DNA of 64,000 nt from Candidatus Marinacidobacterales bacterium (GTDB lineage Bacteria; Acidobacteriota; Vicinamibacteria; Marinacidobacterales; DATDRI01). The position numbers and the translations under genes were made by a program. Numbering within the stretch: the first letter of the stretch is position 1; each line of letters opens with the position of its first letter. Location of the stretch: assembly GCA_965219415.1 (NCBI GenBank), contig CBDCNP010000002.1:5408001-5472000 (forward strand), given 5' to 3'. The notes below the pieces were generated by a model, which saw only the letters and a list, made by a program, of their open reading frames with translations, was not told the DNA's origin and made no database searches. Of this stretch, positions 1-64,000 are shown in pieces.

Positions 1-79
1 TGCGCCGGACGGTTCCCCCGCTGCTGCTCAGGGTGCCGACTACAGTAATGATGAAGGACACGCAACCGATGCACCGATG

Positions 80-204
80 GGTGCTTCCGCAGTCAAGTGT
101 TGGCGGCCGCCGCGTAACCTGTTCGCGTGCTAGACTTTTAGCCTGATTTCGAGAGGCGCAGTTCTTTCGTCGATGCCGGCTGGGCCGAGTTTTGGCACAG
201 GGCG
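80..204. mobile_element. IS1-like left-end remnant followed by a family-B rve-element end
   Basis: GGTGCTTCCGCAGTCAAGTGTTGGCGGCC matches the TIR at 35695. GGGCCGAGTTTTGGCACAGG matches the family-B end on the minus strand. Confidence 0.75.
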
Positions 205-231
205 GGGTCCAGGAGCTGATGGTAGCGGAAG

Positions 232-1902
232 TTACGGAGCTGAAGCTGTTTTTCTCTTAGACCCAAACTTGTCTCCGAAGAAATCGTCCTCGTACCACGC
301 CGGTCGTTCGGGATCTTGCGCCACCAGGTAGCCGGCCAAGAAGTTCACCGCCGCGTATCGGGCGCCCGATTCGAAGTGCATCTTTTGGTTCATGTCATCC
401 TTGGGAGTGTGGTAGCGAGTCGCTAGCCATTCCGCAAAAGCGGCTTCGGCGTCGATGTCGGGGTCGGTGGTTTGAAGCCCGACAAAGGCATAGGCGGCGG
501 GAATGCCTTGACGCACGAAGGGGAATTGATCGCTCCGAATGAAGACCGTTTCCTCCGGAATAGGATCTGGACTGAGCTCGACGTCCATTCGCGCCGCTGC
601 CCGCTCGAAAGCGTCGCCGAGACTCGAGTGCTCGCTTCCGTAGATCACCAAGTCTTTTATGGGATACACCATGAGCGCGCCGTCCATGTTGAGATTTGCG
701 ACGATCGCATCTTTGGGCACGGTGGGGTTGATGGTGAAATAATCGGCGCCCAAAAGCCCTTTTTCTTCCGCGGTGGTGGCGAGAAAAAGGATCGAGCGCT
801 TCGGCGGCACGGGCAAGTTGATGAAGGCTTGAGCCACTACCAGAAGCATGGCGGTACCGGACGCGTTATCGTAAGCGCCGTTCCAGATTTCGTCTCCGTC
901 GATGGGCTCTCCCAGTCCGTTATGATCCAAGTGGGCGCTGTAGACGAGGTATTCGTCTTTCAGCTCTGGGTCCGAGCCCTCGAGCAACGCCAGGACGTTG
1001 GGGCTTTCGAGCTCTGCATGCGAGGAAGTGGTTCGGATCTCGGCCTCGAGTGGCAGGGCGAAGCTCTTCAAACTCCCGGACTCCGCGGCGGCGAAGACTT
1101 CCTTGAGGGAAGCCGGGCCGTTTGAAAAGAGCTTCTCCGCGATGAGCGGCCTGAGAGTGGCCCCGCCTTTGAGCTGCGGCCATACATTCGCAGGGACTCC
1201 GTTTCCGTCCAGCCATCTCATTCGTATCCTGCCAGCGAAACGCGACATTCTGGCCCAGGGCCTTCGTTTCTGATCCTCCGGTGTGAGGATGGTGAGAATT
1301 CCGACCACGCCGTGGGCGGCAGCGTTCTTCGCCTTGGCGGTGCCGGAGTAATAGGCGCGCTGGTTGGAAGGAAAGCTCGCCGGCGCGCCCGACAGCGTCA
1401 CCGCGATCTTCCCCTCCGCATCCACGGCTGCGTAGTCGTCGTAGTCCAACTCGGGTGCCGTCACGCCGAAACCCACGAAGACGAGTGGCGCGCGGATCTC
1501 GCGTTGTTCACTGGTTGCGCTCGGTGAGACGACATAGTCCCTTCCACTACGCAGCGTTTTCGTCCAGCCATTGCGCCAGAGTGTTACCGAGCTCACGCTT
1601 GGGTCGAGCCTGATGCTGCGAAGGGGGACGTTTTGGAAGTAGGTGCCATCCGAACCACCCGGCTTCAGCCCCATGGCTTGAAAGGTAGCGGCGACATATT
1701 TGGCACCGAGATCGTAGCCTCGCGTTCCAGCCTCACGGCCTTCCAGCAGATCGTCTGCCAGAAACGCCATGTGAGCCTCGATCGCCTCCGGTCGAATGCG
1801 CTCCAGCGCGCGCTCGACCCCCCGAGAGGAAAGCCCGTCGGGTTGCCCACAGGCTGTGGTTAGAACGGCCAGCGCGAGGCTCGCAAAGCGAATCTTGTTC
1901 AT
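232..1902 (-). CDS. M28 family aminopeptidase with PA domain, probable lipoprotein
   Basis: Motifs SAHLDH, GAYDNASG, TAEEKGLLG, NLNMDG, RSDQFPF and YHTPKD; lipobox LTTAC. GGAG RBS precedes the ATG at 1902; the ORF-track extension to 2268 runs into IS scraps. Confidence 0.9.
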   Translation of the reverse strand: MNKIRFASLALAVLTTACGQPDGLSSRGVERALERIRPEAIEAHMAFLADDLLEGREAGTRGYDLGAKYVAATFQAMGLKPGGSDGTYFQNVPLRSIRLDPSVSSVTLWRNGWTKTLRSGRDYVVSPSATSEQREIRAPLVFVGFGVTAPELDYDDYAAVDAEGKIAVTLSGAPASFPSNQRAYYSGTAKAKNAAAHGVVGILTILTPEDQKRRPWARMSRFAGRIRMRWLDGNGVPANVWPQLKGGATLRPLIAEKLFSNGPASLKEVFAAAESGSLKSFALPLEAEIRTTSSHAELESPNVLALLEGSDPELKDEYLVYSAHLDHNGLGEPIDGDEIWNGAYDNASGTAMLLVVAQAFINLPVPPKRSILFLATTAEEKGLLGADYFTINPTVPKDAIVANLNMDGALMVYPIKDLVIYGSEHSSLGDAFERAAARMDVELSPDPIPEETVFIRSDQFPFVRQGIPAAYAFVGLQTTDPDIDAEAAFAEWLATRYHTPKDDMNQKMHFESGARYAAVNFLAGYLVAQDPERPAWYEDDFFGDKFGSKRKTASAP

Positions 1903-2021
1903 GAGATAGGTTCTCCCCATACCTTTGTAGAATATCGGATGAGCCCTATCATGGAAAACACGAACGGTGCGGTGAGATTTCGTTTTGAAGATCGGATCGA
2001 GTGTACGGAACCAGATACACC

Positions 2022-2102
2022 AGCGGAAGCTGCATGTTAGCGTGGATGACGATGGCTTCATCGTGGCGGCGAAGCTCACGAAAAGCAGCGACGACGACCC
2101 GT
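2022..2102 (+). pseudogene. IS5-family transposase internal scrap
   Basis: RKLHVSVDDDGFIVAAKLTKSSDDD resembles the RKLHLCVD region of the IS5 at 47103-48068. Confidence 0.6.
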
Positions 2103-2323
2103 TGTCGTCCGCAAAAAAGAAGGGCACCCTGCGAACGGACAAGATTCCGAGCGAAAGCGAAGGCGTTGACGAAAGCGGGCACAATATTTGAGAGCAAACG
2201 CAAGAGCGAACCTTTCCACGTTCACAATGACGTCGGATCACGTCATCTCTTCGCCGCGAAACGGCCAATCCTGGCAGGTCTAAACTGCGGAATCAACGAC
2301 GGATCGAGTTTTTGCGGAGCACA
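2103..2323 (-). mobile_element. Family-D miniature element (both ends, no transposase)
   Basis: Inverted termini TGTCGTCCGCAAAAAAG and GAGTTTTTGCGGAGCACA. Related ends occur at 5708-5763, ~40025-40059, ~51213, ~54447 and 59498. Confidence 0.7.
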
Positions 2324-2340
2324 GGCGGTTTGCGGTGGCG

Positions 2341-2604
2341 ATGATTAAGATCCAGCGACCATTAAACACTAAAAAGAGGGCTCTTCCTCGAAGCACAATC
2401 ATCGCCCTAGTCACAGTGCTCGCGGTGGCGTCCTGCACGCGGCAGAGAGCGTCCGTACACACTGATGCAAGCCCCTCGAAACTGGAGAGGGCCTGCCAGG
2501 CAGTTGATGAGGCAACCGGGTTCGAGATGACTGAGACTGACCGCGCGTGGTGCACGGGCATGATGCAGGCTTGGTATTCCGAAACTGGATACACACGACC
2601 TTGA
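2341..2604 (+). CDS. Small hypothetical lipoprotein
   Basis: Basic N-terminus, hydrophobic stretch and lipobox VASC; two further Cys in the mature part. Confidence 0.55.
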   Translation: MIKIQRPLNTKKRALPRSTIIALVTVLAVASCTRQRASVHTDASPSKLERACQAVDEATGFEMTETDRAWCTGMMQAWYSETGYTRP

Positions 2605-2759
2605 TCCAGCCGATCAGTTCACGGGTGCGAACCAGCTCCGCTATCTGCGGGCAAAAGCCAAGGATTGTCGAAGGCCTGCGGATGCTTACGAACTGACCGG
2701 GGCAGACCGGTGGGAGGCCGTCATGCGTTGCCTTGTCATCGTACGAACGCGATAGCGCC

Positions 2760-3018
2760 CGTCTGGTCAAAATACTCGAACGCATTGCGGGTCAGCAGTT
2801 TGCACCTTTCCAAGGGCCGCTTGAATCCGCCATGCGCTTAGGGAGTACGTCGTCTACCATCACCACGAGAGGAATCATCAAGGCAAGGAGAATCTGCTGC
2901 TGTTCCCAGCCAGCGACCAGTTACCTCAGTCCGAGCGCAAAGGTGCGCTCCCGTGAACGGCTTGGCGGGTTGCTACGTTTCTACCATCGGAAAGCCGCAT
3001 GAGTATTCTGACCTCACA
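2760..3018 (+). mobile_element. Family-C internally deleted rve element
   Basis: Left end CGTCTGGTCAAAATACTC is joined to the integrase C-terminus (HHERNHQGKEN...RERLGGLLRFYHRKAA) and the right end GAGTATTCTGACCTCACA. Confidence 0.8.
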
Positions 3019-3116
3019 ACCTCTAATCCGAAACATCTCTTGACATGGAAGGGACAGCCGACAGCGCACCGAGCGAGGCGCTGCGCGCGAACCTGGAATG
3101 AGCACGCGCTAATGCA

Positions 3117-4322
3117 CTATGCTCTCCATCGCCTCGTCGCCGTCAGCCAGAGCAGAGAGATGAGCTCGACCGCCAAGACGGTGAAGAAGGCCGCGCGGTA
3201 GCCTGCAGGTGCAAAGCCGTCCTCGAGCCCTGCGGACCAGCGCTCGATGATCGCGCCAATGCCGGACTGTGAGGCGAAGGCGGCGAGACAGATGAGCAGG
3301 TTCAAGCTCGTGTTGACCCGGCCGGATAGAGTGACGGCGAAGCGGCGGGTCAAGATGACGAAACTGAGCACACCGGACGCTCCGAAAAAGCCGAATAGAA
3401 GCCACAGCCCTCTTGCGGCAGCGCTCCAGTGGGACAGGATGCCGAGCTGAACCACCAGAAATGCGAGGTTCGCGACCACGAGCAAGGAAAGGATCGAGAA
3501 GCCCTTCTTTGCGCAGAGCTCACCCAAACGTCCGAACGCCAGGTAGCCGAGGGCCATACCCATCGCCATCGTCATCAAAACGCTAGCAACTTGAACTCGA
3601 TCGAGGCCGGCCACATCGCGGAGCCACGGGCCGGCCCACAGGCTTTGAATCGAGAGATAGGCCGCCTCCTGGGCGACCGAGAAGGGTGCGATGCTCCAGA
3701 AGACGCGGCTCGTGAGGATCGATTTCACTCCCTGGAGTGATTCGCCGAGGTCGGGGACGTGCGATGGCACCTTCTTCTCGGGCACCGTAACGAACAATAA
3801 CCCGGCCGCTCCCAGTGTTACGACACCCAGAGTAAGGAAGAGGCCACGCCAGTCCATGAAGCGAAGGGCCCACTCGACTGGCAGAGTGGCAGCCAGAGCG
3901 CCCGCCGAACCGACCGCCATGACGGCGCCGTTCAGGAAAGGGACGCGGTGCGAGGGTGCCCAGACGACAAATGCCTTGAACGACGCTACGAGACAGGCGG
4001 CCATCCCGAAACCGATGAGCGCCCGTCCGAGTATCAGACCCGTCGGGCTCGCGGCTCTAGAGAACACGAATGCGCCGCCGGCGGCCACAACAAGAAGGGC
4101 CGCTTCGGTTCGGCGAGTGCCCCATCGGTCGAGCGCGACACCAATGGGAAGTTGCGAGACGGCGAAAGCGAAAAAGAAGGCGCTGGTGAGAAAACCGATC
4201 ATCCAGGCGTTCAGCCCCATCGTTTCGATGAGATTCGGTGCCGCGATCGCGTTCACCGAGCGAAAGACGTGCGACAAGAAATAGCCGGCAGCGAACGGGA
4301 GAAAGACGCGGAAAACGGACAT
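3117..4322 (-). CDS. MFS transporter
   Basis: About 12 hydrophobic segments; motif-A-like GVALDRWGTRR. The ORF-track N-terminus upstream of ~4340 is an IS remnant read on the opposite strand. Confidence 0.88.
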   Translation of the reverse strand: MSVFRVFLPFAAGYFLSHVFRSVNAIAAPNLIETMGLNAWMIGFLTSAFFFAFAVSQLPIGVALDRWGTRRTEAALLVVAAGGAFVFSRAASPTGLILGRALIGFGMAACLVASFKAFVVWAPSHRVPFLNGAVMAVGSAGALAATLPVEWALRFMDWRGLFLTLGVVTLGAAGLLFVTVPEKKVPSHVPDLGESLQGVKSILTSRVFWSIAPFSVAQEAAYLSIQSLWAGPWLRDVAGLDRVQVASVLMTMAMGMALGYLAFGRLGELCAKKGFSILSLLVVANLAFLVVQLGILSHWSAAARGLWLLFGFFGASGVLSFVILTRRFAVTLSGRVNTSLNLLICLAAFASQSGIGAIIERWSAGLEDGFAPAGYRAAFFTVLAVELISLLWLTATRRWRA

Positions 4323-4340
4323 TCGATTCTCGAACATCAT

Positions 4341-4631
4341 TATCATGGAGAGCGCAATCATCAAGGGCTGAGGAACGCGTTGATCGAAGCGGAACAATGC
4401 ATCGGCAGTCCCCACGGGAAGGCGCGATGTCGTAAGCAATTGGGCGGCTTGCTCCGTTATTACCACCGCGCCGCCGCATAGGAGTTCGGGCGCACAAGCT
4501 GTACGGAACGGGATGGTCTGGAGGAGAGGTCCGCTCAGGATCACCTATCGCAGAGCCAGTGCCGCGTCGGCTGGTCTCCGCGAATTTCGAGAACGCCTCT
4601 AGGGGCTCCGTTTGCGTTTTTGGACACGACG
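4341..4631 (+). mobile_element. Family-A element: integrase C-terminus plus right end
   Basis: YHGERNHQGL...LGGLLRYYHRAAA*, then TTTTTGGACACGACG. A homologous block lies inverted at 58542-58770. Confidence 0.8.
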
Positions 4632-4734
4632 GGGCTGACGCCCCCGAGCCTCTGACGCCGGTTCACAGCCAAGACGGATTCGTGCACCAACGCCTTACGG
4701 ATGGTAAAATTCCCAAAACTAAAGGGAAGTCGTC

Positions 4735-5529
4735 ATGATTAAGGGACTGTGTTACGTGTGGGTGGCCGTGGCCGTCGGGTGTGGGGGTGGCGGTGTACCA
4801 ACTACGCCGACCAGTCCTACACCGACTCAAACGACCCCCGATCTTCTCGTCATTCCGGGCACCCTGTTTGTGGACCCTGACATCGTGACAGCGTCGGACC
4901 CGACCACCTTTCGTGCGGTGTCGTACGCTGGACGAGGGAATCGCTTGATGTTCGATAGAAGGCAAAACAGGTTTGTGACGTACAACGCGTTTCTGTTCGA
5001 TGCGGCCTTTACGGATGGATTCGGGCTGGAGATTCAGGTGAACCCTGAGTTTCAGACGTCTGACGCAGTCCGGCAAGCAGCCAAAAAGTACAGCTGGTTG
5101 ATCGGCCAGCTACCGCGAGCCCTTCGACAATCCGATTTCCAGACAGTCTGGATTCACAAGGGAGTTGAGTTGTTCGGTGGCGGCAACAACAATGTGCTTA
5201 TTCATACAGGTCAGGCAGATCTGTATGAGGCCGAAGGCATTCTTGAAGAAGCCCTCATTCACGAAGGTGCGCACACCTCGCTCGATTCCCGTCATGCTTC
5301 CTCGTCTGGCTGGATCCAAGCGCAACAAGACGACATGGATTTCATTTCAACCTACGCCCGAGATTATCCGACGCGCGAGGATCTCGCCGAGAGTTTCCCG
5401 ATGTGGATGGCCCTGCGATATCGCGAAGACAAAATCCTTCCCCGTCTGGCCGAAACCATCAAGGCCAGAATGCCACACCGGCTGGTTTACCTCGACGCTC
5501 AGCACTTCGATATGGCCCCGGTGAGGTAG
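4735..5529 (+). CDS. Hypothetical lipoprotein with HExxH zincin-like motif
   Basis: Lipobox AVGC, Pro/Thr linker, EEALIHEGAH and downstream EDLAESF. Confidence 0.7.
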   Translation: MIKGLCYVWVAVAVGCGGGGVPTTPTSPTPTQTTPDLLVIPGTLFVDPDIVTASDPTTFRAVSYAGRGNRLMFDRRQNRFVTYNAFLFDAAFTDGFGLEIQVNPEFQTSDAVRQAAKKYSWLIGQLPRALRQSDFQTVWIHKGVELFGGGNNNVLIHTGQADLYEAEGILEEALIHEGAHTSLDSRHASSSGWIQAQQDDMDFISTYARDYPTREDLAESFPMWMALRYREDKILPRLAETIKARMPHRLVYLDAQHFDMAPVR

Positions 5530-5580
5530 GGGGTTTCGATGAGCAAAGACAAACAGCAGATACGCGGCGGGTTCGTTCCC

Positions 5581-5763
5581 CGTCGTGTCCAAAAACACAA
5601 ACGAACTCAAGACCGGCTCGCCGGGAGGTTTCGGATTAGACGTGTCTACGCTTGGTTCGCCAATGGAAGCTAGAATCCTTCGGTCATGAGCGCGCCGATC
5701 CAGCTGTTGTGCTCCGCAAAAAGTCGATCCAGCGGTACGCGATCTTCTTTTTTGCGGGTCATA
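5581..5763 (+). mobile_element. Family-A left end (5581-5707) interrupted by a 56-bp family-D mini-element (5708-5763)
   Basis: CGTCGTGTCCAAAAACACAAACGAACTCAAGAC-type end also at 11817, 12670(-), 29949, 48748 and 49789. The D mini-element reads TGTGCTCCGCAAAAA...TTTTTTGCGGGTCATA. Confidence 0.8.
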
Positions 5764-5921
5764 GGACAGGAGACCGGACCTGAAGCCCGCTCCCCCGTCT
5801 GCTGACTAGGTTACTGAACCAACCCCTGAACCCACATGGTGCCAAATCCGAGCAGGACGACGGCCTTGTCTTCGAACTCGCCAGCGCCGGGGAAGACATC
5901 GACGACCAAGTGGCCGGCCAA

Positions 5922-6758
5922 TCAGAACGCGTAACGCAGGGACAGTCGAAGCCCGTGGCTCCTCAACTTCGCCCGTGTAGGAGCCAGATCGAGCGCCAAC
6001 GGTTCCCGGCTTCCATCGCGCCATTCGACCCGACCCCTGCCTTCGCCGGTCTCGATGACACCGTAATCTGTGTAACGCCAGGCAAGATCGAGCGTCGTCT
6101 GCTCAGCCAACGATATCCCCAGCCCAGCTGTAAGCATCCAGGTTAGACCACTCCGGCTGGTGCCCGGAACGAAGGTTGTCGTCCTCGGGAACGTCATGCG
6201 CGTCTCACCGATTGCAACTCGAGCGGCACCGATGCCTCCGCCGACGAATGGGCTGAGCAGACCGAGCTTGCGTAAACCCGATTCCGGGAGATCGACATAA
6301 GCGGCCAGCATACCGGACAGAGAGGATAGATCCGCAGAAACCGATTGCAGGCGTTCGGGGTCCAGGAAGTTGGCGCGACCATCGAAAGTCAATCGCGGCC
6401 AGTATTCAACGAATGCCTCCAGTCTCAAGGCGGGAGCAACAGCGTAACCTAGCCCAAGCTCCAGGCCCGCGGCCGTGCCGAAGTCCCCAACCGAACGGAG
6501 CGGCGCGCCGTCGCCGCCCCTACCACAGCCGTAAAGAGCAGCCGGGAGAACGCTCGAACAATCCTCGTCGGTGAATTGGGTTTCGGTCGGGCGGTCTACG
6601 CCGATCCCTGCTCGCAGGTAGAGGTCTTCAGCCTCGGCCGTTCCGGAGAGCAGCGACGACGACGCGATCGAAACCACTACCGCAGCGTGGCCCCAGTGGT
6701 TCCAAAGCTTCCCTGTTCGCGGGAGTGGAGTGTCAAGAGTGCGTGTCATCGGTTCCAT
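5922..6758 (-). CDS. Outer-membrane beta-barrel protein (opacity/OmpA-TM-like)
   Basis: Signal peptide, amphipathic strands (PFVGGGIG, LDLAWRYTDYG) and C-terminal LRYAF. Confidence 0.8.
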   Translation of the reverse strand: MEPMTRTLDTPLPRTGKLWNHWGHAAVVVSIASSSLLSGTAEAEDLYLRAGIGVDRPTETQFTDEDCSSVLPAALYGCGRGGDGAPLRSVGDFGTAAGLELGLGYAVAPALRLEAFVEYWPRLTFDGRANFLDPERLQSVSADLSSLSGMLAAYVDLPESGLRKLGLLSPFVGGGIGAARVAIGETRMTFPRTTTFVPGTSRSGLTWMLTAGLGISLAEQTTLDLAWRYTDYGVIETGEGRGRVEWRDGSREPLALDLAPTRAKLRSHGLRLSLRYAF

Positions 6759-6796
6759 GATAGGCTTCGCAGCACCGTCGCCAAGTCCTATTATGG

Positions 6797-7040
6797 TGAC
6801 CTGCCCCCTTCTCTGCTACAAGCCTGAATCCGTTTCGGGGCTGAGCATCAGGCTTGTTAGGCGACTCGACTTCGAGTGAACTCCTCCGGCGTGAGATAGC
6901 CGAGGGAGCTGTGAGGTCGAACCGTGTTTTAGTCCTGGCGCCATTGCTCGAAACGCTTTCGCTTCATGACCGTTCCTCTTCACGGGCATTATCTCAGCTC
7001 CGATTCCAACTCAGATTACCAGTTTTCGGGGAGCAGGTCA
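6797..7040 (-). mobile_element. IS3-family (IS407-like) internally deleted mini-IS
   Basis: TIRs TGACCTGCCCCC / GGGGAGCAGGTCA. The orfA start MKRKRF is fused to the orfB end RPHSSLGYLTPEEF. Flanks are ATGG/TTGG. Confidence 0.8.
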
Positions 7041-7120
7041 TTGGTATAACCGATCCGGAGAACCAGAATTTCTTATCTTGACAACGCCTTGAGAATCAGT
7101 CGAACGGACTGGGACGGTTG

Positions 7121-7286
7121 GGTGCTTGTGCCGTTTGCTGTTGGTGATATGTACGCATCCCTTTGCAAAAAAGGAGCTTACGCTCTATTTAGCGCGCAGC
7201 GAAGGTCGTGAGCGCTATTTTGACTGTAACTTAATGCAGCGTAAAGTCTTAGCGTCATTTCACCAACACTTAATGGCGGAAGCACC
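7121..7286. mobile_element. 166-bp IS1-like-derived MITE, copy 1
   Basis: Termini GGTGCTTGTGCCGTTTGCTGTTGGTGA and TCACCAACACTTAATGGCGGAAGCACC; homologous to 58834-58999 and 24584-24722. Confidence 0.85.
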
Positions 7287-7422
7287 TCCTGTGCCAAAAC
7301 TCGGCCCTTTTGAAATAGACCATAAATTAGAAGCTTAGTGTCTATGGTGCGCTCCCGTGAACGGCTTGGCGGGTTGCTACGTTTCTACCATCGGGAAGCC
7401 GCATGAGTATTTTGACCTCACG
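7287..7422 (+). mobile_element. Family-B end fused to a family-C right end
   Basis: TCCTGTGCCAAAACTCGGCCCTTTTGAAATAG followed by ...GAGTATTTTGACCTCACG. Confidence 0.75.
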
Positions 7423-7462
7423 GCGTGAGGACGTCGTGATGATGTCGCGCTCCTCAACCCAA

Positions 7463-7883
7463 CTAAGCGCTCTTTCCCCACGGAAAGTAGTAAAGCGCTT
7501 CGGCGGTTTTGTCGGCAGTCTCCTTACCCGCGATCTGCGCGACCAGCGCCAAGGACGCGTCGTAGGTATGCAATTCCCCAATCGAGCTGATCATGTTGCC
7601 GTCGGTGACGATGTGCTCGTTGTCGACGACCTTGGCCTCGGGAAAGCGCTTGGCCAGATCCTCGGTGCCACCGATGTAGGTGGTTACGCGGCGGCCTTCG
7701 AGTAGGCATGCCTTGCCGAGCAAGAAAGCCCCGGCGCAATTGCTGGCAACGAACTTCGCTTTTTCGGCGCGGTCCTTGATGAAACCAATTAGCTTTTCGT
7801 TGGCCAACAAGGGCTCCACGTCGAGGCCGCTGGGGACGACCAAGACATCTATCGGTGGACAATTCGCAAAGTCGTAGTCAAGT
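7463..7883 (-). pseudogene. DJ-1/PfpI family protein, 5'-truncated by IS3
   Basis: DVLVVPSG, VASNCAGAFLLG and VTDGNMISS; the N-terminus is replaced by the IS end at 7884. Confidence 0.8.
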
Positions 7884-9196
<1,313 letters not shown>

Positions 9197-9325
9197 ATTC
9201 CGACCGACTTGCATCATGAACCCGCCGTCCGGCCTGGGAGTGATTCCGGCAATGTGCACTTTTCGCGAAGACAGCTCGATGACGACGAGCACATAGTAGG
9301 TCACAAGCCTGCGGACCATGGCGAC
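9197..9325 (-). pseudogene. rve-type integrase internal scrap
   Basis: LVTYYVLVVIELSSRKVHIAGITPRPDGGFMMQVGRN. Confidence 0.7.
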
Positions 9326-9411
9326 TCCGACGTTCTGGAATGATTTTGCCGGGGGTGCGCACGGCTGGCCGGGATGCTCGTTCTCAAGACGAGCTCGCGA
9401 AGGCTTGGTTC

Positions 9412-9509
9412 TCAATCGGCTGCCGGTTGAGAGTAGCGGGAGTCTGCCGTGAGAACCGCCTTGAGCAGCACGGCCGTACCGTTCGCCACATCTTTTGGCT
9501 CAGTGAACT
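9412..9509 (-). pseudogene. C-terminal scrap, probably an M20 Zn-dependent hydrolase
   Basis: The frame reads FTEPKDVANGTAVLLKAVLTADSRYSQPAAD*, resembling carbamoylase-type M20 C-termini. Confidence 0.45.
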
Positions 9510-10234
9510 TCAAGGCGGTTCTCGCCAAGCGGTGCGAGGGTGATGTCGAAGTTGTTCTGTCGCACGTTGCCGCCGTAGTTCAGCCGGTGCCGGCTTCCGA
9601 GGAACACCGAGTGGCCGATCTCGCCGTCGAACGTCTGTGACTTGAAGTCGAGCTGCAGCGGCATCCCGGTGGCGATGTCCGGCAGCAACAGGTTCGGTGC
9701 CTTGCCGTCCAGGAAGTTCGCGAAGAACTGTATCTGCAGGTCGCCCCGCGTGTAGTTCAGCTTGCCGTAGGCCAGATATGTCCCCGACTGCATGTCGAAC
9801 GGACCGATTCCGCTGTGGACGATTCCTTCCGTGCCGGCCACGCCGCCCGAGTAAGTGATGGTGGCATCGGGCAGTTCCTGGTCGACCCGCACCTCGAACT
9901 TCGGCTGGCTGGTGCCCCGGTTCGCGAATCCTGTCCCGAAGCCGGCGGTGGCCGAGTCGAGCGGATAGAATGCCCCGCCCACGGTCTGGCTCGGCTGACG
10001 CGGGTCGTCGATCACCGGGATCTGGCCGGTCGGCCGTGCAAAGGCGTCAGACGTGAAGTAGCCGGCGCTGACGCGGTACGACAGCCGATCGCTTGGCGCC
10101 CGCGTCACGGTTGCGTTGGCGCCGAACATCGACCCGGCGCTGAGTCCCACGCCCGAGCCGTCGTTGCGGTCGATGTACCCGCCGCTGAGCGTCACCGTCG
10201 TGCCGACCGATTCCCGCGGCGGCTTGGTGATGAA
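9510..10234 (-). pseudogene. TonB-dependent receptor fragment 1 (end of plug, early barrel)
   Basis: ITKPPRESVGTTVTLSGG...YRVSAGYF...YGGNVRQNNFDITLAP. Confidence 0.7.
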
Positions 10235-10775
10235 CGAGCATCGTTAGCCCAGTGGACCTGAGCGGCTTGGCGCCGCTGCTGCCGCCACCGCTACAACCAG
10301 CCGTCGCCCAACCGTTTCCGCTCATCGTCAACGCGGTCGGCAGCGACATCCCGATCGGCGGAATGACCCAGGAGAAGTTGCTCGAGGAATCGCTGACGGC
10401 GTATGAAGTGAGCTACACTGGCGTGCTCCCGCGCGGCACGACGCTCGGCGGCTCGTTCTACGTCAACCGCCGCGACGATTCCATCAACTTCGTCTCCCTG
10501 CCGCGGTCACTCGACCCGTACACCGCGACAAATCCGCCGCCCGGCTGGCGGCTCCCGCCGTTCGTGCTAGCGCAGATAGCGCAGCGCGGGATCTTTCTGC
10601 CGCGCACGGCGTTAACATACCTGAATCTAGGTCCGATCCGCCAGACCGGCGTGGAGCTGTGGCTCGACCAGCAGTTCTCGCGCTCGGTGGCCGCGTCCGT
10701 CAACTATTCGTGGCAATCCGAGCCGAAGATCCTGGACGACCCGAACCCGTATTTGCCGGCGGAGCTCAACCTACC
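10234..10775 (+). pseudogene. TonB-dependent receptor fragment 2 (late barrel), opposite orientation
   Basis: EESLTAYEVSYTG, YLNLGPIRQTGVELW and VNYSWQSEP; runs into IS5 internal sequence. Confidence 0.7.
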
Positions 10776-11543
10776 AGAGCGAGGGATTGCTGCGGTCGTT
10801 GTTCGCTCTGATGAAGCTAGACAATGATGTGCCCGATCACACCACGATCTCGAGGCGCAAGCCGAAGCTGGGTAAGGTCCCCTTCTACCCAGTCAAGCAG
10901 AAGACGCCGTTGCACATCTTGTTCGACAGCAGCGGTCTCGCTGTCCACGCCGGCCAGCTGCGCAGAGCACAAAAGAGCGGGGACTATCGCAAGCTCCATC
11001 TGTGTGTCGACGAGCAGAGTGGCGAAGTCGTCGCCGGCGAGCTGACGAGCAAAAGAGCCCGCGATTCATCGCGGGTTGCATCGCTTGTCGGACAGATCGA
11101 CAGTCCCATCTCATCGGCCAGAGCTGACACCGCATACGACGCCGGCGGCGTCTATGAGGCAATCGAGAATCACAGCGCTCATCGCTCGCCGAGGGTGCTG
11201 ATACCGCCGCGCAAGGGCGCCCTGCTCGCATCGGGGCCGGCGAGCAGCCGACAGCGCAATCGCAACATTGCAGCACAAGCTCGGCTCGGCAAACGAAAGT
11301 GGCACACAGAATCGGGCTACAGCAAACGGAGCAAAGTCGAGACAACGTTCCATCGCTACAAGGCTATCGTGGGCTCAGCGATGCGAGCGAGAGGGTTGGC
11401 GGCACAGAGAGGTGAGGCAAGGATCGGGTGCAAGATTCTCAACACCATGACGGTGCTCGGGATGCCTGATAGCGAGATGATCGGATGATGGGAGTCGGGG
11501 CCAAGCGAGCTCTCGGCCTCTATCGGAGTTGTGCACCAAGGCA
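10776..11543 (+). mobile_element. IS5-family (IS903-like) element, 5'-truncated
   Basis: Near-identical to the 3' part of 47048-48134; right TIR GAGTTGTGCACCAAGGCA. Confidence 0.9.
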
Positions 11544-11772
11544 GGGAAAACCCCAGTGTCACATCGTCGCCATCGCCAAGGAGCAAGGTGAAATCGCGGC
11601 CAGTGTCGGGTGCATGCTAAGCCGGGTCCGTACAGGGATGTCACCCAGCGAAGTGACGTGCGCGATCCCGGCCTCCAAGCTGGGCGACGTCATCGAGGCG
11701 CTCGATTCCACTTGCGTGGCGGACGGCAAGGTGGCGACGTACGCTGCAGAAGATGGAAAGCGATTCGCCTAG
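11544..11772 (+). pseudogene. DUF169-like protein C-terminal fragment
   Basis: GKPQCHIV...ASVGCMLSRVRTGM pattern. Confidence 0.5.
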
Positions 11773-11978
11773 GACCCTAAGTCGGTCAAACCCCGTGAGG
11801 TCAAAATACTCATGCGCATCGTGTCCAAAAATACAAACGAACTCAAGACCGGCGTGCCGGGACGTTTCGGAATAGACGTGTCTACGCTTGGTTCGCAGCA
11901 CTTGAATGACCGGGTTGATTTCTCCGGGATTGCAGGCTAGCGTAATCTCTAAACAGACAGCGAGGAGAGGAGAGACAA

Positions 11979-12500
11979 ATGCAGCCACTTTACGATCCCG
12001 AGGGTGTTCGGCCCATGTGGGAGGAGCTTGCCCAATGCGGGGTGGAGCCCGTGCAAACAAGAGAGAACGTCGACGAGGCCTTGAAGAGGCCTGGGACAAC
12101 GCTCGTGGTGGTGAACTCGGTTTGTGGATGTGCTGCCGGCTCGGCGCGCCCGGGTGTGACTTGCGCCCTGCAACACAGCACAATTCCCGATCACCTCACG
12201 ACGGTCTTCGCCGGCGTGGACCGTGAGACCACGGAGCGCGCCAGAGAGCACATGGTCGGCGTTGCTCCGAGCTCACCTTCGGTGGCCCTTTTCAAAGACG
12301 GCGAGCTCGTGCACATGCTTGAGCGACGGCATATAGAGATGATGAACGACGAGATGGTGGCGCAGAACCTGACCGAGGCTTTCGACAAGTACTGCTCTCG
12401 ACAGGGACCGTCCGTCCTCAGAGAAGAGTACGAGAAGGTGGTGCACGCCCGGCAGTGTGGCTCCTCGGTGCCGCTGTTCGATCCCCTCTCAAACCACTAG
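11979..12500 (+). CDS. BrxA/BrxB-family bacilliredoxin (CGC motif)
   Basis: VVNSVCGCAAGSARPGV, TVFAGVDRE and PSSPSVALFKDG; strong GGAGAGGAG RBS. Confidence 0.9.
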   Translation: MQPLYDPEGVRPMWEELAQCGVEPVQTRENVDEALKRPGTTLVVVNSVCGCAAGSARPGVTCALQHSTIPDHLTTVFAGVDRETTERAREHMVGVAPSSPSVALFKDGELVHMLERRHIEMMNDEMVAQNLTEAFDKYCSRQGPSVLREEYEKVVHARQCGSSVPLFDPLSNH

Positions 12501-12585
12501 CAGGCGCTCTTCTCCCCGGCAAAGTCCAGTCCCGTCTCGCCCTCGGCGGCCGTTCCCCGCCCGTGGCGCGCCCCACCACCCATCA

Positions 12586-12765
12586 GGCCAGCCGTGCGCA
12601 CCCCCGGCAAAATCATCCCAGAACGTCCCGGCGCGTGGGTCTTGAGTGCGTTTGTGTTTTTGACACAACGGGCGCGAAATACCCTCGATTCTGCGCGGAT
12701 TCCAAGGGCGTCTAAACTGCTGATTTGTGGTCTATTTCAAAAGGGCTGAGTTTTGGCACAGGACG
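12586..12765 (-). mobile_element. Family-A variant end (to 12670) abutting a family-B variant end (12671-12765)
   Basis: GTCTTGAGTGCGTTTGTGTTTTTGACACAACG; the B variant matches 21746-21840 in inverted orientation. Confidence 0.75.
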
Positions 12766-12931
12766 GGGGCAGGTCGGTAGGAGCGCGTAGTGTGGGAAAG
12801 CCGCACGCTGCGTGCGATGTGGCGGGGGCTGGAAACGGACTTACGGTGCGGCTAGTGAGGCACTCCCACAGGAAACGGGGAGAAACAGATAGGCCGCGCC
12901 TACGGAGCACCGCGCCAGCCCTCGACCCTAT
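12766..12931 (+). ncRNA. Group II intron 3' remnant (domains V-VI)
   Basis: DV-like GAGCGCGTAGTGTGGGAAAGCCGCACGCTGCGTGCGATGTGGCGGG and a long DVI ending CTCGACCCTAT; second copy at 29876-29948. Confidence 0.8.
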
Positions 12932-12979
12932 CAGCCCCAGGACCCACCGGCCATGGCTCATGCTATTATCACGCGCTTA

Positions 12980-13843
12980 ATGAGAGTTTCGAAGGTCGTT
13001 TTCTTCGCTATTTGTTGTGCGTCGTCGGCCTCGGCGTGGGATCGCGTGGGACATCTCGTTGTGGATGCTATCGCGTGGAAGCACATGAGCGAGCCCACGC
13101 GCGAGCGGGCAGTCGAGATTCTTCGCGCTGCGCCGAGAGACGCCGGCCTCGCGCTATCGGGGTTCGGCCCGCGAGAGCTCTTCGTCCGCAGCGGGTACTG
13201 GCCCGACGTCGTGCGCGATGAGGCGTGGCCGGTGCGCAAAGAAAAATACGATCACCCGACGTGGCACTACGTCAATCATTTCTGGCGAGAAGACGGTACG
13301 CCGCTACCGGAGATGGGGCTGAACGGTGAACTCCTCGAACGACTCGAGGCGCTCGCGGGCACCGTCCCCGACGCTGTCGAGCTCGCGTGGTTGCTCCACC
13401 TCGTCGGTGACGTTCATCAACCGCTCCACTCGAGCGCGCGGGTCACCAACGCCGAACCGCACGGCGATCGCGGAGGGAACGATTTCGCGCTCGACGACCC
13501 GGAGTCCTGGGGGAACTTACACGCGTTTTGGGACTCGATACAGATGCGCGCCCGTCGCAAGCACCACAGCGAAGGCTATCCGGCATGGGTCGACCGGATC
13601 GCGGGCGAGATCACAACGCTTCATTCACGCGCAACGCTCGCGAGCGAGATGAGCGTTCAAGGATTCACCGACTGGTCCAAAGCCGGCGCCAAGCTTGCAA
13701 GGACGCGCTTGTACCCGTCGTATCTTGTTCGAGATGCGCGGCCGCCGAAGCAGTATCAGGACGAAGCCCAAGAGGTCGCCGATCGGCAGATGGCGCTCGC
13801 CGGGTACCGGCTCGCGGCGCTTCTGAATGGGCTCCTTCGCTAG
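12980..13843 (+). CDS. S1/P1 nuclease, secreted
   Basis: Signal peptide then WDRVGH; WPD, WHYVN, LHLVGDVHQPLH, DRGGN, NLHAFWD and AGYRLA. Confidence 0.92.
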   Translation: MRVSKVVFFAICCASSASAWDRVGHLVVDAIAWKHMSEPTRERAVEILRAAPRDAGLALSGFGPRELFVRSGYWPDVVRDEAWPVRKEKYDHPTWHYVNHFWREDGTPLPEMGLNGELLERLEALAGTVPDAVELAWLLHLVGDVHQPLHSSARVTNAEPHGDRGGNDFALDDPESWGNLHAFWDSIQMRARRKHHSEGYPAWVDRIAGEITTLHSRATLASEMSVQGFTDWSKAGAKLARTRLYPSYLVRDARPPKQYQDEAQEVADRQMALAGYRLAALLNGLLR

Positions 13844-13870
13844 GGTCGAACGGCTTGCGGCGCGGATGGA

Positions 13871-14590
13871 CGTCTGGTCAAAATACTCGAACGCCCAGCG
13901 GGTCAGCAGTTTGCACCTTTCCAAAGGCTGCTTGAATTCGCCATCGCGGTCGGATACGTATTCCAGTTCAGCGGAAGGAGTCGCGATGGGCTGGAAGACC
14001 ATGCTGAGCTACATCTCAGGGTCCGTGGATGAGGAGTTGCTCCTGCGCAACGAGTATCTTGTGGCCGAGAATCGAGTTCTTCGCAATCAGCTCCAGGGTC
14101 GCTTGCGTCTGACCGATGGCGAACGGCGGTCTCTGGCCGAGCTCGGAAAGTGTCTGGGTAAGCAAGCCCTTGATGAGGCGCGAGTATCGTGAACCCGTCT
14201 GGTCAAAATACTCGAACGTCGAGCGTGTCAGCAGTTTGCACCTTTCCAAGGGCCGCTTGAATCCGCCATCGCGGTCGGATACGTATTCCAGTTCAGCGGA
14301 AGGAGTCGCGATGGACTGGAAGACCATTTTGAGCTACATCTCAGGGTCCGTGGATGAGGAGTTGCTCCTGCGCAGCGAGTATCTTGTGGCCGAGCTCGGA
14401 AAGCGTCTGGGTAAGCAAGCCCTTGATGAGGTCGCGAGTATCGTGAACTCCGACACGGTCCTAGGTTGGCACCGGAGGCTTGTCGCGAAGAAGTTCGATA
14501 GCTCCAAGAACCGTCAGTATCCAGGGCGCCCGCGGGTCTACGCCGCCATCGAAGAGCTGGTGGTGCGTTTCGCTAAGGAGAACAGCCGGA
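13871..14590 (+). mobile_element. Two tandem family-C left halves (13871-14195; 14196-~14590)
   Basis: Both start CGTCTGGTCAAAATACTCGAACG and encode WKTxLSYISGSVDEELLLR. Confidence 0.85.
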
Positions 14591-14721
14591 ACAGGTCCGG
14601 CGAGTACGCCTGCCTTCAGTACAAAAGAACAGCAAGGAGTCGTCAATGTTTGTCCACTCGCCGCGCGCACTCCTTGAGGGCGTCGCCGATACGCGAGTGC
14701 CTCACAAAAACTCAGCCGGTT

Positions 14722-14919
14722 CGTTCAACCACCGGTAAAGGCCTTCGGAAACCACGCAAGGACAACGGCCTTGCCCCTCAGCTCGGAGAGCTGGTAGGAC
14801 TTTCCGTCGGTGCCCTGGAGCTCGAAGTCAGGTGCCTCGTCGCCAACCCGTAATTCGGCAGCACCCAAGGAGCCTCCGATAAACATCACACCAGGAGCCC
14901 AGCAGGCGATTCGCTTCAT
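14722..14919 (-). pseudogene. Peroxiredoxin (BCP/AhpC-like) N-terminus, probable selenoprotein, truncated
   Basis: [16 protein letters not shown]...[15 protein letters not shown], with TGA at the peroxidatic Cys position of PxxxTxxC. Confidence 0.75.
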
Positions 14920-15510
14920 TGATAACACTCCCATTCCAATCGTCACAACCCAAAGCAGAAGTCTAGACCCGGCCAACGGGTATGGCAGCCGACGGCGGAG
15001 TTCCTGTTGGGTTCAGCAGCTCAGGCGTGTAGGCTCTCCGCCACGCACCCAAGCGGCCAGCATCTACCACTCCGGGTCGTCCTTCGAGACCCACCGCCAC
15101 CTCTTTGCCAACACTCGCCGAATGTGCCCTCGAGTCCAATCCTGAGCGGCACACCAACGACAACAAACTTCTTCCCAATCAGCCCGCCGCCGAACCCGTC
15201 ATCGTCGTAATCGACGACCGAACTGGTATTGCCGCGGCGTGATCGTCCTGTGGACCGACGCCACAAGGCGAAGCAAAGATCTTCCTGTCGTTTGTTACAC
15301 TGATTAATGTTGTAGCAAAGGGCTATTTCGTCTCAATCCCGGAGTGGAAGGGCAAGGCCGATATTGCTTCTTTCCCCAGACTAACGCATCCTGCAAAACA
15401 TCCTGTTTCTGCTGCGCCAGCAGAATGTGATTCATCAGCCTGTGGCGGAGTTACTCCAACCGACAACGATATTTGCGTATGATGATTGACCGGAAATAGC
15501 CGACGCAACG

Positions 15511-16322
15511 ATGCACCCACTTTCAAGAGATGTCAGTTACAGCTTGAGAGTCTTAAGCCGGAACCCTGCCTCGGCCGGACTCTCCGTTCTCATACTCGCT
15601 TTTGGCATTTCAGCAAATGCCGTCGTTTTCACGGCCGTCAGCGGTGTCCTGTTGGAACCGCTCCCCGTTGCTGAGCCAAATCGCGTCGTGGTCATGTGGG
15701 AGCAGAATCTGCAGGAGAACCGGTCGGTTATCGAAGTCTCCCTTCCGAACTTCCTGGATTGGTCGAGGGAGGCGGACTCTTTCGAGAACATGGCCGCTTT
15801 TGGTTCTGTGAATTGGGGCCACGTCCTGACCGATCGTGCAGAGCCGTATGCGGTGTCTTCAAGCGCTGTCTCGGCTTCGTTCTTCGATGTCCTGGGTGTA
15901 CGGCCCCACCTAGGGCGGACCTTTCTCCCGCAGGACGACAAGCTAGGAGCCCCTCAAGTTGCAATTCTTAGCTACGACTTTTGGCAGACTCGCTTTGGAC
16001 GCGACAGAAGCATCGCGGGTCGAACGATTCAGTTAGAAGGTGATACAGAAGGCCCCGAACCATTCACAGTCATCGGAGTGATGCCAAAGGATTTCGAGGT
16101 ACCAAGACGCACAGAACTCTGGACGCCATTGAGGCGCCGTCTTTCCACTGCGTTCCGTGCTCTTGAGCCTGAGCAACAACGTCGAATCGGCGTTCTGTAC
16201 GTCGTAGGAAGACTTAGAGGTGAAGTGGCCGCTAATCAAGCCCGGACTGAAATGAGCACCATTGCGAAAAGGTTGGCTGATGCTCGTGGAAGACCTAGCG
16301 AGTATCTCACAATTGCTATAAC
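15511..16322 (+). pseudogene. ADOP/MacB-type ABC permease N-terminal fragment
   Basis: DVSYSLRVLSRNP, VSASFFDVLGVRPHLGRTF and FTVIGVMP; cut by the IS256 end. Confidence 0.85.
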
Positions 16323-19070
16323 GAGCTACCCTCAGAAGGTGTGGAAATAAAGTAAAGGCGGAGTAACCTTCCGCGTCACGAAACACGGCCTGAAGGGGCC
16401 AACGGAAGGAGACACCGCCATGAAGGAAAAGACCACAAGACGACGGAGCTCGTCAAGGGTGGCTTGGGAGTCGCTGGAGAAGTGGGCGAGGCTCGAGATC
16501 CAGGATTGGGTGCAGGAGCTGATGGTAGCCGAAGTCACGGAGCTTCTCGGGCGTGAGAAATCGGAGAGACGGAAGCCCGTGGACACAACGGCGGGCTATC
16601 GAAATGGATACGGTAAGCCTCGGAAACTGACGATGAGCGTGGGCACGGTGACGGTTCGCCGGCCGAGAGTACGGGACGTGGAGGAGAGTGGATGTGTCCC
16701 GAGGTTCGTGGAAAAAGAACGGCGCCCTCCACTCCGTCATCAGAGTATCATATCAGGCGGTAACCTCCGCGTGTTCGAGAACCTCGCTCAGACGTTGGTA
16801 GCCGTCGATGCGTCGTAGTTGAATCTGGCCAGAGGCGATAAGCCCAAACAGCAAAGCGACCGCAGACTCCTCGCTGGAGAACGACGCTTGGGTTTTCGTC
16901 CGGCGTCGAAACTCGCGGTTGAGATTCTCCAGAGCTTTGGTCGTTCGAAACGATTTCCACATGGCACGAGGGAATTCGTAGAAGGTCAGCAGCTGATTAC
17001 CGGCCTCCTCTAGGCTTCGGACGACGGCCGGCGCGAGAGGCGTCCACTTGGCGACGAGCTCGTCATAGGCTTTGCGAGCATCGAACCCGTTCTTGGCGTA
17101 GACGATCCGGTTGTAGTCACGCCGGAGCTCACGGCGTGCGTGCGCCGGGCAATGTTGGAGCAAGTTGGCGCGCTTGTGCTCGGTACATCGCTGCAACCGG
17201 CACCCCGGCCACTTCTCCAGCGCTTTCGTCAGCCCCTTGTGGCCGTCGCTGATCACTAGCTTGGGAGCCCGGAGTCCTCGAGCCTGGAGTCCCTCCAGCA
17301 CGGAGCCCCAATGCGTCGAGGCTTCGCTCACCGCCAGACGCAATGACAACAGACGTTTCTGCCCGTCTGGCGCGACCCCGAGCGCAGCCAGTACGGGTAC
17401 GCTGATCACACGTTTCGCCATCCGCACTTTCAGGTGGAAGCCGTCCAGGTAAACGATCGCGTAGACCTCCTCGCTGAGAGCACGGTTCTGCCATTCCTCG
17501 AAGCGCTCCTTCAGCCGGCTAACCACGCGAGACACCGCGCTCTTCGATAGGTGCTCCTCACCGAGCAGTGGTTTCAGCGCTTTGCGGACCCGGCGGCTAT
17601 TCGCGCCCGACAAGTACGTCCCCAAGAGCGCCTCGTCGACCTCACGAGTCCGGCGCGCGTACCGGGGCAACAGCTCGCTCCTGAACTCTGTCGTTTCTCC
17701 CGTTTCCTCGTCTCGCACGCGGGCTCGTGGCACCCGGAGCTCGCGAGTTCCCACCGACGTCGTCACGCGACGGGTTTCGGCTCCGTTGCGATACCCACGG
17801 CGGTCTTCCGCACGCTCGTAGCTACAACACCCCAGCGCTTGGTCGACTTCTTCCTCGAGCACAACCTCGATCGCCTCCAGTACCCGCATACGCAGCCGAA
17901 GTTGGACGAACTCCCGGTACTCGCTTACAGACTCCTTCAATATGGTGATAGGCTTCTTCATGGCGTAATCCTCCTCCTCGCCTTTCCAGGCGCGGTTTCG
18001 TTTTGCTTAACCGGAGGTTACGCCATTCTTATTTCCACGGGAAGCGGGACGGATCCAGGAGAGGTTCGAAAGTCGAGTGCTTCCGCTGTTCAAGCGTCGG
18101 AGCGAAACGGTGAGCGAGTTGATTCCGGAGCTGTACCTGCATGGACTAGCTCACGGAGATTTCGATCTGGCGCTCCGCGGGCTTCTAGGGGAGGACGCTC
18201 CACTTTCTCCCAGCACGGTGTCGCGGCTGAAACAGAAATGGCAGGGAGAGTACGAGCAGTGGCTAGCTCGCCCACTGGACGAACTCGAGCTCGTGTCCCT
18301 GTGGGTAGATGGCGTGTACGTGAAGGCCGGCCTTGAGAAGGACAAGGCGGCGGTGCTAGTTGCGGTTGGTGGCCTGTCCGACGGGACGAAAATCGTCCTG
18401 ACGCTGGAGGCCGGGCATCGAGAATCCGAAGCGTCATGGTCGTCGCTGCTACGGAGACTGAAGAAGCGCGGTCTGAGATGTCCCCGTTTGGTGATCGGTG
18501 ACGGTCATCTCGACATCTGGGCCGCGACCCGAAACGTATTTCCAGAAGCTGAGGAGCAGCGGTGCTGGAACCACCGAATCCTCAACGTACTGGACCGGAT
18601 TCCGAAAAGGGACCAGGCGCAGGCCAAGCCGCTGTTGACGGCGACCCCCTACCCCACCAGCCTGCAGGAGTGCGAGACGAAGAAGGCCAAGTTCCAGGAT
18701 TGGTGCTTGCGCAAGGGTCTTCCGGGGGCCGCGCACGTGCTCGACGAGGACTGGGAGCGGATGGTCAGCTTCTATTCCTTTCCCAAGCCTCACTGGCAAC
18801 ACCTTCGCACGAGCAACGTCGTGGAGTCACCGTTCGCTGCACTGAGATTGAGAACGGATGCGGCCAAAAGGTTCAAGAAAGTCGAGTCCGCCACTGCGAC
18901 AATCTTCAAACTGCTTCTGGTTGCGGAGAAGAATTTTCGCCGGCTCAACGCACCGGAGCTGATGCGAGAGGTTCACCTGGGCGTTCGATTTGAAGATGGA
19001 GACAGGGTAACGGAGTCGTCGAAGGTTGCTGCTGCCTGAACTTTTTTACACACCTATTGAACAAGAGCTC
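16323..19070 (+). mobile_element. IS256-family element interrupted by a second IS256
   Basis: Imperfect TIRs GAGCTACCCTCAGAAGGTGTGG / CACACCTATTGAACAAGAGCTC. The ORF halves (16420-16689 and 18057-19039) rejoin as DVEERFESRVLP. Confidence 0.9.
16690..18056 (-). mobile_element. IS256-family element, intact transposase 16753-17961
   Basis: YLDGFHLK, ISDGHKGL and QRCTEH; TIRs GGATGTGTCCCG / CGGGACGGATCC; TSD AGGAGAG(T/G). Confidence 0.92.
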
Positions 19071-19142
19071 GACATCGTGTTGATGGGGATGACCGAAGAA
19101 CAATTCAGGGAGATAAAAACTTCGTGACACCCGCCACTTTTT

Positions 19143-19172
19143 TTGACCGGTCCCTCTCTTTGGTTGTACGAT
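19143..19172 (+). promoter_or_regulatory. Sigma70-type promoter of the tRNA
   Basis: TTGACC-N18-TACGAT, about 30 bp upstream of the tRNA. Confidence 0.55.
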
Positions 19173-19202
19173 AGTCCGCCGCTCGAACCAACCCCCCTGG
19201 AC

Positions 19203-19299
<97 letters not shown>

Positions 19300-19506
19300 G
19301 AAATGCTATAAGCTACTGATAATAGGCGGCTTATTTATGTCATTGCTTGTAGATTCCCTGTCCATCATCATTATTAATCCGGGACTGGACTCTAGGGCCC
19401 GGACCGCCCTCGAGCACATGCTGGAGAGCGTGGTCAGCGCGCGAGGGAAGGTGCTGAGGACGAACTTCTCGGCGACCAGCCGAGTAACGCGAGCGACCAA
19501 GCTGAC

Positions 19507-20644
19507 TCAGGCTGCCTCTCGCCACTCGTATCGATGGTGCAGTCCACCGACTCGCGGCAGTGCGACTACTTTCGCCGTAGGAGACGGTCGGTGCGTGACC
19601 GCTCTCAAGCTCGGTGTATCCTTGTTCAGCCCCAAGTGGCAACGGTCCTCATGATAGTAGCTGATGTAAGCTCGCACGAGCCGGATGAGATGACATGCAC
19701 CGAGAACCACGACGTGCTCAAGGAGCTCGCGGCGGCAGCTGCCGATCCACCGCTCCGCGGTTCCGTTTTGCCATGGGCTGCGAAACGAAGTGCGAACGGG
19801 TTTTGTGCCCGTTGCTTTGATGAACTCGATGACCGCAGCGCTAAAGATGAAGTCACGATCGAAGATGAGATATTTCGGAGCGGTGTCGTAGGGAAACGCC
19901 TCACGCAGTTGCTGAATAACCCAAGCAGACGTCGGGTGGAACGTGGCGTTGAAGTGAACGATGTGCCGACGACCGTGCTCGATGACGAAGAAGCCGTACA
20001 GCAGCCGGAGCGACGCGGTGGGCACGGTGAACAGATCCATGGCGGCGATATCGTCTTTATGGTTGCGCAAGAAAGCCATCCATCGTTTCAGCTGGTCGGG
20101 CTCCGCGGGACGCCGCGGCAGGTATCGCGACACCGTGATCTCGGAGATGATGAAACCGAGCTTGGTGAGCTCAGCATGGATGCGTGGCGCCCCCCAGCCG
20201 TCTTGCGCCATCGTGCGGACGAGGCGGCGAATCTCGGCATCAACCCGAGGCCGACCGGGATGGCGGCGCTGCGAGATCTTTGCCCAGTACCGTCGGAATC
20301 GGTCGCGATGCCAACGGGCCACGGTGTCCGCGTGGACGATGAGCAGGCGGCTCGCCCACACGGGCCACGAACCTCGAAGGGCAACCCAGAAAGCCCGTTC
20401 CGTGTCGTCGAGCGGTGGGCGTGGGCGCTCTTTCTTCAGCGCCGTCACTTGCTGCCGCAAAGCGACGTTCTCCAACACCAAGTCGGCGCGGCGCCGACAC
20501 ATCGCCCGAATGGCACGGACGCCAAGTGAGACGAGGAAGACAACAACGTTGAGCATAGCGGCGGAGTTTCGCCGTCTTCGGCCCGGAATTCAAGCGGAGC
20601 GTAAGTCCTTGATTTCGTGGGTGGAGCAGTTTTGACGATGCACA
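19507..20644 (-). mobile_element. Unclassified integrase-core (rve) element, intact 349-aa ORF 19507-20556, right end missing
   Basis: WGAPRIHAEL, AMDLFTV, LIFDRD, SPWQNGTAER and GGLHHRY; left end TGTGCATCGTCAAAAC. Confidence 0.85.
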
Positions 20645-20743
20645 CCTTACGATGAGAGAACTGTGTCTTCAGAATTCTGGTTCAAACTCTAGCACGCGAA
20701 CGGGTTACGCGGCAGCCACCAACAACTTCATGGCGGAAGCACC

Positions 20744-21194
20744 ACTCCTGTCTCAACTCCTTGTCTGCAAGATAGAAGTTACCGACATGCACTCCCTGGT
20801 GACAGATCGGCACTCCCAGGAAAGTCCTCGCCAGCGTGCTGTCGTCGGGGAAACCGAGCGAACTGAGGTGGGCAGCCAGGTCTCGCAGCCTGAGCGGCTG
20901 CGGAGCCTCCCGCAGGTACTCGTACAGCTCCAGTCCGTGGGGCATATCCAGGAACCGTTGGTGCTCCTCGGGAGCTAATCCCGAAGTGACGAAGTCCTGG
21001 GGCTGCCCCGAGCCGTCCATGGTTGTGATCCCGCTGCAGCGGGCGCCGGTCAGCGCGCAAGCGCTTGCCGCAACCTCGTTCAAAACGGTATTCAAGTCGA
21101 GGCTTTCGCTGATGCGCAGACTGACCTCGCTCAGCCTGGAGAGGCGGTCCCGCAGTGCCTCGATCTCCCCCTTCGATTCGTCGGCTTTCTTCAA
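20744..21194 (-). pseudogene. GAF-domain sensor protein N-terminal fragment
   Basis: ISESLDLNTVL...TFLGVPICHQGVHVGNFYLADKE; cut by an IS1-like end at 20743. Confidence 0.75.
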
Positions 21195-21402
21195 TGTTCC
21201 ACCCTCGATTGGATGCGGGCAGCACTCGGTTCCGCCTTATCGCTCTCCGGGCAGATGCAGGAACCGCACGCGCAGAGACCCAGGTGGTCTCGATGGTGGC
21301 AATTTATGGAAGAATTCACAAATATTTCACGCATTTAGCTTTAAGAATCACATTAAAATCACACAAAATAGTGCAAAAAAAAGGTGGTCGACCGGTAGTT
21401 CA

Positions 21403-21745
21403 ATGAACATGCGCAAACCTATTATTATCGACCAAGCCACCCTCGATTGGGAAGGCTGGCGCAACACCACCCTCGCTACCAAGAGCGCGATACGCTGGAA
21501 GCTCCTGATCACAGGCGAACGCACGGAAAGCAGCGGCCTCGTCACGGGCATTGCACAACTCCCGCCCGGCGCGCAACTACTGCTTCACCACCACGAGCCC
21601 CAGGAAACCTATTACGTCGTTAGCGGCCGAGGGGAGATGAAGATCGACGATTACACGACGGCGGTCGGGCCCGGCTGCGCAATCTACATCCCTGCCAATG
21701 CCAGGCACGCGCTCCGATGCACCGGCTCGGAGCCGCTGTTCTTCG
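21403..21745 (+). pseudogene. Cupin, DddK/DddW-like DMSP-lyase family, C-terminally clipped
   Basis: IRWKLLI...SSGLVTGIAQLPPG...LHHHEPQETYYV...YIPANARHAL; the family-B end begins at 21746. Confidence 0.65.
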
Positions 21746-21905
21746 CGTCCTGTGCCAAAACTCGGCCCTTTTGAAATAGACCACAAATCAGCAGCTTAGA
21801 CGCCCTTGGAATCCGCGCAGAATCCAGGGTATTTCGCGCCGCAGGGCTGACTTCCGACCCATGGGCTGGCGGATGAATAAATAGAAGGCACAGGACTATT
21901 CACGA

Positions 21906-21941
21906 CGAGAGCCCGAGCCGCGTGAGCGACCCGGGCTCTCG
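21906..21941 (-). terminator. Hairpin downstream of groEL
   Basis: CGAGAGCCCG...CGGGCTCTCG stem; weak U-tract. Confidence 0.55.
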
Positions 21942-21954
21942 GGAAGTGTGTAGC

Positions 21955-23607
<1,653 letters not shown>

Positions 23608-23623
23608 TTACAATACCTCCAAG

Positions 23624-23914
23624 CTATTCCATGATGCCGAGTACCTCGTCCTCTTTGAGGATGAGGTACTCAGTTCCGTTCAGTTTCACTTCCGAGCCCG
23701 AGTATTTGCCGATGAGCACTTTGTCGCCCACCTTCACCTCGAGCGCAACCTTCTTTCCGTCCTCCAAAGTCCGGCCCGATCCGATGGCTATGACTTCGGC
23801 CGTCATAGGCTTTTCCTTCGCGCTGTCGGGGATGATGATGGATCCGACTTTCTTCTCGTCTATCTCCTCGATCCGCTTCACGACAATGTTGTCCTTTATC
23901 GGTTTGATCTTCAT
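23624..23914 (-). CDS. groS: Co-chaperonin GroES
   Basis: IIIPDSAKEKP and VKVGDKVLIGKYSG. Confidence 0.98.
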   Translation of the reverse strand: MKIKPIKDNIVVKRIEEIDEKKVGSIIIPDSAKEKPMTAEVIAIGSGRTLEDGKKVALEVKVGDKVLIGKYSGSEVKLNGTEYLILKEDEVLGIME

Positions 23915-23978
23915 TTGTCAATTATTCCTCCTTCGTTATCCAGGACTGGCCGTCGGGGTCGAACTCCCAAAACGGCGG

Positions 23979-24421
23979 TCAACCACTGATGGGAATCTGA
24001 CGGCTTTTCTCGCTCGCCTTCTTCGGCATGGTCACCGTCAGAATGCCCTTCTCGAAATCGGCCTTTACTTTGTCCGTCTCGATGCTCGTCGGGAGCTCGA
24101 ACGTGCAATGGAACAGGCCGTAGGTTCCATGCGAACGAACTGTTTCTCGTTGATGGCTTCGTTGACCCTGCGATTGCCTGGTAGTGTGACTCGATCGTCA
24201 TCGATGCGAAACTCGATGTCGTCTTGATTCACTTCGGGGAGTTCCGCCTTGAGAACAAAGGGCTTTTCGGTTTCGTAGAGATCCACGGCGGGGGACAATG
24301 CACTAGTGGTCGACAGCTCTCCCTCGGAGCGCGTGCGCGACAGCGTCTGATCGATTAGCCGGTTCATCCGTTCTTGGAGCGCAAGAAGCTCACGCACGGG
24401 ATCCCAATGGGTGAGTGGCAT
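23979..24421 (-). pseudogene. Hsp20 small heat-shock protein, frameshifted
   Basis: PAVDLYE...KAELP...FVRME, then a shift near 24124 to YGLFHCTFELP...KADFEKGILTVTMPK. Confidence 0.88.
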
Positions 24422-24445
24422 CTGTGATTCGACAACCTCGACATA

Positions 24446-24472
24446 TTAGCACTCTACACACCCGAGTGCTAA
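24446..24472. promoter_or_regulatory. CIRCE (HrcA operator)
   Basis: Perfect TTAGCACTC-N9-GAGTGCTAA upstream of hsp20-groES-groEL. Confidence 0.97.
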
Positions 24473-24583
24473 TCGCACGAGATAGTAGTTATTTGGTACT
24501 GTCAAGTGCTGGTGCGCTCAGCCACTACCGCGACGCGGGCGGCGAAGGGTTCGTCGTGGGCAGTGTGATCAGGTTGCCCAATC

Positions 24584-24722
24584 GGTGGTTGCGCTGTTTC
24601 CTGTTGGTGATGTGTACGGATCCCTTTGCAAAAAAAGTGCTTACGCTCCATTTTGCGCGCAGCGAAGGTCACGAGCGCTATTTTGGCTGTAATTTAATGC
24701 ACCGTAAAGTCTTAGCGTCATC
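24584..24722. mobile_element. IS1-like-derived MITE, copy 2 (right TIR lost)
   Basis: Colinear with 7121-7260. Confidence 0.8.
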
Positions 24723-24768
24723 TTCATGAAGAAGTTCTGTCACTAGACCTGAAGTGAGGAGGTAGGAT

Positions 24769-26088
24769 TTGTTCAAACGCATCGCAATCTCGTTCTTCCT
24801 TGTTGCACTCGCAAAACCGGTGCTCACCCAGGAGACTCCTCTGGCGTTCGTCGGTGCCCGGATCATTCCGGTAAGTCTGGACGGAAGTGTCGACATCGAA
24901 AGCGGCGTCCTGGTCATTCATCAAGGCAAGATCGTCGCCGTCAGTCCCCTCGATTCAGTCGATATCCCGTCGGGCGCGGAGCGGCACGATGTCGCGGGCT
25001 GGGTCATCATGCCGGGTCTGGTCGATACCCATAGCCATATCGCCGGACCACGGGGAGCGGACCGCAGCGCGCCGATCCAACCGGACGCGCGCGTGCTGGA
25101 CTCACTCAACATGCGCGACGCGAGGGTGCAAAAGGCGCAGGCGGGCGGCATCACCACTGCCAATATCATGCCGGGCTCCGGGCATTTGATGAGCGGACAA
25201 ACTCTCTACCTCAAACTGCGGGAGGGGCGCATCATCGACGACTTCTTGATTCGCAGAGAGGACGGGAGCATCGCGTCGGGAATGAAGATGGCGAACGGCA
25301 CGAACTCGCGAAGGGACCCTCCGTTTCCAGGTACCAGAGCCAAGTCGGCGGCGCTGGTAAGAGAGCAGTACGTCAAGGCACAGGAGTACCGTGAAAAAAT
25401 TCGTCGCGCCGACGGTGATCCAGAAAAGATGCCGCCCCGCGACTTACGGATGGAAGCCCTCGTCGAAATTCTCGAAGGAAAACGGATGGTGCACCACCAC
25501 ACGCATCGTTACGACGACATTTTGACCGTCCTTAGACTCGCGGAAGAGTTCGGGTTTCGCGTCGTGCTCCAACACGCGAGCGACGCCCATAAGGTCGCAG
25601 AAGAGATCGCTGCTGCCGGAGCGCCGGTATCGATCATTACCCTCGACAGTCCGGGCGGAAAGATCGAAGCCAAGGACGGACAATTCTCGCAGGGTAACGG
25701 CGCAGCGCTAGAGAAAGCAGGTGCGGTGGTTGGTTTTCACACCGATGACAGCATCACCGATTCGCGACTCTTCCTACGTTCGGCAGCACTTGCAGTGCGC
25801 GCGGGAATGAGTCGCGCCGGCGCGATCTATGGACTGACCATGGCGGGCGCACGGATGTTGGAGCTTGAGGATCGTATCGGCTCTCTCGAGCCCGGCAAGG
25901 ACGCCGATTTTGTCGTTCTTTCCGGAGATCCATTGAGCGTTTACACCAAGGTCCTCCAAACATGGGTGGAAGGCGAGATGGTCTTCGATCGCAGTACTCC
26001 ACAGGATCGCTTGTACGCGGTGGGCGGATACGGTGCGGGTCACGATCAACCTCTGGTTTTCCAAGAGCTCTTGGACGAGGGACGATGA
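24769..26088 (+). CDS. Amidohydrolase (imidazolonepropionase-like), secreted
   Basis: MPGLVDTHSH, GFHTDD and IGSLEPGKDADFVV; the next overlapping gene is cut at 26122 by a B end. Confidence 0.9.
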   Translation: MFKRIAISFFLVALAKPVLTQETPLAFVGARIIPVSLDGSVDIESGVLVIHQGKIVAVSPLDSVDIPSGAERHDVAGWVIMPGLVDTHSHIAGPRGADRSAPIQPDARVLDSLNMRDARVQKAQAGGITTANIMPGSGHLMSGQTLYLKLREGRIIDDFLIRREDGSIASGMKMANGTNSRRDPPFPGTRAKSAALVREQYVKAQEYREKIRRADGDPEKMPPRDLRMEALVEILEGKRMVHHHTHRYDDILTVLRLAEEFGFRVVLQHASDAHKVAEEIAAAGAPVSIITLDSPGGKIEAKDGQFSQGNGAALEKAGAVVGFHTDDSITDSRLFLRSAALAVRAGMSRAGAIYGLTMAGARMLELEDRIGSLEPGKDADFVVLSGDPLSVYTKVLQTWVEGEMVFDRSTPQDRLYAVGGYGAGHDQPLVFQELLDEGR

Positions 26089-26379
26089 TGCGACGAAAGA
26101 GCGTTGTTCTGGTTTCCATCCCGTCCTGTGCCAAAACTCGGCTCTTTTGAAATAGACCATAAATCAGCAGCTTAGACGTCGCCGGAGTTCAGCTTGCGCC
26201 AAACTGTGCATAAATGCCGTCCTCGCACGACGACGTGGACGAGCCGGCAACAGTAGACGGAGCAACCACCCATAATCCGGTATAGAATACGCCTATCGTC
26301 GAAATTTGAAGAGCTGATGTCCGTCGCTGTCGCAAGCGGTACGGGCGGAAGCGGAGAAGGACGTGAAGGGAGCAGGGAC

Positions 26380-29037
26380 GTGAAGAAGAGTGGTCGGAGA
26401 CGTGCCGCTGGGCTGCTAGCAGCACTTGTGCTTTCCTGGCTGCCCATCGAAGCGGAGGCACTCAGCGCCGCCCAGGACGATCGGCAGGACCAGATCGAGG
26501 CGCTGAGCCGGGTGCTCGGGATGACCACGGCGGAGATCGAGGCGATGGATCTGTCCTCCGAGGAGATGCAGTTTTTGCTGGAGGGCTATACCGAGGAGAC
26601 GGTCGTCGTCGGTACTCGTGCGCAGCCGCGGACGGTCGCCGAGTCACCGGTTCCGGTCGATGTTCTCTCCTCCTTCGACATCACCAGGCAGGGCGCCGTC
26701 AACCTGCAGGAGCAGCTTAGGACGCTCGTCCCGTCGTTCAACATCAACACACAGCCGATAAGCGACGCCTCGACGGTCGTTCGGCCGGCAATGCTACGCA
26801 ACCTCGCGCCGGACCATACGCTCGTCCTGATCAACGGCAAGCGCCGCCACCGCTCGTCGATCATCGACTGGCACGGCGGCAACGGCGTCGCCTTCGGGTC
26901 ACAGGGCCCGGACATCTCGGCCATTCCGTCGATTGCGTTACGGCAGGTCGAGGTGCTGCGCGATGGCGCGGCGGCGCAGTACGGCTCGGATGCGATCGCC
27001 GGCGTGATGAACTTCCAACTCAAGGATGCTCCATCGGGGGGCACACTCACGTTCAACACCGGCACTTTCGGCTCGGGCGACGGCGAAGCCTTTAACGTCG
27101 CCGGAAATGTTGGACTGCCGCTCGGCGCCACCGGCTTCGCCAACCTCAGCTTGGAGTACGGCAGCTCGAACCCGACCAACCGGAGCGCGCCTCGCAGCGA
27201 TGCGATCGCACTACGGGCGGCCGGTAACGCGGACATCGCCTCCGAAACGCCCCAGATCTGGGGCTCGCCGCGGGTCGATGACGACCTGAAGCTGTTCGGG
27301 AACTTCGGCTACACCGCCGCCAACGGCGTGCAGTTCTACAGCCACACAAACTACGCCAGCAAAAAAGTGACGGGTGGATTCTTCTTCCGGAACCCGAACA
27401 CGCGGGGCGGCGTCTTCAGCATCGACGGCGGCAAGACGCTGCTGATCGGCGACGCGCTCATGGCGGCAGGCACCGGCTCGGCGAACTGCCCCACGGTCGC
27501 GATCACTGACCACGTCGCCGACCCGGCCGCCCTGGAGCAGGTGTTCGACGACCCGAACTGCTTCTCGTTCCGGGAGCGGTTTCCAGGCGGTTTCACCCCA
27601 AACTTCGGTGGCGAAGCGACGGACGTGTCACTCGTCGTCGGCGTCCGTGGCTTCACTGCGGCCGGCTTCGTCTGGGACGTGAGCGGCTCGGTCGGGGCTC
27701 ACGAGACTGATCTGTTCATCTCCGACACCGTCAACGCCTCGCTCGGTCCCGACACGCCGACCGCGTTCGATCTCGGTAGCAACCGGCAGCGGGAGACCGG
27801 CGTCAACTTCGATGTCTCCTACGCCGCTACCGAGATGGTCAACCTCGCCGTTGGCGCGGAATGGCGTGACGAGCAGTACCAGACTACCGAGGGTCATCCG
27901 ACATCGTGGACAGTCGGTCCCTATGGACGCGGGCAGGGCTTCTCGGCCGGTTCCAACGGCTTCTTCGGCTACGGGCCGCTCGCCGCGGGCACCTGGAACC
28001 GGAGCAACGTCGCGGTCTACGGCGATCTGGAGCTGAACGACCCAGACGACGGCTGGACCCTCGGAGCCGCAGTCCGGGTCGAGAACTTCGAAGATTTCGG
28101 CACGACGACGAACGGTAAGGTCTCCGGCCGGGTCGGTTTCGTGCGCGCCAGCGTGAGCAGTGGTTTCCGCGCGCCGACCCCAGGCCAGCAGAACGGGTTC
28201 AACATTGCGACCATCTTCGACCCGGCGCTCGGCGATCTAGTGAACAACGGCACCATCCCGTCGAACTCCCCGGTGGCGGCACTTCGCGGCGGTGTGCCTC
28301 TGCGTCCCGAAACGTCGATCAACTACACAGCCGGAGTGGTTTTCGATACCGGGCTGTTCAATTTCACGGCCGACTACTTCCGCATCGACGTCTCGGACCG
28401 GCTCGGTATCACGAGCAACTTCACTCTTGAGAATGACGAGATCGACGCGCTGCTGGCGCAGGGTGTGGACGCCGCACGCGACCTGAAACGATTCAGGTTC
28501 TTCACCAACGCGTTCGCCACCCGGTCGCAGGGCATCGACATGGTCTCGACCTTCACTCCTATCGCCCTGCGGGGCAACACCGTCATCAGCGCCGTCTTCA
28601 ACTACACCGACACCGTGGTGACCAACAACGACCAGGGACTGCTCAACGACCGGCGGCTCACCGAGTTCGCCTACGCGCTGCCACGGACCCGCTGGAATAT
28701 CGGCCTCACCCAGCGGATGGGGCGCATGAGCTTCCTCGGGCGGGTCAACTACTACGGCGGCTGGTACGACTACGACAGCGGATTCGCCAGGCTCTACACG
28801 CCATCGGGCGGTATCGACAACGGCTTCTTCGGAGGCAAGCCGGTCGTCGATCTGGAGTTGACCATTGACGCCGGCGCCAGCGCGACGGTGACGGTTGGTG
28901 CCCAGAACGCGTTCAACACCTACCCGGATGAGAGTGCGCGCGCGATGTCGGTCGGCGAGAAGTACAGCGAGTACACGCCATGGGGCTTCAACGGCGCCTA
29001 CTACTACGTGCGACTCGGGTACGGATGGGGCAGTTAG
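26380..29037 (+). CDS. TonB-dependent receptor
   Basis: TonB box ETVVVG, plug LVLINGKRRH and VEVLRDGAAAQYGSDAIAGVMN; start placed at GTG 26380 (ORF track gives 26317). Confidence 0.92.
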   Translation: MKKSGRRRAAGLLAALVLSWLPIEAEALSAAQDDRQDQIEALSRVLGMTTAEIEAMDLSSEEMQFLLEGYTEETVVVGTRAQPRTVAESPVPVDVLSSFDITRQGAVNLQEQLRTLVPSFNINTQPISDASTVVRPAMLRNLAPDHTLVLINGKRRHRSSIIDWHGGNGVAFGSQGPDISAIPSIALRQVEVLRDGAAAQYGSDAIAGVMNFQLKDAPSGGTLTFNTGTFGSGDGEAFNVAGNVGLPLGATGFANLSLEYGSSNPTNRSAPRSDAIALRAAGNADIASETPQIWGSPRVDDDLKLFGNFGYTAANGVQFYSHTNYASKKVTGGFFFRNPNTRGGVFSIDGGKTLLIGDALMAAGTGSANCPTVAITDHVADPAALEQVFDDPNCFSFRERFPGGFTPNFGGEATDVSLVVGVRGFTAAGFVWDVSGSVGAHETDLFISDTVNASLGPDTPTAFDLGSNRQRETGVNFDVSYAATEMVNLAVGAEWRDEQYQTTEGHPTSWTVGPYGRGQGFSAGSNGFFGYGPLAAGTWNRSNVAVYGDLELNDPDDGWTLGAAVRVENFEDFGTTTNGKVSGRVGFVRASVSSGFRAPTPGQQNGFNIATIFDPALGDLVNNGTIPSNSPVAALRGGVPLRPETSINYTAGVVFDTGLFNFTADYFRIDVSDRLGITSNFTLENDEIDALLAQGVDAARDLKRFRFFTNAFATRSQGIDMVSTFTPIALRGNTVISAVFNYTDTVVTNNDQGLLNDRRLTEFAYALPRTRWNIGLTQRMGRMSFLGRVNYYGGWYDYDSGFARLYTPSGGIDNGFFGGKPVVDLELTIDAGASATVTVGAQNAFNTYPDESARAMSVGEKYSEYTPWGFNGAYYYVRLGYGWGS

Positions 29038-29049
29038 TCAACCGTCCCG

Positions 29050-29800
29050 GTCGCTTGAGAGCGAGAAGCTGCTCCGGACCCTTAATGCCCAGCACGGCTT
29101 CGCCGACCTGCTCGGCATTCATGACGTCACACGATCGCTCGTCAAATACGAGACCGGCCGGCTGAATCGCGCCTATGCCGGGTTCGGCGCGAGTATCGCG
29201 CGCCGACCGAAATGGGTCTCAACCGAGCCGGATTTCATCTTGGGTGCACCGTCCGACGCCGTCTTTTCCCAGTCGCGGTTCGTGCGCGTCGTCACTACGC
29301 ACGACGACATCGAGGACGAGAGCGCTCTCGATGAGATTTGGAGCGGCGTTAAGGACCGCACCCTCGAGTACATCGAAGCCATGCTGCCCGAGCTCAGCCC
29401 CAAGCTGATGAAGTCATGGGAGGGTGTCTGGGACGCCGCGCGTCGTCGCGGTCCGGATTGGGCGCGCCAAGCAGGGGCGTCGCTTCGGTTCATCCTCGTC
29501 GAGGTTCTCGACACCGTGGCTCCCGTCAACGCCCTCACTGACATTCCAAGGCAGTACGTTCACAACAGCAAGCTGGGGCGGCCGGCGCAGATCTACTGGC
29601 TTTGCGCGCCGCTTCAGAACCCGACCTACCGCCGGGTAGTGCGTGCAGATCTCGAATCCGCCATCTCGATCATCGACGCGATGTCGGAAGCGGTTCACCG
29701 CCACGATTACGTCGAGATCGAGGACGCCTTCGACACGATGGTCGTCCGTGCCGCGATCGCACTCTGTCACCTCCTGAAGCTCCGGAAGGCGCGGAACTAG
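29050..29800 (+). pseudogene. Predicted pPIWI-associating nuclease-like (pP_pnuc_1) domain, no clear start
   Basis: LMKSWEG...GPDWARQAGASLR...VLDTVAP...ADLESA...EAVH pattern, recognised from memory. Confidence 0.5.
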
Positions 29801-29875
29801 CCAGCCATAGGCCCGGGCCCCACCGTGATTGTTGGCCACAGCATGCGACATCCGCTCTAGCGAACCAGGACCCCG

Positions 29876-29948
29876 GTAGGGTCGAGGGCTGGCGCGGTGC
29901 TCCGTAGGCGCGGCCTATCTGTTTCTCCCCGTTTCCTGTGGGAGTGCC
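29876..29948 (-). ncRNA. Group II intron 3' terminus remnant (domain VI)
   Basis: Reverse complement matches ~12859-12931 and ends CCCTAC; cut by a family-A end. Confidence 0.8.
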
Positions 29949-30072
29949 CGTCCTGTCCAAAAACACAAACGAACTCAAGACTGGCGCGCCGGGACGTTTC
30001 GGATCAGAGACGTCTGAGGCTTGGTTAGCCAATGGAAGCTAGAATCCTCGGTCATGAGGAGGCAGAGCCAGC

Positions 30073-31326
30073 TGTGCCTTCTATTTATTCATCCGCGCGC
30101 ACCAAACTTGATTAATCTCCGGTCTGCCAACACCATGCCGGCATGATTTCGTCGTTGGTTCCCGCTCTCATCTCTGCCTTCAAGGCTCGTCGCGAGCTGG
30201 CTCTCGAGAATGTCGCTCTTCGGCAGCAGCTCGCCGTCCTCCGCCGTTCCGTGAAACGGCCGCGGCTCTCGAAAGTCGACCGCGGGTTTTGGGTGCTGTT
30301 GCGCAGAATCTGGACTGACTGGGAGAGCGTCCTCGTCATCGTGAAACCTGAGACGGTCATCCGCTGGCACCGTTGTGGGTTCAGACGATATTGGACTTGG
30401 AAGAGCCGAAGGCGTAGGCCCGGACGACCAGGCGTCGCTCCCGAAATACGTGAGCTGATACGGAACATGAGCAGGGCCAACCCTCTCTGGGGAGCTTCCC
30501 GCGTGCATGGCGAGCTGGCGAAGCTAGGCATCTCCATTTCCCAGGCCGCCGTCTCCAAGTATATGGTTCGCCATCGCACCCCGCCGTCCCATACTTGGCG
30601 GAGCTTTCTCGATAATCATGCAAACGACTTGGTGTCGCTCGACTTTTTCACTTTGCCGACCGCAACCTTCAGAGTTCTGTTCGTCTTCATAGTCCTTCGC
30701 CACGACCGTCGCCGTATCGTTCATTTCAATGTCACCGAACATCCTTCTGCCGAGTGGACGGCGTAGCAAATGGTCGATGCTTTTCCATGGGACACGGCGC
30801 CTCGGTACCTGGTACGGGATCGAGACCGGACCTACGGAGCGTACTTCGATACTCGCGTCGACGGTCTCGGGATAGAGCAGGTCCTTACCGCACCGCGCTC
30901 CCCGTGGCAGAATCCATTGGTCGAAAGGATGATCGGCTCCATTCGACGTGAGTGTCTCGACCACGTGATCGTCCTCGACGAGCGGCACCTGAGGCGAATC
31001 CTACGCAAATACGTCGACTACTATCATTCGTGCCGGACTCATTTGTCGCTTGAGAAGGACGCGCCCGAGCCTCGCCGGGTAGAGTCACCGGCGATGGGCA
31101 AGGTCAGTGCCATTCCAAAGGTCGGTGGTCTCCATCATCACTACACTCGATGCGCTGCTTGAGCCGCTCCGCTCGGAACGGCTGCCGGACTTCGCACCAG
31201 CTTACACCTCTACCCCTGAGTAGAGCCGACGCCGGCTCTTAAAACGTCCTACATGAAGACGACCAAAGCATCCTGGTTGCAGGAAGTTCGCCAATCTCAT
31301 ACAGCTCGAGTTTTATGGAAGGGACA
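30073..31326 (+). mobile_element. Family-G rve element, full length, internal TAG at 30764
   Basis: TIRs TGTGCCTTCTAT / ATGGAAGGGACA; ORF 30143-31162 stays in one frame with a single stop. Preceded by a family-A left end at 29949-30072. Confidence 0.88.
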
Positions 31327-31991
31327 GGCAGCGGCTCAGAGGTCGGCTCAACGTTGGTGCGACTGAGCCCGTTGTCAAGTTTGGCTGGGAGTCCTGCGCG
31401 TACCCCAAATTGCGTTTTCTAGCCAGCTGGGATTGTTGAGCGCGTCTATTAGATTACAAGTTCGTGGGCTCCACGCCGGTGCGACGTGAAGGAGGCTGCG
31501 ATGAGAGTTGGTTCATAAGCGATGCGCCGGATTGGACGTCCACCAGAAATCGATTACGGGTTGCGTTAAAGCGGAAGGTGGTGCGCGAGACGCGTGTGTT
31601 CGGTACAGCCACGAGCGAATTGCTGGAAATGGCGGATTGGCTGGGGCAGAGCAGTTGCACGATTGTAGCGATGGAAGCGACCGGAGTGTATTGGAAGCCG
31701 GTGTGGCATGTGCTCGAAGGTCATTTCGAGTTGGTGTTGGCACAACCGGCCCACGTCAAGAACATGCCGGGTCGTAAGAGCGATATCAGTGATGCCTTCT
31801 GGATAGCGGATTTGCTTGCCCATGGTCTCATTCGTGCTAGCTTCGTTCCGCCAACACCGATCCAGGAACTGCGAGAGCTGACCCGAACGCGAAAGCAGTT
31901 CGTTCGAGGAATCGCTCGGGAGACCCAACGGATTCAAAAGACGTTGGAAGATGCGAACATCAAATTGACGAGCGTGATGAGCACCATTTTA
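31327..31991 (+). mobile_element. IS110-family element: left non-coding end plus N-terminal recombinase fragment
   Basis: CAGLDVHQK, AMEATGVYWKP and GRKSDISDA (DEDD RuvC-like). ATG at 31501 with early frameshifts; cut by the IS6 MITE. Confidence 0.88.
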
Positions 31992-32111
31992 GGTATTGTC
32001 AAGTTGAGGTTTCAAGCTCGAAGAGGGCCGCTAGATGATGGGGCTTGAGCGCACGGCGTTGCCAATATCTTGGGGTCGGATCGGCCCTGAATGCCTCAAC
32101 TTGACAGTACC
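31992..32111. mobile_element. 120-bp IS6-type MITE
   Basis: 18-bp TIRs GGTATTGTCAAGTTGAGG / CCTCAACTTGACAGTACC. Confidence 0.8.
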
Positions 32112-32173
32112 GTCGCGAGGTGATGACGAAACAACGTTGTGAGGTCCGACCGTGCCGTGTTAAAATCGCGCCG

Positions 32174-33412
32174 ATGTATTCCTCACTGGCGTGCTATGAA
32201 GGAAAGCTCATCTACGTCGCCAACCTGCGGGTGCCGAGCGAGAAGGCGCACGTCCTGCAGAGCTTCAAGATGTGTGAAGCTTTTCGCCGGCTCGGTCTTG
32301 ACGTCGAGCTCACATATCCCCGTCGGCGAAACACCGCTGCGATGGAAGGTGTGGACGCGCTGAGCTACTACGACGTGGAGTGTCCCTTCCGGCTCGTCGA
32401 AACGAATTGCCCCGACTTACTGAGACTCAGCGCCAACCCACACATACAAATGATGCTGTTCGTGGCTCACTCGACGCTGTTCACCATCCAGTCCGTGCGT
32501 CGCCGATGGGACGGGAACCCTTTGCTCTACACTCGGGACATGTTCGTGGCTCTCGGTCTTTCGCTCGCAGGACGCGCCTTTGTTATGGAGCTTCACTCGC
32601 TTCCCGATCGCGGGCCGACGAGGCGCTGGCTTAAAATCGTTGCTCGCGCCGCGACGGCGATCGTCGTCATCAATCGCCATCTCGTTGAAGATTGCGTGGC
32701 TCTAGGCGCTCCGCGAGAGCTCTTCTTCGTCGCTCCCACGGCCGTGGATGCCCGTCTTTTGACACCGCGCATGGACCGACAGAAAGCGCGAAGAGCGCTC
32801 GCGCTCGATACTGACGGACCGGTGGCGGGTTATACCGGGCATCTTTATTCCTGGAAGGGGATCGACACCGTGATGGCTTGCGCCGAGAAAATGCCCGATG
32901 TCACGTTCCTCGTCGTGGGTGGGACGACGGAGGACGTCTCTCGCCTTCGTCAAAGAGTGGAGGTGCAAGAGTTATCGAACGTGCGTATCGAGGACCATGT
33001 GCCTCCGGTTCGGGTGCCCACCTATCTCGCCGCGTCGGACGTTCTTCTTCTGCCCAATTCTGCCAATGCACGGATCTCAGCGAGGTACACGTCGCCCCTC
33101 AAAGCCTTCGAGTACATGGCGTCGGAGCGTCCGGTGGTTGTGTCCGATCTTCCGTCGCTGGGCGAGCTGTTCGAGGACGAGAGAAACGCGCTTTTGGTGC
33201 GGCCCGATTGCCCTGATGATTTGGCGCGCGGTATACGTCAGATTTTGGAGGACCCTGCCCTGGCCCAACGGCTCAGCGCTGCTGGTCGTGAGAGTGTGCG
33301 TTCCCGGACCTGGGACCAACGCGCTGCGGCCATTCTCGAATTCGTTTATCTCCGCGGTGCACCGGTCCAGCGTTCCCATTGGGCGCCCGTCGAGTGCGGC
33401 GCTACCCGGTGA
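32174..33412 (+). CDS. Glycosyltransferase family 4
   Basis: YTGHLYSWKG and SPLKAFEYMASERPVVVSD; TAAAAT lies 7 nt before the ATG. Confidence 0.9.
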   Translation: MYSSLACYEGKLIYVANLRVPSEKAHVLQSFKMCEAFRRLGLDVELTYPRRRNTAAMEGVDALSYYDVECPFRLVETNCPDLLRLSANPHIQMMLFVAHSTLFTIQSVRRRWDGNPLLYTRDMFVALGLSLAGRAFVMELHSLPDRGPTRRWLKIVARAATAIVVINRHLVEDCVALGAPRELFFVAPTAVDARLLTPRMDRQKARRALALDTDGPVAGYTGHLYSWKGIDTVMACAEKMPDVTFLVVGGTTEDVSRLRQRVEVQELSNVRIEDHVPPVRVPTYLAASDVLLLPNSANARISARYTSPLKAFEYMASERPVVVSDLPSLGELFEDERNALLVRPDCPDDLARGIRQILEDPALAQRLSAAGRESVRSRTWDQRAAAILEFVYLRGAPVQRSHWAPVECGATR

Positions 33413-33841
33413 CGGTAAGCCGCCCGCCTCGGCGTTTTGAATATCGGCTTCAGCCGCTACCGGCTTCCGCTCGATCCGCACCAGAAGAAAAAGTTCGAAA
33501 GCCCTCCGAGATAGCGGAGCTTCACGTGGTGGGGAGCTCGCTCGTGATTTGCAGCCTCGATATGAGCACGATCTCGGCGACATCAGCACCGAACACGAAT
33601 CGCCTGAAATCTTAGGCGATATCTGCACCTATGATTTCGAGCGTGAAGGAATGTATCAATACGTCGTCATGAGCAAGGACCCGATCAAGGCCAACATGTA
33701 CAAGCGGGCCGACGCCATGGCTATGCAAGACGAGGTCGCGTCTTTGGTCGCGAGCAGCATCAAGGATGGCTGCCACCAACTTTGAACGCCGACTCCGAAT
33801 ACTCCACTTCTGCCACTGGCTGATAGACCGTGCCGTCCAGA

Positions 33842-35222
33842 ATGGTGTTCTCGCGCGATGTCCTCAAACTCGTGGTCAACTCGCTGCTCCTCGACGCTTT
33901 CAATCAGGGGTTGTTAATCGTCATTGCATTCGGGACGATTCTTTATCTCGGCGTCGACTACTTCGGCGTTGTTCAATATTTTACCGCGGTTCGGCGCCTT
34001 CCCCGGTGCTTTTTACAACCATTTCACGTTAACGATACGACGGTTCGCACCCGTGGACGACACCCGTTTGCAGGCAGAGATTTTCCTTTCCAGTTTGCTG
34101 TTCCAGGTGGCGATCGCGTTCGGCGTTGTGTTGCTTGCCTTTTTGGGGTTTTCGATTTTCCCCGCGACGAGATTTTGGAGAATCGAGCATTCTCTGAAGG
34201 ACCCGCAGGTCACTTGGAACGTCGCGATTGTGCTGCTCTCTTTGTTGACGTCGGTGCTCGCCAATTCGCTGCGCGCCTTGGTCAACGCGCAACAGAAGAT
34301 CGTGACCGCCAAGCTGATGGCTACGTTCGAGATCGTGTTGAATCTCACCTGGTTATTGGCTGCCTTTTTGCTGCTTTCCGATCGTGCCTGGGGATGCGTT
34401 TTCGTGCTCGGCTCTCGCGTGGTCTCCCAAGTCTTCGCGGCTGTTCTGTCTCTAATCTATTTGTCTCATGTCTCCGATGTCTGGTCGCAGCTCGCTCGAA
34501 TCGGGCCGTATGAATGGATTCCAGTCTGCCGGCGGGTTAACCAGGATTTCAATCGGCGCTATACGCTGCCTCTCCAACTGGCTTCGGTCGGCGCGTTCTT
34601 CAAAGAACATCTCGCGGTGATCGTTTTGGGGCAGGCGGCTTCGGTCACGCAGGTTGCCTATTACCAGGTCGTGAACCGTATCTTCGTTATCCCCAAGAAG
34701 TTCATTCTGAGCACGATGCACGCACTCCTACCCAAGATCGTCGCTGCCATGGAGGCGGACCCCGCGCATTTCAGAAAACAGTTTCGCTTTTTCGCCTGGG
34801 TTCAGCTGGCGTTTTGCGTCACTGCGGCGTCCGCTATCCTCGTCTTGCAGCGCCCCATCTTCGGGTTGCTTGGGATCGAGGCGACTGCCGAGGTCGCGAT
34901 GGTGGTGCTTTTTTTCTCCATCAGTCTTTTGTTCAGCGCGTTGTCGCAGTCAAATAGCCTTGGGTTCCATTTCGGGAGCGATACCCGAGCCGTCATGGTC
35001 GTTTCTATCTTGCGGGCGAGCATTCTCACGGTGCTCACGATGCTGCTCGTCCCGCACGCGCAGGCGGTCGGAGGTGCTATCGCGTTGATGGTCGCCACCG
35101 CCTGCAGCTCCGTCATGCTCGTGATCGCGAACCGCCACGGGGTACTCTGGCAGTTGCGCGACAACCTTCATTACTTATTGGCGATGTTACTGGTGGCGAC
35201 TCTGTGGTACGCGGAGATCTGA
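33842..35222 (+). pseudogene. Wzx-like polysaccharide flippase, frameshift near 33990
   Basis: Multiple TM helices; the N-terminal MVFSRDVLKL frame switches to the FGAFPGAFY frame. Confidence 0.7.
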
Positions 35223-35429
35223 CGAATGGGCTCTCGCAATCACGTCCCAGTCGCTCTCCTCGTGGATCCTTTGGTTGGACTTGAGCGCGATGATGCTGAC
35301 GAAGAGAGTCGCGTGAGGTGGAGGGCGGCGAGGAGGTGAAGAGGCCAAGTCAGCAGGGCGTTGCACGAATCCGTCTTGATTCGGTCAAAGGTTTCGACTC
35401 GGCTTCTCGATACATCGAAGACGTGAAGA

Positions 35430-35443
35430 GGTACTGTCAAGTT
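35430..35443 (+). repeat. Solo IS6-type TIR directly abutting the IS110 left end
   Basis: GGTACTGTCAAGTT, identical to 56361-56374. Confidence 0.7.
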
Positions 35444-35694
35444 TTCCACGGCCTGACGGCCACCCCGAATGAATGAAACGCGGTAGTCTCTGTAGGTGGC
35501 ACCGGTTCAGAGGTCGGCTTAACGTTGGTGCGACTGAGCCCGTTGTCAAGTTTGGCTGGGAGTCCTGCGCGTACCCCAAATTGCGTTTTCTATCCAGCTG
35601 GGATTGTTGAGCGCGTCTATTAGATTACAAGTTCGTGGGCTCCACGCCGGTGCGACGTGAAGGAGGCTGCGATGAGAGTGGTTCATAAGCGATG
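35444..35694 (+). ncRNA. IS110 left non-coding end, candidate bridge-RNA locus
   Basis: Near-identical to 31327-31523; ends in AAGGAGG-ATG(35672) MRVVHKR. Contains TGTCAAGTTT (35544-35553), matching the flank at 35435-35444. Confidence 0.65.
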
Positions 35695-36895
35695 GGTGCT
35701 TCCGCAATTAAGTGTTGGCGGCCAGCCCCTAACCGGTCTGCGTGCTAGAGTTTGAACCAGAATTCCGAAGACACAGTTCTCTCATCGTCAGGGCCGAGCC
35801 AAAGTGAAGAATCGCAGATGTCTCAATCTCGCATGTCCGTTGCGGGGCAAAGTCAGTTCCGGAAACATCGTTCGCCACGGATTCTACCGAACCAGGTCCG
35901 GGAAACGCCGTCGATACCGGTGCGGCGAGTGCGGAAAGACGTTCTCCTCGACGAAAGGCACGCCCTACTACCGTCTCCAACATCGAAGAGCTACTTTCGA
36001 TGGGGTCATCGCTCTCAGAGTCGAGGGTGTCAGCATTTCCGCGATTTCCCGGATCAAAGGGATTGCCTGGAACACCGTCGCCCGCTGGCTCGAGAAGGCA
36101 GCCCAAGTGTGTCGTCGATTCAATCACAGAAGGATCGCTGGCTTCGCTGCCGAAGAGCTTCAAGCCGACGAGATTCGCACGTTCGCGGGCAACAAGAAGA
36201 CACCGAGTTGGGTCTTCGTTACAATCGAAGTCTGGTCTCGGCTCTGGCCATCGACGGTGACGGGAAGGCGAAGCTACCGGAACACTCACGCTCTGTTTCG
36301 CGACCTTTCGAGGCGGATGAATTTCGAGCGTCTTCCCTTGATCGTCACGGATGGATTCGAATTCTACCAGAAAGTCATCCGTCGCTTCTTCGGTCCAGCG
36401 TGTCTCTACGGCCAGGTCCTCAAGACGCGCAGGAACGATCGTATCATCAAGGTCGAACGGAGAGTGCTGCACGGAGCCGCGTGGCGATTCGAAGACGCGC
36501 TCAATAACTCCGAGGACTCTTCGACATTGAACACGTCGTTCATCGAGCGGTTGAATCTGACCATCCGGCAAAGCTCGGCATACCTTTCGAGACGAACGCT
36601 TTCCCACGCTCGCTCGACGGAGAGGCTCGATGAGCACCTGGAGTTGCTCCGTTGCTATTACAACTTCGTCCGACCGCACCGGAGCTCTGAAGTTCGGACG
36701 TGAGATCCGAACTCCGGCTATGCAAGCCGGTCTCACCACGCGACGGCTCACCTTTCGAGACATCTTCTTGGCGACGACGATTCCTTTGTGGTCGCGGATC
36801 GAGGTTTTCCTGCTCACTGGGGCGCGCAACCCGGTCTCTTCCGCACCTGTACCACTGCCCGCAGCCGCGTAGCAACACTTGATGGCGGAAGCACC
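35695..36895 (+). mobile_element. IS1-family element (Zn finger + DDE), late frameshift
   Basis: TIRs GGTGCTTCCGC / GCGGAAGCACC; CLNLAC...CGEC, QADE, VTDG and NTSFIERLNLTIR. Confidence 0.88.
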
Positions 36896-36949
36896 AACCA
36901 TCCCACAATGTCAGTGAGGTTTCTTGCCACCTGCTTCATCCACTCCCAG

Positions 36950-37355
36950 TCACCGGAGATTTCCACGTTCTCCGCTCCTGAGGTCCAGAAGCTCCACCCT
37001 TCGAAACTCGATGGGGTGACTTTTGGCCTGTAGCGCGATGTACCCCTCCTTCAGAGGAGTGTCGTCCGGCACGGTGAAATCCCCCGACATGCGCTGGCCG
37101 CCGGTCGTCGGCAAGGCGTGCTCGATCACGGTCTCCCCGTCGATGACGTGCCGGATTAGCCGGTCGCCTCGTAAACGCTATGCGGTGCTCGTCAAGACGG
37201 CACCCTTTCTTGGCGTCACCGGCAAGCTCGATGCCCGCGACAACGTCGTGCACCTCCCGACGAGCTGCGGCACGCTGCCGGTCACGTTTCGGAACACGGA
37301 TCCCAACCCGGAGGGTCTCGTAGCCGGCCGAAACTATCCGGCTCCAGTAAGGCTC
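36950..37355. pseudogene. Three abutting gene scraps (DUF1080 C-term on -, DnaE2-like OB tail on +, unknown C-term on +)
   Basis: GYIALQAKSHPIEFRRVELLDL; RYAVLVKTAPFLGVTGKLDARDNVVHL; TLPVTFRNTDPNPEGL. Confidence 0.5.
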
Positions 37356-37362
37356 GAGCGCA

Positions 37363-39510
37363 CTACTGAACGTAGCCCAACGTGCGCAGCTGCTCCATCG
37401 TTTTAGCGTCGAGCTCAGGGATGGTCGCTTCCGCTGCCACTTTGGGACGAGACAAATACTTCTGGAGAAGACCCTTCAGTCGCTCGAACTCGGGCAATCG
37501 ATCCTGCGAAAGCTCCCGCCTCCACGCGCGGCCGCGGCGGTAAGCTTGCGAACCATCATCTCTGTCCGAGCCCAGGTCGAGCAAGGAATAGGTTCCATCC
37601 GCTCGGGCGTAGAGCTTCTGGTCGCCGCTCCACGCGGCGGTTGTGCGTTCGAGTTGATACGCATCGCTCGAGTGGCTGAAAGCCACGCCGAGGCCGCCGC
37701 GGGCGCCGGTCAGCAAACCGAGCAGAGAGCGGCCGTCCATCGGTGGCGCCTCGATGTGGTTCAGATCGAGAAGAGTTGGCAGGACGTCGACGAGCTGGAC
37801 ATTCGTAGTGATGCGGGTTCCCTCGGGAAAGTGGGCCGTTCCGAAAAAGATTAGAGGCACCCGTGTTTCCGATTGCTCGAGGGTCGCACCGTGAGGGACC
37901 GAGAGACCCTCCCGGAAGTTCTCGCCGTGATCGGACGTGAAGACGACGATGGCGCGATCCACGGCACCGCTGGCTCGTAGCCCGTTCATCAGAGCGCCGA
38001 AGGCCTCGTCCACGTACCGGATCTCTCCGTCATACGCGGTGATGTCTTCGTCCGTCTGGCCATCGTCGAATAACTCGGCCCAGCCGTCGGGGTCTTCATA
38101 AGGGAGGTGCGGGTCGATGAGGTGGCCGTAGAGTAGCAAGGGCTCGTCACGGTGTCGCTCGATGGCCGACTTCAAACCGGCCTGCACGGCTGGCGCATCG
38201 GTCTGGGAAGAGCGAGTCATACTCTGATCCACTACGCGATCGAAACCGCTATGAAGGTTCGAGCTCCAACCGGCGTGCGCATTCGCGATGACACTCACCG
38301 TGACGAAGCCGGCGTTGCGGAAGAGCCGTCCCAGGCTCGGGATGCTCGTCGACAAAGCCTGGCCGTGCTCCCCGGCACGGTGGGCATCGGGCGCCAGACC
38401 GGTAAACAAAGAAGTGACCGACGGCTTGGTCCACGTAGCCTGAGAATAGCAGTTCTCGAACAAGGTGGCGCTTCGGGCGAATGCCTCGAGGTTGGGGCTG
38501 GTTGGTCTGGAATACCCATACACCGAAAGATGATCGGCCCTCAGTGTGTCCACGACGTAGACGATGACGAGGGGAGCCTCGGGTGAGTGTTCGGCCACCA
38601 GCGGTGAGCCCAGGTAGTAGATCCCATCGTCTCCGCCGACTTTCATGGTGAAGCGGAGATCGACGGAGCGGTTTTCGAATCGAGCCAGCTCGACGGTGTG
38701 GTCCGCCCATGCTTCGGTGTCGACGGGTCCTCGAAACAAGGATTCCCATACTCCGCTCGTCCGGATGTCCACATCGAGCCTCGCCGGAATGCTTGCCTCG
38801 CGGTGCGCCGTCGAGAAATGAAGTCGGCTTCGCGGCGCGAGGTCAAGGCTGAACACGAGCTCCGTGTTCCCTGCGCCGAAGACGAAGCTCGGCTGAAGTG
38901 TGTCTCCGACCACTGCATCTTCTCGGACGGGCCCCACCTGACTGTAATCGGGCTCGTACAGGAGCTCGATCTCGTGAAGCTCGAAGCGCCCGGACACGTC
39001 CATGGGCGCGAACACCAAGTGGGCAGTCGTTCGTTCGCCGCCAGATAGGTGCAAGGTTCTGACATCGATGAGATAAACATGCGTCTTTCCGTCCGTGAAA
39101 AGGCCAACCTTGCGTTGAGGCCCCGTAGAATAGATGGAAAGAAGTTCCTCCGCCCTCTCGGCCGAGCTCACGACATGGAGCAGCAGATTCGCCGGTTCTT
39201 CTTTCGCGGGTGAGGCAGCGAGCTTCACTCTGATGTAGGCCACCGAGCTCAAGTCGTAGCTTCTTTGGTTCCATAGCTTGGAGCCGCCGTGGAGGGTTCC
39301 GGCGAGGGGAATGCTACTGGTGAGGGCGACCCGCGAAGACGTTCGGATCTCGCCGCTTGCCAGGTAAGACTCGCTCCGTGTGACGACGTCCCGCGCTGGC
39401 AATTTCAAATCGGCGAGCTCGGTGAGGTGCGTTACGCTCGGCTTAGAGAGCTCGGGGGAACGGCAGGCTGATGGCAACGCGATCAAAAGAATGCCTAGCC
39501 AACGGATCAC
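37363..39510 (-). CDS. Sulfatase/alkaline-phosphatase-superfamily lipoprotein
   Basis: VVDTLRADH, SQATWTKPS, DPHLPY, YDGEI, TSDHGE and C-terminal LRTLGY; lipobox PSAC; GTG start 7 nt after TATAAT. Confidence 0.88.
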   Translation of the reverse strand: MIRWLGILLIALPSACRSPELSKPSVTHLTELADLKLPARDVVTRSESYLASGEIRTSSRVALTSSIPLAGTLHGGSKLWNQRSYDLSSVAYIRVKLAASPAKEEPANLLLHVVSSAERAEELLSIYSTGPQRKVGLFTDGKTHVYLIDVRTLHLSGGERTTAHLVFAPMDVSGRFELHEIELLYEPDYSQVGPVREDAVVGDTLQPSFVFGAGNTELVFSLDLAPRSRLHFSTAHREASIPARLDVDIRTSGVWESLFRGPVDTEAWADHTVELARFENRSVDLRFTMKVGGDDGIYYLGSPLVAEHSPEAPLVIVYVVDTLRADHLSVYGYSRPTSPNLEAFARSATLFENCYSQATWTKPSVTSLFTGLAPDAHRAGEHGQALSTSIPSLGRLFRNAGFVTVSVIANAHAGWSSNLHSGFDRVVDQSMTRSSQTDAPAVQAGLKSAIERHRDEPLLLYGHLIDPHLPYEDPDGWAELFDDGQTDEDITAYDGEIRYVDEAFGALMNGLRASGAVDRAIVVFTSDHGENFREGLSVPHGATLEQSETRVPLIFFGTAHFPEGTRITTNVQLVDVLPTLLDLNHIEAPPMDGRSLLGLLTGARGGLGVAFSHSSDAYQLERTTAAWSGDQKLYARADGTYSLLDLGSDRDDGSQAYRRGRAWRRELSQDRLPEFERLKGLLQKYLSRPKVAAEATIPELDAKTMEQLRTLGYVQ

Positions 39511-39640
39511 GCGCCGGATTATACCGCAGCCCAGAAACGCCACGCCGTGGGTGCCGGAGACACCCGCGCTGGCATCCAGGTGGGGTCAACCGAGACGGAC
39601 CGCTGATGTCAGCGTCGCGGGTGGTGGAAGGAGGGCTCTG

Positions 39641-40024
39641 CTAAAAATCAAGGAGGTAAGTGAACTTCGCGATCAGGGCGTGGTCCAATCGTGCACCGGT
39701 GATGGCATCTCGGCGCTCGTTGTAGACGAGGAAGAAATTGGACAACGGCCGGTGAATCCAGTTGAAACGAAGGTTGCTGCTCCATTCTTCGAGGACGGTG
39801 TTGTATTGAATGAGGCCATTGAGAAACATGCGGTTGCTGAAGGAGTAGTTGAACTGGCTGGTCACCAAGTGGGTGATGAAGCTTCCCTCCGCCAAATCCA
39901 CGTCATTCGTTGACCAGATGACCTGGGCGTTGAGGCTGGCGCCCAACCTGACTGTCCCTCCGACCGTCCAATCCCGCTTCGTTCCCGAGAAGAAGTCACC
40001 GTAGCCGGCCCGGAAGTTGCCCGA
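39641..40024 (-). pseudogene. Outer-membrane protein (DUF5916-like) C-terminal fragment
   Basis: NLRFNWIHRPLSNFFLVYNE...KFTYLLDF; cut by a D end. Confidence 0.65.
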
Positions 40025-40130
40025 GGAATCAACGACGGATCGAGTTTTTGCGGAGCACAGGTGTCGGGCTTCACGACGACTAGGGCATTCTTCCAATCGA
40101 ACAGCCGAGCCAGCGCCGCCATCGTGAACC

Positions 40131-40601
40131 GCGTTGCATCGCTTGTCGGACAGATCGACAGTCCCATCTCATCGGCCAGAGCTGACACCGCATACGACGC
40201 CGGCGGCGTCTATGAGGCAATCGAGAATCACAGCGCTCATCGCTCGCCGAGGGTGCTGATACCGCCGCGCAAGGGCGCCCTGCTCGCATCGGGGCCGGCG
40301 AGCAGCCGACAGCGCAATCGCAACATTGCAGCACAAGCTCGGCTCGGCAAACGAAAGTGGCACACAGAATCGGGCTACAGCAAACGGAGCAAAGTCGAGA
40401 CAACGTTCCATCGCTACAAGGCTATCGTGGGCTCAGCGATGCGAGCGAGAGGGTTGGCGGCACAGAGAGGTGAGGCAAGGATCGGGTGCAAGATTCTCAA
40501 CACCATGACGGCGCTCGGGATGCCTGATAGCGAGATGATCGGATGATGGGAGTCGGGGCCAAGCGAGCTCTCGGCCTCTATCGGAGTTGTGCACCAAGGC
40601 A
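40131..40601 (+). mobile_element. IS5-family 3' fragment
   Basis: Identical to the 3' part of the 47048-48134 element. Confidence 0.88.
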
Positions 40602-41542
40602 ACTGTTCGCTGGAAGGCGGAGGGGCTTCACACCTGAATCTCTCAAGAGCCCACGTACCGCCTCGGTGAATAGCGGGTCCCGGTCGTGGATGAGGTGCCG
40701 CTTGCCAAGGAGGAAACCATCCCACAGGTCAGTGAGGTTTCTTGCCGCCTGCTTCATCCACTCCCCGTTTGGGTCCGAGGTCATCCCACCGATGCACACG
40801 CAGCGAGTGGCGATATCGATGACAAACAGGAGATGGTAGCGGACGAGCCCGAACGGGTTCACCACCTCGACGGTGAACAGGTCTGTCGCAGCGATAGCGC
40901 CCCAATGAGCCTTGAGGAAAGTGCTCCACGACATGCTCTTGCCCCGCTCCGGAGCCGGCGCGATACCGTGCTCGGCGAGGAGCCTCTTGATGGTGTTGCG
41001 TCCGAGTTCATGTCCGAGGTTCTTGAGTGCACCCCGCAGGCGCGTATATCCCCACGTTGGGTTCTCCTGCGCCACGCGCACAATGAGCTCACGGATGTCC
41101 TTCGCCGTGGGAGGTCGGCCTGGGCTCCGGTTCTTGCTGCCATCGTACTTGGCTGCGATGAGGCAGCGGTACCAGCGCAGGAGCGTAGCGGGTGTGGCAA
41201 CCGACGCAATCTGGGCCAGCGCCTCGCGGCCTAAAGCTTGGGCCTTGACCGCGAGCCTGCGCCGGTCGTCGTCCGAGAGCCTGAGACGCTTGCCCCGAAG
41301 CCCGGCTCGGAGCACAGGGTTCTCCTCTTGCAGGTAGTCGATCACATCCTGCTGCTGGCGGTTGACCCAGCCAGCCACAACGAGCAGTAGGAATTGCACG
41401 TGGTAGGTCATCATGGGTCTGAAGATAACACCCTCGGGCCAGACGATTGTAAAGCCCACGGCCCTTGGCACGGTCGCAAACACAGACACTAAGCTGCTGA
41501 TTTATGGCCTATTTCAAAAGGGCCGAGTTTTGGCACAGGACG
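40602..41542 (-). mobile_element. Family-B rve element, left part
   Basis: MMTYHVQFLL...WGYTRLRG...LIHDRDPLF; end GGCACAGGACG. Confidence 0.88.
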
Positions 41543-43451
41543 GGGTCGGCTCTATGATGCCGAGCTGGCAAAACGTCCGATAGCTTCGAGAGTCTGCCAA
41601 GTGAAACGCCAGCTCCCGATAGCTGAACTGATTCAGCTGCTTGACCAACAACGCCCGGAGAACCTGCTCCGTGCTCATTCCCCCACGACCAACATCGCTC
41701 CCTGCCGATGGGGAGAAAGTATGCCAATCTTAGTTGGGAATTGAAACGGCTCCAAACCCCGTGGTTTGATGGGCGTTGGACAAAACAAAATCAAGCCGCG
41801 AAGAAAGGAGCCGAGATGGGAAGTCTGCTACGTTCGGTCAAGAAACGCAAGAAGTCGCGTCGTTTGGGTGAGGTCGAGATGGTGAGGCACGAGGATTACG
41901 GGGAACTCGCGCTGGACGCCAAGGTAGAGATGATCCGTTGGTTGGTCCCCCTTGGTCTAATGCACGTTCACGAGTTGCTCGACGACGAAGTGAAGGCGTT
42001 GGCGGGAGAGCGATACTCTCGCAAGGACGAGCTGGAGCGCGGTCGCCGTCCCGGAAGCAACCCGGGCACGGTAGGGCTTGGCGGCCAGCGGGTACCGATC
42101 CGTGTGCCACGGGTTCGGAGCATCGAGGGAGGAGAGATTCCGCTTCGCTGCTACGAGGCGGTGAGCCACGGCGGTGAGGTGAATGATCTTCTGCTGAAAC
42201 GAGTTCTCTACGGAATCTCTTGTCGCAACTACGAGGCGGCAGCGGAAGCGATTCCGGGCGCCATCGGGCTGTCGAGCTCAACGGTGTCCCGAGGGTTCGT
42301 GCAAGCGAGCGCTGCGAAGCTGCGGGAGATGCAGGAACGGGATCTGACCGGCGAGGATGTGGTGGCGCTGTTTCTGGATGGGAAGACATTCGCCGAGGCA
42401 ACGATGGTCGTGGCTCTGGGCATCACGCTTTGCGGGGAAAAACGCTTCTTGGGCTTCGTGGAGACGAACACGGAGAACGCGCAGGTGTTGACGCCGTTCC
42501 TGCGTTCACTGCTCGAGCGGGGACTCGATATCTCCCAGGGTCTGCTGGTGATCATCGACGGCGGCAAGGGTCTCCAAGCGGCAGTCAAGAAGGCATTCCG
42601 TAAGCGGGCCCTGATACAACGCTGCCAGTGGCACAAACGTGAAAACGTAGTGAGCTACCTGTCCAAGGGCGAGCAGGCGTCATGGCGCAAGCGGCTCCAG
42701 TGGGCCTACAACAGGCCGGAGTACGAAGAGGCCCTCACTGCGCTCGAGCAACTCCACGGTGAGTTAGAAGAGCGGAACCAATCCGCAGCTGGCAGCCTGG
42801 AGGAAGGCCTCGAGGAGACGCTGACGTTGCATCGACTCGGCGTGCACGCGGTGCTGGGCCGTTCGTTCAAGACGACGAACTGCCTTGAGTCCGTCAATGC
42901 TCTCGTCGAGGAACGCTGCGCGAAGGTCGACCACTGGAAGAACTCGAGCCAACGCCAGCGCTGGTTGGCAACGGCGCTCGTAGACATCGAACCGCGCTTG
43001 AGGAAGGTGGTGGGCTACCGCCATCTTCCCAAGCTTCGCGAAGCTCTCAAGCGGGAACTGAAGATCGAGGCGAAGACATCAACCGTATCGAAGAAGAAGG
43101 TCGCTTAAACGTGAGCCGTGGAGAGTTTCAACTAAGAATGGGCTTGACTCGATGGGGTGACCGACTTCAGGTCTTGCAGTACCAGCTCATTGAGTTTAGG
43201 ATGGGCATCGAGCAGCGACGAGATCGTTTCGAGTTCGCGTGCGTGCTCCAGCGCCAGCCAGGGCTCACGTAGGTTTGGCTGTGGGTTGATCGTTTTTCGC
43301 ATTTAGGGCTGCTCTCCTTTGGAGTTAAGTCATTTAGAATCGGATGTTTTCAACGACACGATCCTAATCGACACCCCCTCAGAAGACTAGCCCTAAATTT
43401 GCGATTTCTCCTTTTTTCTCAATCCCTTACAGGCTTCAGGACGGGTACTAG
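41543..43451 (-). mobile_element. ISNCY-like transposase N-terminus interrupted by IS256
   Basis: 43302->43151 and 41714->41543 rejoin as MRKTINPQ...GMSTEQVLRAL...SYRELAFHLADS. Confidence 0.65.
41715..43150 (+). mobile_element. IS256-family element, intact transposase (~41816-43108)
   Basis: FLDGK, IDGGKGL, QRCQWHK and TTNCLES; TSD GATGGGG(A/T). Confidence 0.9.
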
Positions 43452-43663
43452 CTAGGGTCTAGACTTCCGCTTTGGGTTGTGACGATTGGAATGGGAGTGT
43501 TGTCAATGAAGCGAATCGCTAAGTTCCAATTGGTGCTACGAGTTATAGCTTGAATCCGCCATCGCGGTCGGATACGTGGGCCTAGTTTTGGCACAGGACG
43601 GGATCGTTTCGCTAGCGATCCTGGTTGTCGCCGGGGTGCTGTGGAACGTCCAGATTCGTGGGC

Positions 43664-43748
43664 TTGTAGAAAAGCTAGGATTGCCCTATCCTAGCAGTGG
43701 GTGCGCATCGATCGCTTGCGACGGTGACGAGTACAACACCCACTGTTG
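43664..43748 (+). promoter_or_regulatory. Candidate pan-operon promoter, overlapping palindrome and leader hairpin
   Basis: TTGTAG-N17-TATCCT; GCTAGGAT-N6-ATCCTAGC; CAGTGGGTG...CACCCACTG stem. Confidence 0.45.
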
Positions 43749-43787
43749 TTCGACAATACGGACTTGATCTAAAGGACAGGTACCGCC

Positions 43788-44495
43788 ATGGAAAAGCCTA
43801 CCTATGGCCTGATCGGCCGCGGGCGTGTGGCCACCCACATGGCCCGCTACCTAGAGCTCGAAGCCCAACCATTTCTTAGCTGGCATCGTGGCGAGGGCGT
43901 GGCGCCCGAGGAGGCGTTGGCGGTCGCCGATATCATGCTTTTGGCGATAAGCGACGATGCTCTGGCGTTGTTCCTTGCCGACCACCCCGAACTCCGAAAC
44001 CGGCCGACAGTGCACTTTTCGGGAAGCCTGACCATCGAGGGTGCCCACGGCCTTCATCCGCTGATGACCTTTGGTCCCGAACCGTACAGCCTTGAGACCT
44101 ACCGGACGGCGCCCTTTGTCGTCGAAGAGGGAGGGCTCGGCTTTCACGAGGTCTTTCCGTCCCTTCGTAACCCCTCGTGGTCGATCGACCCCGAGCTCAA
44201 ACCGCTCTACCACGCGCTCTGCGTTCTCGCGGGCAACTTCACCACCATGCTGTGGGCCAAGGCCTTCGACGATTTCGAGCACCGACTGGATCTGCCGCCC
44301 GAAGTGCTCAAGCCCTACCTGGAGAGGACGAGGCTCAACATCGCCGTTTCCGGCCGTGAAGCCCTCACGGGATCGCTGGCCAGGGGAGACCGACGGACCG
44401 TCGAACGCGATCTCCGGGCCCTCGAAGGAGATCCCTACTACGAGGTCTACCGCGCGTTCATCGGTGCATTCGACGAGCAGGAGGGGGGACAATGA
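43788..44495 (+). CDS. Rossmann-like/DUF2520 protein (PanG-type ketopantoate reductase)
   Basis: GLIGRGRVA, VHFSGS, HPLMTF, LYHALCV and LARGD; translationally coupled to panB. Confidence 0.8.
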   Translation: MEKPTYGLIGRGRVATHMARYLELEAQPFLSWHRGEGVAPEEALAVADIMLLAISDDALALFLADHPELRNRPTVHFSGSLTIEGAHGLHPLMTFGPEPYSLETYRTAPFVVEEGGLGFHEVFPSLRNPSWSIDPELKPLYHALCVLAGNFTTMLWAKAFDDFEHRLDLPPEVLKPYLERTRLNIAVSGREALTGSLARGDRRTVERDLRALEGDPYYEVYRAFIGAFDEQEGGQ

Positions 44496-45280
44496 TCGTT
44501 CAGAGCTTTGTCGATAAGAAAAGGAAAGGCGTGCCCATCTCGATGGTCACCTGCTATGACAGCTGGAGTGCTGCCCTGATCGCTGAGACCGACATCGACT
44601 GCGTGCTCGTCGGCGACAGCCTGGCAATGGTGGTCTACGGCCACGACACCACCCTGCCGGTGGACATCGACACCATGGCCGCGCACACGGCCGCGGTACA
44701 TCGGGGGATGCCGAAGAAGTTCCTGATAGGAGATATGCCCTTCCTGTCTTACCGAAAGGGGCTGGAGATCGCGATGAGCAACGTCGGCAAGCTCATGAGC
44801 GCAGGCGCCAACGCAGTCAAGCTCGAGGGTGCCAACGGCAACGTCGAACTGGTGCGGCACATCGTCGAGTCTGGGATTCCGGTCATTGGACACCTCGGTC
44901 TGACCCCACAGTCGATCCATCAGTTGGGTGGATTCAAGGTCCAGGCGCGCGATGAGGAGGCGGCCGCCGCCCTGATGGAGCAGGCGCTCGCGCTCGAGCG
45001 AGCTGGGTGCTTCGCGCTGGTGCTCGAAGCGGTCCCGGCGACGGTCGGTGCCGAGGTCACCAGAGCACTGGAGATACCCACCATCGGCATCGGCGCCGGA
45101 CCCGATGTTGGTGGCCAAGTGCTGGTGCTCCAGGATCTGCTCGGTGTCAACACCGCGTTCCGACCCAAGTTCGTCCGCACCTGGATGGACGGAGCGAAGC
45201 TCATCCAGGAGGCTCTCCAGGCCTACCACAACGACGTCACCTCGGGAGCGTTCCCCAACCCTCAAGAGAGCTACAAATGA
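44492..45280 (+). CDS. panB: Ketopantoate hydroxymethyltransferase
   Basis: VLVGDSL, GDMPF, AVKLEG, GHLGLTPQS and TIGIGAG. Confidence 0.97.
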   Translation: MIVQSFVDKKRKGVPISMVTCYDSWSAALIAETDIDCVLVGDSLAMVVYGHDTTLPVDIDTMAAHTAAVHRGMPKKFLIGDMPFLSYRKGLEIAMSNVGKLMSAGANAVKLEGANGNVELVRHIVESGIPVIGHLGLTPQSIHQLGGFKVQARDEEAAAALMEQALALERAGCFALVLEAVPATVGAEVTRALEIPTIGIGAGPDVGGQVLVLQDLLGVNTAFRPKFVRTWMDGAKLIQEALQAYHNDVTSGAFPNPQESYK

Positions 45281-46041
45281 TCGAGGTGTTCCGCGACATC
45301 GCCGAGGCGCGCACGAGAATGCGCGAGGTTACCAAGGAGGGCCGATCGATCGGATTGACGCCGACCATGGGTGCGCTCCACGACGGGCATCTGAGCCTGA
45401 TCGAACGAGCGCGGAGCGAGAACGACTGCGTGGTGGTCTCGATCTTCGTCAACTCGACCCAGTACGACGACCCCGCCGACCTCGAGGCCTACCCGAGGAC
45501 TTTCGAGGCCGACCTTCAAAAGGCGGAAAGCGTCGGCGCTGATGTCGTGGTCTTTCCGAGGAGCGAAGTCGTCTATCACGACGACTACCGCTTTCGGGTC
45601 ACCGAGTCGGTCGTCAGCCGCAAGTTCGAGGGCGCCTATCGCGCTGGCCACTTCGACGGTGTGCTAACTGTGGTCCTCAAGCTCTTCGCGATCGTCCGGC
45701 CCGACCGCGCCTACTTCGGAGAGAAGGACTGGCAGCAGTATGTCCTGGTTCGCGACATGGCGGCGGCGTTCTTTCTCGACACGGAGATCGTGCCCTGTCC
45801 GGTGGTGCGCGAACCAGACGGCCTGGCGATGAGTTCACGCAACATCCGCCTCAGCGAGGACGAACGGCAGCTGGCGCCCGAGTTTTATCGCGTGCTATCG
45901 AGTGGCAAAGCTCCGGGAGCCACGCGGGAGGCGCTGGAGCGGGCCGGCTTCGGAGTTGACTATGTCGAACGTTGGGAGGGCCGCGTGCTCGGGGCGGTGC
46001 GCCTTGGAAAGGTGAGGTTGATCGACAATGTCCGGGAGTAG
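45277..46041 (+). CDS. panC: Pantoate-beta-alanine ligase
   Basis: PTMGALHDGHLSL, FGEKDWQQ, GLAMSSRN and RLIDN; ATG overlaps the panB stop. Confidence 0.97.
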   Translation: MIEVFRDIAEARTRMREVTKEGRSIGLTPTMGALHDGHLSLIERARSENDCVVVSIFVNSTQYDDPADLEAYPRTFEADLQKAESVGADVVVFPRSEVVYHDDYRFRVTESVVSRKFEGAYRAGHFDGVLTVVLKLFAIVRPDRAYFGEKDWQQYVLVRDMAAAFFLDTEIVPCPVVREPDGLAMSSRNIRLSEDERQLAPEFYRVLSSGKAPGATREALERAGFGVDYVERWEGRVLGAVRLGKVRLIDNVRE

Positions 46042-46184
46042 AATTCTGCCGCAGATCGTGGGGCCGATGACCGCCTTCAAGACGGCGGCGCTGGCGTCGT
46101 TGCTCGTCGACCAGGACTTCGAAGTGCGCCTGCGTGGCCGACTTGGTCGTCCGCAACAATGCCGGTGAGGGAGATGCCTCGTGA
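46028..46184 (+). pseudogene. coaBC: coaBC remnant with large internal deletion
   Basis: MSGSRILPQIVGPMTAFKTAAL...FEVR (CoaC-like start) is joined to ADLVVRNN (CoaB-like end); sits between panC and coaX. Confidence 0.6.
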
Positions 46185-46951
46185 AACTCAGCCTTGATGT
46201 CGGGAACTCTCAGATCTACGGCGGGATATTCGACGACAGTGGTCTTCAGTCGAGATTTCGAAAGATCACCCAGCGCGGCACCTCGTCCGACGAGCTCGGT
46301 CTCTTTTTCAGACAGGTAGTGCGCGAAAATGGGCACGATCCGGCGGCTGTGTCGGCGGTCGGATTCTGTTCGGTGGTGCCCGATCTCAACCACTCGCTGG
46401 TCAACGCCTGCCGCCGATACTTCGACCTCGAGCCCTTTATCCTTCGTGCCGGCCTCAAGATCGGCCTCAAGATCCGCTACAAAAACCCGTCCGAAGTCGG
46501 GGCCGACCGTATCGCGTGCGCCGTCGGCGCGGTCGACCGCTACCCGGGCAAGGATCTGGTCATCATCGACTTCGGCACCGCCACCACCATCGAGGCGATC
46601 AATGCCGAGCGCGAGTACCTCGGCGGCGTCATCGTTCCAGGTCTCAGCATCTCGATGCGCGCTCTCGAACAGAACACCGCCCGCCTTCCAAAGGTAGAGA
46701 TCATCCGTCCCGACCATACCTGCGGGCGTTCGACCGTCGAGAGCATCCAAGCCGGCCTCTTCTGGGGGCATTTGGGGGCGACCCGCGAGATCCGGAACCA
46801 ACTTGTTAAGGAGTGCTTTAGAGCAACCACCCCGGTGGTCGTCGGGACCGGAGGATTCGCCGGTCTCTTCGCCGAGGCCGGTATCTTCAGCGTCGTTCAC
46901 CCGGACCTCGTCCTGGAAGGGGTGCGCATTGCCCAGGAGCGCAACCAATGA
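46181..46951 (+). CDS. coaX: Type III pantothenate kinase
   Basis: LDVGNS, GADRI, IIDFGTATT, GGVIVPG and VGTGG. Confidence 0.96.
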   Translation: MKLSLDVGNSQIYGGIFDDSGLQSRFRKITQRGTSSDELGLFFRQVVRENGHDPAAVSAVGFCSVVPDLNHSLVNACRRYFDLEPFILRAGLKIGLKIRYKNPSEVGADRIACAVGAVDRYPGKDLVIIDFGTATTIEAINAEREYLGGVIVPGLSISMRALEQNTARLPKVEIIRPDHTCGRSTVESIQAGLFWGHLGATREIRNQLVKECFRATTPVVVGTGGFAGLFAEAGIFSVVHPDLVLEGVRIAQERNQ

Positions 46952-47047
46952 AGATCGGAAAACTTCTTTCACGCACCGCTGATCGACGCCCCCTAGTGGA
47001 CTGTCTCGCCGACCCGATCGTTGCGAGCTAGGACGCGGCCGTTCGGC

Positions 47048-48134
47048 TGCCTTGGTGCACAACTCCGATAGAGGCCGAGAGCTCGCTTGGCCCCGACTCC
47101 CATCATCCGATCATCTCGCTATCAGGCATCCCGAGCGCCGTCATGGTGTTGAGAATCTTGCACCCGATCCTTGCCTCACCTCTCTGTGCCGCCAACCCTC
47201 TCGCTCGCATCGCTGAGCCCACGATAGCCTTGTAGCGATGGAACGTTGTCTCGACTTTGCTCCGTTTGCTGTAGCCCGATTCTGTGTGCCACTTTCGTTT
47301 GCCGAGCCGAGCTTGTGCTGCAATGTTGCGATTGCGCTGTCGGCTGCTCGCCGGCCCCGATGCGAGCAGGGCGCCCTTGCGCGGCGGTATCAGCACCCTC
47401 GGCGAGCGATGAGCGCTGTGATTCTCGATTGCCTCATAGACGCCGCCGGCGTCGTATGCGGTGTCAGCTCTGGCCGATGAGATGGGACTGTCGATCTGTC
47501 CGACAAGCGATGCAACCCGCGATGAATCGCGGGCTCTTTTGCTCGTCAGCTCGCCGGCGACGACTTCGCCACTCTGCTCGTCGACACACAGATGGAGCTT
47601 GCGATAGTCCCTGCTCTTTTGTGCTCTGCGCAGCTGGCCGGCGTGGACAGCGAGACCGCTGCTGTCGAACAAGATGTGCAACGGCGTCTTCTGCTTGACT
47701 GGGTAGAAGGGGACCTTACCCAGCTTCGGCTTGCGCCTCGAGATCGTGGTGTGATCGGGCACATCACTGTCTAGCTTCATCAGAGCGAACAACGACCGCA
47801 GCAATCCCTCGCTCTGCCTAGATGACAGATGAAACACCATGCCCAGGGTGACAGCCGTCTCGATGGCGTGGTTCGAGTACTTGCGTTGACGGCCCGGTTT
47901 CCTCCTCCTTGGCCGGGGCGCGTCCCAGTTCACAAGCTTGCCGGCGGTGAGCGAGATCCAGACGGTCAGGCTCCCGCGGTTGCGTAGACCCGCCTCATAT
48001 TCACGCCAATTCCTCACGCGATAGGCCTTCTTCACATACTTCCGCTGAGTGCGTTTGAAAATGCTCATGGGGAACCTCGTATCCGCGAGTACAGGACAAT
48101 TGTGGACCGAGATCGAGAGTTGTGCACCAAGGCA
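47048..48134 (-). mobile_element. IS5-family (IS903-like) element, intact transposase 47103-48068
   Basis: TIRs TGCCTTGGTGCACAACTC; YRVRNWREY...RGSLTVW, DSSGL, ADTAYD and YSKRSKVE. Confidence 0.92.
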
Positions 48135-48685
48135 CCGTTCTACTGTTCACGGGCGAGTACCTCCTCCGCCTCGCGGTCGCTGAGCACCGAGTGCAGTTTG
48201 TCCGCAGCTTCTTCGGATTGCTCGATCTCCTCGCGATTCTGCCGTTTTATTTGGGGGTCGGCGTCGATCTCCGTGCCGTGCGGACGTTCCGGTTACTGCG
48301 GTTGATTCGGATCCTGAAATTGGCGCGCTACAGTGCCGCCGTTCGTCGGCTGCACCGCGCTGCCATCATCGTGCGCGAGGAACTCGTGCTCTTCCTCAAC
48401 GTCGCCCTGATTTTGATCTTCCTCTCCGCAGTTGGTATCTACTACTTCGAGTCTGGCAGTCAACCGGAACATTTCGCGTCTGTCTTTCACAGCCTCTGGT
48501 GGGCGATCGTGACCCTGACCACGGTCGGCTACGGCGACGTGTTTCCGATTACCATCGGTGGGCGCGTGTTCACCTTCTTCGTCCTCTTCCTCGGGTTGGG
48601 GATCGTCGCCGTGCCGACTGGACTCTTCGCGTCGGCGCTCTCGAAGGCGCGCGAGGAGGAAGAAGACGCGCATGGGCCACATTGA
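48135..48685 (+). pseudogene. Voltage-gated K+ channel, 5'-truncated
   Basis: S4 RTFRLLRLIRILKLAR; pore TTVGYGD. Confidence 0.88.
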
Positions 48686-49924
48686 GCGGATAGGCGCCCC
48701 GGCGTCTCCAAGATTCAGACCGAGTGTCACCCCCGGTCCCGGCTACCCGTCCTGTCCAAAAACACAAACGAACCCAAGACTTGGCGCGCCGGGCAGTTTC
48801 GATCGTCATCGCCCCGTGGCGAGCCCCAGATCTGGGGTGTGTCGGAGTCAATGTCGGCGATTCGGGTTCCCCGTACGCGCAGGGAAAACACCATCCAGCA
48901 ACGGGATGCCACGCTCCCGGGCGGAGACCTGGCTCCAGGCCCGGGCCGCACCTGGACCAGAACGTGCTAGCCGGCTACGCCGCGGTAGCCCTGGCCTTGA
49001 TTCTGGACTCCTCGGGCGACCTCTTTTCCGACGCTGCACGGCCCTGTCAGCGACCCGCTCCCCCCCTTTGGCGCAAACGTGGCAATCGAAAATCGAGATT
49101 AGAGACCAAAACCGAAAATGAGGCCTCTTCAGCCCTTCTAGCGCGTCTCTGGTGACACCTACCCCTGCCAAACCCCGCCAACCGCGCGAAAAATCTCACC
49201 TGTCTCTGCAGAGCCACAATTTGCCAGACTGGGTGGCGGATGGTGCAGGCTGGAGCCATCCGGTCTCTGTGAAAAGTGTATTGCGAGTTTTGCAAGTCTG
49301 ATGGGGCCCTTTCGCCGCGCGCGTGGTGGGGGCAATGTAGAGAAAACTCAGAGAAGCTCTGGTGCCCACGTCGTGCTATCCTCTTGTTCTACAGTTATTT
49401 AAAGCCATCCGTCACGTGCTGGTCCCCGCACGCCTCATCGACGGGTGGTCGTTCGAGCTTATTTGCGAATTGACAGTCAATCCGATTTTCTAGACGGCAA
49501 TCTCAACCTCCTTGACGCCTGAAAGAGGGCCGTGTCGTAAACTCTCCGACGGAAGCTACACTCGTAAGTCATTGTAGTGAAAAGATCTTACGCCTCATCG
49601 ATGGACGCGTCGTCGACGGGAACTCCTTGCCGACTATCGCAGTCGTAAGGCTCAAGTGGGGGCAAGTGGAGCTATTCGGGTCTTGGCAGCAAACAAGCAG
49701 TAACAGTGCAAAACAGGTCATCAAGGTACAATTGGAGGCCATTTCGGGGCTGCATCGAGCGCTAATCGCTCAGCTAATGGGAAGACGCCGTCGTGTCCAA
49801 AAACACAAACGAACTCAAGACCCATACGCCGCCGATATCATCATCAGTAAGGGGCGATGCCGTTCGCCGACTGATGGAGACCAAGAGCGAGCGTGGCAGC
49901 CGCCGTGGGTTCGCTTACAGCGTG

Positions 49925-51183
49925 TGGGCTTGATCCAGTTTCGTGGACACTTTCTGAAAGGCGGATACGATGTCCACAATGGCAAAGACAACGCAGCCCC
50001 GGCGACCCCGCCGGGAGTTTGATGACGAGTTTAAGGCAGGCGCGGTCCGGCTGGTGCTTGATGAGGGCCAGAGCGTGGGTCGGGTGGCCCGGGAGCTTGA
50101 CCTCACCGAATCGGCGTTTCGCAACTGGGTCCGTCAGGCCCGGGCCGATCGGACGAAGGGCCGGACGGGCTTGACGGGCGTGGAACGCGAGGAGCTTCGG
50201 CGGCTCCGCAAAGAGAATCGGCGGTTGCGGGTGGAGCGCGACGTTTTAAAAAAAGCCGCGGCCTTCTTCGCGAAGGAGAGCGAGTAAGATTCGCGTTCAT
50301 CCAGGCGGAGAAGGCCACCGTACCGGTCGTTCACCTGTGTCAGATTCTCAACGTCTCTCGGAGTGGCTTTTATGCCTGGGTACGTCGGCCGCCGTCGGCC
50401 CACGCGCGCCGGGACCGCCAGTTGCGCGTGTTGATTCGTGCCTCCCATGAGGCGAGTCGCCGCACCTATGGGAGTCCGCGGATTTATCACGACCTGCACG
50501 AGCAGGGGTATCGAGTGAGTCGGGAAGCGGGTGATTCGGTTGAAACAGGCAGAAGGCCTCATTGCTCGAGTACGCAAACGCTTCAAGCGCACGACGGTAA
50601 GCGGTCATGGCCAGCCCGTCGCGGCCAATGTGCTCGGGCAAGACTTCGTCGCCGATGCGCCGAACCAACGGTGGGTCGGGGACACGACCGAGTTCGTGAT
50701 CGGCAGCGGCGGGAAGCTTTATCTCGCGGCGCTCCTCGACCTCTACTCGCGATTCCTCGTTGGGTGGGCCGTAAGTGCTATTAACGACCGTCACCTGGTT
50801 ATCAAGGCGTTGCGGATGGCACTGAAACGTCGCCAACCGGCCGCGGGGCTCTTGCATCACTCCGATCAGGGCAGTCCGTATGCCAGCAAAGACTACCAAC
50901 GTCTCCTTGAGACGCATGGCATGACCGGGAGCATGAGCCGACGGGGCAACTGCTACGACAACGCCGTCATCGAGAGCTGGTTCTCCACGGTCAAGCACGA
51001 GCTTGGGGAGCATTTCCTCAAGTTGCGGCGAGGCCAAGATGGCCCTCTTCGACTTCATCGAGGTATTCTACAACCAGAGACGACGACACTCGACCCTCGG
51101 CCAGGTCAGTCCGGCCGAGTTTGAACGACGGATGAGGACTTCGCCAGCTTAACTAAACCGTCTACGAAACCGGATCAAGCCCA
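49925..51183 (+). mobile_element. IS3-family element, orfB degraded
   Basis: TIRs TGGGCTTGATCC / GGATCAAGCCCA; orfA 49970-50287; WVGDTT, HHSDQGS and DNAVIES with frameshifts. Confidence 0.9.
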
Positions 51184-51416
51184 CTCCCACAAAGCCGAGC
51201 TTTGAGGACTCTCGCAAAAAGTCGATCCAGCGTTGATTGCGCGGTTTAGAGCTGCCATGCTCGGCTGCTTCGTGCCGGTCGACCCGGCGACGCCACCGGT
51301 GTCTTAGGAACGTGGATAGGTTCGCTCGTGGCAGGTCAGTCATCGTGCTCGTTACGATGGTCCGAGCGTTAGTGCACAGCGGGTGTTAGAATCTTGTAGG
51401 CAGGAGGTACTCGCAA

Positions 51417-54209
51417 ATGCACAGCACGTCATGGCGCTCGGCAGGAGTGCTTCTAGCCGCGGCCGTAATGCTCGTCGTCCTAAGACCGGTACCTGGCATC
51501 GCGGGAGTGCAGGTCGCAGAGCTATCTGGCACGGTCACCGACGTGACCGGCCGCGGGCTGCCCGGTGTCGCTGTTCAGGCGCGACCTGCGGGGAGTGCCG
51601 GTCCAATCAAGACCGCCTCGACCGACAGCACTGGCATGTTCACGCTGAGTGCACTCGAGCCTGGTGCCTACAACGTGACATTCTCACGGCCCGGATTCCG
51701 GGAAGTCATATACGATAGAGTGGAAGTCGGGGCGGATGCTGCGACCATCCTCAATGTCCAAATGGCGCTCGAGTTTGAGGAGCAGGTCGTGGTTGTCGGG
51801 AGCCGCGCTCAGCCTCGGTCGGTGACCGAATCGCCCGTCCCGATTGACGCCATCCCGTTCCAGGATGTCGTCAGCCAGGGTTCGACGACGCTCGATTACC
51901 AGCTGCGGACTCTGATCCCCTCATTCAATGTCGCCACGCACCCGATCAGTGATGCGGCGACGCTGGTACGGCCAGCCAGTCTGCGCAATCTCGCGCACGA
52001 CCATACGCTGGTGCTGGTCAACGGCAAGCGCCGGCACCGCTCGTCGGTCATTGCCTGGTTCGCCGGTGTGACGGATGGGGCGCAGGGGCCGGACATTTCG
52101 ACCATTCCATCGATCGCCCTACGACAGGTGGAGGTGCTGCGCGACGGCGCGTCGGCGCAGTACGGTTCGGACGCCATTGCGGGTGTGATGAACTTCCTGC
52201 TCAAGGATGCCCGCGAGGGGGGCAGCTTCGAGTTCAACACCGGCACCTATCGGGCGGGTGACGGTGATGCGTACACCGTCGCGGGCAACGCCGGACTGCC
52301 TTTCGGAGACACTGGATTCGTCAACCTCAGCTTCGAGTACGGCAACGCCGACCCGACCGACCGCAGCGTGCAGCGCGCCGACGCCGACGCGCTCATCGCC
52401 GCCGGCAACACGGTTGTCGCTGATCCGGCACAGGTTTGGGGCAACCCGCGGATCGAAGACGATTTGAAGCTGTTCGCCAACTTCGGCCATCTGTTCTCCA
52501 ACCGGTTGGAGTTCTACGGCCACGCCAACTACGCCGACAAAAAGGTGACGGAGGGATTTTACTTCCGGAATCCCAACACGCGGCAGAACATCTACACACT
52601 CGACGGCGGACAAACTCTGCTCATCGGCGACGTGCTCAAGGCCAGGGGCATGGGCTCGGCTAACTGTCCCACCGTGAAGATCGCCGACAACGTGCCCGAT
52701 CAGGAGGCGCTGTCGCGTGTGTTCGCCGATGACAACTGCTTCTCGTTCCAAGAGATCGCGCGGGGCGGCTTCACGCCACAGTTCGGCGGCGTCGTCACCG
52801 ACATGTCGGTGCTCGCCGGGCTGCGCCGGGTCGCGGCCAACGGTCTGACCTGGGACGTCAGCGCCAGCTACGGCTCCCACCAGTCGGACTTCTTCTTCAG
52901 GAACACCGTCAACGCGTCGCTCGGCCCGGAGACGCCGCGCGACTTCGACCCCGGACTCTACCGGCAGGAGGACGTGAACTTCAATTTTGACGTCTCCTAT
53001 GCCGCCTCGGACCGCGTCAACTTTGCGGCCGGCGCCGAATGGCGCAACGAGGGCTTCACAGTGGGAGCGGGCGGGCGGCCATCCTGGGAGGTGGGGCCGT
53101 ACGCAGCACAGGGGTTCGTCCCAGCGTCAAACGGCTTCCCCGGATTTGCTGATTACACGGCGGGCACATGGAACCGCGTCAATGTCGCATTCTACGGCGA
53201 CGTGGAACTGCGGGGCGGCGAGGATCGATGGTTGGTCGGCGGTGCCGTTCGGGTCGAGCGCTTCGACATCTTCGGCGCGACGATAAACGGCAAGCTGTCT
53301 GCCCGAATTGGACTAAGCGACATCGTCTCGCTACGGGGCGGCGTGAGCACCGGGTTCCGCGCACCGACGCCGGGCCAGCAGAACACGATCAACGTGCAGA
53401 CGACGCTCAACGAACAACTGGAACTCACCGACAGCGGTACCGTCCCCTCCACGTTCGCAGCGGCGGAGCGCCACGGCGCCGTCCCGCTGCGGCCCGAGAC
53501 ATCGCGAAACGTCACCGCAGGGCTCGTGATCGACAACGGTCCGTTCACGCTGACCGCCGACTACTTCCGCGTTGCTATCGCCGATCGTCTGGCCCTGTCG
53601 GGGCTTATCAGCACCGATGTCGAAGATCGCGCTCTCCTGCTGGCCGATGGCATCACCTCCGCCGAATCGCTGACCCTTTTCCGGTTCTTTATCAACGACT
53701 TCTCCACCCGAACCCAGGGGATCGACATCGTCTCCACCTGGACACCGCCCGTGTTCTCCGGCGCCACGGTAGTCAGCTTCACGATGAATCACACGGATAC
53801 GAAAATGACGGAGGAGTCAGATCTGCTCGGCCCAGGCGATGTGCTCGCCCTTGAGCGGGGCGTGCCCAGGACCCGCTGGAACGTCGCCCTCAACCAGCGC
53901 GTGGGGCGGGTGGGTCTGCTCGGCCGTCTGAATTACTACGGCGACTGGGTGGATCTCTTCGATGCGAGGTTCGTCAGCGGCGTCGATGCGCCGATCCTGA
54001 ATGGGCGCCCCATCGTCGACGTGGAGATCAGCGTTCCGTTGGTCGAAGGAGTGACGCTAGCAGTCGGCGGCCAGAACGTCTTCGACACATTCTCGGACCG
54101 GAACGATCTGCTGGCCGGCGCGCTCGGCGTCCCTTACAGCCAGTTCACGCCGTGGGGCTTTAGCGGCGGGTACTACTACGCCCGCATCAACTACCGCTGG
54201 GGCCGGTAG
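51417..54209 (+). CDS. TonB-dependent receptor with carboxypeptidase-regulatory-like N-domain
   Basis: LSGTVTD...LPGVAV...LEPGAYNV, EQVVVVG, plug and barrel; paralog of 26380-29037. Confidence 0.93.
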   Translation: MHSTSWRSAGVLLAAAVMLVVLRPVPGIAGVQVAELSGTVTDVTGRGLPGVAVQARPAGSAGPIKTASTDSTGMFTLSALEPGAYNVTFSRPGFREVIYDRVEVGADAATILNVQMALEFEEQVVVVGSRAQPRSVTESPVPIDAIPFQDVVSQGSTTLDYQLRTLIPSFNVATHPISDAATLVRPASLRNLAHDHTLVLVNGKRRHRSSVIAWFAGVTDGAQGPDISTIPSIALRQVEVLRDGASAQYGSDAIAGVMNFLLKDAREGGSFEFNTGTYRAGDGDAYTVAGNAGLPFGDTGFVNLSFEYGNADPTDRSVQRADADALIAAGNTVVADPAQVWGNPRIEDDLKLFANFGHLFSNRLEFYGHANYADKKVTEGFYFRNPNTRQNIYTLDGGQTLLIGDVLKARGMGSANCPTVKIADNVPDQEALSRVFADDNCFSFQEIARGGFTPQFGGVVTDMSVLAGLRRVAANGLTWDVSASYGSHQSDFFFRNTVNASLGPETPRDFDPGLYRQEDVNFNFDVSYAASDRVNFAAGAEWRNEGFTVGAGGRPSWEVGPYAAQGFVPASNGFPGFADYTAGTWNRVNVAFYGDVELRGGEDRWLVGGAVRVERFDIFGATINGKLSARIGLSDIVSLRGGVSTGFRAPTPGQQNTINVQTTLNEQLELTDSGTVPSTFAAAERHGAVPLRPETSRNVTAGLVIDNGPFTLTADYFRVAIADRLALSGLISTDVEDRALLLADGITSAESLTLFRFFINDFSTRTQGIDIVSTWTPPVFSGATVVSFTMNHTDTKMTEESDLLGPGDVLALERGVPRTRWNVALNQRVGRVGLLGRLNYYGDWVDLFDARFVSGVDAPILNGRPIVDVEISVPLVEGVTLAVGGQNVFDTFSDRNDLLAGALGVPYSQFTPWGFSGGYYYARINYRWGR

Positions 54210-54219
54210 GTGGCACAGC

Positions 54220-54706
54220 CGTTTGGTCAAAATACTCGAAGGCCCATTGGGTCAGCAGTTTGCACCTTTCCAAAGGCTGCTTGAATCCGCCATCGCGGTC
54301 GGATACGTATTCCAGTTCAGCGGAAGGAGCTGCGATGGACTGGAAGACCATGCTGAGGTACATCTCAGGGTCGGTGGATGAGGAGTTGCTCCTGCGCAAC
54401 GAGTATCTTATGGCCGAGAATCGAGTTCTTCGAAATCAGATCCAGGTGTGCTCCGCAAGAAGTCGATCCGGCGTTGATTGCCAAGGCAAGAGAATCTGCT
54501 GCTGTTCCCAGCCAGCGACCAGTTACCTCAGTCCGAGCGCAAGGTGCGCTCCCGTGAACGGCTTGGCGGGTTGCTACGTTTCTACTATCGGGAAGCCGCA
54601 TGAGTATTTTGACCTCACGGGTGCGACATCGACCCCGTCTGGTCAAAATATTCGAACGCCCAGCGGGTCAGCAGTTTGCACCTTTCCAAAGAGGCTGCTT
54701 GAATCC
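54220..54706 (+). mobile_element. Family-C deleted element containing a D end (54220-54619), then another C left end (54636-54706)
   Basis: Same ends as 2760-3018 and 13871. Confidence 0.8.
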
Positions 54707-56134
54707 CGACCTGTGCCAAAACTCGGCCCTTTTGAAATAGGCCATAAATCAGCAGCTTAGTGTCTGTGTTTGCGCCGGGGCCAAGGGCCGTAGGCTTTAC
54801 AATCGTCTGGCCCGAGGGTGTTATCTTCAGATCCATGATGACGTACCACGTGCAATTCCTACTGCTCGTTCTAGCTGGCTGGGTCAACCGCCAGCAGCAG
54901 GATGTGATCGACTACCTGCAAGAGGAGAACCGTGTGCTCCGAGCCGGGCTTCGGGGCAAGCGTCCCAGTCTCTCGGACGACGACCGGCGCAGGCTCGCGG
55001 TCAAGGCCCAGGCTTTGGGCCGCGAGGCGCTGGCCCAGATTGCGTCCGTTGCCACACCCGCTGCGCTTGTGCGCTGGTACCGCCACCTCATCGCAGCCAA
55101 GTACGATGGCAGCAAGAACCGGAGTCCAGGCCGACCTCCGACGGCGAAGGACATCCGTGAGCTCATTGTGCGCGTGGCGCGGGAGAACCCGACGTGGGGA
55201 TGTACGCGCCTGCGAGGCGCACTCAAGAACCTAGGACATGAACTCGGACGCAATACTATCAAGAGGATCCTCGCCGAGCACGTATCGCTCCTGCGCCGGA
55301 GCGGGGCAGGAGCATGTCGTGGAGCACCTTCATCAAGGCTCATTGGGGCGCCATCGCTGCGACAGACCTGTTCCCCGTCGAGGTGGTGAACCCGTTCGGG
55401 CTCGTCCGCTACCATGTCCTGTTTGTCATCGATATCGCCACTCGCTGCGTGTGCATCGGTGGGATAACGTCGGACCCCAACGGGGAGTGGATGAAGCAGG
55501 TGGCAAGAAACCTCACTGACCTGTGGGATGGTTTCCTCCTTGGCAAGCGATACCTCATCCACGACCGGGACCCGCTATTCACCGAGGCGGTACGTGGGCT
55601 GTTGAGAGATTCAGGCGTGAAGCCCCTTCGCCTTCCCGCTAATAGTCCGAATCTGAACGCATATGCGGAAAGATTCGTTCTCTCCATACGTCGAGAGTGT
55701 CTCGACCGCTTCGTACCTCTCAGTGAGCGACACCTGCGCACAGCGGTAACCGAATACGTAGTGCCACTATCACACAGAACGGAACCACCAAGGTCTCGGC
55801 AACGAGCTCCTCACACCTCTGCCGGCAAGCGCGAATGACGCTGGCCCCATCGTGTCGCGAGAGCGACTTGGGGGCATTCTCAACTACTACTGCCGTGCCG
55901 CGTAGATGGTCGCCGGCGACGGTAGCCACTCGGCGGGCTCGACCGGCGTAGCGTGGAAACCGCTCCAGGAACACGCTTCGATATTCGCTCTCGACTAGGT
56001 GGTCATCTGCATGGTGACGACCCGCCCGCCCAAGACGATTGTAAAGCCCACGGCCCTTGGCCCGGTCGCAAACACAGACACTAAGTTGCTGATTTATGGC
56101 CTATTTCAAAAGGGCCGAGTTTTGGCACAGGACG
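54707..56134 (+). mobile_element. Family-B rve element, full length, ~100-bp TIRs, frameshifted integrase (~54835-55905)
   Basis: 54707-~54808 is the reverse complement of ~56033-56134 with few mismatches; [11 protein letters not shown] and RERLGGILNYY. Confidence 0.9.
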
Positions 56135-56360
56135 GGGTAGACCCGGCCGCGGTGTCGGATACGGCCGGCGTAGAGCGGATTGCTCAGCAGGCAGTGGAGG
56201 TGTCCGCGGCGGAACGGCAGACCGCCTGTCCGCGTTTCATCAGCGGCAAGCCGTTGCTTGGTGCGCAGTCCCAGACGGTCCGCCTCGGCCTTCACCTGCC
56301 GGAGCGTTCCGTGCTTCCGGTACAGCGCATAGAGTGTCCGGACCTTTTCGGCCTCAGCCT
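56135..56360 (-). pseudogene. Large serine recombinase, recombinase-domain scrap
   Basis: FRRGHLHCLLSNPLYAGRIRHRG. Confidence 0.7.
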
Positions 56361-56479
56361 GGTACTGTCAAGTTGACGAAAAACTAGCTGACCGACCCTC
56401 AAGATACTGTGTTCGAGCCCGTCGTGAACCCGCCATGTTGGGCATCAGGAACGGCTGTCAGCCTCAACCTGACAGTACC
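56361..56479. mobile_element. 119-bp IS6-type MITE
   Basis: GGTACTGTCAAGTTGA / TCAACCTGACAGTACC. Confidence 0.8.
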
Positions 56480-56542
56480 GACGTGCGAGCTTGAGAACCC
56501 AGGCTTTGTGTTCCAGAGAATCGTGGGAGTAGGAGATGAACA

Positions 56543-58525
56543 CTATCGGTTCGGCCCCTCATCACACGACGCGTTTATGCACCACGCGCGTTCATGGAGG
56601 GCGCTCCATTTACCGCCCGCCTTCACCCGCGCCTTGATCGTCGTTCGAGATCCCCGAAGCTTGATCTCTTCTACCTCCTTAGCGAGACAAGCCGTCGGGG
56701 CCACTTCTCCTCCCGGTAAACGAGGATCGCCCCCGTTGACGGTATAGAAGATCCGCCCTCTCGGATTGGGATTGCGTAGGCGAGTCGAGGGAGTGTTCAG
56801 AAACCCTGGACGGGGGGTATCGAACTCGGGCGGATCGAGGCGCGGATAATAGCCTTCCCGGCGCAGCGATGCAATGAATCGTTCGACGCTTCCATCCATC
56901 ATCTTTTCGACCTTCTCGACCTCCGGGTAGAAAGTGTTCTCTCGAGTACGCACCGTCGCGCCCAGCGCACTTCGCGCATCTCCCCAACGAGCGGATTCCG
57001 CTACAACCGCGTCCTCGATGAAATCGTTGAGAGCCCGCCACCTCACTATCGAATTCTCCTCGGTGAGGGCGCCATCGCGAAAGCAGTGTTTGAAAACTCG
57101 ATCGATGAAAAGGGTCATGTACTCTGAACTCTTTCTGAGTCCGTGCCAGATTCCTACCATCGCCCGGTCATGCCGATCCTCCGACGAGCGAAACGGTTTC
57201 TGAAGGTTCCAGGCGGAGCCAGGGTCGCGGCGAGCGCCATCGGGGCGGCGCGCACCCACCCAGCTCACCTCCGCATCCCATACGAAGAATCGAAACGGCG
57301 AACTGGGGTGATTTCGATTGCCTCCGTACCAGTTGTTCCTCGGCCAGTCGCCGAAGCCGGCCATGAACGCCAGAATCATGTAGTCCGCGAACCACTCGAG
57401 ATCGAGATACCCTTGCATCTCCTGATAGTTGGCCGGGTTACGAAGATCCTTGTCCTTGAGCGTTCCCCGAAGGTAATCCCACCGACTTGGGTCCCCTTGG
57501 AAGGGCCCGCGATGGTTGACCGCGAACCAATCGTCTTTGGCGCCTCCGAACGTTGCCGACGTGAACCAGGCGTCCGGCCGCTCGCAGGCGTTATAAAGTC
57601 CCCAGTAAAGACCGTTGATATACAGATGCACGAATGTCCCGTGTGAACCGGCCCCAGACATCGCGATCTGGGAGTCGCGAGCCCACTGGTCTCGGACATA
57701 CGTTGTCCGGTGTGGCATGAAATGCATGGCGAACGAACGGATGGTTCCGGAGCGCAAAATGATTCGGTCCAAGGTGTCGGTCGCCGAGTCACGGTTCCAC
57801 ACCGCGTAGTCCTGGAAGAAAGTCGTCTTCAGCTTCGCCGACCCGAACTCTCTCTGGAACTTGAGCTTCAAAGAACGTTTCACCGCTGCGTCGGCGTGGG
57901 ACTCAAGCGCACAATTCGTTTGGAAGCTTCGCTCTGACCGGTCGGGATAGATGAACTCCACAGACGCCTTTCGCGTGGGCCCGACGCCCCCGCTCGCGAA
58001 GTAGATCCCGTTCGCCCCGAACATAGCTCTCCGGTTAACCGCCAAGGACAGCGTCGGGATGGCTTTCAAGCCTCGAATGAGCGCCGCCCTCTGACTTGGC
58101 TCATTGACGATGCGGGGGTCCATCTCGTAGTCGAGCTCGACCATGGTGTCCCTTCCCGCGTTGAGCACCGGGTTGGGATAGCCCGCGATCTGCTTGGGCT
58201 GCCGGATGACGTCGTCCAAGAAGATGTAGGTTTGGGTATCTACGTTGCTTGGCACTTTGCCCGGGGCGTAGGCGACCGCACGAAGCACGGTCGTCTTGGC
58301 TATGTCGACCGAGACCGGGTTAACCTCGCCCTTGCCATGGTCGGGTCTGGGGAGGCTACCGTCTGTGGTGTACCGGATGAGAGAGCCTTCCGTTTTGGAT
58401 TGGATAACCACGGTGAACCCGGCGGAGTAAAACCCTCGCTTGTAGTTAAATCTCGTATCGGCGACCTGCTGCATCGGAGTGGCGAGGCCAGAAACGAGGA
58501 ACAGCGGCAACGCGAGCCAACTCAT
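56543..58525 (-). CDS. CotH-family kinase with Fn3-associated/chitobiase-like domains, secreted
   Basis: IRYTTDGSLP, HLYINGLYWGLYNACER, DWPRNNWY, FFVWDAE and ESARWGD; ATG at 58525. Confidence 0.88.
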   Translation of the reverse strand: MSWLALPLFLVSGLATPMQQVADTRFNYKRGFYSAGFTVVIQSKTEGSLIRYTTDGSLPRPDHGKGEVNPVSVDIAKTTVLRAVAYAPGKVPSNVDTQTYIFLDDVIRQPKQIAGYPNPVLNAGRDTMVELDYEMDPRIVNEPSQRAALIRGLKAIPTLSLAVNRRAMFGANGIYFASGGVGPTRKASVEFIYPDRSERSFQTNCALESHADAAVKRSLKLKFQREFGSAKLKTTFFQDYAVWNRDSATDTLDRIILRSGTIRSFAMHFMPHRTTYVRDQWARDSQIAMSGAGSHGTFVHLYINGLYWGLYNACERPDAWFTSATFGGAKDDWFAVNHRGPFQGDPSRWDYLRGTLKDKDLRNPANYQEMQGYLDLEWFADYMILAFMAGFGDWPRNNWYGGNRNHPSSPFRFFVWDAEVSWVGARRPDGARRDPGSAWNLQKPFRSSEDRHDRAMVGIWHGLRKSSEYMTLFIDRVFKHCFRDGALTEENSIVRWRALNDFIEDAVVAESARWGDARSALGATVRTRENTFYPEVEKVEKMMDGSVERFIASLRREGYYPRLDPPEFDTPRPGFLNTPSTRLRNPNPRGRIFYTVNGGDPRLPGGEVAPTACLAKEVEEIKLRGSRTTIKARVKAGGKWSALHERAWCINASCDEGPNR

Positions 58526-58541
58526 CGGCCTGATTATAGGC

Positions 58542-59498
58542 CGTCGTGTCCGAAAACGCGGACGGAGCCGAAAGCTCGAATGCTGGAGGCGTTCTCGAAA
58601 TTCGCGGAGACCAGCCGACGCGGTACTGGCTCTGCGATAGGCGACCCCGAGCAGACCTCTCCTCCAGAGCATCCGTTCTGTCCAGCTTGCGCGCCCGAAC
58701 TCCTATGCGGCGGCGCGGTGGTCATAACTGAGCAAACCGCCCAATCGCTTACGACAGCGCACGTTTCCATGGGGTGTGCCTTCCATTTATTCATCCGGGC
58801 GCACCGAACCTGATTAGTCTCCAGTCTGCTGGCGGTGCTTGCGCTGTTTACTGTTGGTGATGTGCACGCATCCCTTTGCAAAAGAGGCGTTTACGCTCCA
58901 TTTAATGCGCAGCGAAGGTCACGAGCGCTATTTTGGCTGTAATTAAACGCACCGTAATATCTTAGCATCATCTCACCAACACTTAATGGCGGAAGCACCC
59001 ACCAAGGTCTCGGCAACGAGCTCCTCACACCTCTGCCGGCAAGCGCGAATGACGCTGGCCCCATCGTGTCGCGAGAGCGACTTGGGGGCATTCTCAACTA
59101 CTACTGCCGTGCCGCGTAGATGGTCGCCGGCGACGGTAGCCCCTCGGCGGGCTCGACCGGCGTAGCGTGAAAACAGCTTCAGGAACACGCTTCGATATTC
59201 GCTCTCGACTACGTGGTCATCTGCATGGTGACGACCCGCCCGCCCAAGACGATTGTAAAGCCCACGGCCCTTGGCCCGGTCGCAAACACAGACACTAAGT
59301 TGCTGATTTATGGCCTATTTCAAAAGGGCCGAGTTTTAGCACAGGACGGCGTAGCAACACTTGATGGCGGAAGCACCGCGTCGATGAACCGACGGCGAAA
59401 GTGTGCAGAAGTTCCACCGAGGCGAAGACGAGTTCGCAGGATATCGCTCTCATGGTTGTCTGGCCGTCGATACGCGATCTTCTTTTTTGCGGATCACA
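58542..59498. mobile_element. Stack of six element pieces: A right end, G left end, IS1-MITE (58834-58999), B right end (to 59348), IS1 end, D right end
   Basis: Each piece matches copies elsewhere in the window (4341-4631, 30073, 7121, ~55785-56134, 36870, 5740-5763). Confidence 0.85.
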
Positions 59499-59605
59499 GG
59501 GGTTTGACGCTGTGGTGTCGTGAACGAGAGGTTGGGAAAGCGGCCCCACTTGCGCCGGGGTTGAATCGTGCAACAGCGCCCCTTCTAAGGTCACCGCCAC
59601 CGTTC

Positions 59606-61591
59606 TCAGTTCACGCAGCAGTCGAACCAGTCGGCAAGGTATCGTCCGACAAGGAGGTGTCCCTTGTTATTCAAATGAGTATCGCCGCGCACAAAGAGAT
59701 TCTTGTTCGTTTCGGCTACATAGGCCCTCAGCGGTGGGAGCAGGTCAAGGAACGGAATGTTCGCCTCTCGGGCAAAAAGACGAACATATGCCTGCGGCAA
59801 ATCGATATCGTAGTGGTCCCCAGACATACGCCCACTATAGACCTGGTCACGCGTCGGAAGGGCTACGACGATCAGCCTAGCACCGTTCGTACGGGCCAGA
59901 TCGTCGATTCTCGTCAGCGTTTCGAGAGAAACATCCTTGGCCCTGACCGCAACCTCCGAGTAGGGAAACTGAGACCAGAAAGAGTAGGAGACGAATCGGC
60001 TGCTCGCCACGAAATCTACCGTCAGGTTCTCCATCCTCAAAAAGGGCGCGACGAACCGGAACACCGCGAGACGGCGAAGCCACTCCTTCAAGATGGATGT
60101 CTCAGGACTCGGGTGCGCCATCGTGTGAGGAGCGTTTACGAACCGCTCCGGGACTCTCTCCTTCAGGTTCTGCTCATTGAGGACAGCGGTACCGTCAACG
60201 AGGAGCTCCTTCCAGAGACCGAGGTAAGTGTCTCGGAAGTCATTACCGTTGTACATGACGACGACCACGAAGCTCGGCTCGAAATCGATACCTTTCTCGG
60301 CGAGGAGCAGCTCAACATCGGCGAAGCCGTATCCACCTACTCCGAAGTTAAGCACCTCCCACTCCGAGGAAAGGCTTTCCTCGAATACGCCGACGAAACT
60401 CCTCTCGACGGAGTCCGCCCAACTTCCAAACGTAAAGGAGTCTCCAAAAAAGGCAATGCGCCTTTTCCCTGATGGCTCGACCGATACTTCTCGCCAAGGC
60501 ATCCCGTGGCTGTTAGTGTGAATCTTCACCTCGGAGCCAGCAACGCTAGTCACAAGATCGAGGTTCGGTTTGAGTCGATAGGAGCCGGTCCCTTCGGGGT
60601 TGGGCTCGAAAAGCGATAGTTTCTCTGGTGGCAACTGTTGCTGCTCGTGCTGCCAGGCCTCATAGCTTCTCAGAAACACCTCCGTTGCCGTCAGGGACAC
60701 GAGCGTGCTCACGGTGGTGGCGAGGACAGGAAAGAGCACGCGCCTGCTTCGCGAGTACGCGAAGAGAATGCTCCGCTGCAACACGATACCCGCAGGAAAG
60801 ATCGACCACAGCCAGAACAAGACGGTGGAGCTTTCTACTGGCCGCAGTGCGGTAAGTGCTGCAATAGCGAGAATCAAAGCTCCGAGGACGAGAAAAAACA
60901 CCCTGGTAGAGAAGCCGAAGAGGCGAAAGGAGATCGCTCCCAGAACGAGGAAGACATAAGGCACCATCCACTCGTAGGCAGTCGGCAACAACATCGCCCC
61001 GCCGGACATAGGATCGACCTCGACCCAATCCATGCCCAGACCCATGTCCGAGCGCAAATGACTCGGTGGAGACCTACCTCCCGAAACGACAAGATCGATG
61101 TGGAGGGCGCTGCGCTCCGCCACTTCTTGTGGGATGACCGTCCGGATGCCTGCCCACGGATAAGAGTTCTCGGTGAAAACGAAGTCATCAATAAGAACAT
61201 CGTTGACGCTCATTCGTACGGTTCCGGCGAGCCCAAAACGGTGGCTTCTAACCCAGATTCTCAAAGGTGAACGCAGTGCGTGGAAGGGAAGTTGGAGCGT
61301 AGCCGTCCTCCCGGAAAGCCTTCCGTCGGAACCGATGACGTCGACGGAGCCGTCCTCGTGTCGGAACGGGCCAGTCATCTCCAATCGAGGGGAAAAGGTT
61401 TCAGGATTTTCGAGATAACGCTTGTCCCACGACCCGATGTTGAAGCGTCGCGTTTTCTGTGCCTGGTAGACGGCAAAGTAGATGGGCGCAAAGAGTAGAA
61501 GAAGCAACGCAGTCACGAGAAAAGAAGTCTTGCTCACGATGCCTCGAACGCCAGTACGACAGCCAGGATGCGCACTACGGAAGGCTATCAC
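59606..61591 (-). CDS. Membrane protein with SGNH/GDSL hydrolase domain
   Basis: FFGDSFTFG, LNFGVGGY, GND and DTHLNNKGH; several TM helices; start uncertain. Confidence 0.85.
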   Translation of the reverse strand: MIAFRSAHPGCRTGVRGIVSKTSFLVTALLLLLFAPIYFAVYQAQKTRRFNIGSWDKRYLENPETFSPRLEMTGPFRHEDGSVDVIGSDGRLSGRTATLQLPFHALRSPLRIWVRSHRFGLAGTVRMSVNDVLIDDFVFTENSYPWAGIRTVIPQEVAERSALHIDLVVSGGRSPPSHLRSDMGLGMDWVEVDPMSGGAMLLPTAYEWMVPYVFLVLGAISFRLFGFSTRVFFLVLGALILAIAALTALRPVESSTVLFWLWSIFPAGIVLQRSILFAYSRSRRVLFPVLATTVSTLVSLTATEVFLRSYEAWQHEQQQLPPEKLSLFEPNPEGTGSYRLKPNLDLVTSVAGSEVKIHTNSHGMPWREVSVEPSGKRRIAFFGDSFTFGSWADSVERSFVGVFEESLSSEWEVLNFGVGGYGFADVELLLAEKGIDFEPSFVVVVMYNGNDFRDTYLGLWKELLVDGTAVLNEQNLKERVPERFVNAPHTMAHPSPETSILKEWLRRLAVFRFVAPFLRMENLTVDFVASSRFVSYSFWSQFPYSEVAVRAKDVSLETLTRIDDLARTNGARLIVVALPTRDQVYSGRMSGDHYDIDLPQAYVRLFAREANIPFLDLLPPLRAYVAETNKNLFVRGDTHLNNKGHLLVGRYLADWFDCCVN

Positions 61592-61639
61592 GAGGGACTT
61601 CTATCCTGCTCGCCTGGAAGTTGAAGCCACCAACAAGCG

Positions 61640-61802
61640 GTGCTGAGATGGCGGCGGAGATCTCCACCGATCCGTCGGTACTGCCGTTGTCGGCGATGAT
61701 GACCTCGCCGCCGATGCCGTTGTCACGAAGGGAACGCGACGCCTTTTCGATGCAAGTCGCGAGCGTTTCTGCTTCCTTGAGGCAAGGTATTACGACAGAA
61801 AG
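61640..61802 (-). pseudogene. GT2 glycosyltransferase N-terminal scrap
   Basis: LSVVIPCLKEA...EVIIADNGSTDGS. Confidence 0.8.
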
Positions 61803-63003
61803 GGTGCTTCTGCCACCAAATGTTGCTACGCGGCTGCGGGCAAGTGGCACAGGTGCGGAAGAGACAGGGTTGCGCGCCCAACTGAGCAGGAAAACCTCGA
61901 TCTGCGACCACAAAGGAATCGTCGTCGCCAAGAAGATGTCTCGAAAGGTGATCCGTCGCGTGGTCAGACCGGCTTGCATAGCCGGAGTTCGGATCTCACG
62001 TCCGAACTTCAGGGCTCCGTGCGCTCGGACGAAGTTGTAATAGCAACGGAGCAACTCCATGTGCTCATCGAGCCTCTCCGTCGAGCGAGCGTGGGAAAGC
62101 GTTCAGCTCGGCATACCTTTCGAGACGAGCCGGATGGTCAGATTCAACCGCTCGATGAACGAGGTGTTCAATGTCGAGGAGTCCTCGGAGTTATTGAGCG
62201 CGTCTTCGAATCGCCACGCGGCTCCGTGCAGCGCTCTCCGTTCGACCTTGATGATACGATTGTTCCTGCGCGTCTTGAGGACCTGGCCGTAGAGACACGC
62301 TGGCCCGAAGAAGCGACGGATGACCTTCTGGTAGAATTCGAATCCATCCGTGACGATCAGGGGAAGATGCCCGAAATTCATCCGCCTCGAAAGGTCGCGA
62401 AACAAAGCGTGAGTGTTCCGGTAGCTTCGCCTTCCCGTCACCGTCGATGGCCAGAGCCGAGACCAGACCTCGATCGTAACGAAGACCCAACTCGGCGTCT
62501 TTTTGTTGCCCGCGAATGTGCGAATCTCGTCGGCTTGAAGCTCTTCGGCAGCGAACCCGGCGATCCTTCTGTGGTTGAATCGACGACACACTTGGGCTGC
62601 CTTCTCGAGCCAGCGGGCGACGGTGTTCCAGGCAATCCCTTCGACCCGGGAAATCGCGGAAATGCTGACACCCTCGACTCTGAGAGCGATGACCCCATCG
62701 AAAGTAGCTCTTCGATGTTGGAGACGGTAGTAGGGCATGCCTTTCGTTAAAGAGAACGTCTTTCCGCACTCGCCGCACCGGTATCGACGGCGTTTCCCGG
62801 ACCTCGTTCTGTAGAATCCGTTGCGAATGATGCTTCTGGAACCGACCTTTCCATACAACGGACATGCGGGATTGAGACATCTGCGATTCTTCACTTCGGC
62901 TCGGCCCTGACGACGAGAGAACTGTGTCTTCGGAATTCTGGTTCAAACTCTAGCACGCAGACGGGTTAGGGGATGGCCGCCAACACTTAATTGCGGAAGC
63001 ACC
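61803..63003 (-). mobile_element. IS1-family element, second copy, inactivated by a micro-inversion
   Basis: Colinear with 35695-36895; premature TGA at 62103. Confidence 0.88.
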
Positions 63004-63190
63004 TACCACCGATTCTCTGCCTGAGCTTTCGCGATGTCGAGGATCTGCTGGCTCAATGCGGCATCACCGTTTCCTATGAAGCGGTCCAACTTTGGTCCAT
63101 CAAGTTCGGGTCAGAATACGCTCAGCGACTGAAGCGTCGACAGGGTCGTCTCGGTGACACGTGGCACCTGGACGAGGTTTTCATAAAGGG
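63004..63190 (+). pseudogene. IS6-family transposase scrap
   Basis: LSFRDVEDLLA...VSYEAV...WHLDEVF. Confidence 0.85.
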
Positions 63191-63192
63191 GT

Positions 63193-64000
63193 CTACGCGG
63201 ATTCGTGTGGGTTGAAAACTGCATTTCTGGGTAATGGCGGAAGGAAAGCCGCCACGATCTTCAGCTTGAGATATTCCTCGTCGCGATAGCCGTAGGCGCG
63301 TCGTTGCAGAACACGGATTTTGTTGTTGACCCCTTCAACTAGGCCGAGACTGACTTTGTTCTCCGGATGACAGTAGGAGGCGATACCATCCCAATGGGAT
63401 TCAATCATACCGGCGAACTTCTGGTACGGATGCAGGCGTTGCCATTTGAGGCTGTCTTTCCAACGGGTGAAAAAGGCGCGAGCGCCGCGTTCGGTGCGGT
63501 AATCCCAGAGTTGCCCGAAGGCCTCCTTCAAAATATAGGCGGTGTTCAGGCGCCGGTTGGCCTGGAGCAACTTTTTGAGTGCGCGGCGACCGTCTAGGCT
63601 CAGGTTCTCCCGCCGGGAAAGCAAAGTGTAACGCTGCCCCTTGATGTACGACCGGTCCTTGCCGCTGAGGCGTTTGTACTCACCGCGCCGGACCTCATCG
63701 AGGGCCTTTGACAGATGACGCATGATATGAAACTTGTCGAAGATGATCCGCGCATTAGGCGTGTTGTGAATCACCGAGTTCCGGAAGGGCTTCCACATAT
63801 CCATGGCGGCCAGCTTGATACGGGCGCTTTTCTTTCCGCCCAGCGCCTTGAAGAACAAATCGATGTCGGTTTCTTTGCGACCCTCACCGCCCACCCAGAT
63901 GGGACGCGCCCGCTCCAGGTCGCTGACAATGACGCGATAGTTATGTCCCTTGCGGATGGAGATCTCATCGACACCGATGGCCCGAGGCGCCGGTAGCCCC
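63193..64000 (-). mobile_element. ISL3-family transposase (partial at window edge)
   Basis: IGIDEISIRKG, MDMWKPF, FDKFHI and VEGVNNKIRVLQRRAYG. Confidence 0.9.

What the first reader, a model, noticed from the sequence alone, without database searches (positions are those of the whole stretch)
35430..35694. IS110 candidate bridge RNA whose guide matches an IS6-type transposon end
Seen: an IS110 left non-coding end of ~230 bp precedes MRVVHKR, with a second near-identical copy at 31327-31523. It begins directly after GGTACTGTCAAGTT, the TIR that also bounds the MITEs at 31992-32111 and 56361-56479. About 110 bp inside the end, TGTCAAGTTT (35544-35553; 31373-31382 in the other copy) exactly repeats the junction at 35435-35444. 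It sits in a loop closable by GTTGGTGCGA / TTGCG..CCAGC, followed by a small hairpin and TACCCCAAA. Established: IS110 (IS621-type) bridge RNAs carry a left target guide identical to the left flank plus core, and a reverse-complement right target guide. Inference: LTG = TGTCAAG+TT and RTG = CCCCAA, predicting a target TGTCAAGTT(T)GGGG. That is one mismatch from the local IS6 TIR TGTCAAGTTGAGG. A later CGTGGG could be the donor guide for the left-end start TCCACG. This would be an RNA-guided recombinase parasitising a multicopy IS end, and possibly one engine of the shuffling. Neither recombinase copy here is intact and no right end is present.
Basis: partly seen in the sequence, partly recalled or inferred. 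Interest (0 to 1): 0.8.

Follow-up and report, generated by a model that had tools for sequence, protein, structure and literature searches.

The report
IS110 bridge RNA aimed at IS6 ends
Two broken copies of an RNA-guided (IS110-type) jumping gene sit here, and its guide RNA is written to recognise the end of another jumping gene (an IS6-type element and its miniature derivatives), so one mobile element specifically inserts into another.

Summary

**Confirmed.** Window 35442-35671 is the 230-nt non-coding left end of an IS110-family element. It directly abuts the outer 12 nt of an IS6-family terminal inverted repeat (GGTACTGTCAAG).
- All 20 left junctions in the genome lie at this same position.
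- Downstream of intact copies, the rest of the interrupted MITE continues.
- TGTCA+AG (35544-35550) is the left target guide. Its counterpart tracks the flank in 35 genome-derived and 51 metagenome-derived relatives, with about 50 distinct guides.
- A left donor guide (CTATT+AG, 35617-35623) tracks the right end in the same way.
- The consensus fold has 31 pairs, 97% paired, and 18 pairs with compensatory changes.

**Revised.**
- The crossover core is AG, not TT.
- CCCCAA shows no covariation with right flanks. It is the conserved loop of a small hairpin.
- The right target guide is instead the loop GGCT(T/C)AACGT (35516-35525), upstream of the left guide. It gives the target TGTCA-AG-TTGAG, which is TIR positions 6-17.
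- CGTGGG is one strand of a covarying helix, not a donor guide.

No right donor guide was found, and expression is unproven. This is a new member of a known kind with an unusual guide order.

The parts
35430..35441 (+). Outer 12 nt of an IS6-family terminal inverted repeat (GGTACTGTCAAG). This is the left half of the insertion target: LT TGTCA at 35435-35439, crossover core AG at 35440-35441.
   Evidence: All 20 left junctions in the genome have this prefix, and the DNA beyond it is unrelated. The same TIR bounds an IS6 transposase gene and MITEs.
35442..35671 (+). Left end (230 nt) of IS110 copy A, the candidate bridge RNA gene.
   Evidence: Identical or near-identical in 10 genomic copies. 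Conserved fold: 31 pairs, 97.0% paired against 34-43% when partners are slid; 18 pairs have changes on both sides; 0 of 500 shuffles reach this.
35499..35506 (+). P1, 5' strand (closing helix). Pairs with 35646-35653.
   Evidence: Alignment columns 79-86 with 250-257. 7 of 9 pairs show changes on both sides.
35512..35515 (+). P2, 5' strand (GGTC). Pairs with 35554-35557 and closes the target-binding loop.
   Evidence: Columns 92-95 with 135-138, 99.3% paired, 2 pairs with changes on both sides.
35516..35525 (+). Right target guide, my assignment: loop GGCTTAACGT (GGCTCAACGT in most other copies). CU(U/C)AAC pairs with the top strand G+TTGAG of the TIR.
   Evidence: The reverse complement of this loop matches core plus right flank. 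Longest run 3.40 against 2.64 +/- 0.13, 0 of 5000 permutations, in the genome set and again in the independent metagenome set. In an unbiased window scan the top z values are 7.3, 6.7, 5.4 and 4.7 here; the next best elsewhere is 2.7.
35526..35542 (+). P2a hairpin (TGGTGC ... GCCCG) between the two target guides.
   Evidence: Columns 107-112 with 119-123, 100% paired but nearly invariant, so covariation does not test it.
35544..35550 (+). Left target guide: TGTCA plus core AG, identical to 35435-35441.
   Evidence: Identity to the element's own left flank at positions -5..-1 is .78 .93 .92 1.0 1.0, against .36 .23 .27 .40 .46 for other families' flanks. Replicated on new loci as .90 .95 .93 1.0 .97 against .31 .22 .26 .43 .65. 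Cross-family exact matches: 3 of 1312 and 4 of 922.
35551..35552 (+). Two-nucleotide extension of the left guide (TT). It equals the first two bases of the element itself, not the target's right flank.
   Evidence: Identity with element bases +1/+2 is .94/1.0, against .28/.30 with the target's right flank. Among families whose element does not start with TT, +2 matches in 13 of 13 and both bases match in 8 of 13.
35559..35565 (+). P3, 5' strand (GGAGTCC). Pairs with 35638-35643; weaker extension TGCG/CGTG.
   Evidence: Columns 140-146 with 238/242-247. 6 of 7 pairs show changes on both sides. Examples: GGGACT/AGTCCC, GGAGCTCT/AGAGCTCC.
35571..35584 (+). Small hairpin GTA-CCCCAAAT-TGC.
   Evidence: Columns 152-154 with 163-165. 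The loop is CCCCGTAT in most relatives and does not covary with right flanks.
35617..35623 (+). Left donor guide: CTATT plus core AG. It matches the right end ..TTATT+AG of intact copies.
   Evidence: Identity to the element's own right end at positions -4..-1 is .99 1.0 .99 1.0, against .48 .52 .39 .94 in controls. All four are 1.0 on the new set. Right end sequence.
35634..35643 (+). CGTGGGCTCC: the 3' strand of P3.
   Evidence: No complementarity signal with the element's first bases.
35646..35653 (+). P1, 3' strand.
35672..35694 (+). First 7 codons (MRVVHKR) of the recombinase gene, cut off.
   Evidence: Intact copies elsewhere encode 412 aa.
35695..36895 (+). IS1-like insertion sequence (23-nt TIRs) that truncates copy A. 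Not part of the IS110.
   Evidence: Inverted repeat found. NF033558 IS1 family scores 86 bits, below the curated cut-off of 100. The same IS interrupts another IS110 copy at a different place.
31327..31991 (+). IS110 copy B. The left end is 5'-truncated and the ATG at 31501 is followed by a 1-nt insertion. RTG loop 31345-31354, LTG 31373-31379 (+2: 31380-31381), LDG 31446-31452. The gene is cut by a MITE.
31992..32111 (.). MITE with the IS6-type TIRs. Both of its ends are unoccupied examples of the target (TGTCAAGTTGAGG).
56361..56479 (.). Second MITE family with the same TIR. The left end is an unoccupied target (TGTCAAGTTGACG).

Best explanation
The two fragments are decayed copies of a ~1.48-kb IS110-group insertion sequence. 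It has a 230/231-nt left end, a 412-aa DEDD/serine recombinase gene, and a right end that finishes 16 nt after the stop codon. The left end encodes a structured bridge RNA.

By analogy with IS621, the recombinase-RNA complex pairs one RNA module with the circularised element's RE-AG-LE junction and the other with a genomic target, then recombines the two at the shared AG. The guides are:
- **Left donor guide:** CUAUU-AG.
- **Left target guide:** UGUCA-AG. It reads the bottom strand of TGTCA-AG.
- **Right target guide:** an upstream loop, CU(U/C)AAC(G)U. It reads the top strand of AG-TTGAG.

Together the target guides specify TGTCAAGTTGAG. That is positions 6-17 of the terminal inverted repeat of a resident IS6-family IS and several MITE families. 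The element therefore inserts inside those ends, splitting the TIR after position 12.

**Shown from sequence:** family membership, insertion position, guide/flank covariation for the LTG, LDG and RTG loop, and the covarying fold.

**Inferred:** that the RNA is made, binds the recombinase and pairs as drawn, and that any copy is still active.
For: **1. Family.**
- NF033542 scores E 2e-83. Pfam finds PF01548 and PF02371.
- The protein is a homologue of the IS621 transposase 8wt6, E 7e-10. The equivalents of E60, D102, D105 and S241 align (residue roles from PMC11208158, passages read).

**2. Position.**
- 20 of 20 left junctions in the genome follow GG(T/C)A(C/T)TGTCAAG-type TIR halves, with unrelated DNA beyond.
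- 6 of 6 right ends are followed by TT(G/A).. and then the interior of a MITE or IS6. In one case a whole MITE runs to its far TIR.
- About 34 unoccupied TIRs and an IS6 transposase gene carry the same end.

**3. Left target guide.**
- Exact 5/5 identity of guide and own flank occurs in 18 of 38 distinct pairs in the genome set (12 more have one mismatch).
- In the metagenome set it is 21 of 31 (9 more have one mismatch).
- Cross-family pairs match exactly in only 3 of 1312 and 4 of 922 (per-position values).

**4. Left donor guide.** 10 of 12 and 11 of 11 distinct pairs are exact over 4 nt.

**5. Right target guide.** The loop signal appears in two independent sets, and the unbiased scan peaks there. 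Within one family, loop GCC versus GTC goes with right flanks starting G versus A.

**6. Fold.** 31 pairs, 97.0% paired, 18 pairs with compensatory changes, 0 of 500 shuffles, slid controls 34-43%.

**7. Specificity.** The 12-nt target explains why about 22 non-TIR TGTCAAGTT sites in the genome are all empty.
Against: - **No proof of an RNA.** Metatranscriptome contigs cover only the first ~67 nt (in the mini-element form) and the last third of the left end plus the start of the gene. Depth is low, and DNA carry-over is not excluded.
- **No promoter.** No sigma-70-like promoter was found in the left end or at a natural RE-LE junction.
- **Single-sequence fold is unremarkable.** The fold of the window copy alone is no better than shuffles (z 0.10).
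- **No Rfam family matched**. I did not establish whether Rfam holds a bridge RNA model.
- **No right donor guide could be located**, so the donor module is only half defined.
- **The RTG measure was chosen post hoc.** At the first fixed register it was not significant in the new set (754 of 5000). I adopted the register-tolerant measure after seeing the new data. The later unbiased window scan mitigates this but does not remove it.
- **Many right flanks match the loop only over 3-4 nt**.
- **Few copies could work.** Of the two full-length copies in the genome, one has K at the E60-equivalent position. At most one copy looks catalytically intact.
Confidence: 0.85

Rival explanations
1. One reading: core TT, LTG = TGTCAAG+TT, RTG = CCCCAA (target TGTCAAGTT(T)GGGG, one mismatch from the TIR), and CGTGGG is the right donor guide.
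For: In this element alone AGTT is duplicated at both junctions, so TT cannot be excluded from its own copies. CCCCAA is complementary to TTGAGG with one mismatch, and CGTGG to CCACG at the element's start. The 9-nt length of TGTCAAGTT equals the IS621 LTG length (PMC11208158, passages read).
Against: In relatives the right flanks diverge immediately after ..TAG and do not begin with the element's first two bases, so the shared crossover is AG. The LTG extension matches the element start (.94/1.0), not the right flank (.28/.30). The CCCCAA segment shows no covariation in either set or in the scan. CGTGGG pairs with GGGAGTCC in a helix with 6 of 7 pairs compensated, and there is no right-donor signal.
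Confidence: 0.05
2. GGTACTGTCAAG is the IS110 element's own terminus, or the copies were spread only passively inside transposing IS6/MITE hosts. In that case the guide/flank identity says nothing about targeting.
For: Every left junction has the same 12 nt, which is also what an element terminus would look like. IS6 elements and MITEs are multicopy and mobile in this genome, so some IS110 copies may have been duplicated along with a host.
Against: The right end has no matching terminus, and it is followed by the remainder of the interrupted TIR and MITE. About 34 TIRs lack the IS110. The six right flanks belong to at least four different host elements: TTGAGGCAT.., TTGAGGTGG.. (IS6), TTGACGAAA.., TTAAGCAGA... 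In a related MAG the upstream TIR halves differ as well. The same guide-equals-flank rule holds in about 50 relatives with unrelated targets.
Confidence: 0.05
3. The conserved left-end structure is a 5' UTR or regulatory element of the recombinase mRNA (for example translational control), not a guide RNA.
For: The closing helix P1 ends about 18 nt before the ATG, and RNA-library contigs join the last third of the left end to the coding region. No separate promoter or terminator was detected.
Against: A purely regulatory RNA would not need three single-stranded segments that track the left flank, the right flank and the element's own right end across families. In IS621 and in CazIS110-1 the guide RNA comes from this same position (PMC11208160 and 10.1101/2025.10.25.684509, passages read).
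Confidence: 0.03

Closest known systems
IS621 (IS110 group) and its bridge RNA (Durrant et al. 2024, PMC11208160; Hiraizumi et al. 2024, PMC11208158; passages read)
   Same: DEDD plus serine recombinase homologue. A long non-coding left end upstream of the gene and a short right end. A guide identical to left flank plus core, and a second guide identical to right end plus core. A dinucleotide core present at both junctions and no target duplication.
   Different: The core is AG, not CT. The left-flank part of the guide is 5 nt rather than 7, followed by 2 nt that copy the element's own first bases. The target guides are in the order RTG - hairpin - LTG, whereas IS621 has LTG - stem-loop - RTG. 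A long-range helix (P3) and a closing helix (P1) tie the two modules together instead of two serial stem-loops. No RDG and no IS621-type handshake dinucleotides were identified. Protein identity is low, with only the C-terminal domain aligning well.
[quoted passage not shown]
   Same: A DEDD-family IS whose specific target is the terminal inverted repeat of another transposable element.
   Different: Those belong to the IS1111 group, which has sub-terminal inverted repeats and a non-coding region downstream of the gene (PMC11187229 abstract), and they target Tn3-family 38-bp ends. Here the RNA is upstream and there are no sub-terminal repeats. The targets are IS6-family ends and their MITEs in an uncultured, sponge-associated bacterium (run labels).
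ISPpu9 / MITEPpu9 of Pseudomonas putida (PMC12288879, passages read)
   Same: An IS110-family element with multicopy repeat targets, accompanied by short non-autonomous derivatives that keep both ends.
   Different: ISPpu9 targets REP sequences, and its MITE carries an sRNA gene. The ~140-bp mini-elements here are plain internal deletions (left-end bases 1-66 plus the last ~80 bp).

Membership tests
IS110 family (IS110 group) RNA-guided insertion sequence | Recombinase with an N-terminal DEDD (RuvC-like) domain and a C-terminal Tnp domain. | tested here: met
   PF01548, E 1e-26, residues 9-155. PF02371, E 1e-23, residues 252-335. NF033542, 280 bits against a cut-off of 140.
IS110 family (IS110 group) RNA-guided insertion sequence | Catalytic residues equivalent to IS621 D11, E60, D102, D105 and S241. 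| tested here: inconclusive
   The alignment to 8wt6 places KSDISD on D102/D105 and HES on S241. The E60 position is E in the copy at C3:4292106(-) but K in the copy at C3:4303376. The D11 region was not in the reported alignment; GLDVH near the N-terminus is read by eye only.
IS110 family (IS110 group) RNA-guided insertion sequence | Long non-coding left end, short right end, no long sub-terminal inverted repeats (this distinguishes the IS110 group from the IS1111 group). | tested here: met
   The left end is 230-231 nt, and the right end finishes 16 nt after the stop codon. I did not run a dedicated search for sub-terminal repeats. None is apparent in the ends read.
IS110 family (IS110 group) RNA-guided insertion sequence | Site-specific insertion, with a short core repeated at both junctions and no other duplication. 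| tested here: met
   20 of 20 left and 6 of 6 right junctions are at the same TIR position. AG is at both junctions here and in 34 of 34 relatives' right ends and 35 of 35 left flanks that passed my parsing.
Bridge RNA (IS621 type) | LTG identical to left target plus core, covarying with the flank. | tested here: met
Bridge RNA (IS621 type) | LDG identical to left donor (right end) plus core, covarying. | tested here: met
Bridge RNA (IS621 type) | RTG complementary to core plus right target, on the 3' side of the same loop as the LTG. | tested here: not met
   A complementary, covarying segment exists, but it lies 5' of the LTG, which is the reverse order. The 3'-side candidate CCCCAA shows no signal.
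Bridge RNA (IS621 type) | RDG complementary to core plus right donor. | tested here: inconclusive
   No segment stands out (maximum z 2.7). The element's start is conserved among relatives, so the test has little power.
Bridge RNA (IS621 type) | The RNA is transcribed and bound by the recombinase. | not testable with these tools
   Only low-depth contigs from RNA libraries were available. They do not cover the guide region, and DNA carry-over is possible.
IS6 family (the target element) | Single DDE transposase of the IS6 type between short terminal inverted repeats starting GG. | tested here: met
   L100 32-837: a 234-aa ORF scoring 213 bits on NF033587 against a cut-off of 125 and matching PF13610. 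The TIRs are GGTATTGTCAAGTTGA / GGTATTGTCAAATTGA.

The most novel reading that the evidence does not exclude
This clade of left-end-encoded bridge RNAs uses an architecture not described for IS621.
- The right target guide precedes the left one.
- The two guide modules are locked together by a long-range helix.
- The core is AG.
- The left target guide carries a 2-nt 3' extension that copies the element's own first bases.

That extension would pair with the incoming donor bottom strand after exchange. It would be a 'bottom-strand handshake' that favours the inserted product, mirroring the top-strand handshake guides of IS621.

Combined with a 12-nt target inside IS6 ends, the element would be a dedicated hyperparasite of IS6 elements and their MITEs. 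It would disable one TIR on each insertion, and it would have spawned its own guide-less mini-elements that are moved in trans.
Probability: 0.3. Interest if true: 0.6.

Novelty: new member of a known kind. Interest (0 to 1): 0.45.

Why it matters
**Natural history.** This is a clear natural example of one mobile element using an RNA guide to home in on the end of another. The guide, the target and unoccupied targets are all visible in one genome. For IS110-type elements, a comparable aim at transposon ends has been reported for the IS1111 group (Tn21 ends).

**Bridge-recombinase engineering.** The relatives collected here form a ready-made natural reprogramming series:
- about 50 different left guides;
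- an AG core;
- a reversed guide order;
- a guide extension that tracks the element's own start.

Whether the last three are already catalogued in the large published bridge RNA sets could not be checked, because supplements were closed.

**This genome.** The result explains why IS110 fragments, IS6 ends and MITEs are found interleaved. It does not show that the IS110 drives the rearrangements. Both window copies are dead, and at most one genomic copy looks catalytically intact.

Tried and rejected
- **Rfam.** No family matched in the left end at gathering score or at E <= 10. I did not verify that Rfam contains any bridge RNA model, so this is uninformative.
- **Single-sequence folding of the window copy.** -80.4 kcal/mol against -80.9 for shuffles, z 0.10. 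It is not informative for a loop-rich RNA.
- **Promoter and terminator scans.** Nothing was found in the left end of an intact copy or at a natural RE-LE junction in a related MAG. Promoters in these phyla may differ from the consensus used.
- **First column-by-column scan for right-flank and right-donor pairing** (threshold 0.8). It found nothing for RT. Variable register (bulges) in the RTG loop hid the signal.
- **Fixed-register RTG test.**
  - With own and Marin families included: 2 of 5000.
  - Without them: 62 of 5000.
  - In the new set at that register: 754 of 5000. At the neighbouring register: 116 of 5000.
  - I then switched to a register-tolerant longest-run measure and an unbiased window scan.
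- **'Handshake guide' reading of the 2-nt LTG extension.** I rejected this as a membership claim. IS621 handshake guides lie 3' of the RTG/RDG and pair with top strands.
- **Local hairpin GGAC/GTCC right after the LTG.** I rejected it in favour of the long-range P3, which is the pairing with compensatory changes.
- **RNA evidence**.
  - Three runs labelled metatranscriptomic hold parts of the element.
  - There was no cover of the guide region, so no conclusion on expression follows.
  - Contigs cannot show RNA ends.
- **RDG search.** No segment found.
- **Rows dropped.**
  - From the genome set: L030, L047, L054, L068 and L071 (partial or longer matches) were left out when I made the table. 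L075 (561-aa ORF), L069, L073, L042 and my second own copy failed parsing. Rows with a mis-parsed right end (core not AG, or no GTTTC) were left out of right-flank tests.
  - From the metagenome set: 77 of 80 loci were parsed, and L120, L146 and L177 were left out. 52 had a usable left end, and L102 was then dropped as mis-parsed.
- **Literature.**
  - A search for IS110 family + IS6 family + 'inverted repeats of' gave 0 papers.
  - Bridge RNA + IS110 + MITE gave 1 paper.
  - This covers only the held library. Supplements of Durrant et al. were not available; they may list this clade's bridge RNAs.
Full report
**What is in the window**

GGTACTGTCAAGTT lies at 35430-35443. It is followed by 230 non-coding bases and an ATG at 35672 (MRVVHKR).

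- The 9-mer TGTCAAGTT of the junction (35435-35443) recurs at 35544-35552.
- The second copy (31327-31991) has it at 31373-31381.
- MITEs at 31992-32111 and 56361-56479 carry the same terminal repeat.
- The 9-mer occurs 6 times in the window against 0.26 expected.

Copy A is cut at 35694 by a 1201-bp IS1-like element with 23-nt inverted repeats. Copy B lacks the first ~55 nt of the left end, has a 1-nt insertion after codon 3, and is cut by a MITE. No right end is present in the window.

**The element in the whole genome**

The window is G000:C3:5408001-5472000.

- The left end matches 18 places in the genome.
- Every match that reaches the 5' end is preceded by a GG(T/C)A(C/T)TGTCAAG-type sequence, with unrelated DNA beyond it.
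- A pattern census gives 20 such left junctions, 10 internal copies of the guide, about 34 TIRs without the element, and about 22 TGTCAAGTT sites outside TIRs. All of the non-TIR sites are empty.

Two copies are full length and encode 412 aa.

- The protein matches Pfam DEDD_Tnp_IS110 and Transposase_20.
- It matches NCBIfam 'IS110 family RNA-guided transposase' at E 2e-83.
- It matches the IS621 transposase structure 8wt6 at E 7e-10.
- The equivalents of IS621 D102, D105 and S241 are present.
- The E60 equivalent is E in one copy and K in the other.

The right end reads ..TGAGTTTCTTATTAG. It is followed by TTGAGGCATTC.., which is the interior of the MITE. In one copy the whole MITE continues to its far repeat. 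The element therefore sits inside the TIR: GGTACTGTCAAG | element | TTGAGG...

The TIR belongs to an IS6-family IS. An 806-bp unit has these ends and a 234-aa transposase (NF033587, E 4e-63).

**Relatives and guides**

A scan of species-representative genomes found 424 relatives, and 80 were kept. These were 96% identical copies in one MAG, and 57-65% identical ones in Vicinamibacterales, Planctomycetota, Gemmatimonadota and other MAGs. I parsed the left end, right end and flanks. I then aligned 35 distinct left ends (A1).

*Left target guide.* The segment after the conserved GAGCCCGT equals each element's own left flank.

| Set | Identity to own flank, positions -5..-1 | Control: other families' flanks |
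|---|---|---|
| Genome set | .78 .93 .92 1.0 1.0 | .36 .23 .27 .40 .46 |
| Metagenome set (51 usable of 80 loci) | .90 .95 .93 1.0 .97 | .31 .22 .26 .43 .65 |

- Exact 5/5 identity holds in 18 of 38 distinct guide/flank pairs in the genome set and 21 of 31 in the metagenome set.
- A further 12 and 9 pairs have one mismatch.
- Cross-family pairs match exactly in only 3 of 1312 and 4 of 922.

*Left donor guide.* A second segment, CTATT+AG in the window copy, equals each element's own right end in the same way.

These are the left target guide and left donor guide of the bridge RNA model. That model is taken from PMC11208160, passages read.

**The core**

In this element AGTT is repeated at both junctions, so AG, GT or TT could each be the crossover.

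- In relatives, all right ends finish in ..AG and all left flanks finish in AG.
- Their right flanks diverge immediately afterwards and do not begin with the element's first two bases.
- The two bases after AG in the guide match the element's own start (.94/1.0). They do not match the target's right flank (.28/.30).
- Among families whose element does not start with TT, the second base matches in 13 of 13 and both bases match in 8 of 13.

The core is therefore AG, and the guide has a 2-nt extension that copies the element's start. This is not the IS621 handshake guide. That guide lies 3' of the RTG/RDG and pairs with top strands (PMC11208158). Its role here is inferred only: pairing with the donor-derived bottom strand in the product.

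**Structure**

RNAalifold and pair counting on A1 give 31 pairs in 7 helices.

- 97.0% of cells are paired, against 34-43% when the partners are slid.
- 18 pairs have changes on both sides, against 2-6 in the slid controls.
- 0 of 500 shuffles reach these values.

The helices are:
- **P1** is a closing helix.
- **P2** (GGTC/GGCT in the window) closes a loop. That loop holds an 11-nt 5' strand, a hairpin, and then the left target guide on its 3' strand.
- **P3** is a long-range helix that pairs GGAGTCC, just after the guide, with GGCTCC far downstream. It has compensatory changes in 6 of 7 pairs.

**Right target guide**

CCCCAA does not covary with right flanks in either set or in the scan (z -1.1 to 1.7).

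The 5' strand of the P2 loop is complementary to core plus right flank. It reads GGCTCAACGT in most copies and GGCTTAACGT at 35516-35525.

- In this element, CTCAAC pairs with G+TTGAG.
- In one family 8-9 of 10 bases pair, and loop GCC versus GTC goes with right flanks starting G versus A.
- A fixed-register test was significant in the first set but not in the second.
- A register-tolerant longest-run test gave 3.40 against 2.64 +/- 0.13, with 0 of 5000 permutations, in each set separately.
- An unbiased scan of 11-column windows across the RNA peaks only here. The z values are 7.3, 6.7, 5.4 and 4.7, and the next best is 2.7.
- I chose the tolerant measure after seeing the data. The window scan is the fairer evidence.

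With this guide the full target is TGTCA-AG-TTGAG, which is TIR positions 6-17. This accounts for the empty non-TIR sites. The order RTG - hairpin - LTG is the reverse of IS621.

No right donor guide was found.

**Expression**

Rfam has no match. No consensus promoter was found.

Runs labelled sponge metagenome and metatranscriptome hold the sequence. RNA-library contigs cover the first ~67 nt in the mini-element form. They also cover the last third of the left end together with the start of the gene, at low depth. This does not show that the guide RNA is made.

**Comparison and novelty**

- The closest system is IS621. The recombinase family, the position of the RNA, and the LTG and LDG logic are shared. 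The core, guide lengths, guide order and helices differ.
- Insertion into another transposon's terminal repeat is known for IS4321/IS5075 of the IS1111 group. I saw this only as a reference title.
- Short non-autonomous derivatives are known for ISPpu9.
- I found no paper on IS110-group elements aimed at IS6 ends in two searches of the held library. Supplements that may list this clade were closed.

I therefore file it as a new member of a known kind. It may prove to be a new architectural variant.

Noticed in passing
G000 C3:3521492-3521641, C3:4618555-4618704, C3:4602933-4603091, C3:4370104-4370254 (outside the window); also L020 ~2750-2900: There are four ~140-bp mini-elements, made of left-end bases 1-66 fused to the last ~80 bp (gene 3' end plus right end). 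They have no guide region and no recombinase. Each is inserted at the same TIR position but in a different host element. They look like non-autonomous derivatives moved in trans. RNA-library contigs contain this form.
   Followed up: partly
G000 C3:4303376-4304614 versus C3:4290645-4292121 (minus strand): Of the two full-length recombinase genes, one has K where IS621 has the catalytic E60 (AMKATG versus AMEATG). At most one copy in the genome looks catalytically intact.
   Followed up: partly
L048, L061, L085, L090-L095, L098 (Vicinamibacterales MAGs): In relatives, the right end of one IS110 is often joined directly, through a single AG, to the left end of the same or a related IS110. Some left guides resemble relatives' right ends. 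This gives tandem or nested arrays. A 2026 preprint (10.64898/2026.08.14.744561, passages read) describes recurrent insertion into occupied IS110 loci.
   Followed up: no
L100 32-837 (G000 C3:3101431-3102236): The IS6 element's two TIRs differ at the IS110 core. The left arm reads TGTCAAGTT and the right arm reads TGTCAAATT. By the guide rule, only one of its two ends should be targetable.
   Followed up: no
window 35695-36895; also inside the IS110 copy at C3:4721xxx, and near C3:5473080 and C3:2514215: An IS1-like element with TIR GGTGCTTCCGC..AAGTGTTG interrupts at least two IS110 copies at different positions. Related ends abut other left-end fragments. These look like repeated hits of one IS on another.
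   Followed up: partly
window 8754-8870 (-) and 19203-19294 (+): Rfam finds an ALIL pseudoknot (84 bits), which suggests another IS with a frameshift signal. It also finds a 92-nt tRNA match (56 bits), which is long for a tRNA.
   Followed up: no
window 35442-35498 and alignment A1 columns 1-45: The first ~65 nt of the left end are conserved in all relatives. They hold a start like TTCYCCAC, a GC-rich hairpin with compensatory changes, and an invariant (C)ATGAAAC box followed by a TANNNT-like hexamer. The mini-elements retain this part. It may hold the promoter or a recombinase-binding site. It was not tested.
   Followed up: no
window 30143-31162: ORFs ending in an integrase-core-like C-terminus (..YYHSCRTHLSLEKD..) lie just upstream of the truncated left end of copy B. 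Another IS probably removed that copy's first ~55 nt.
   Followed up: no
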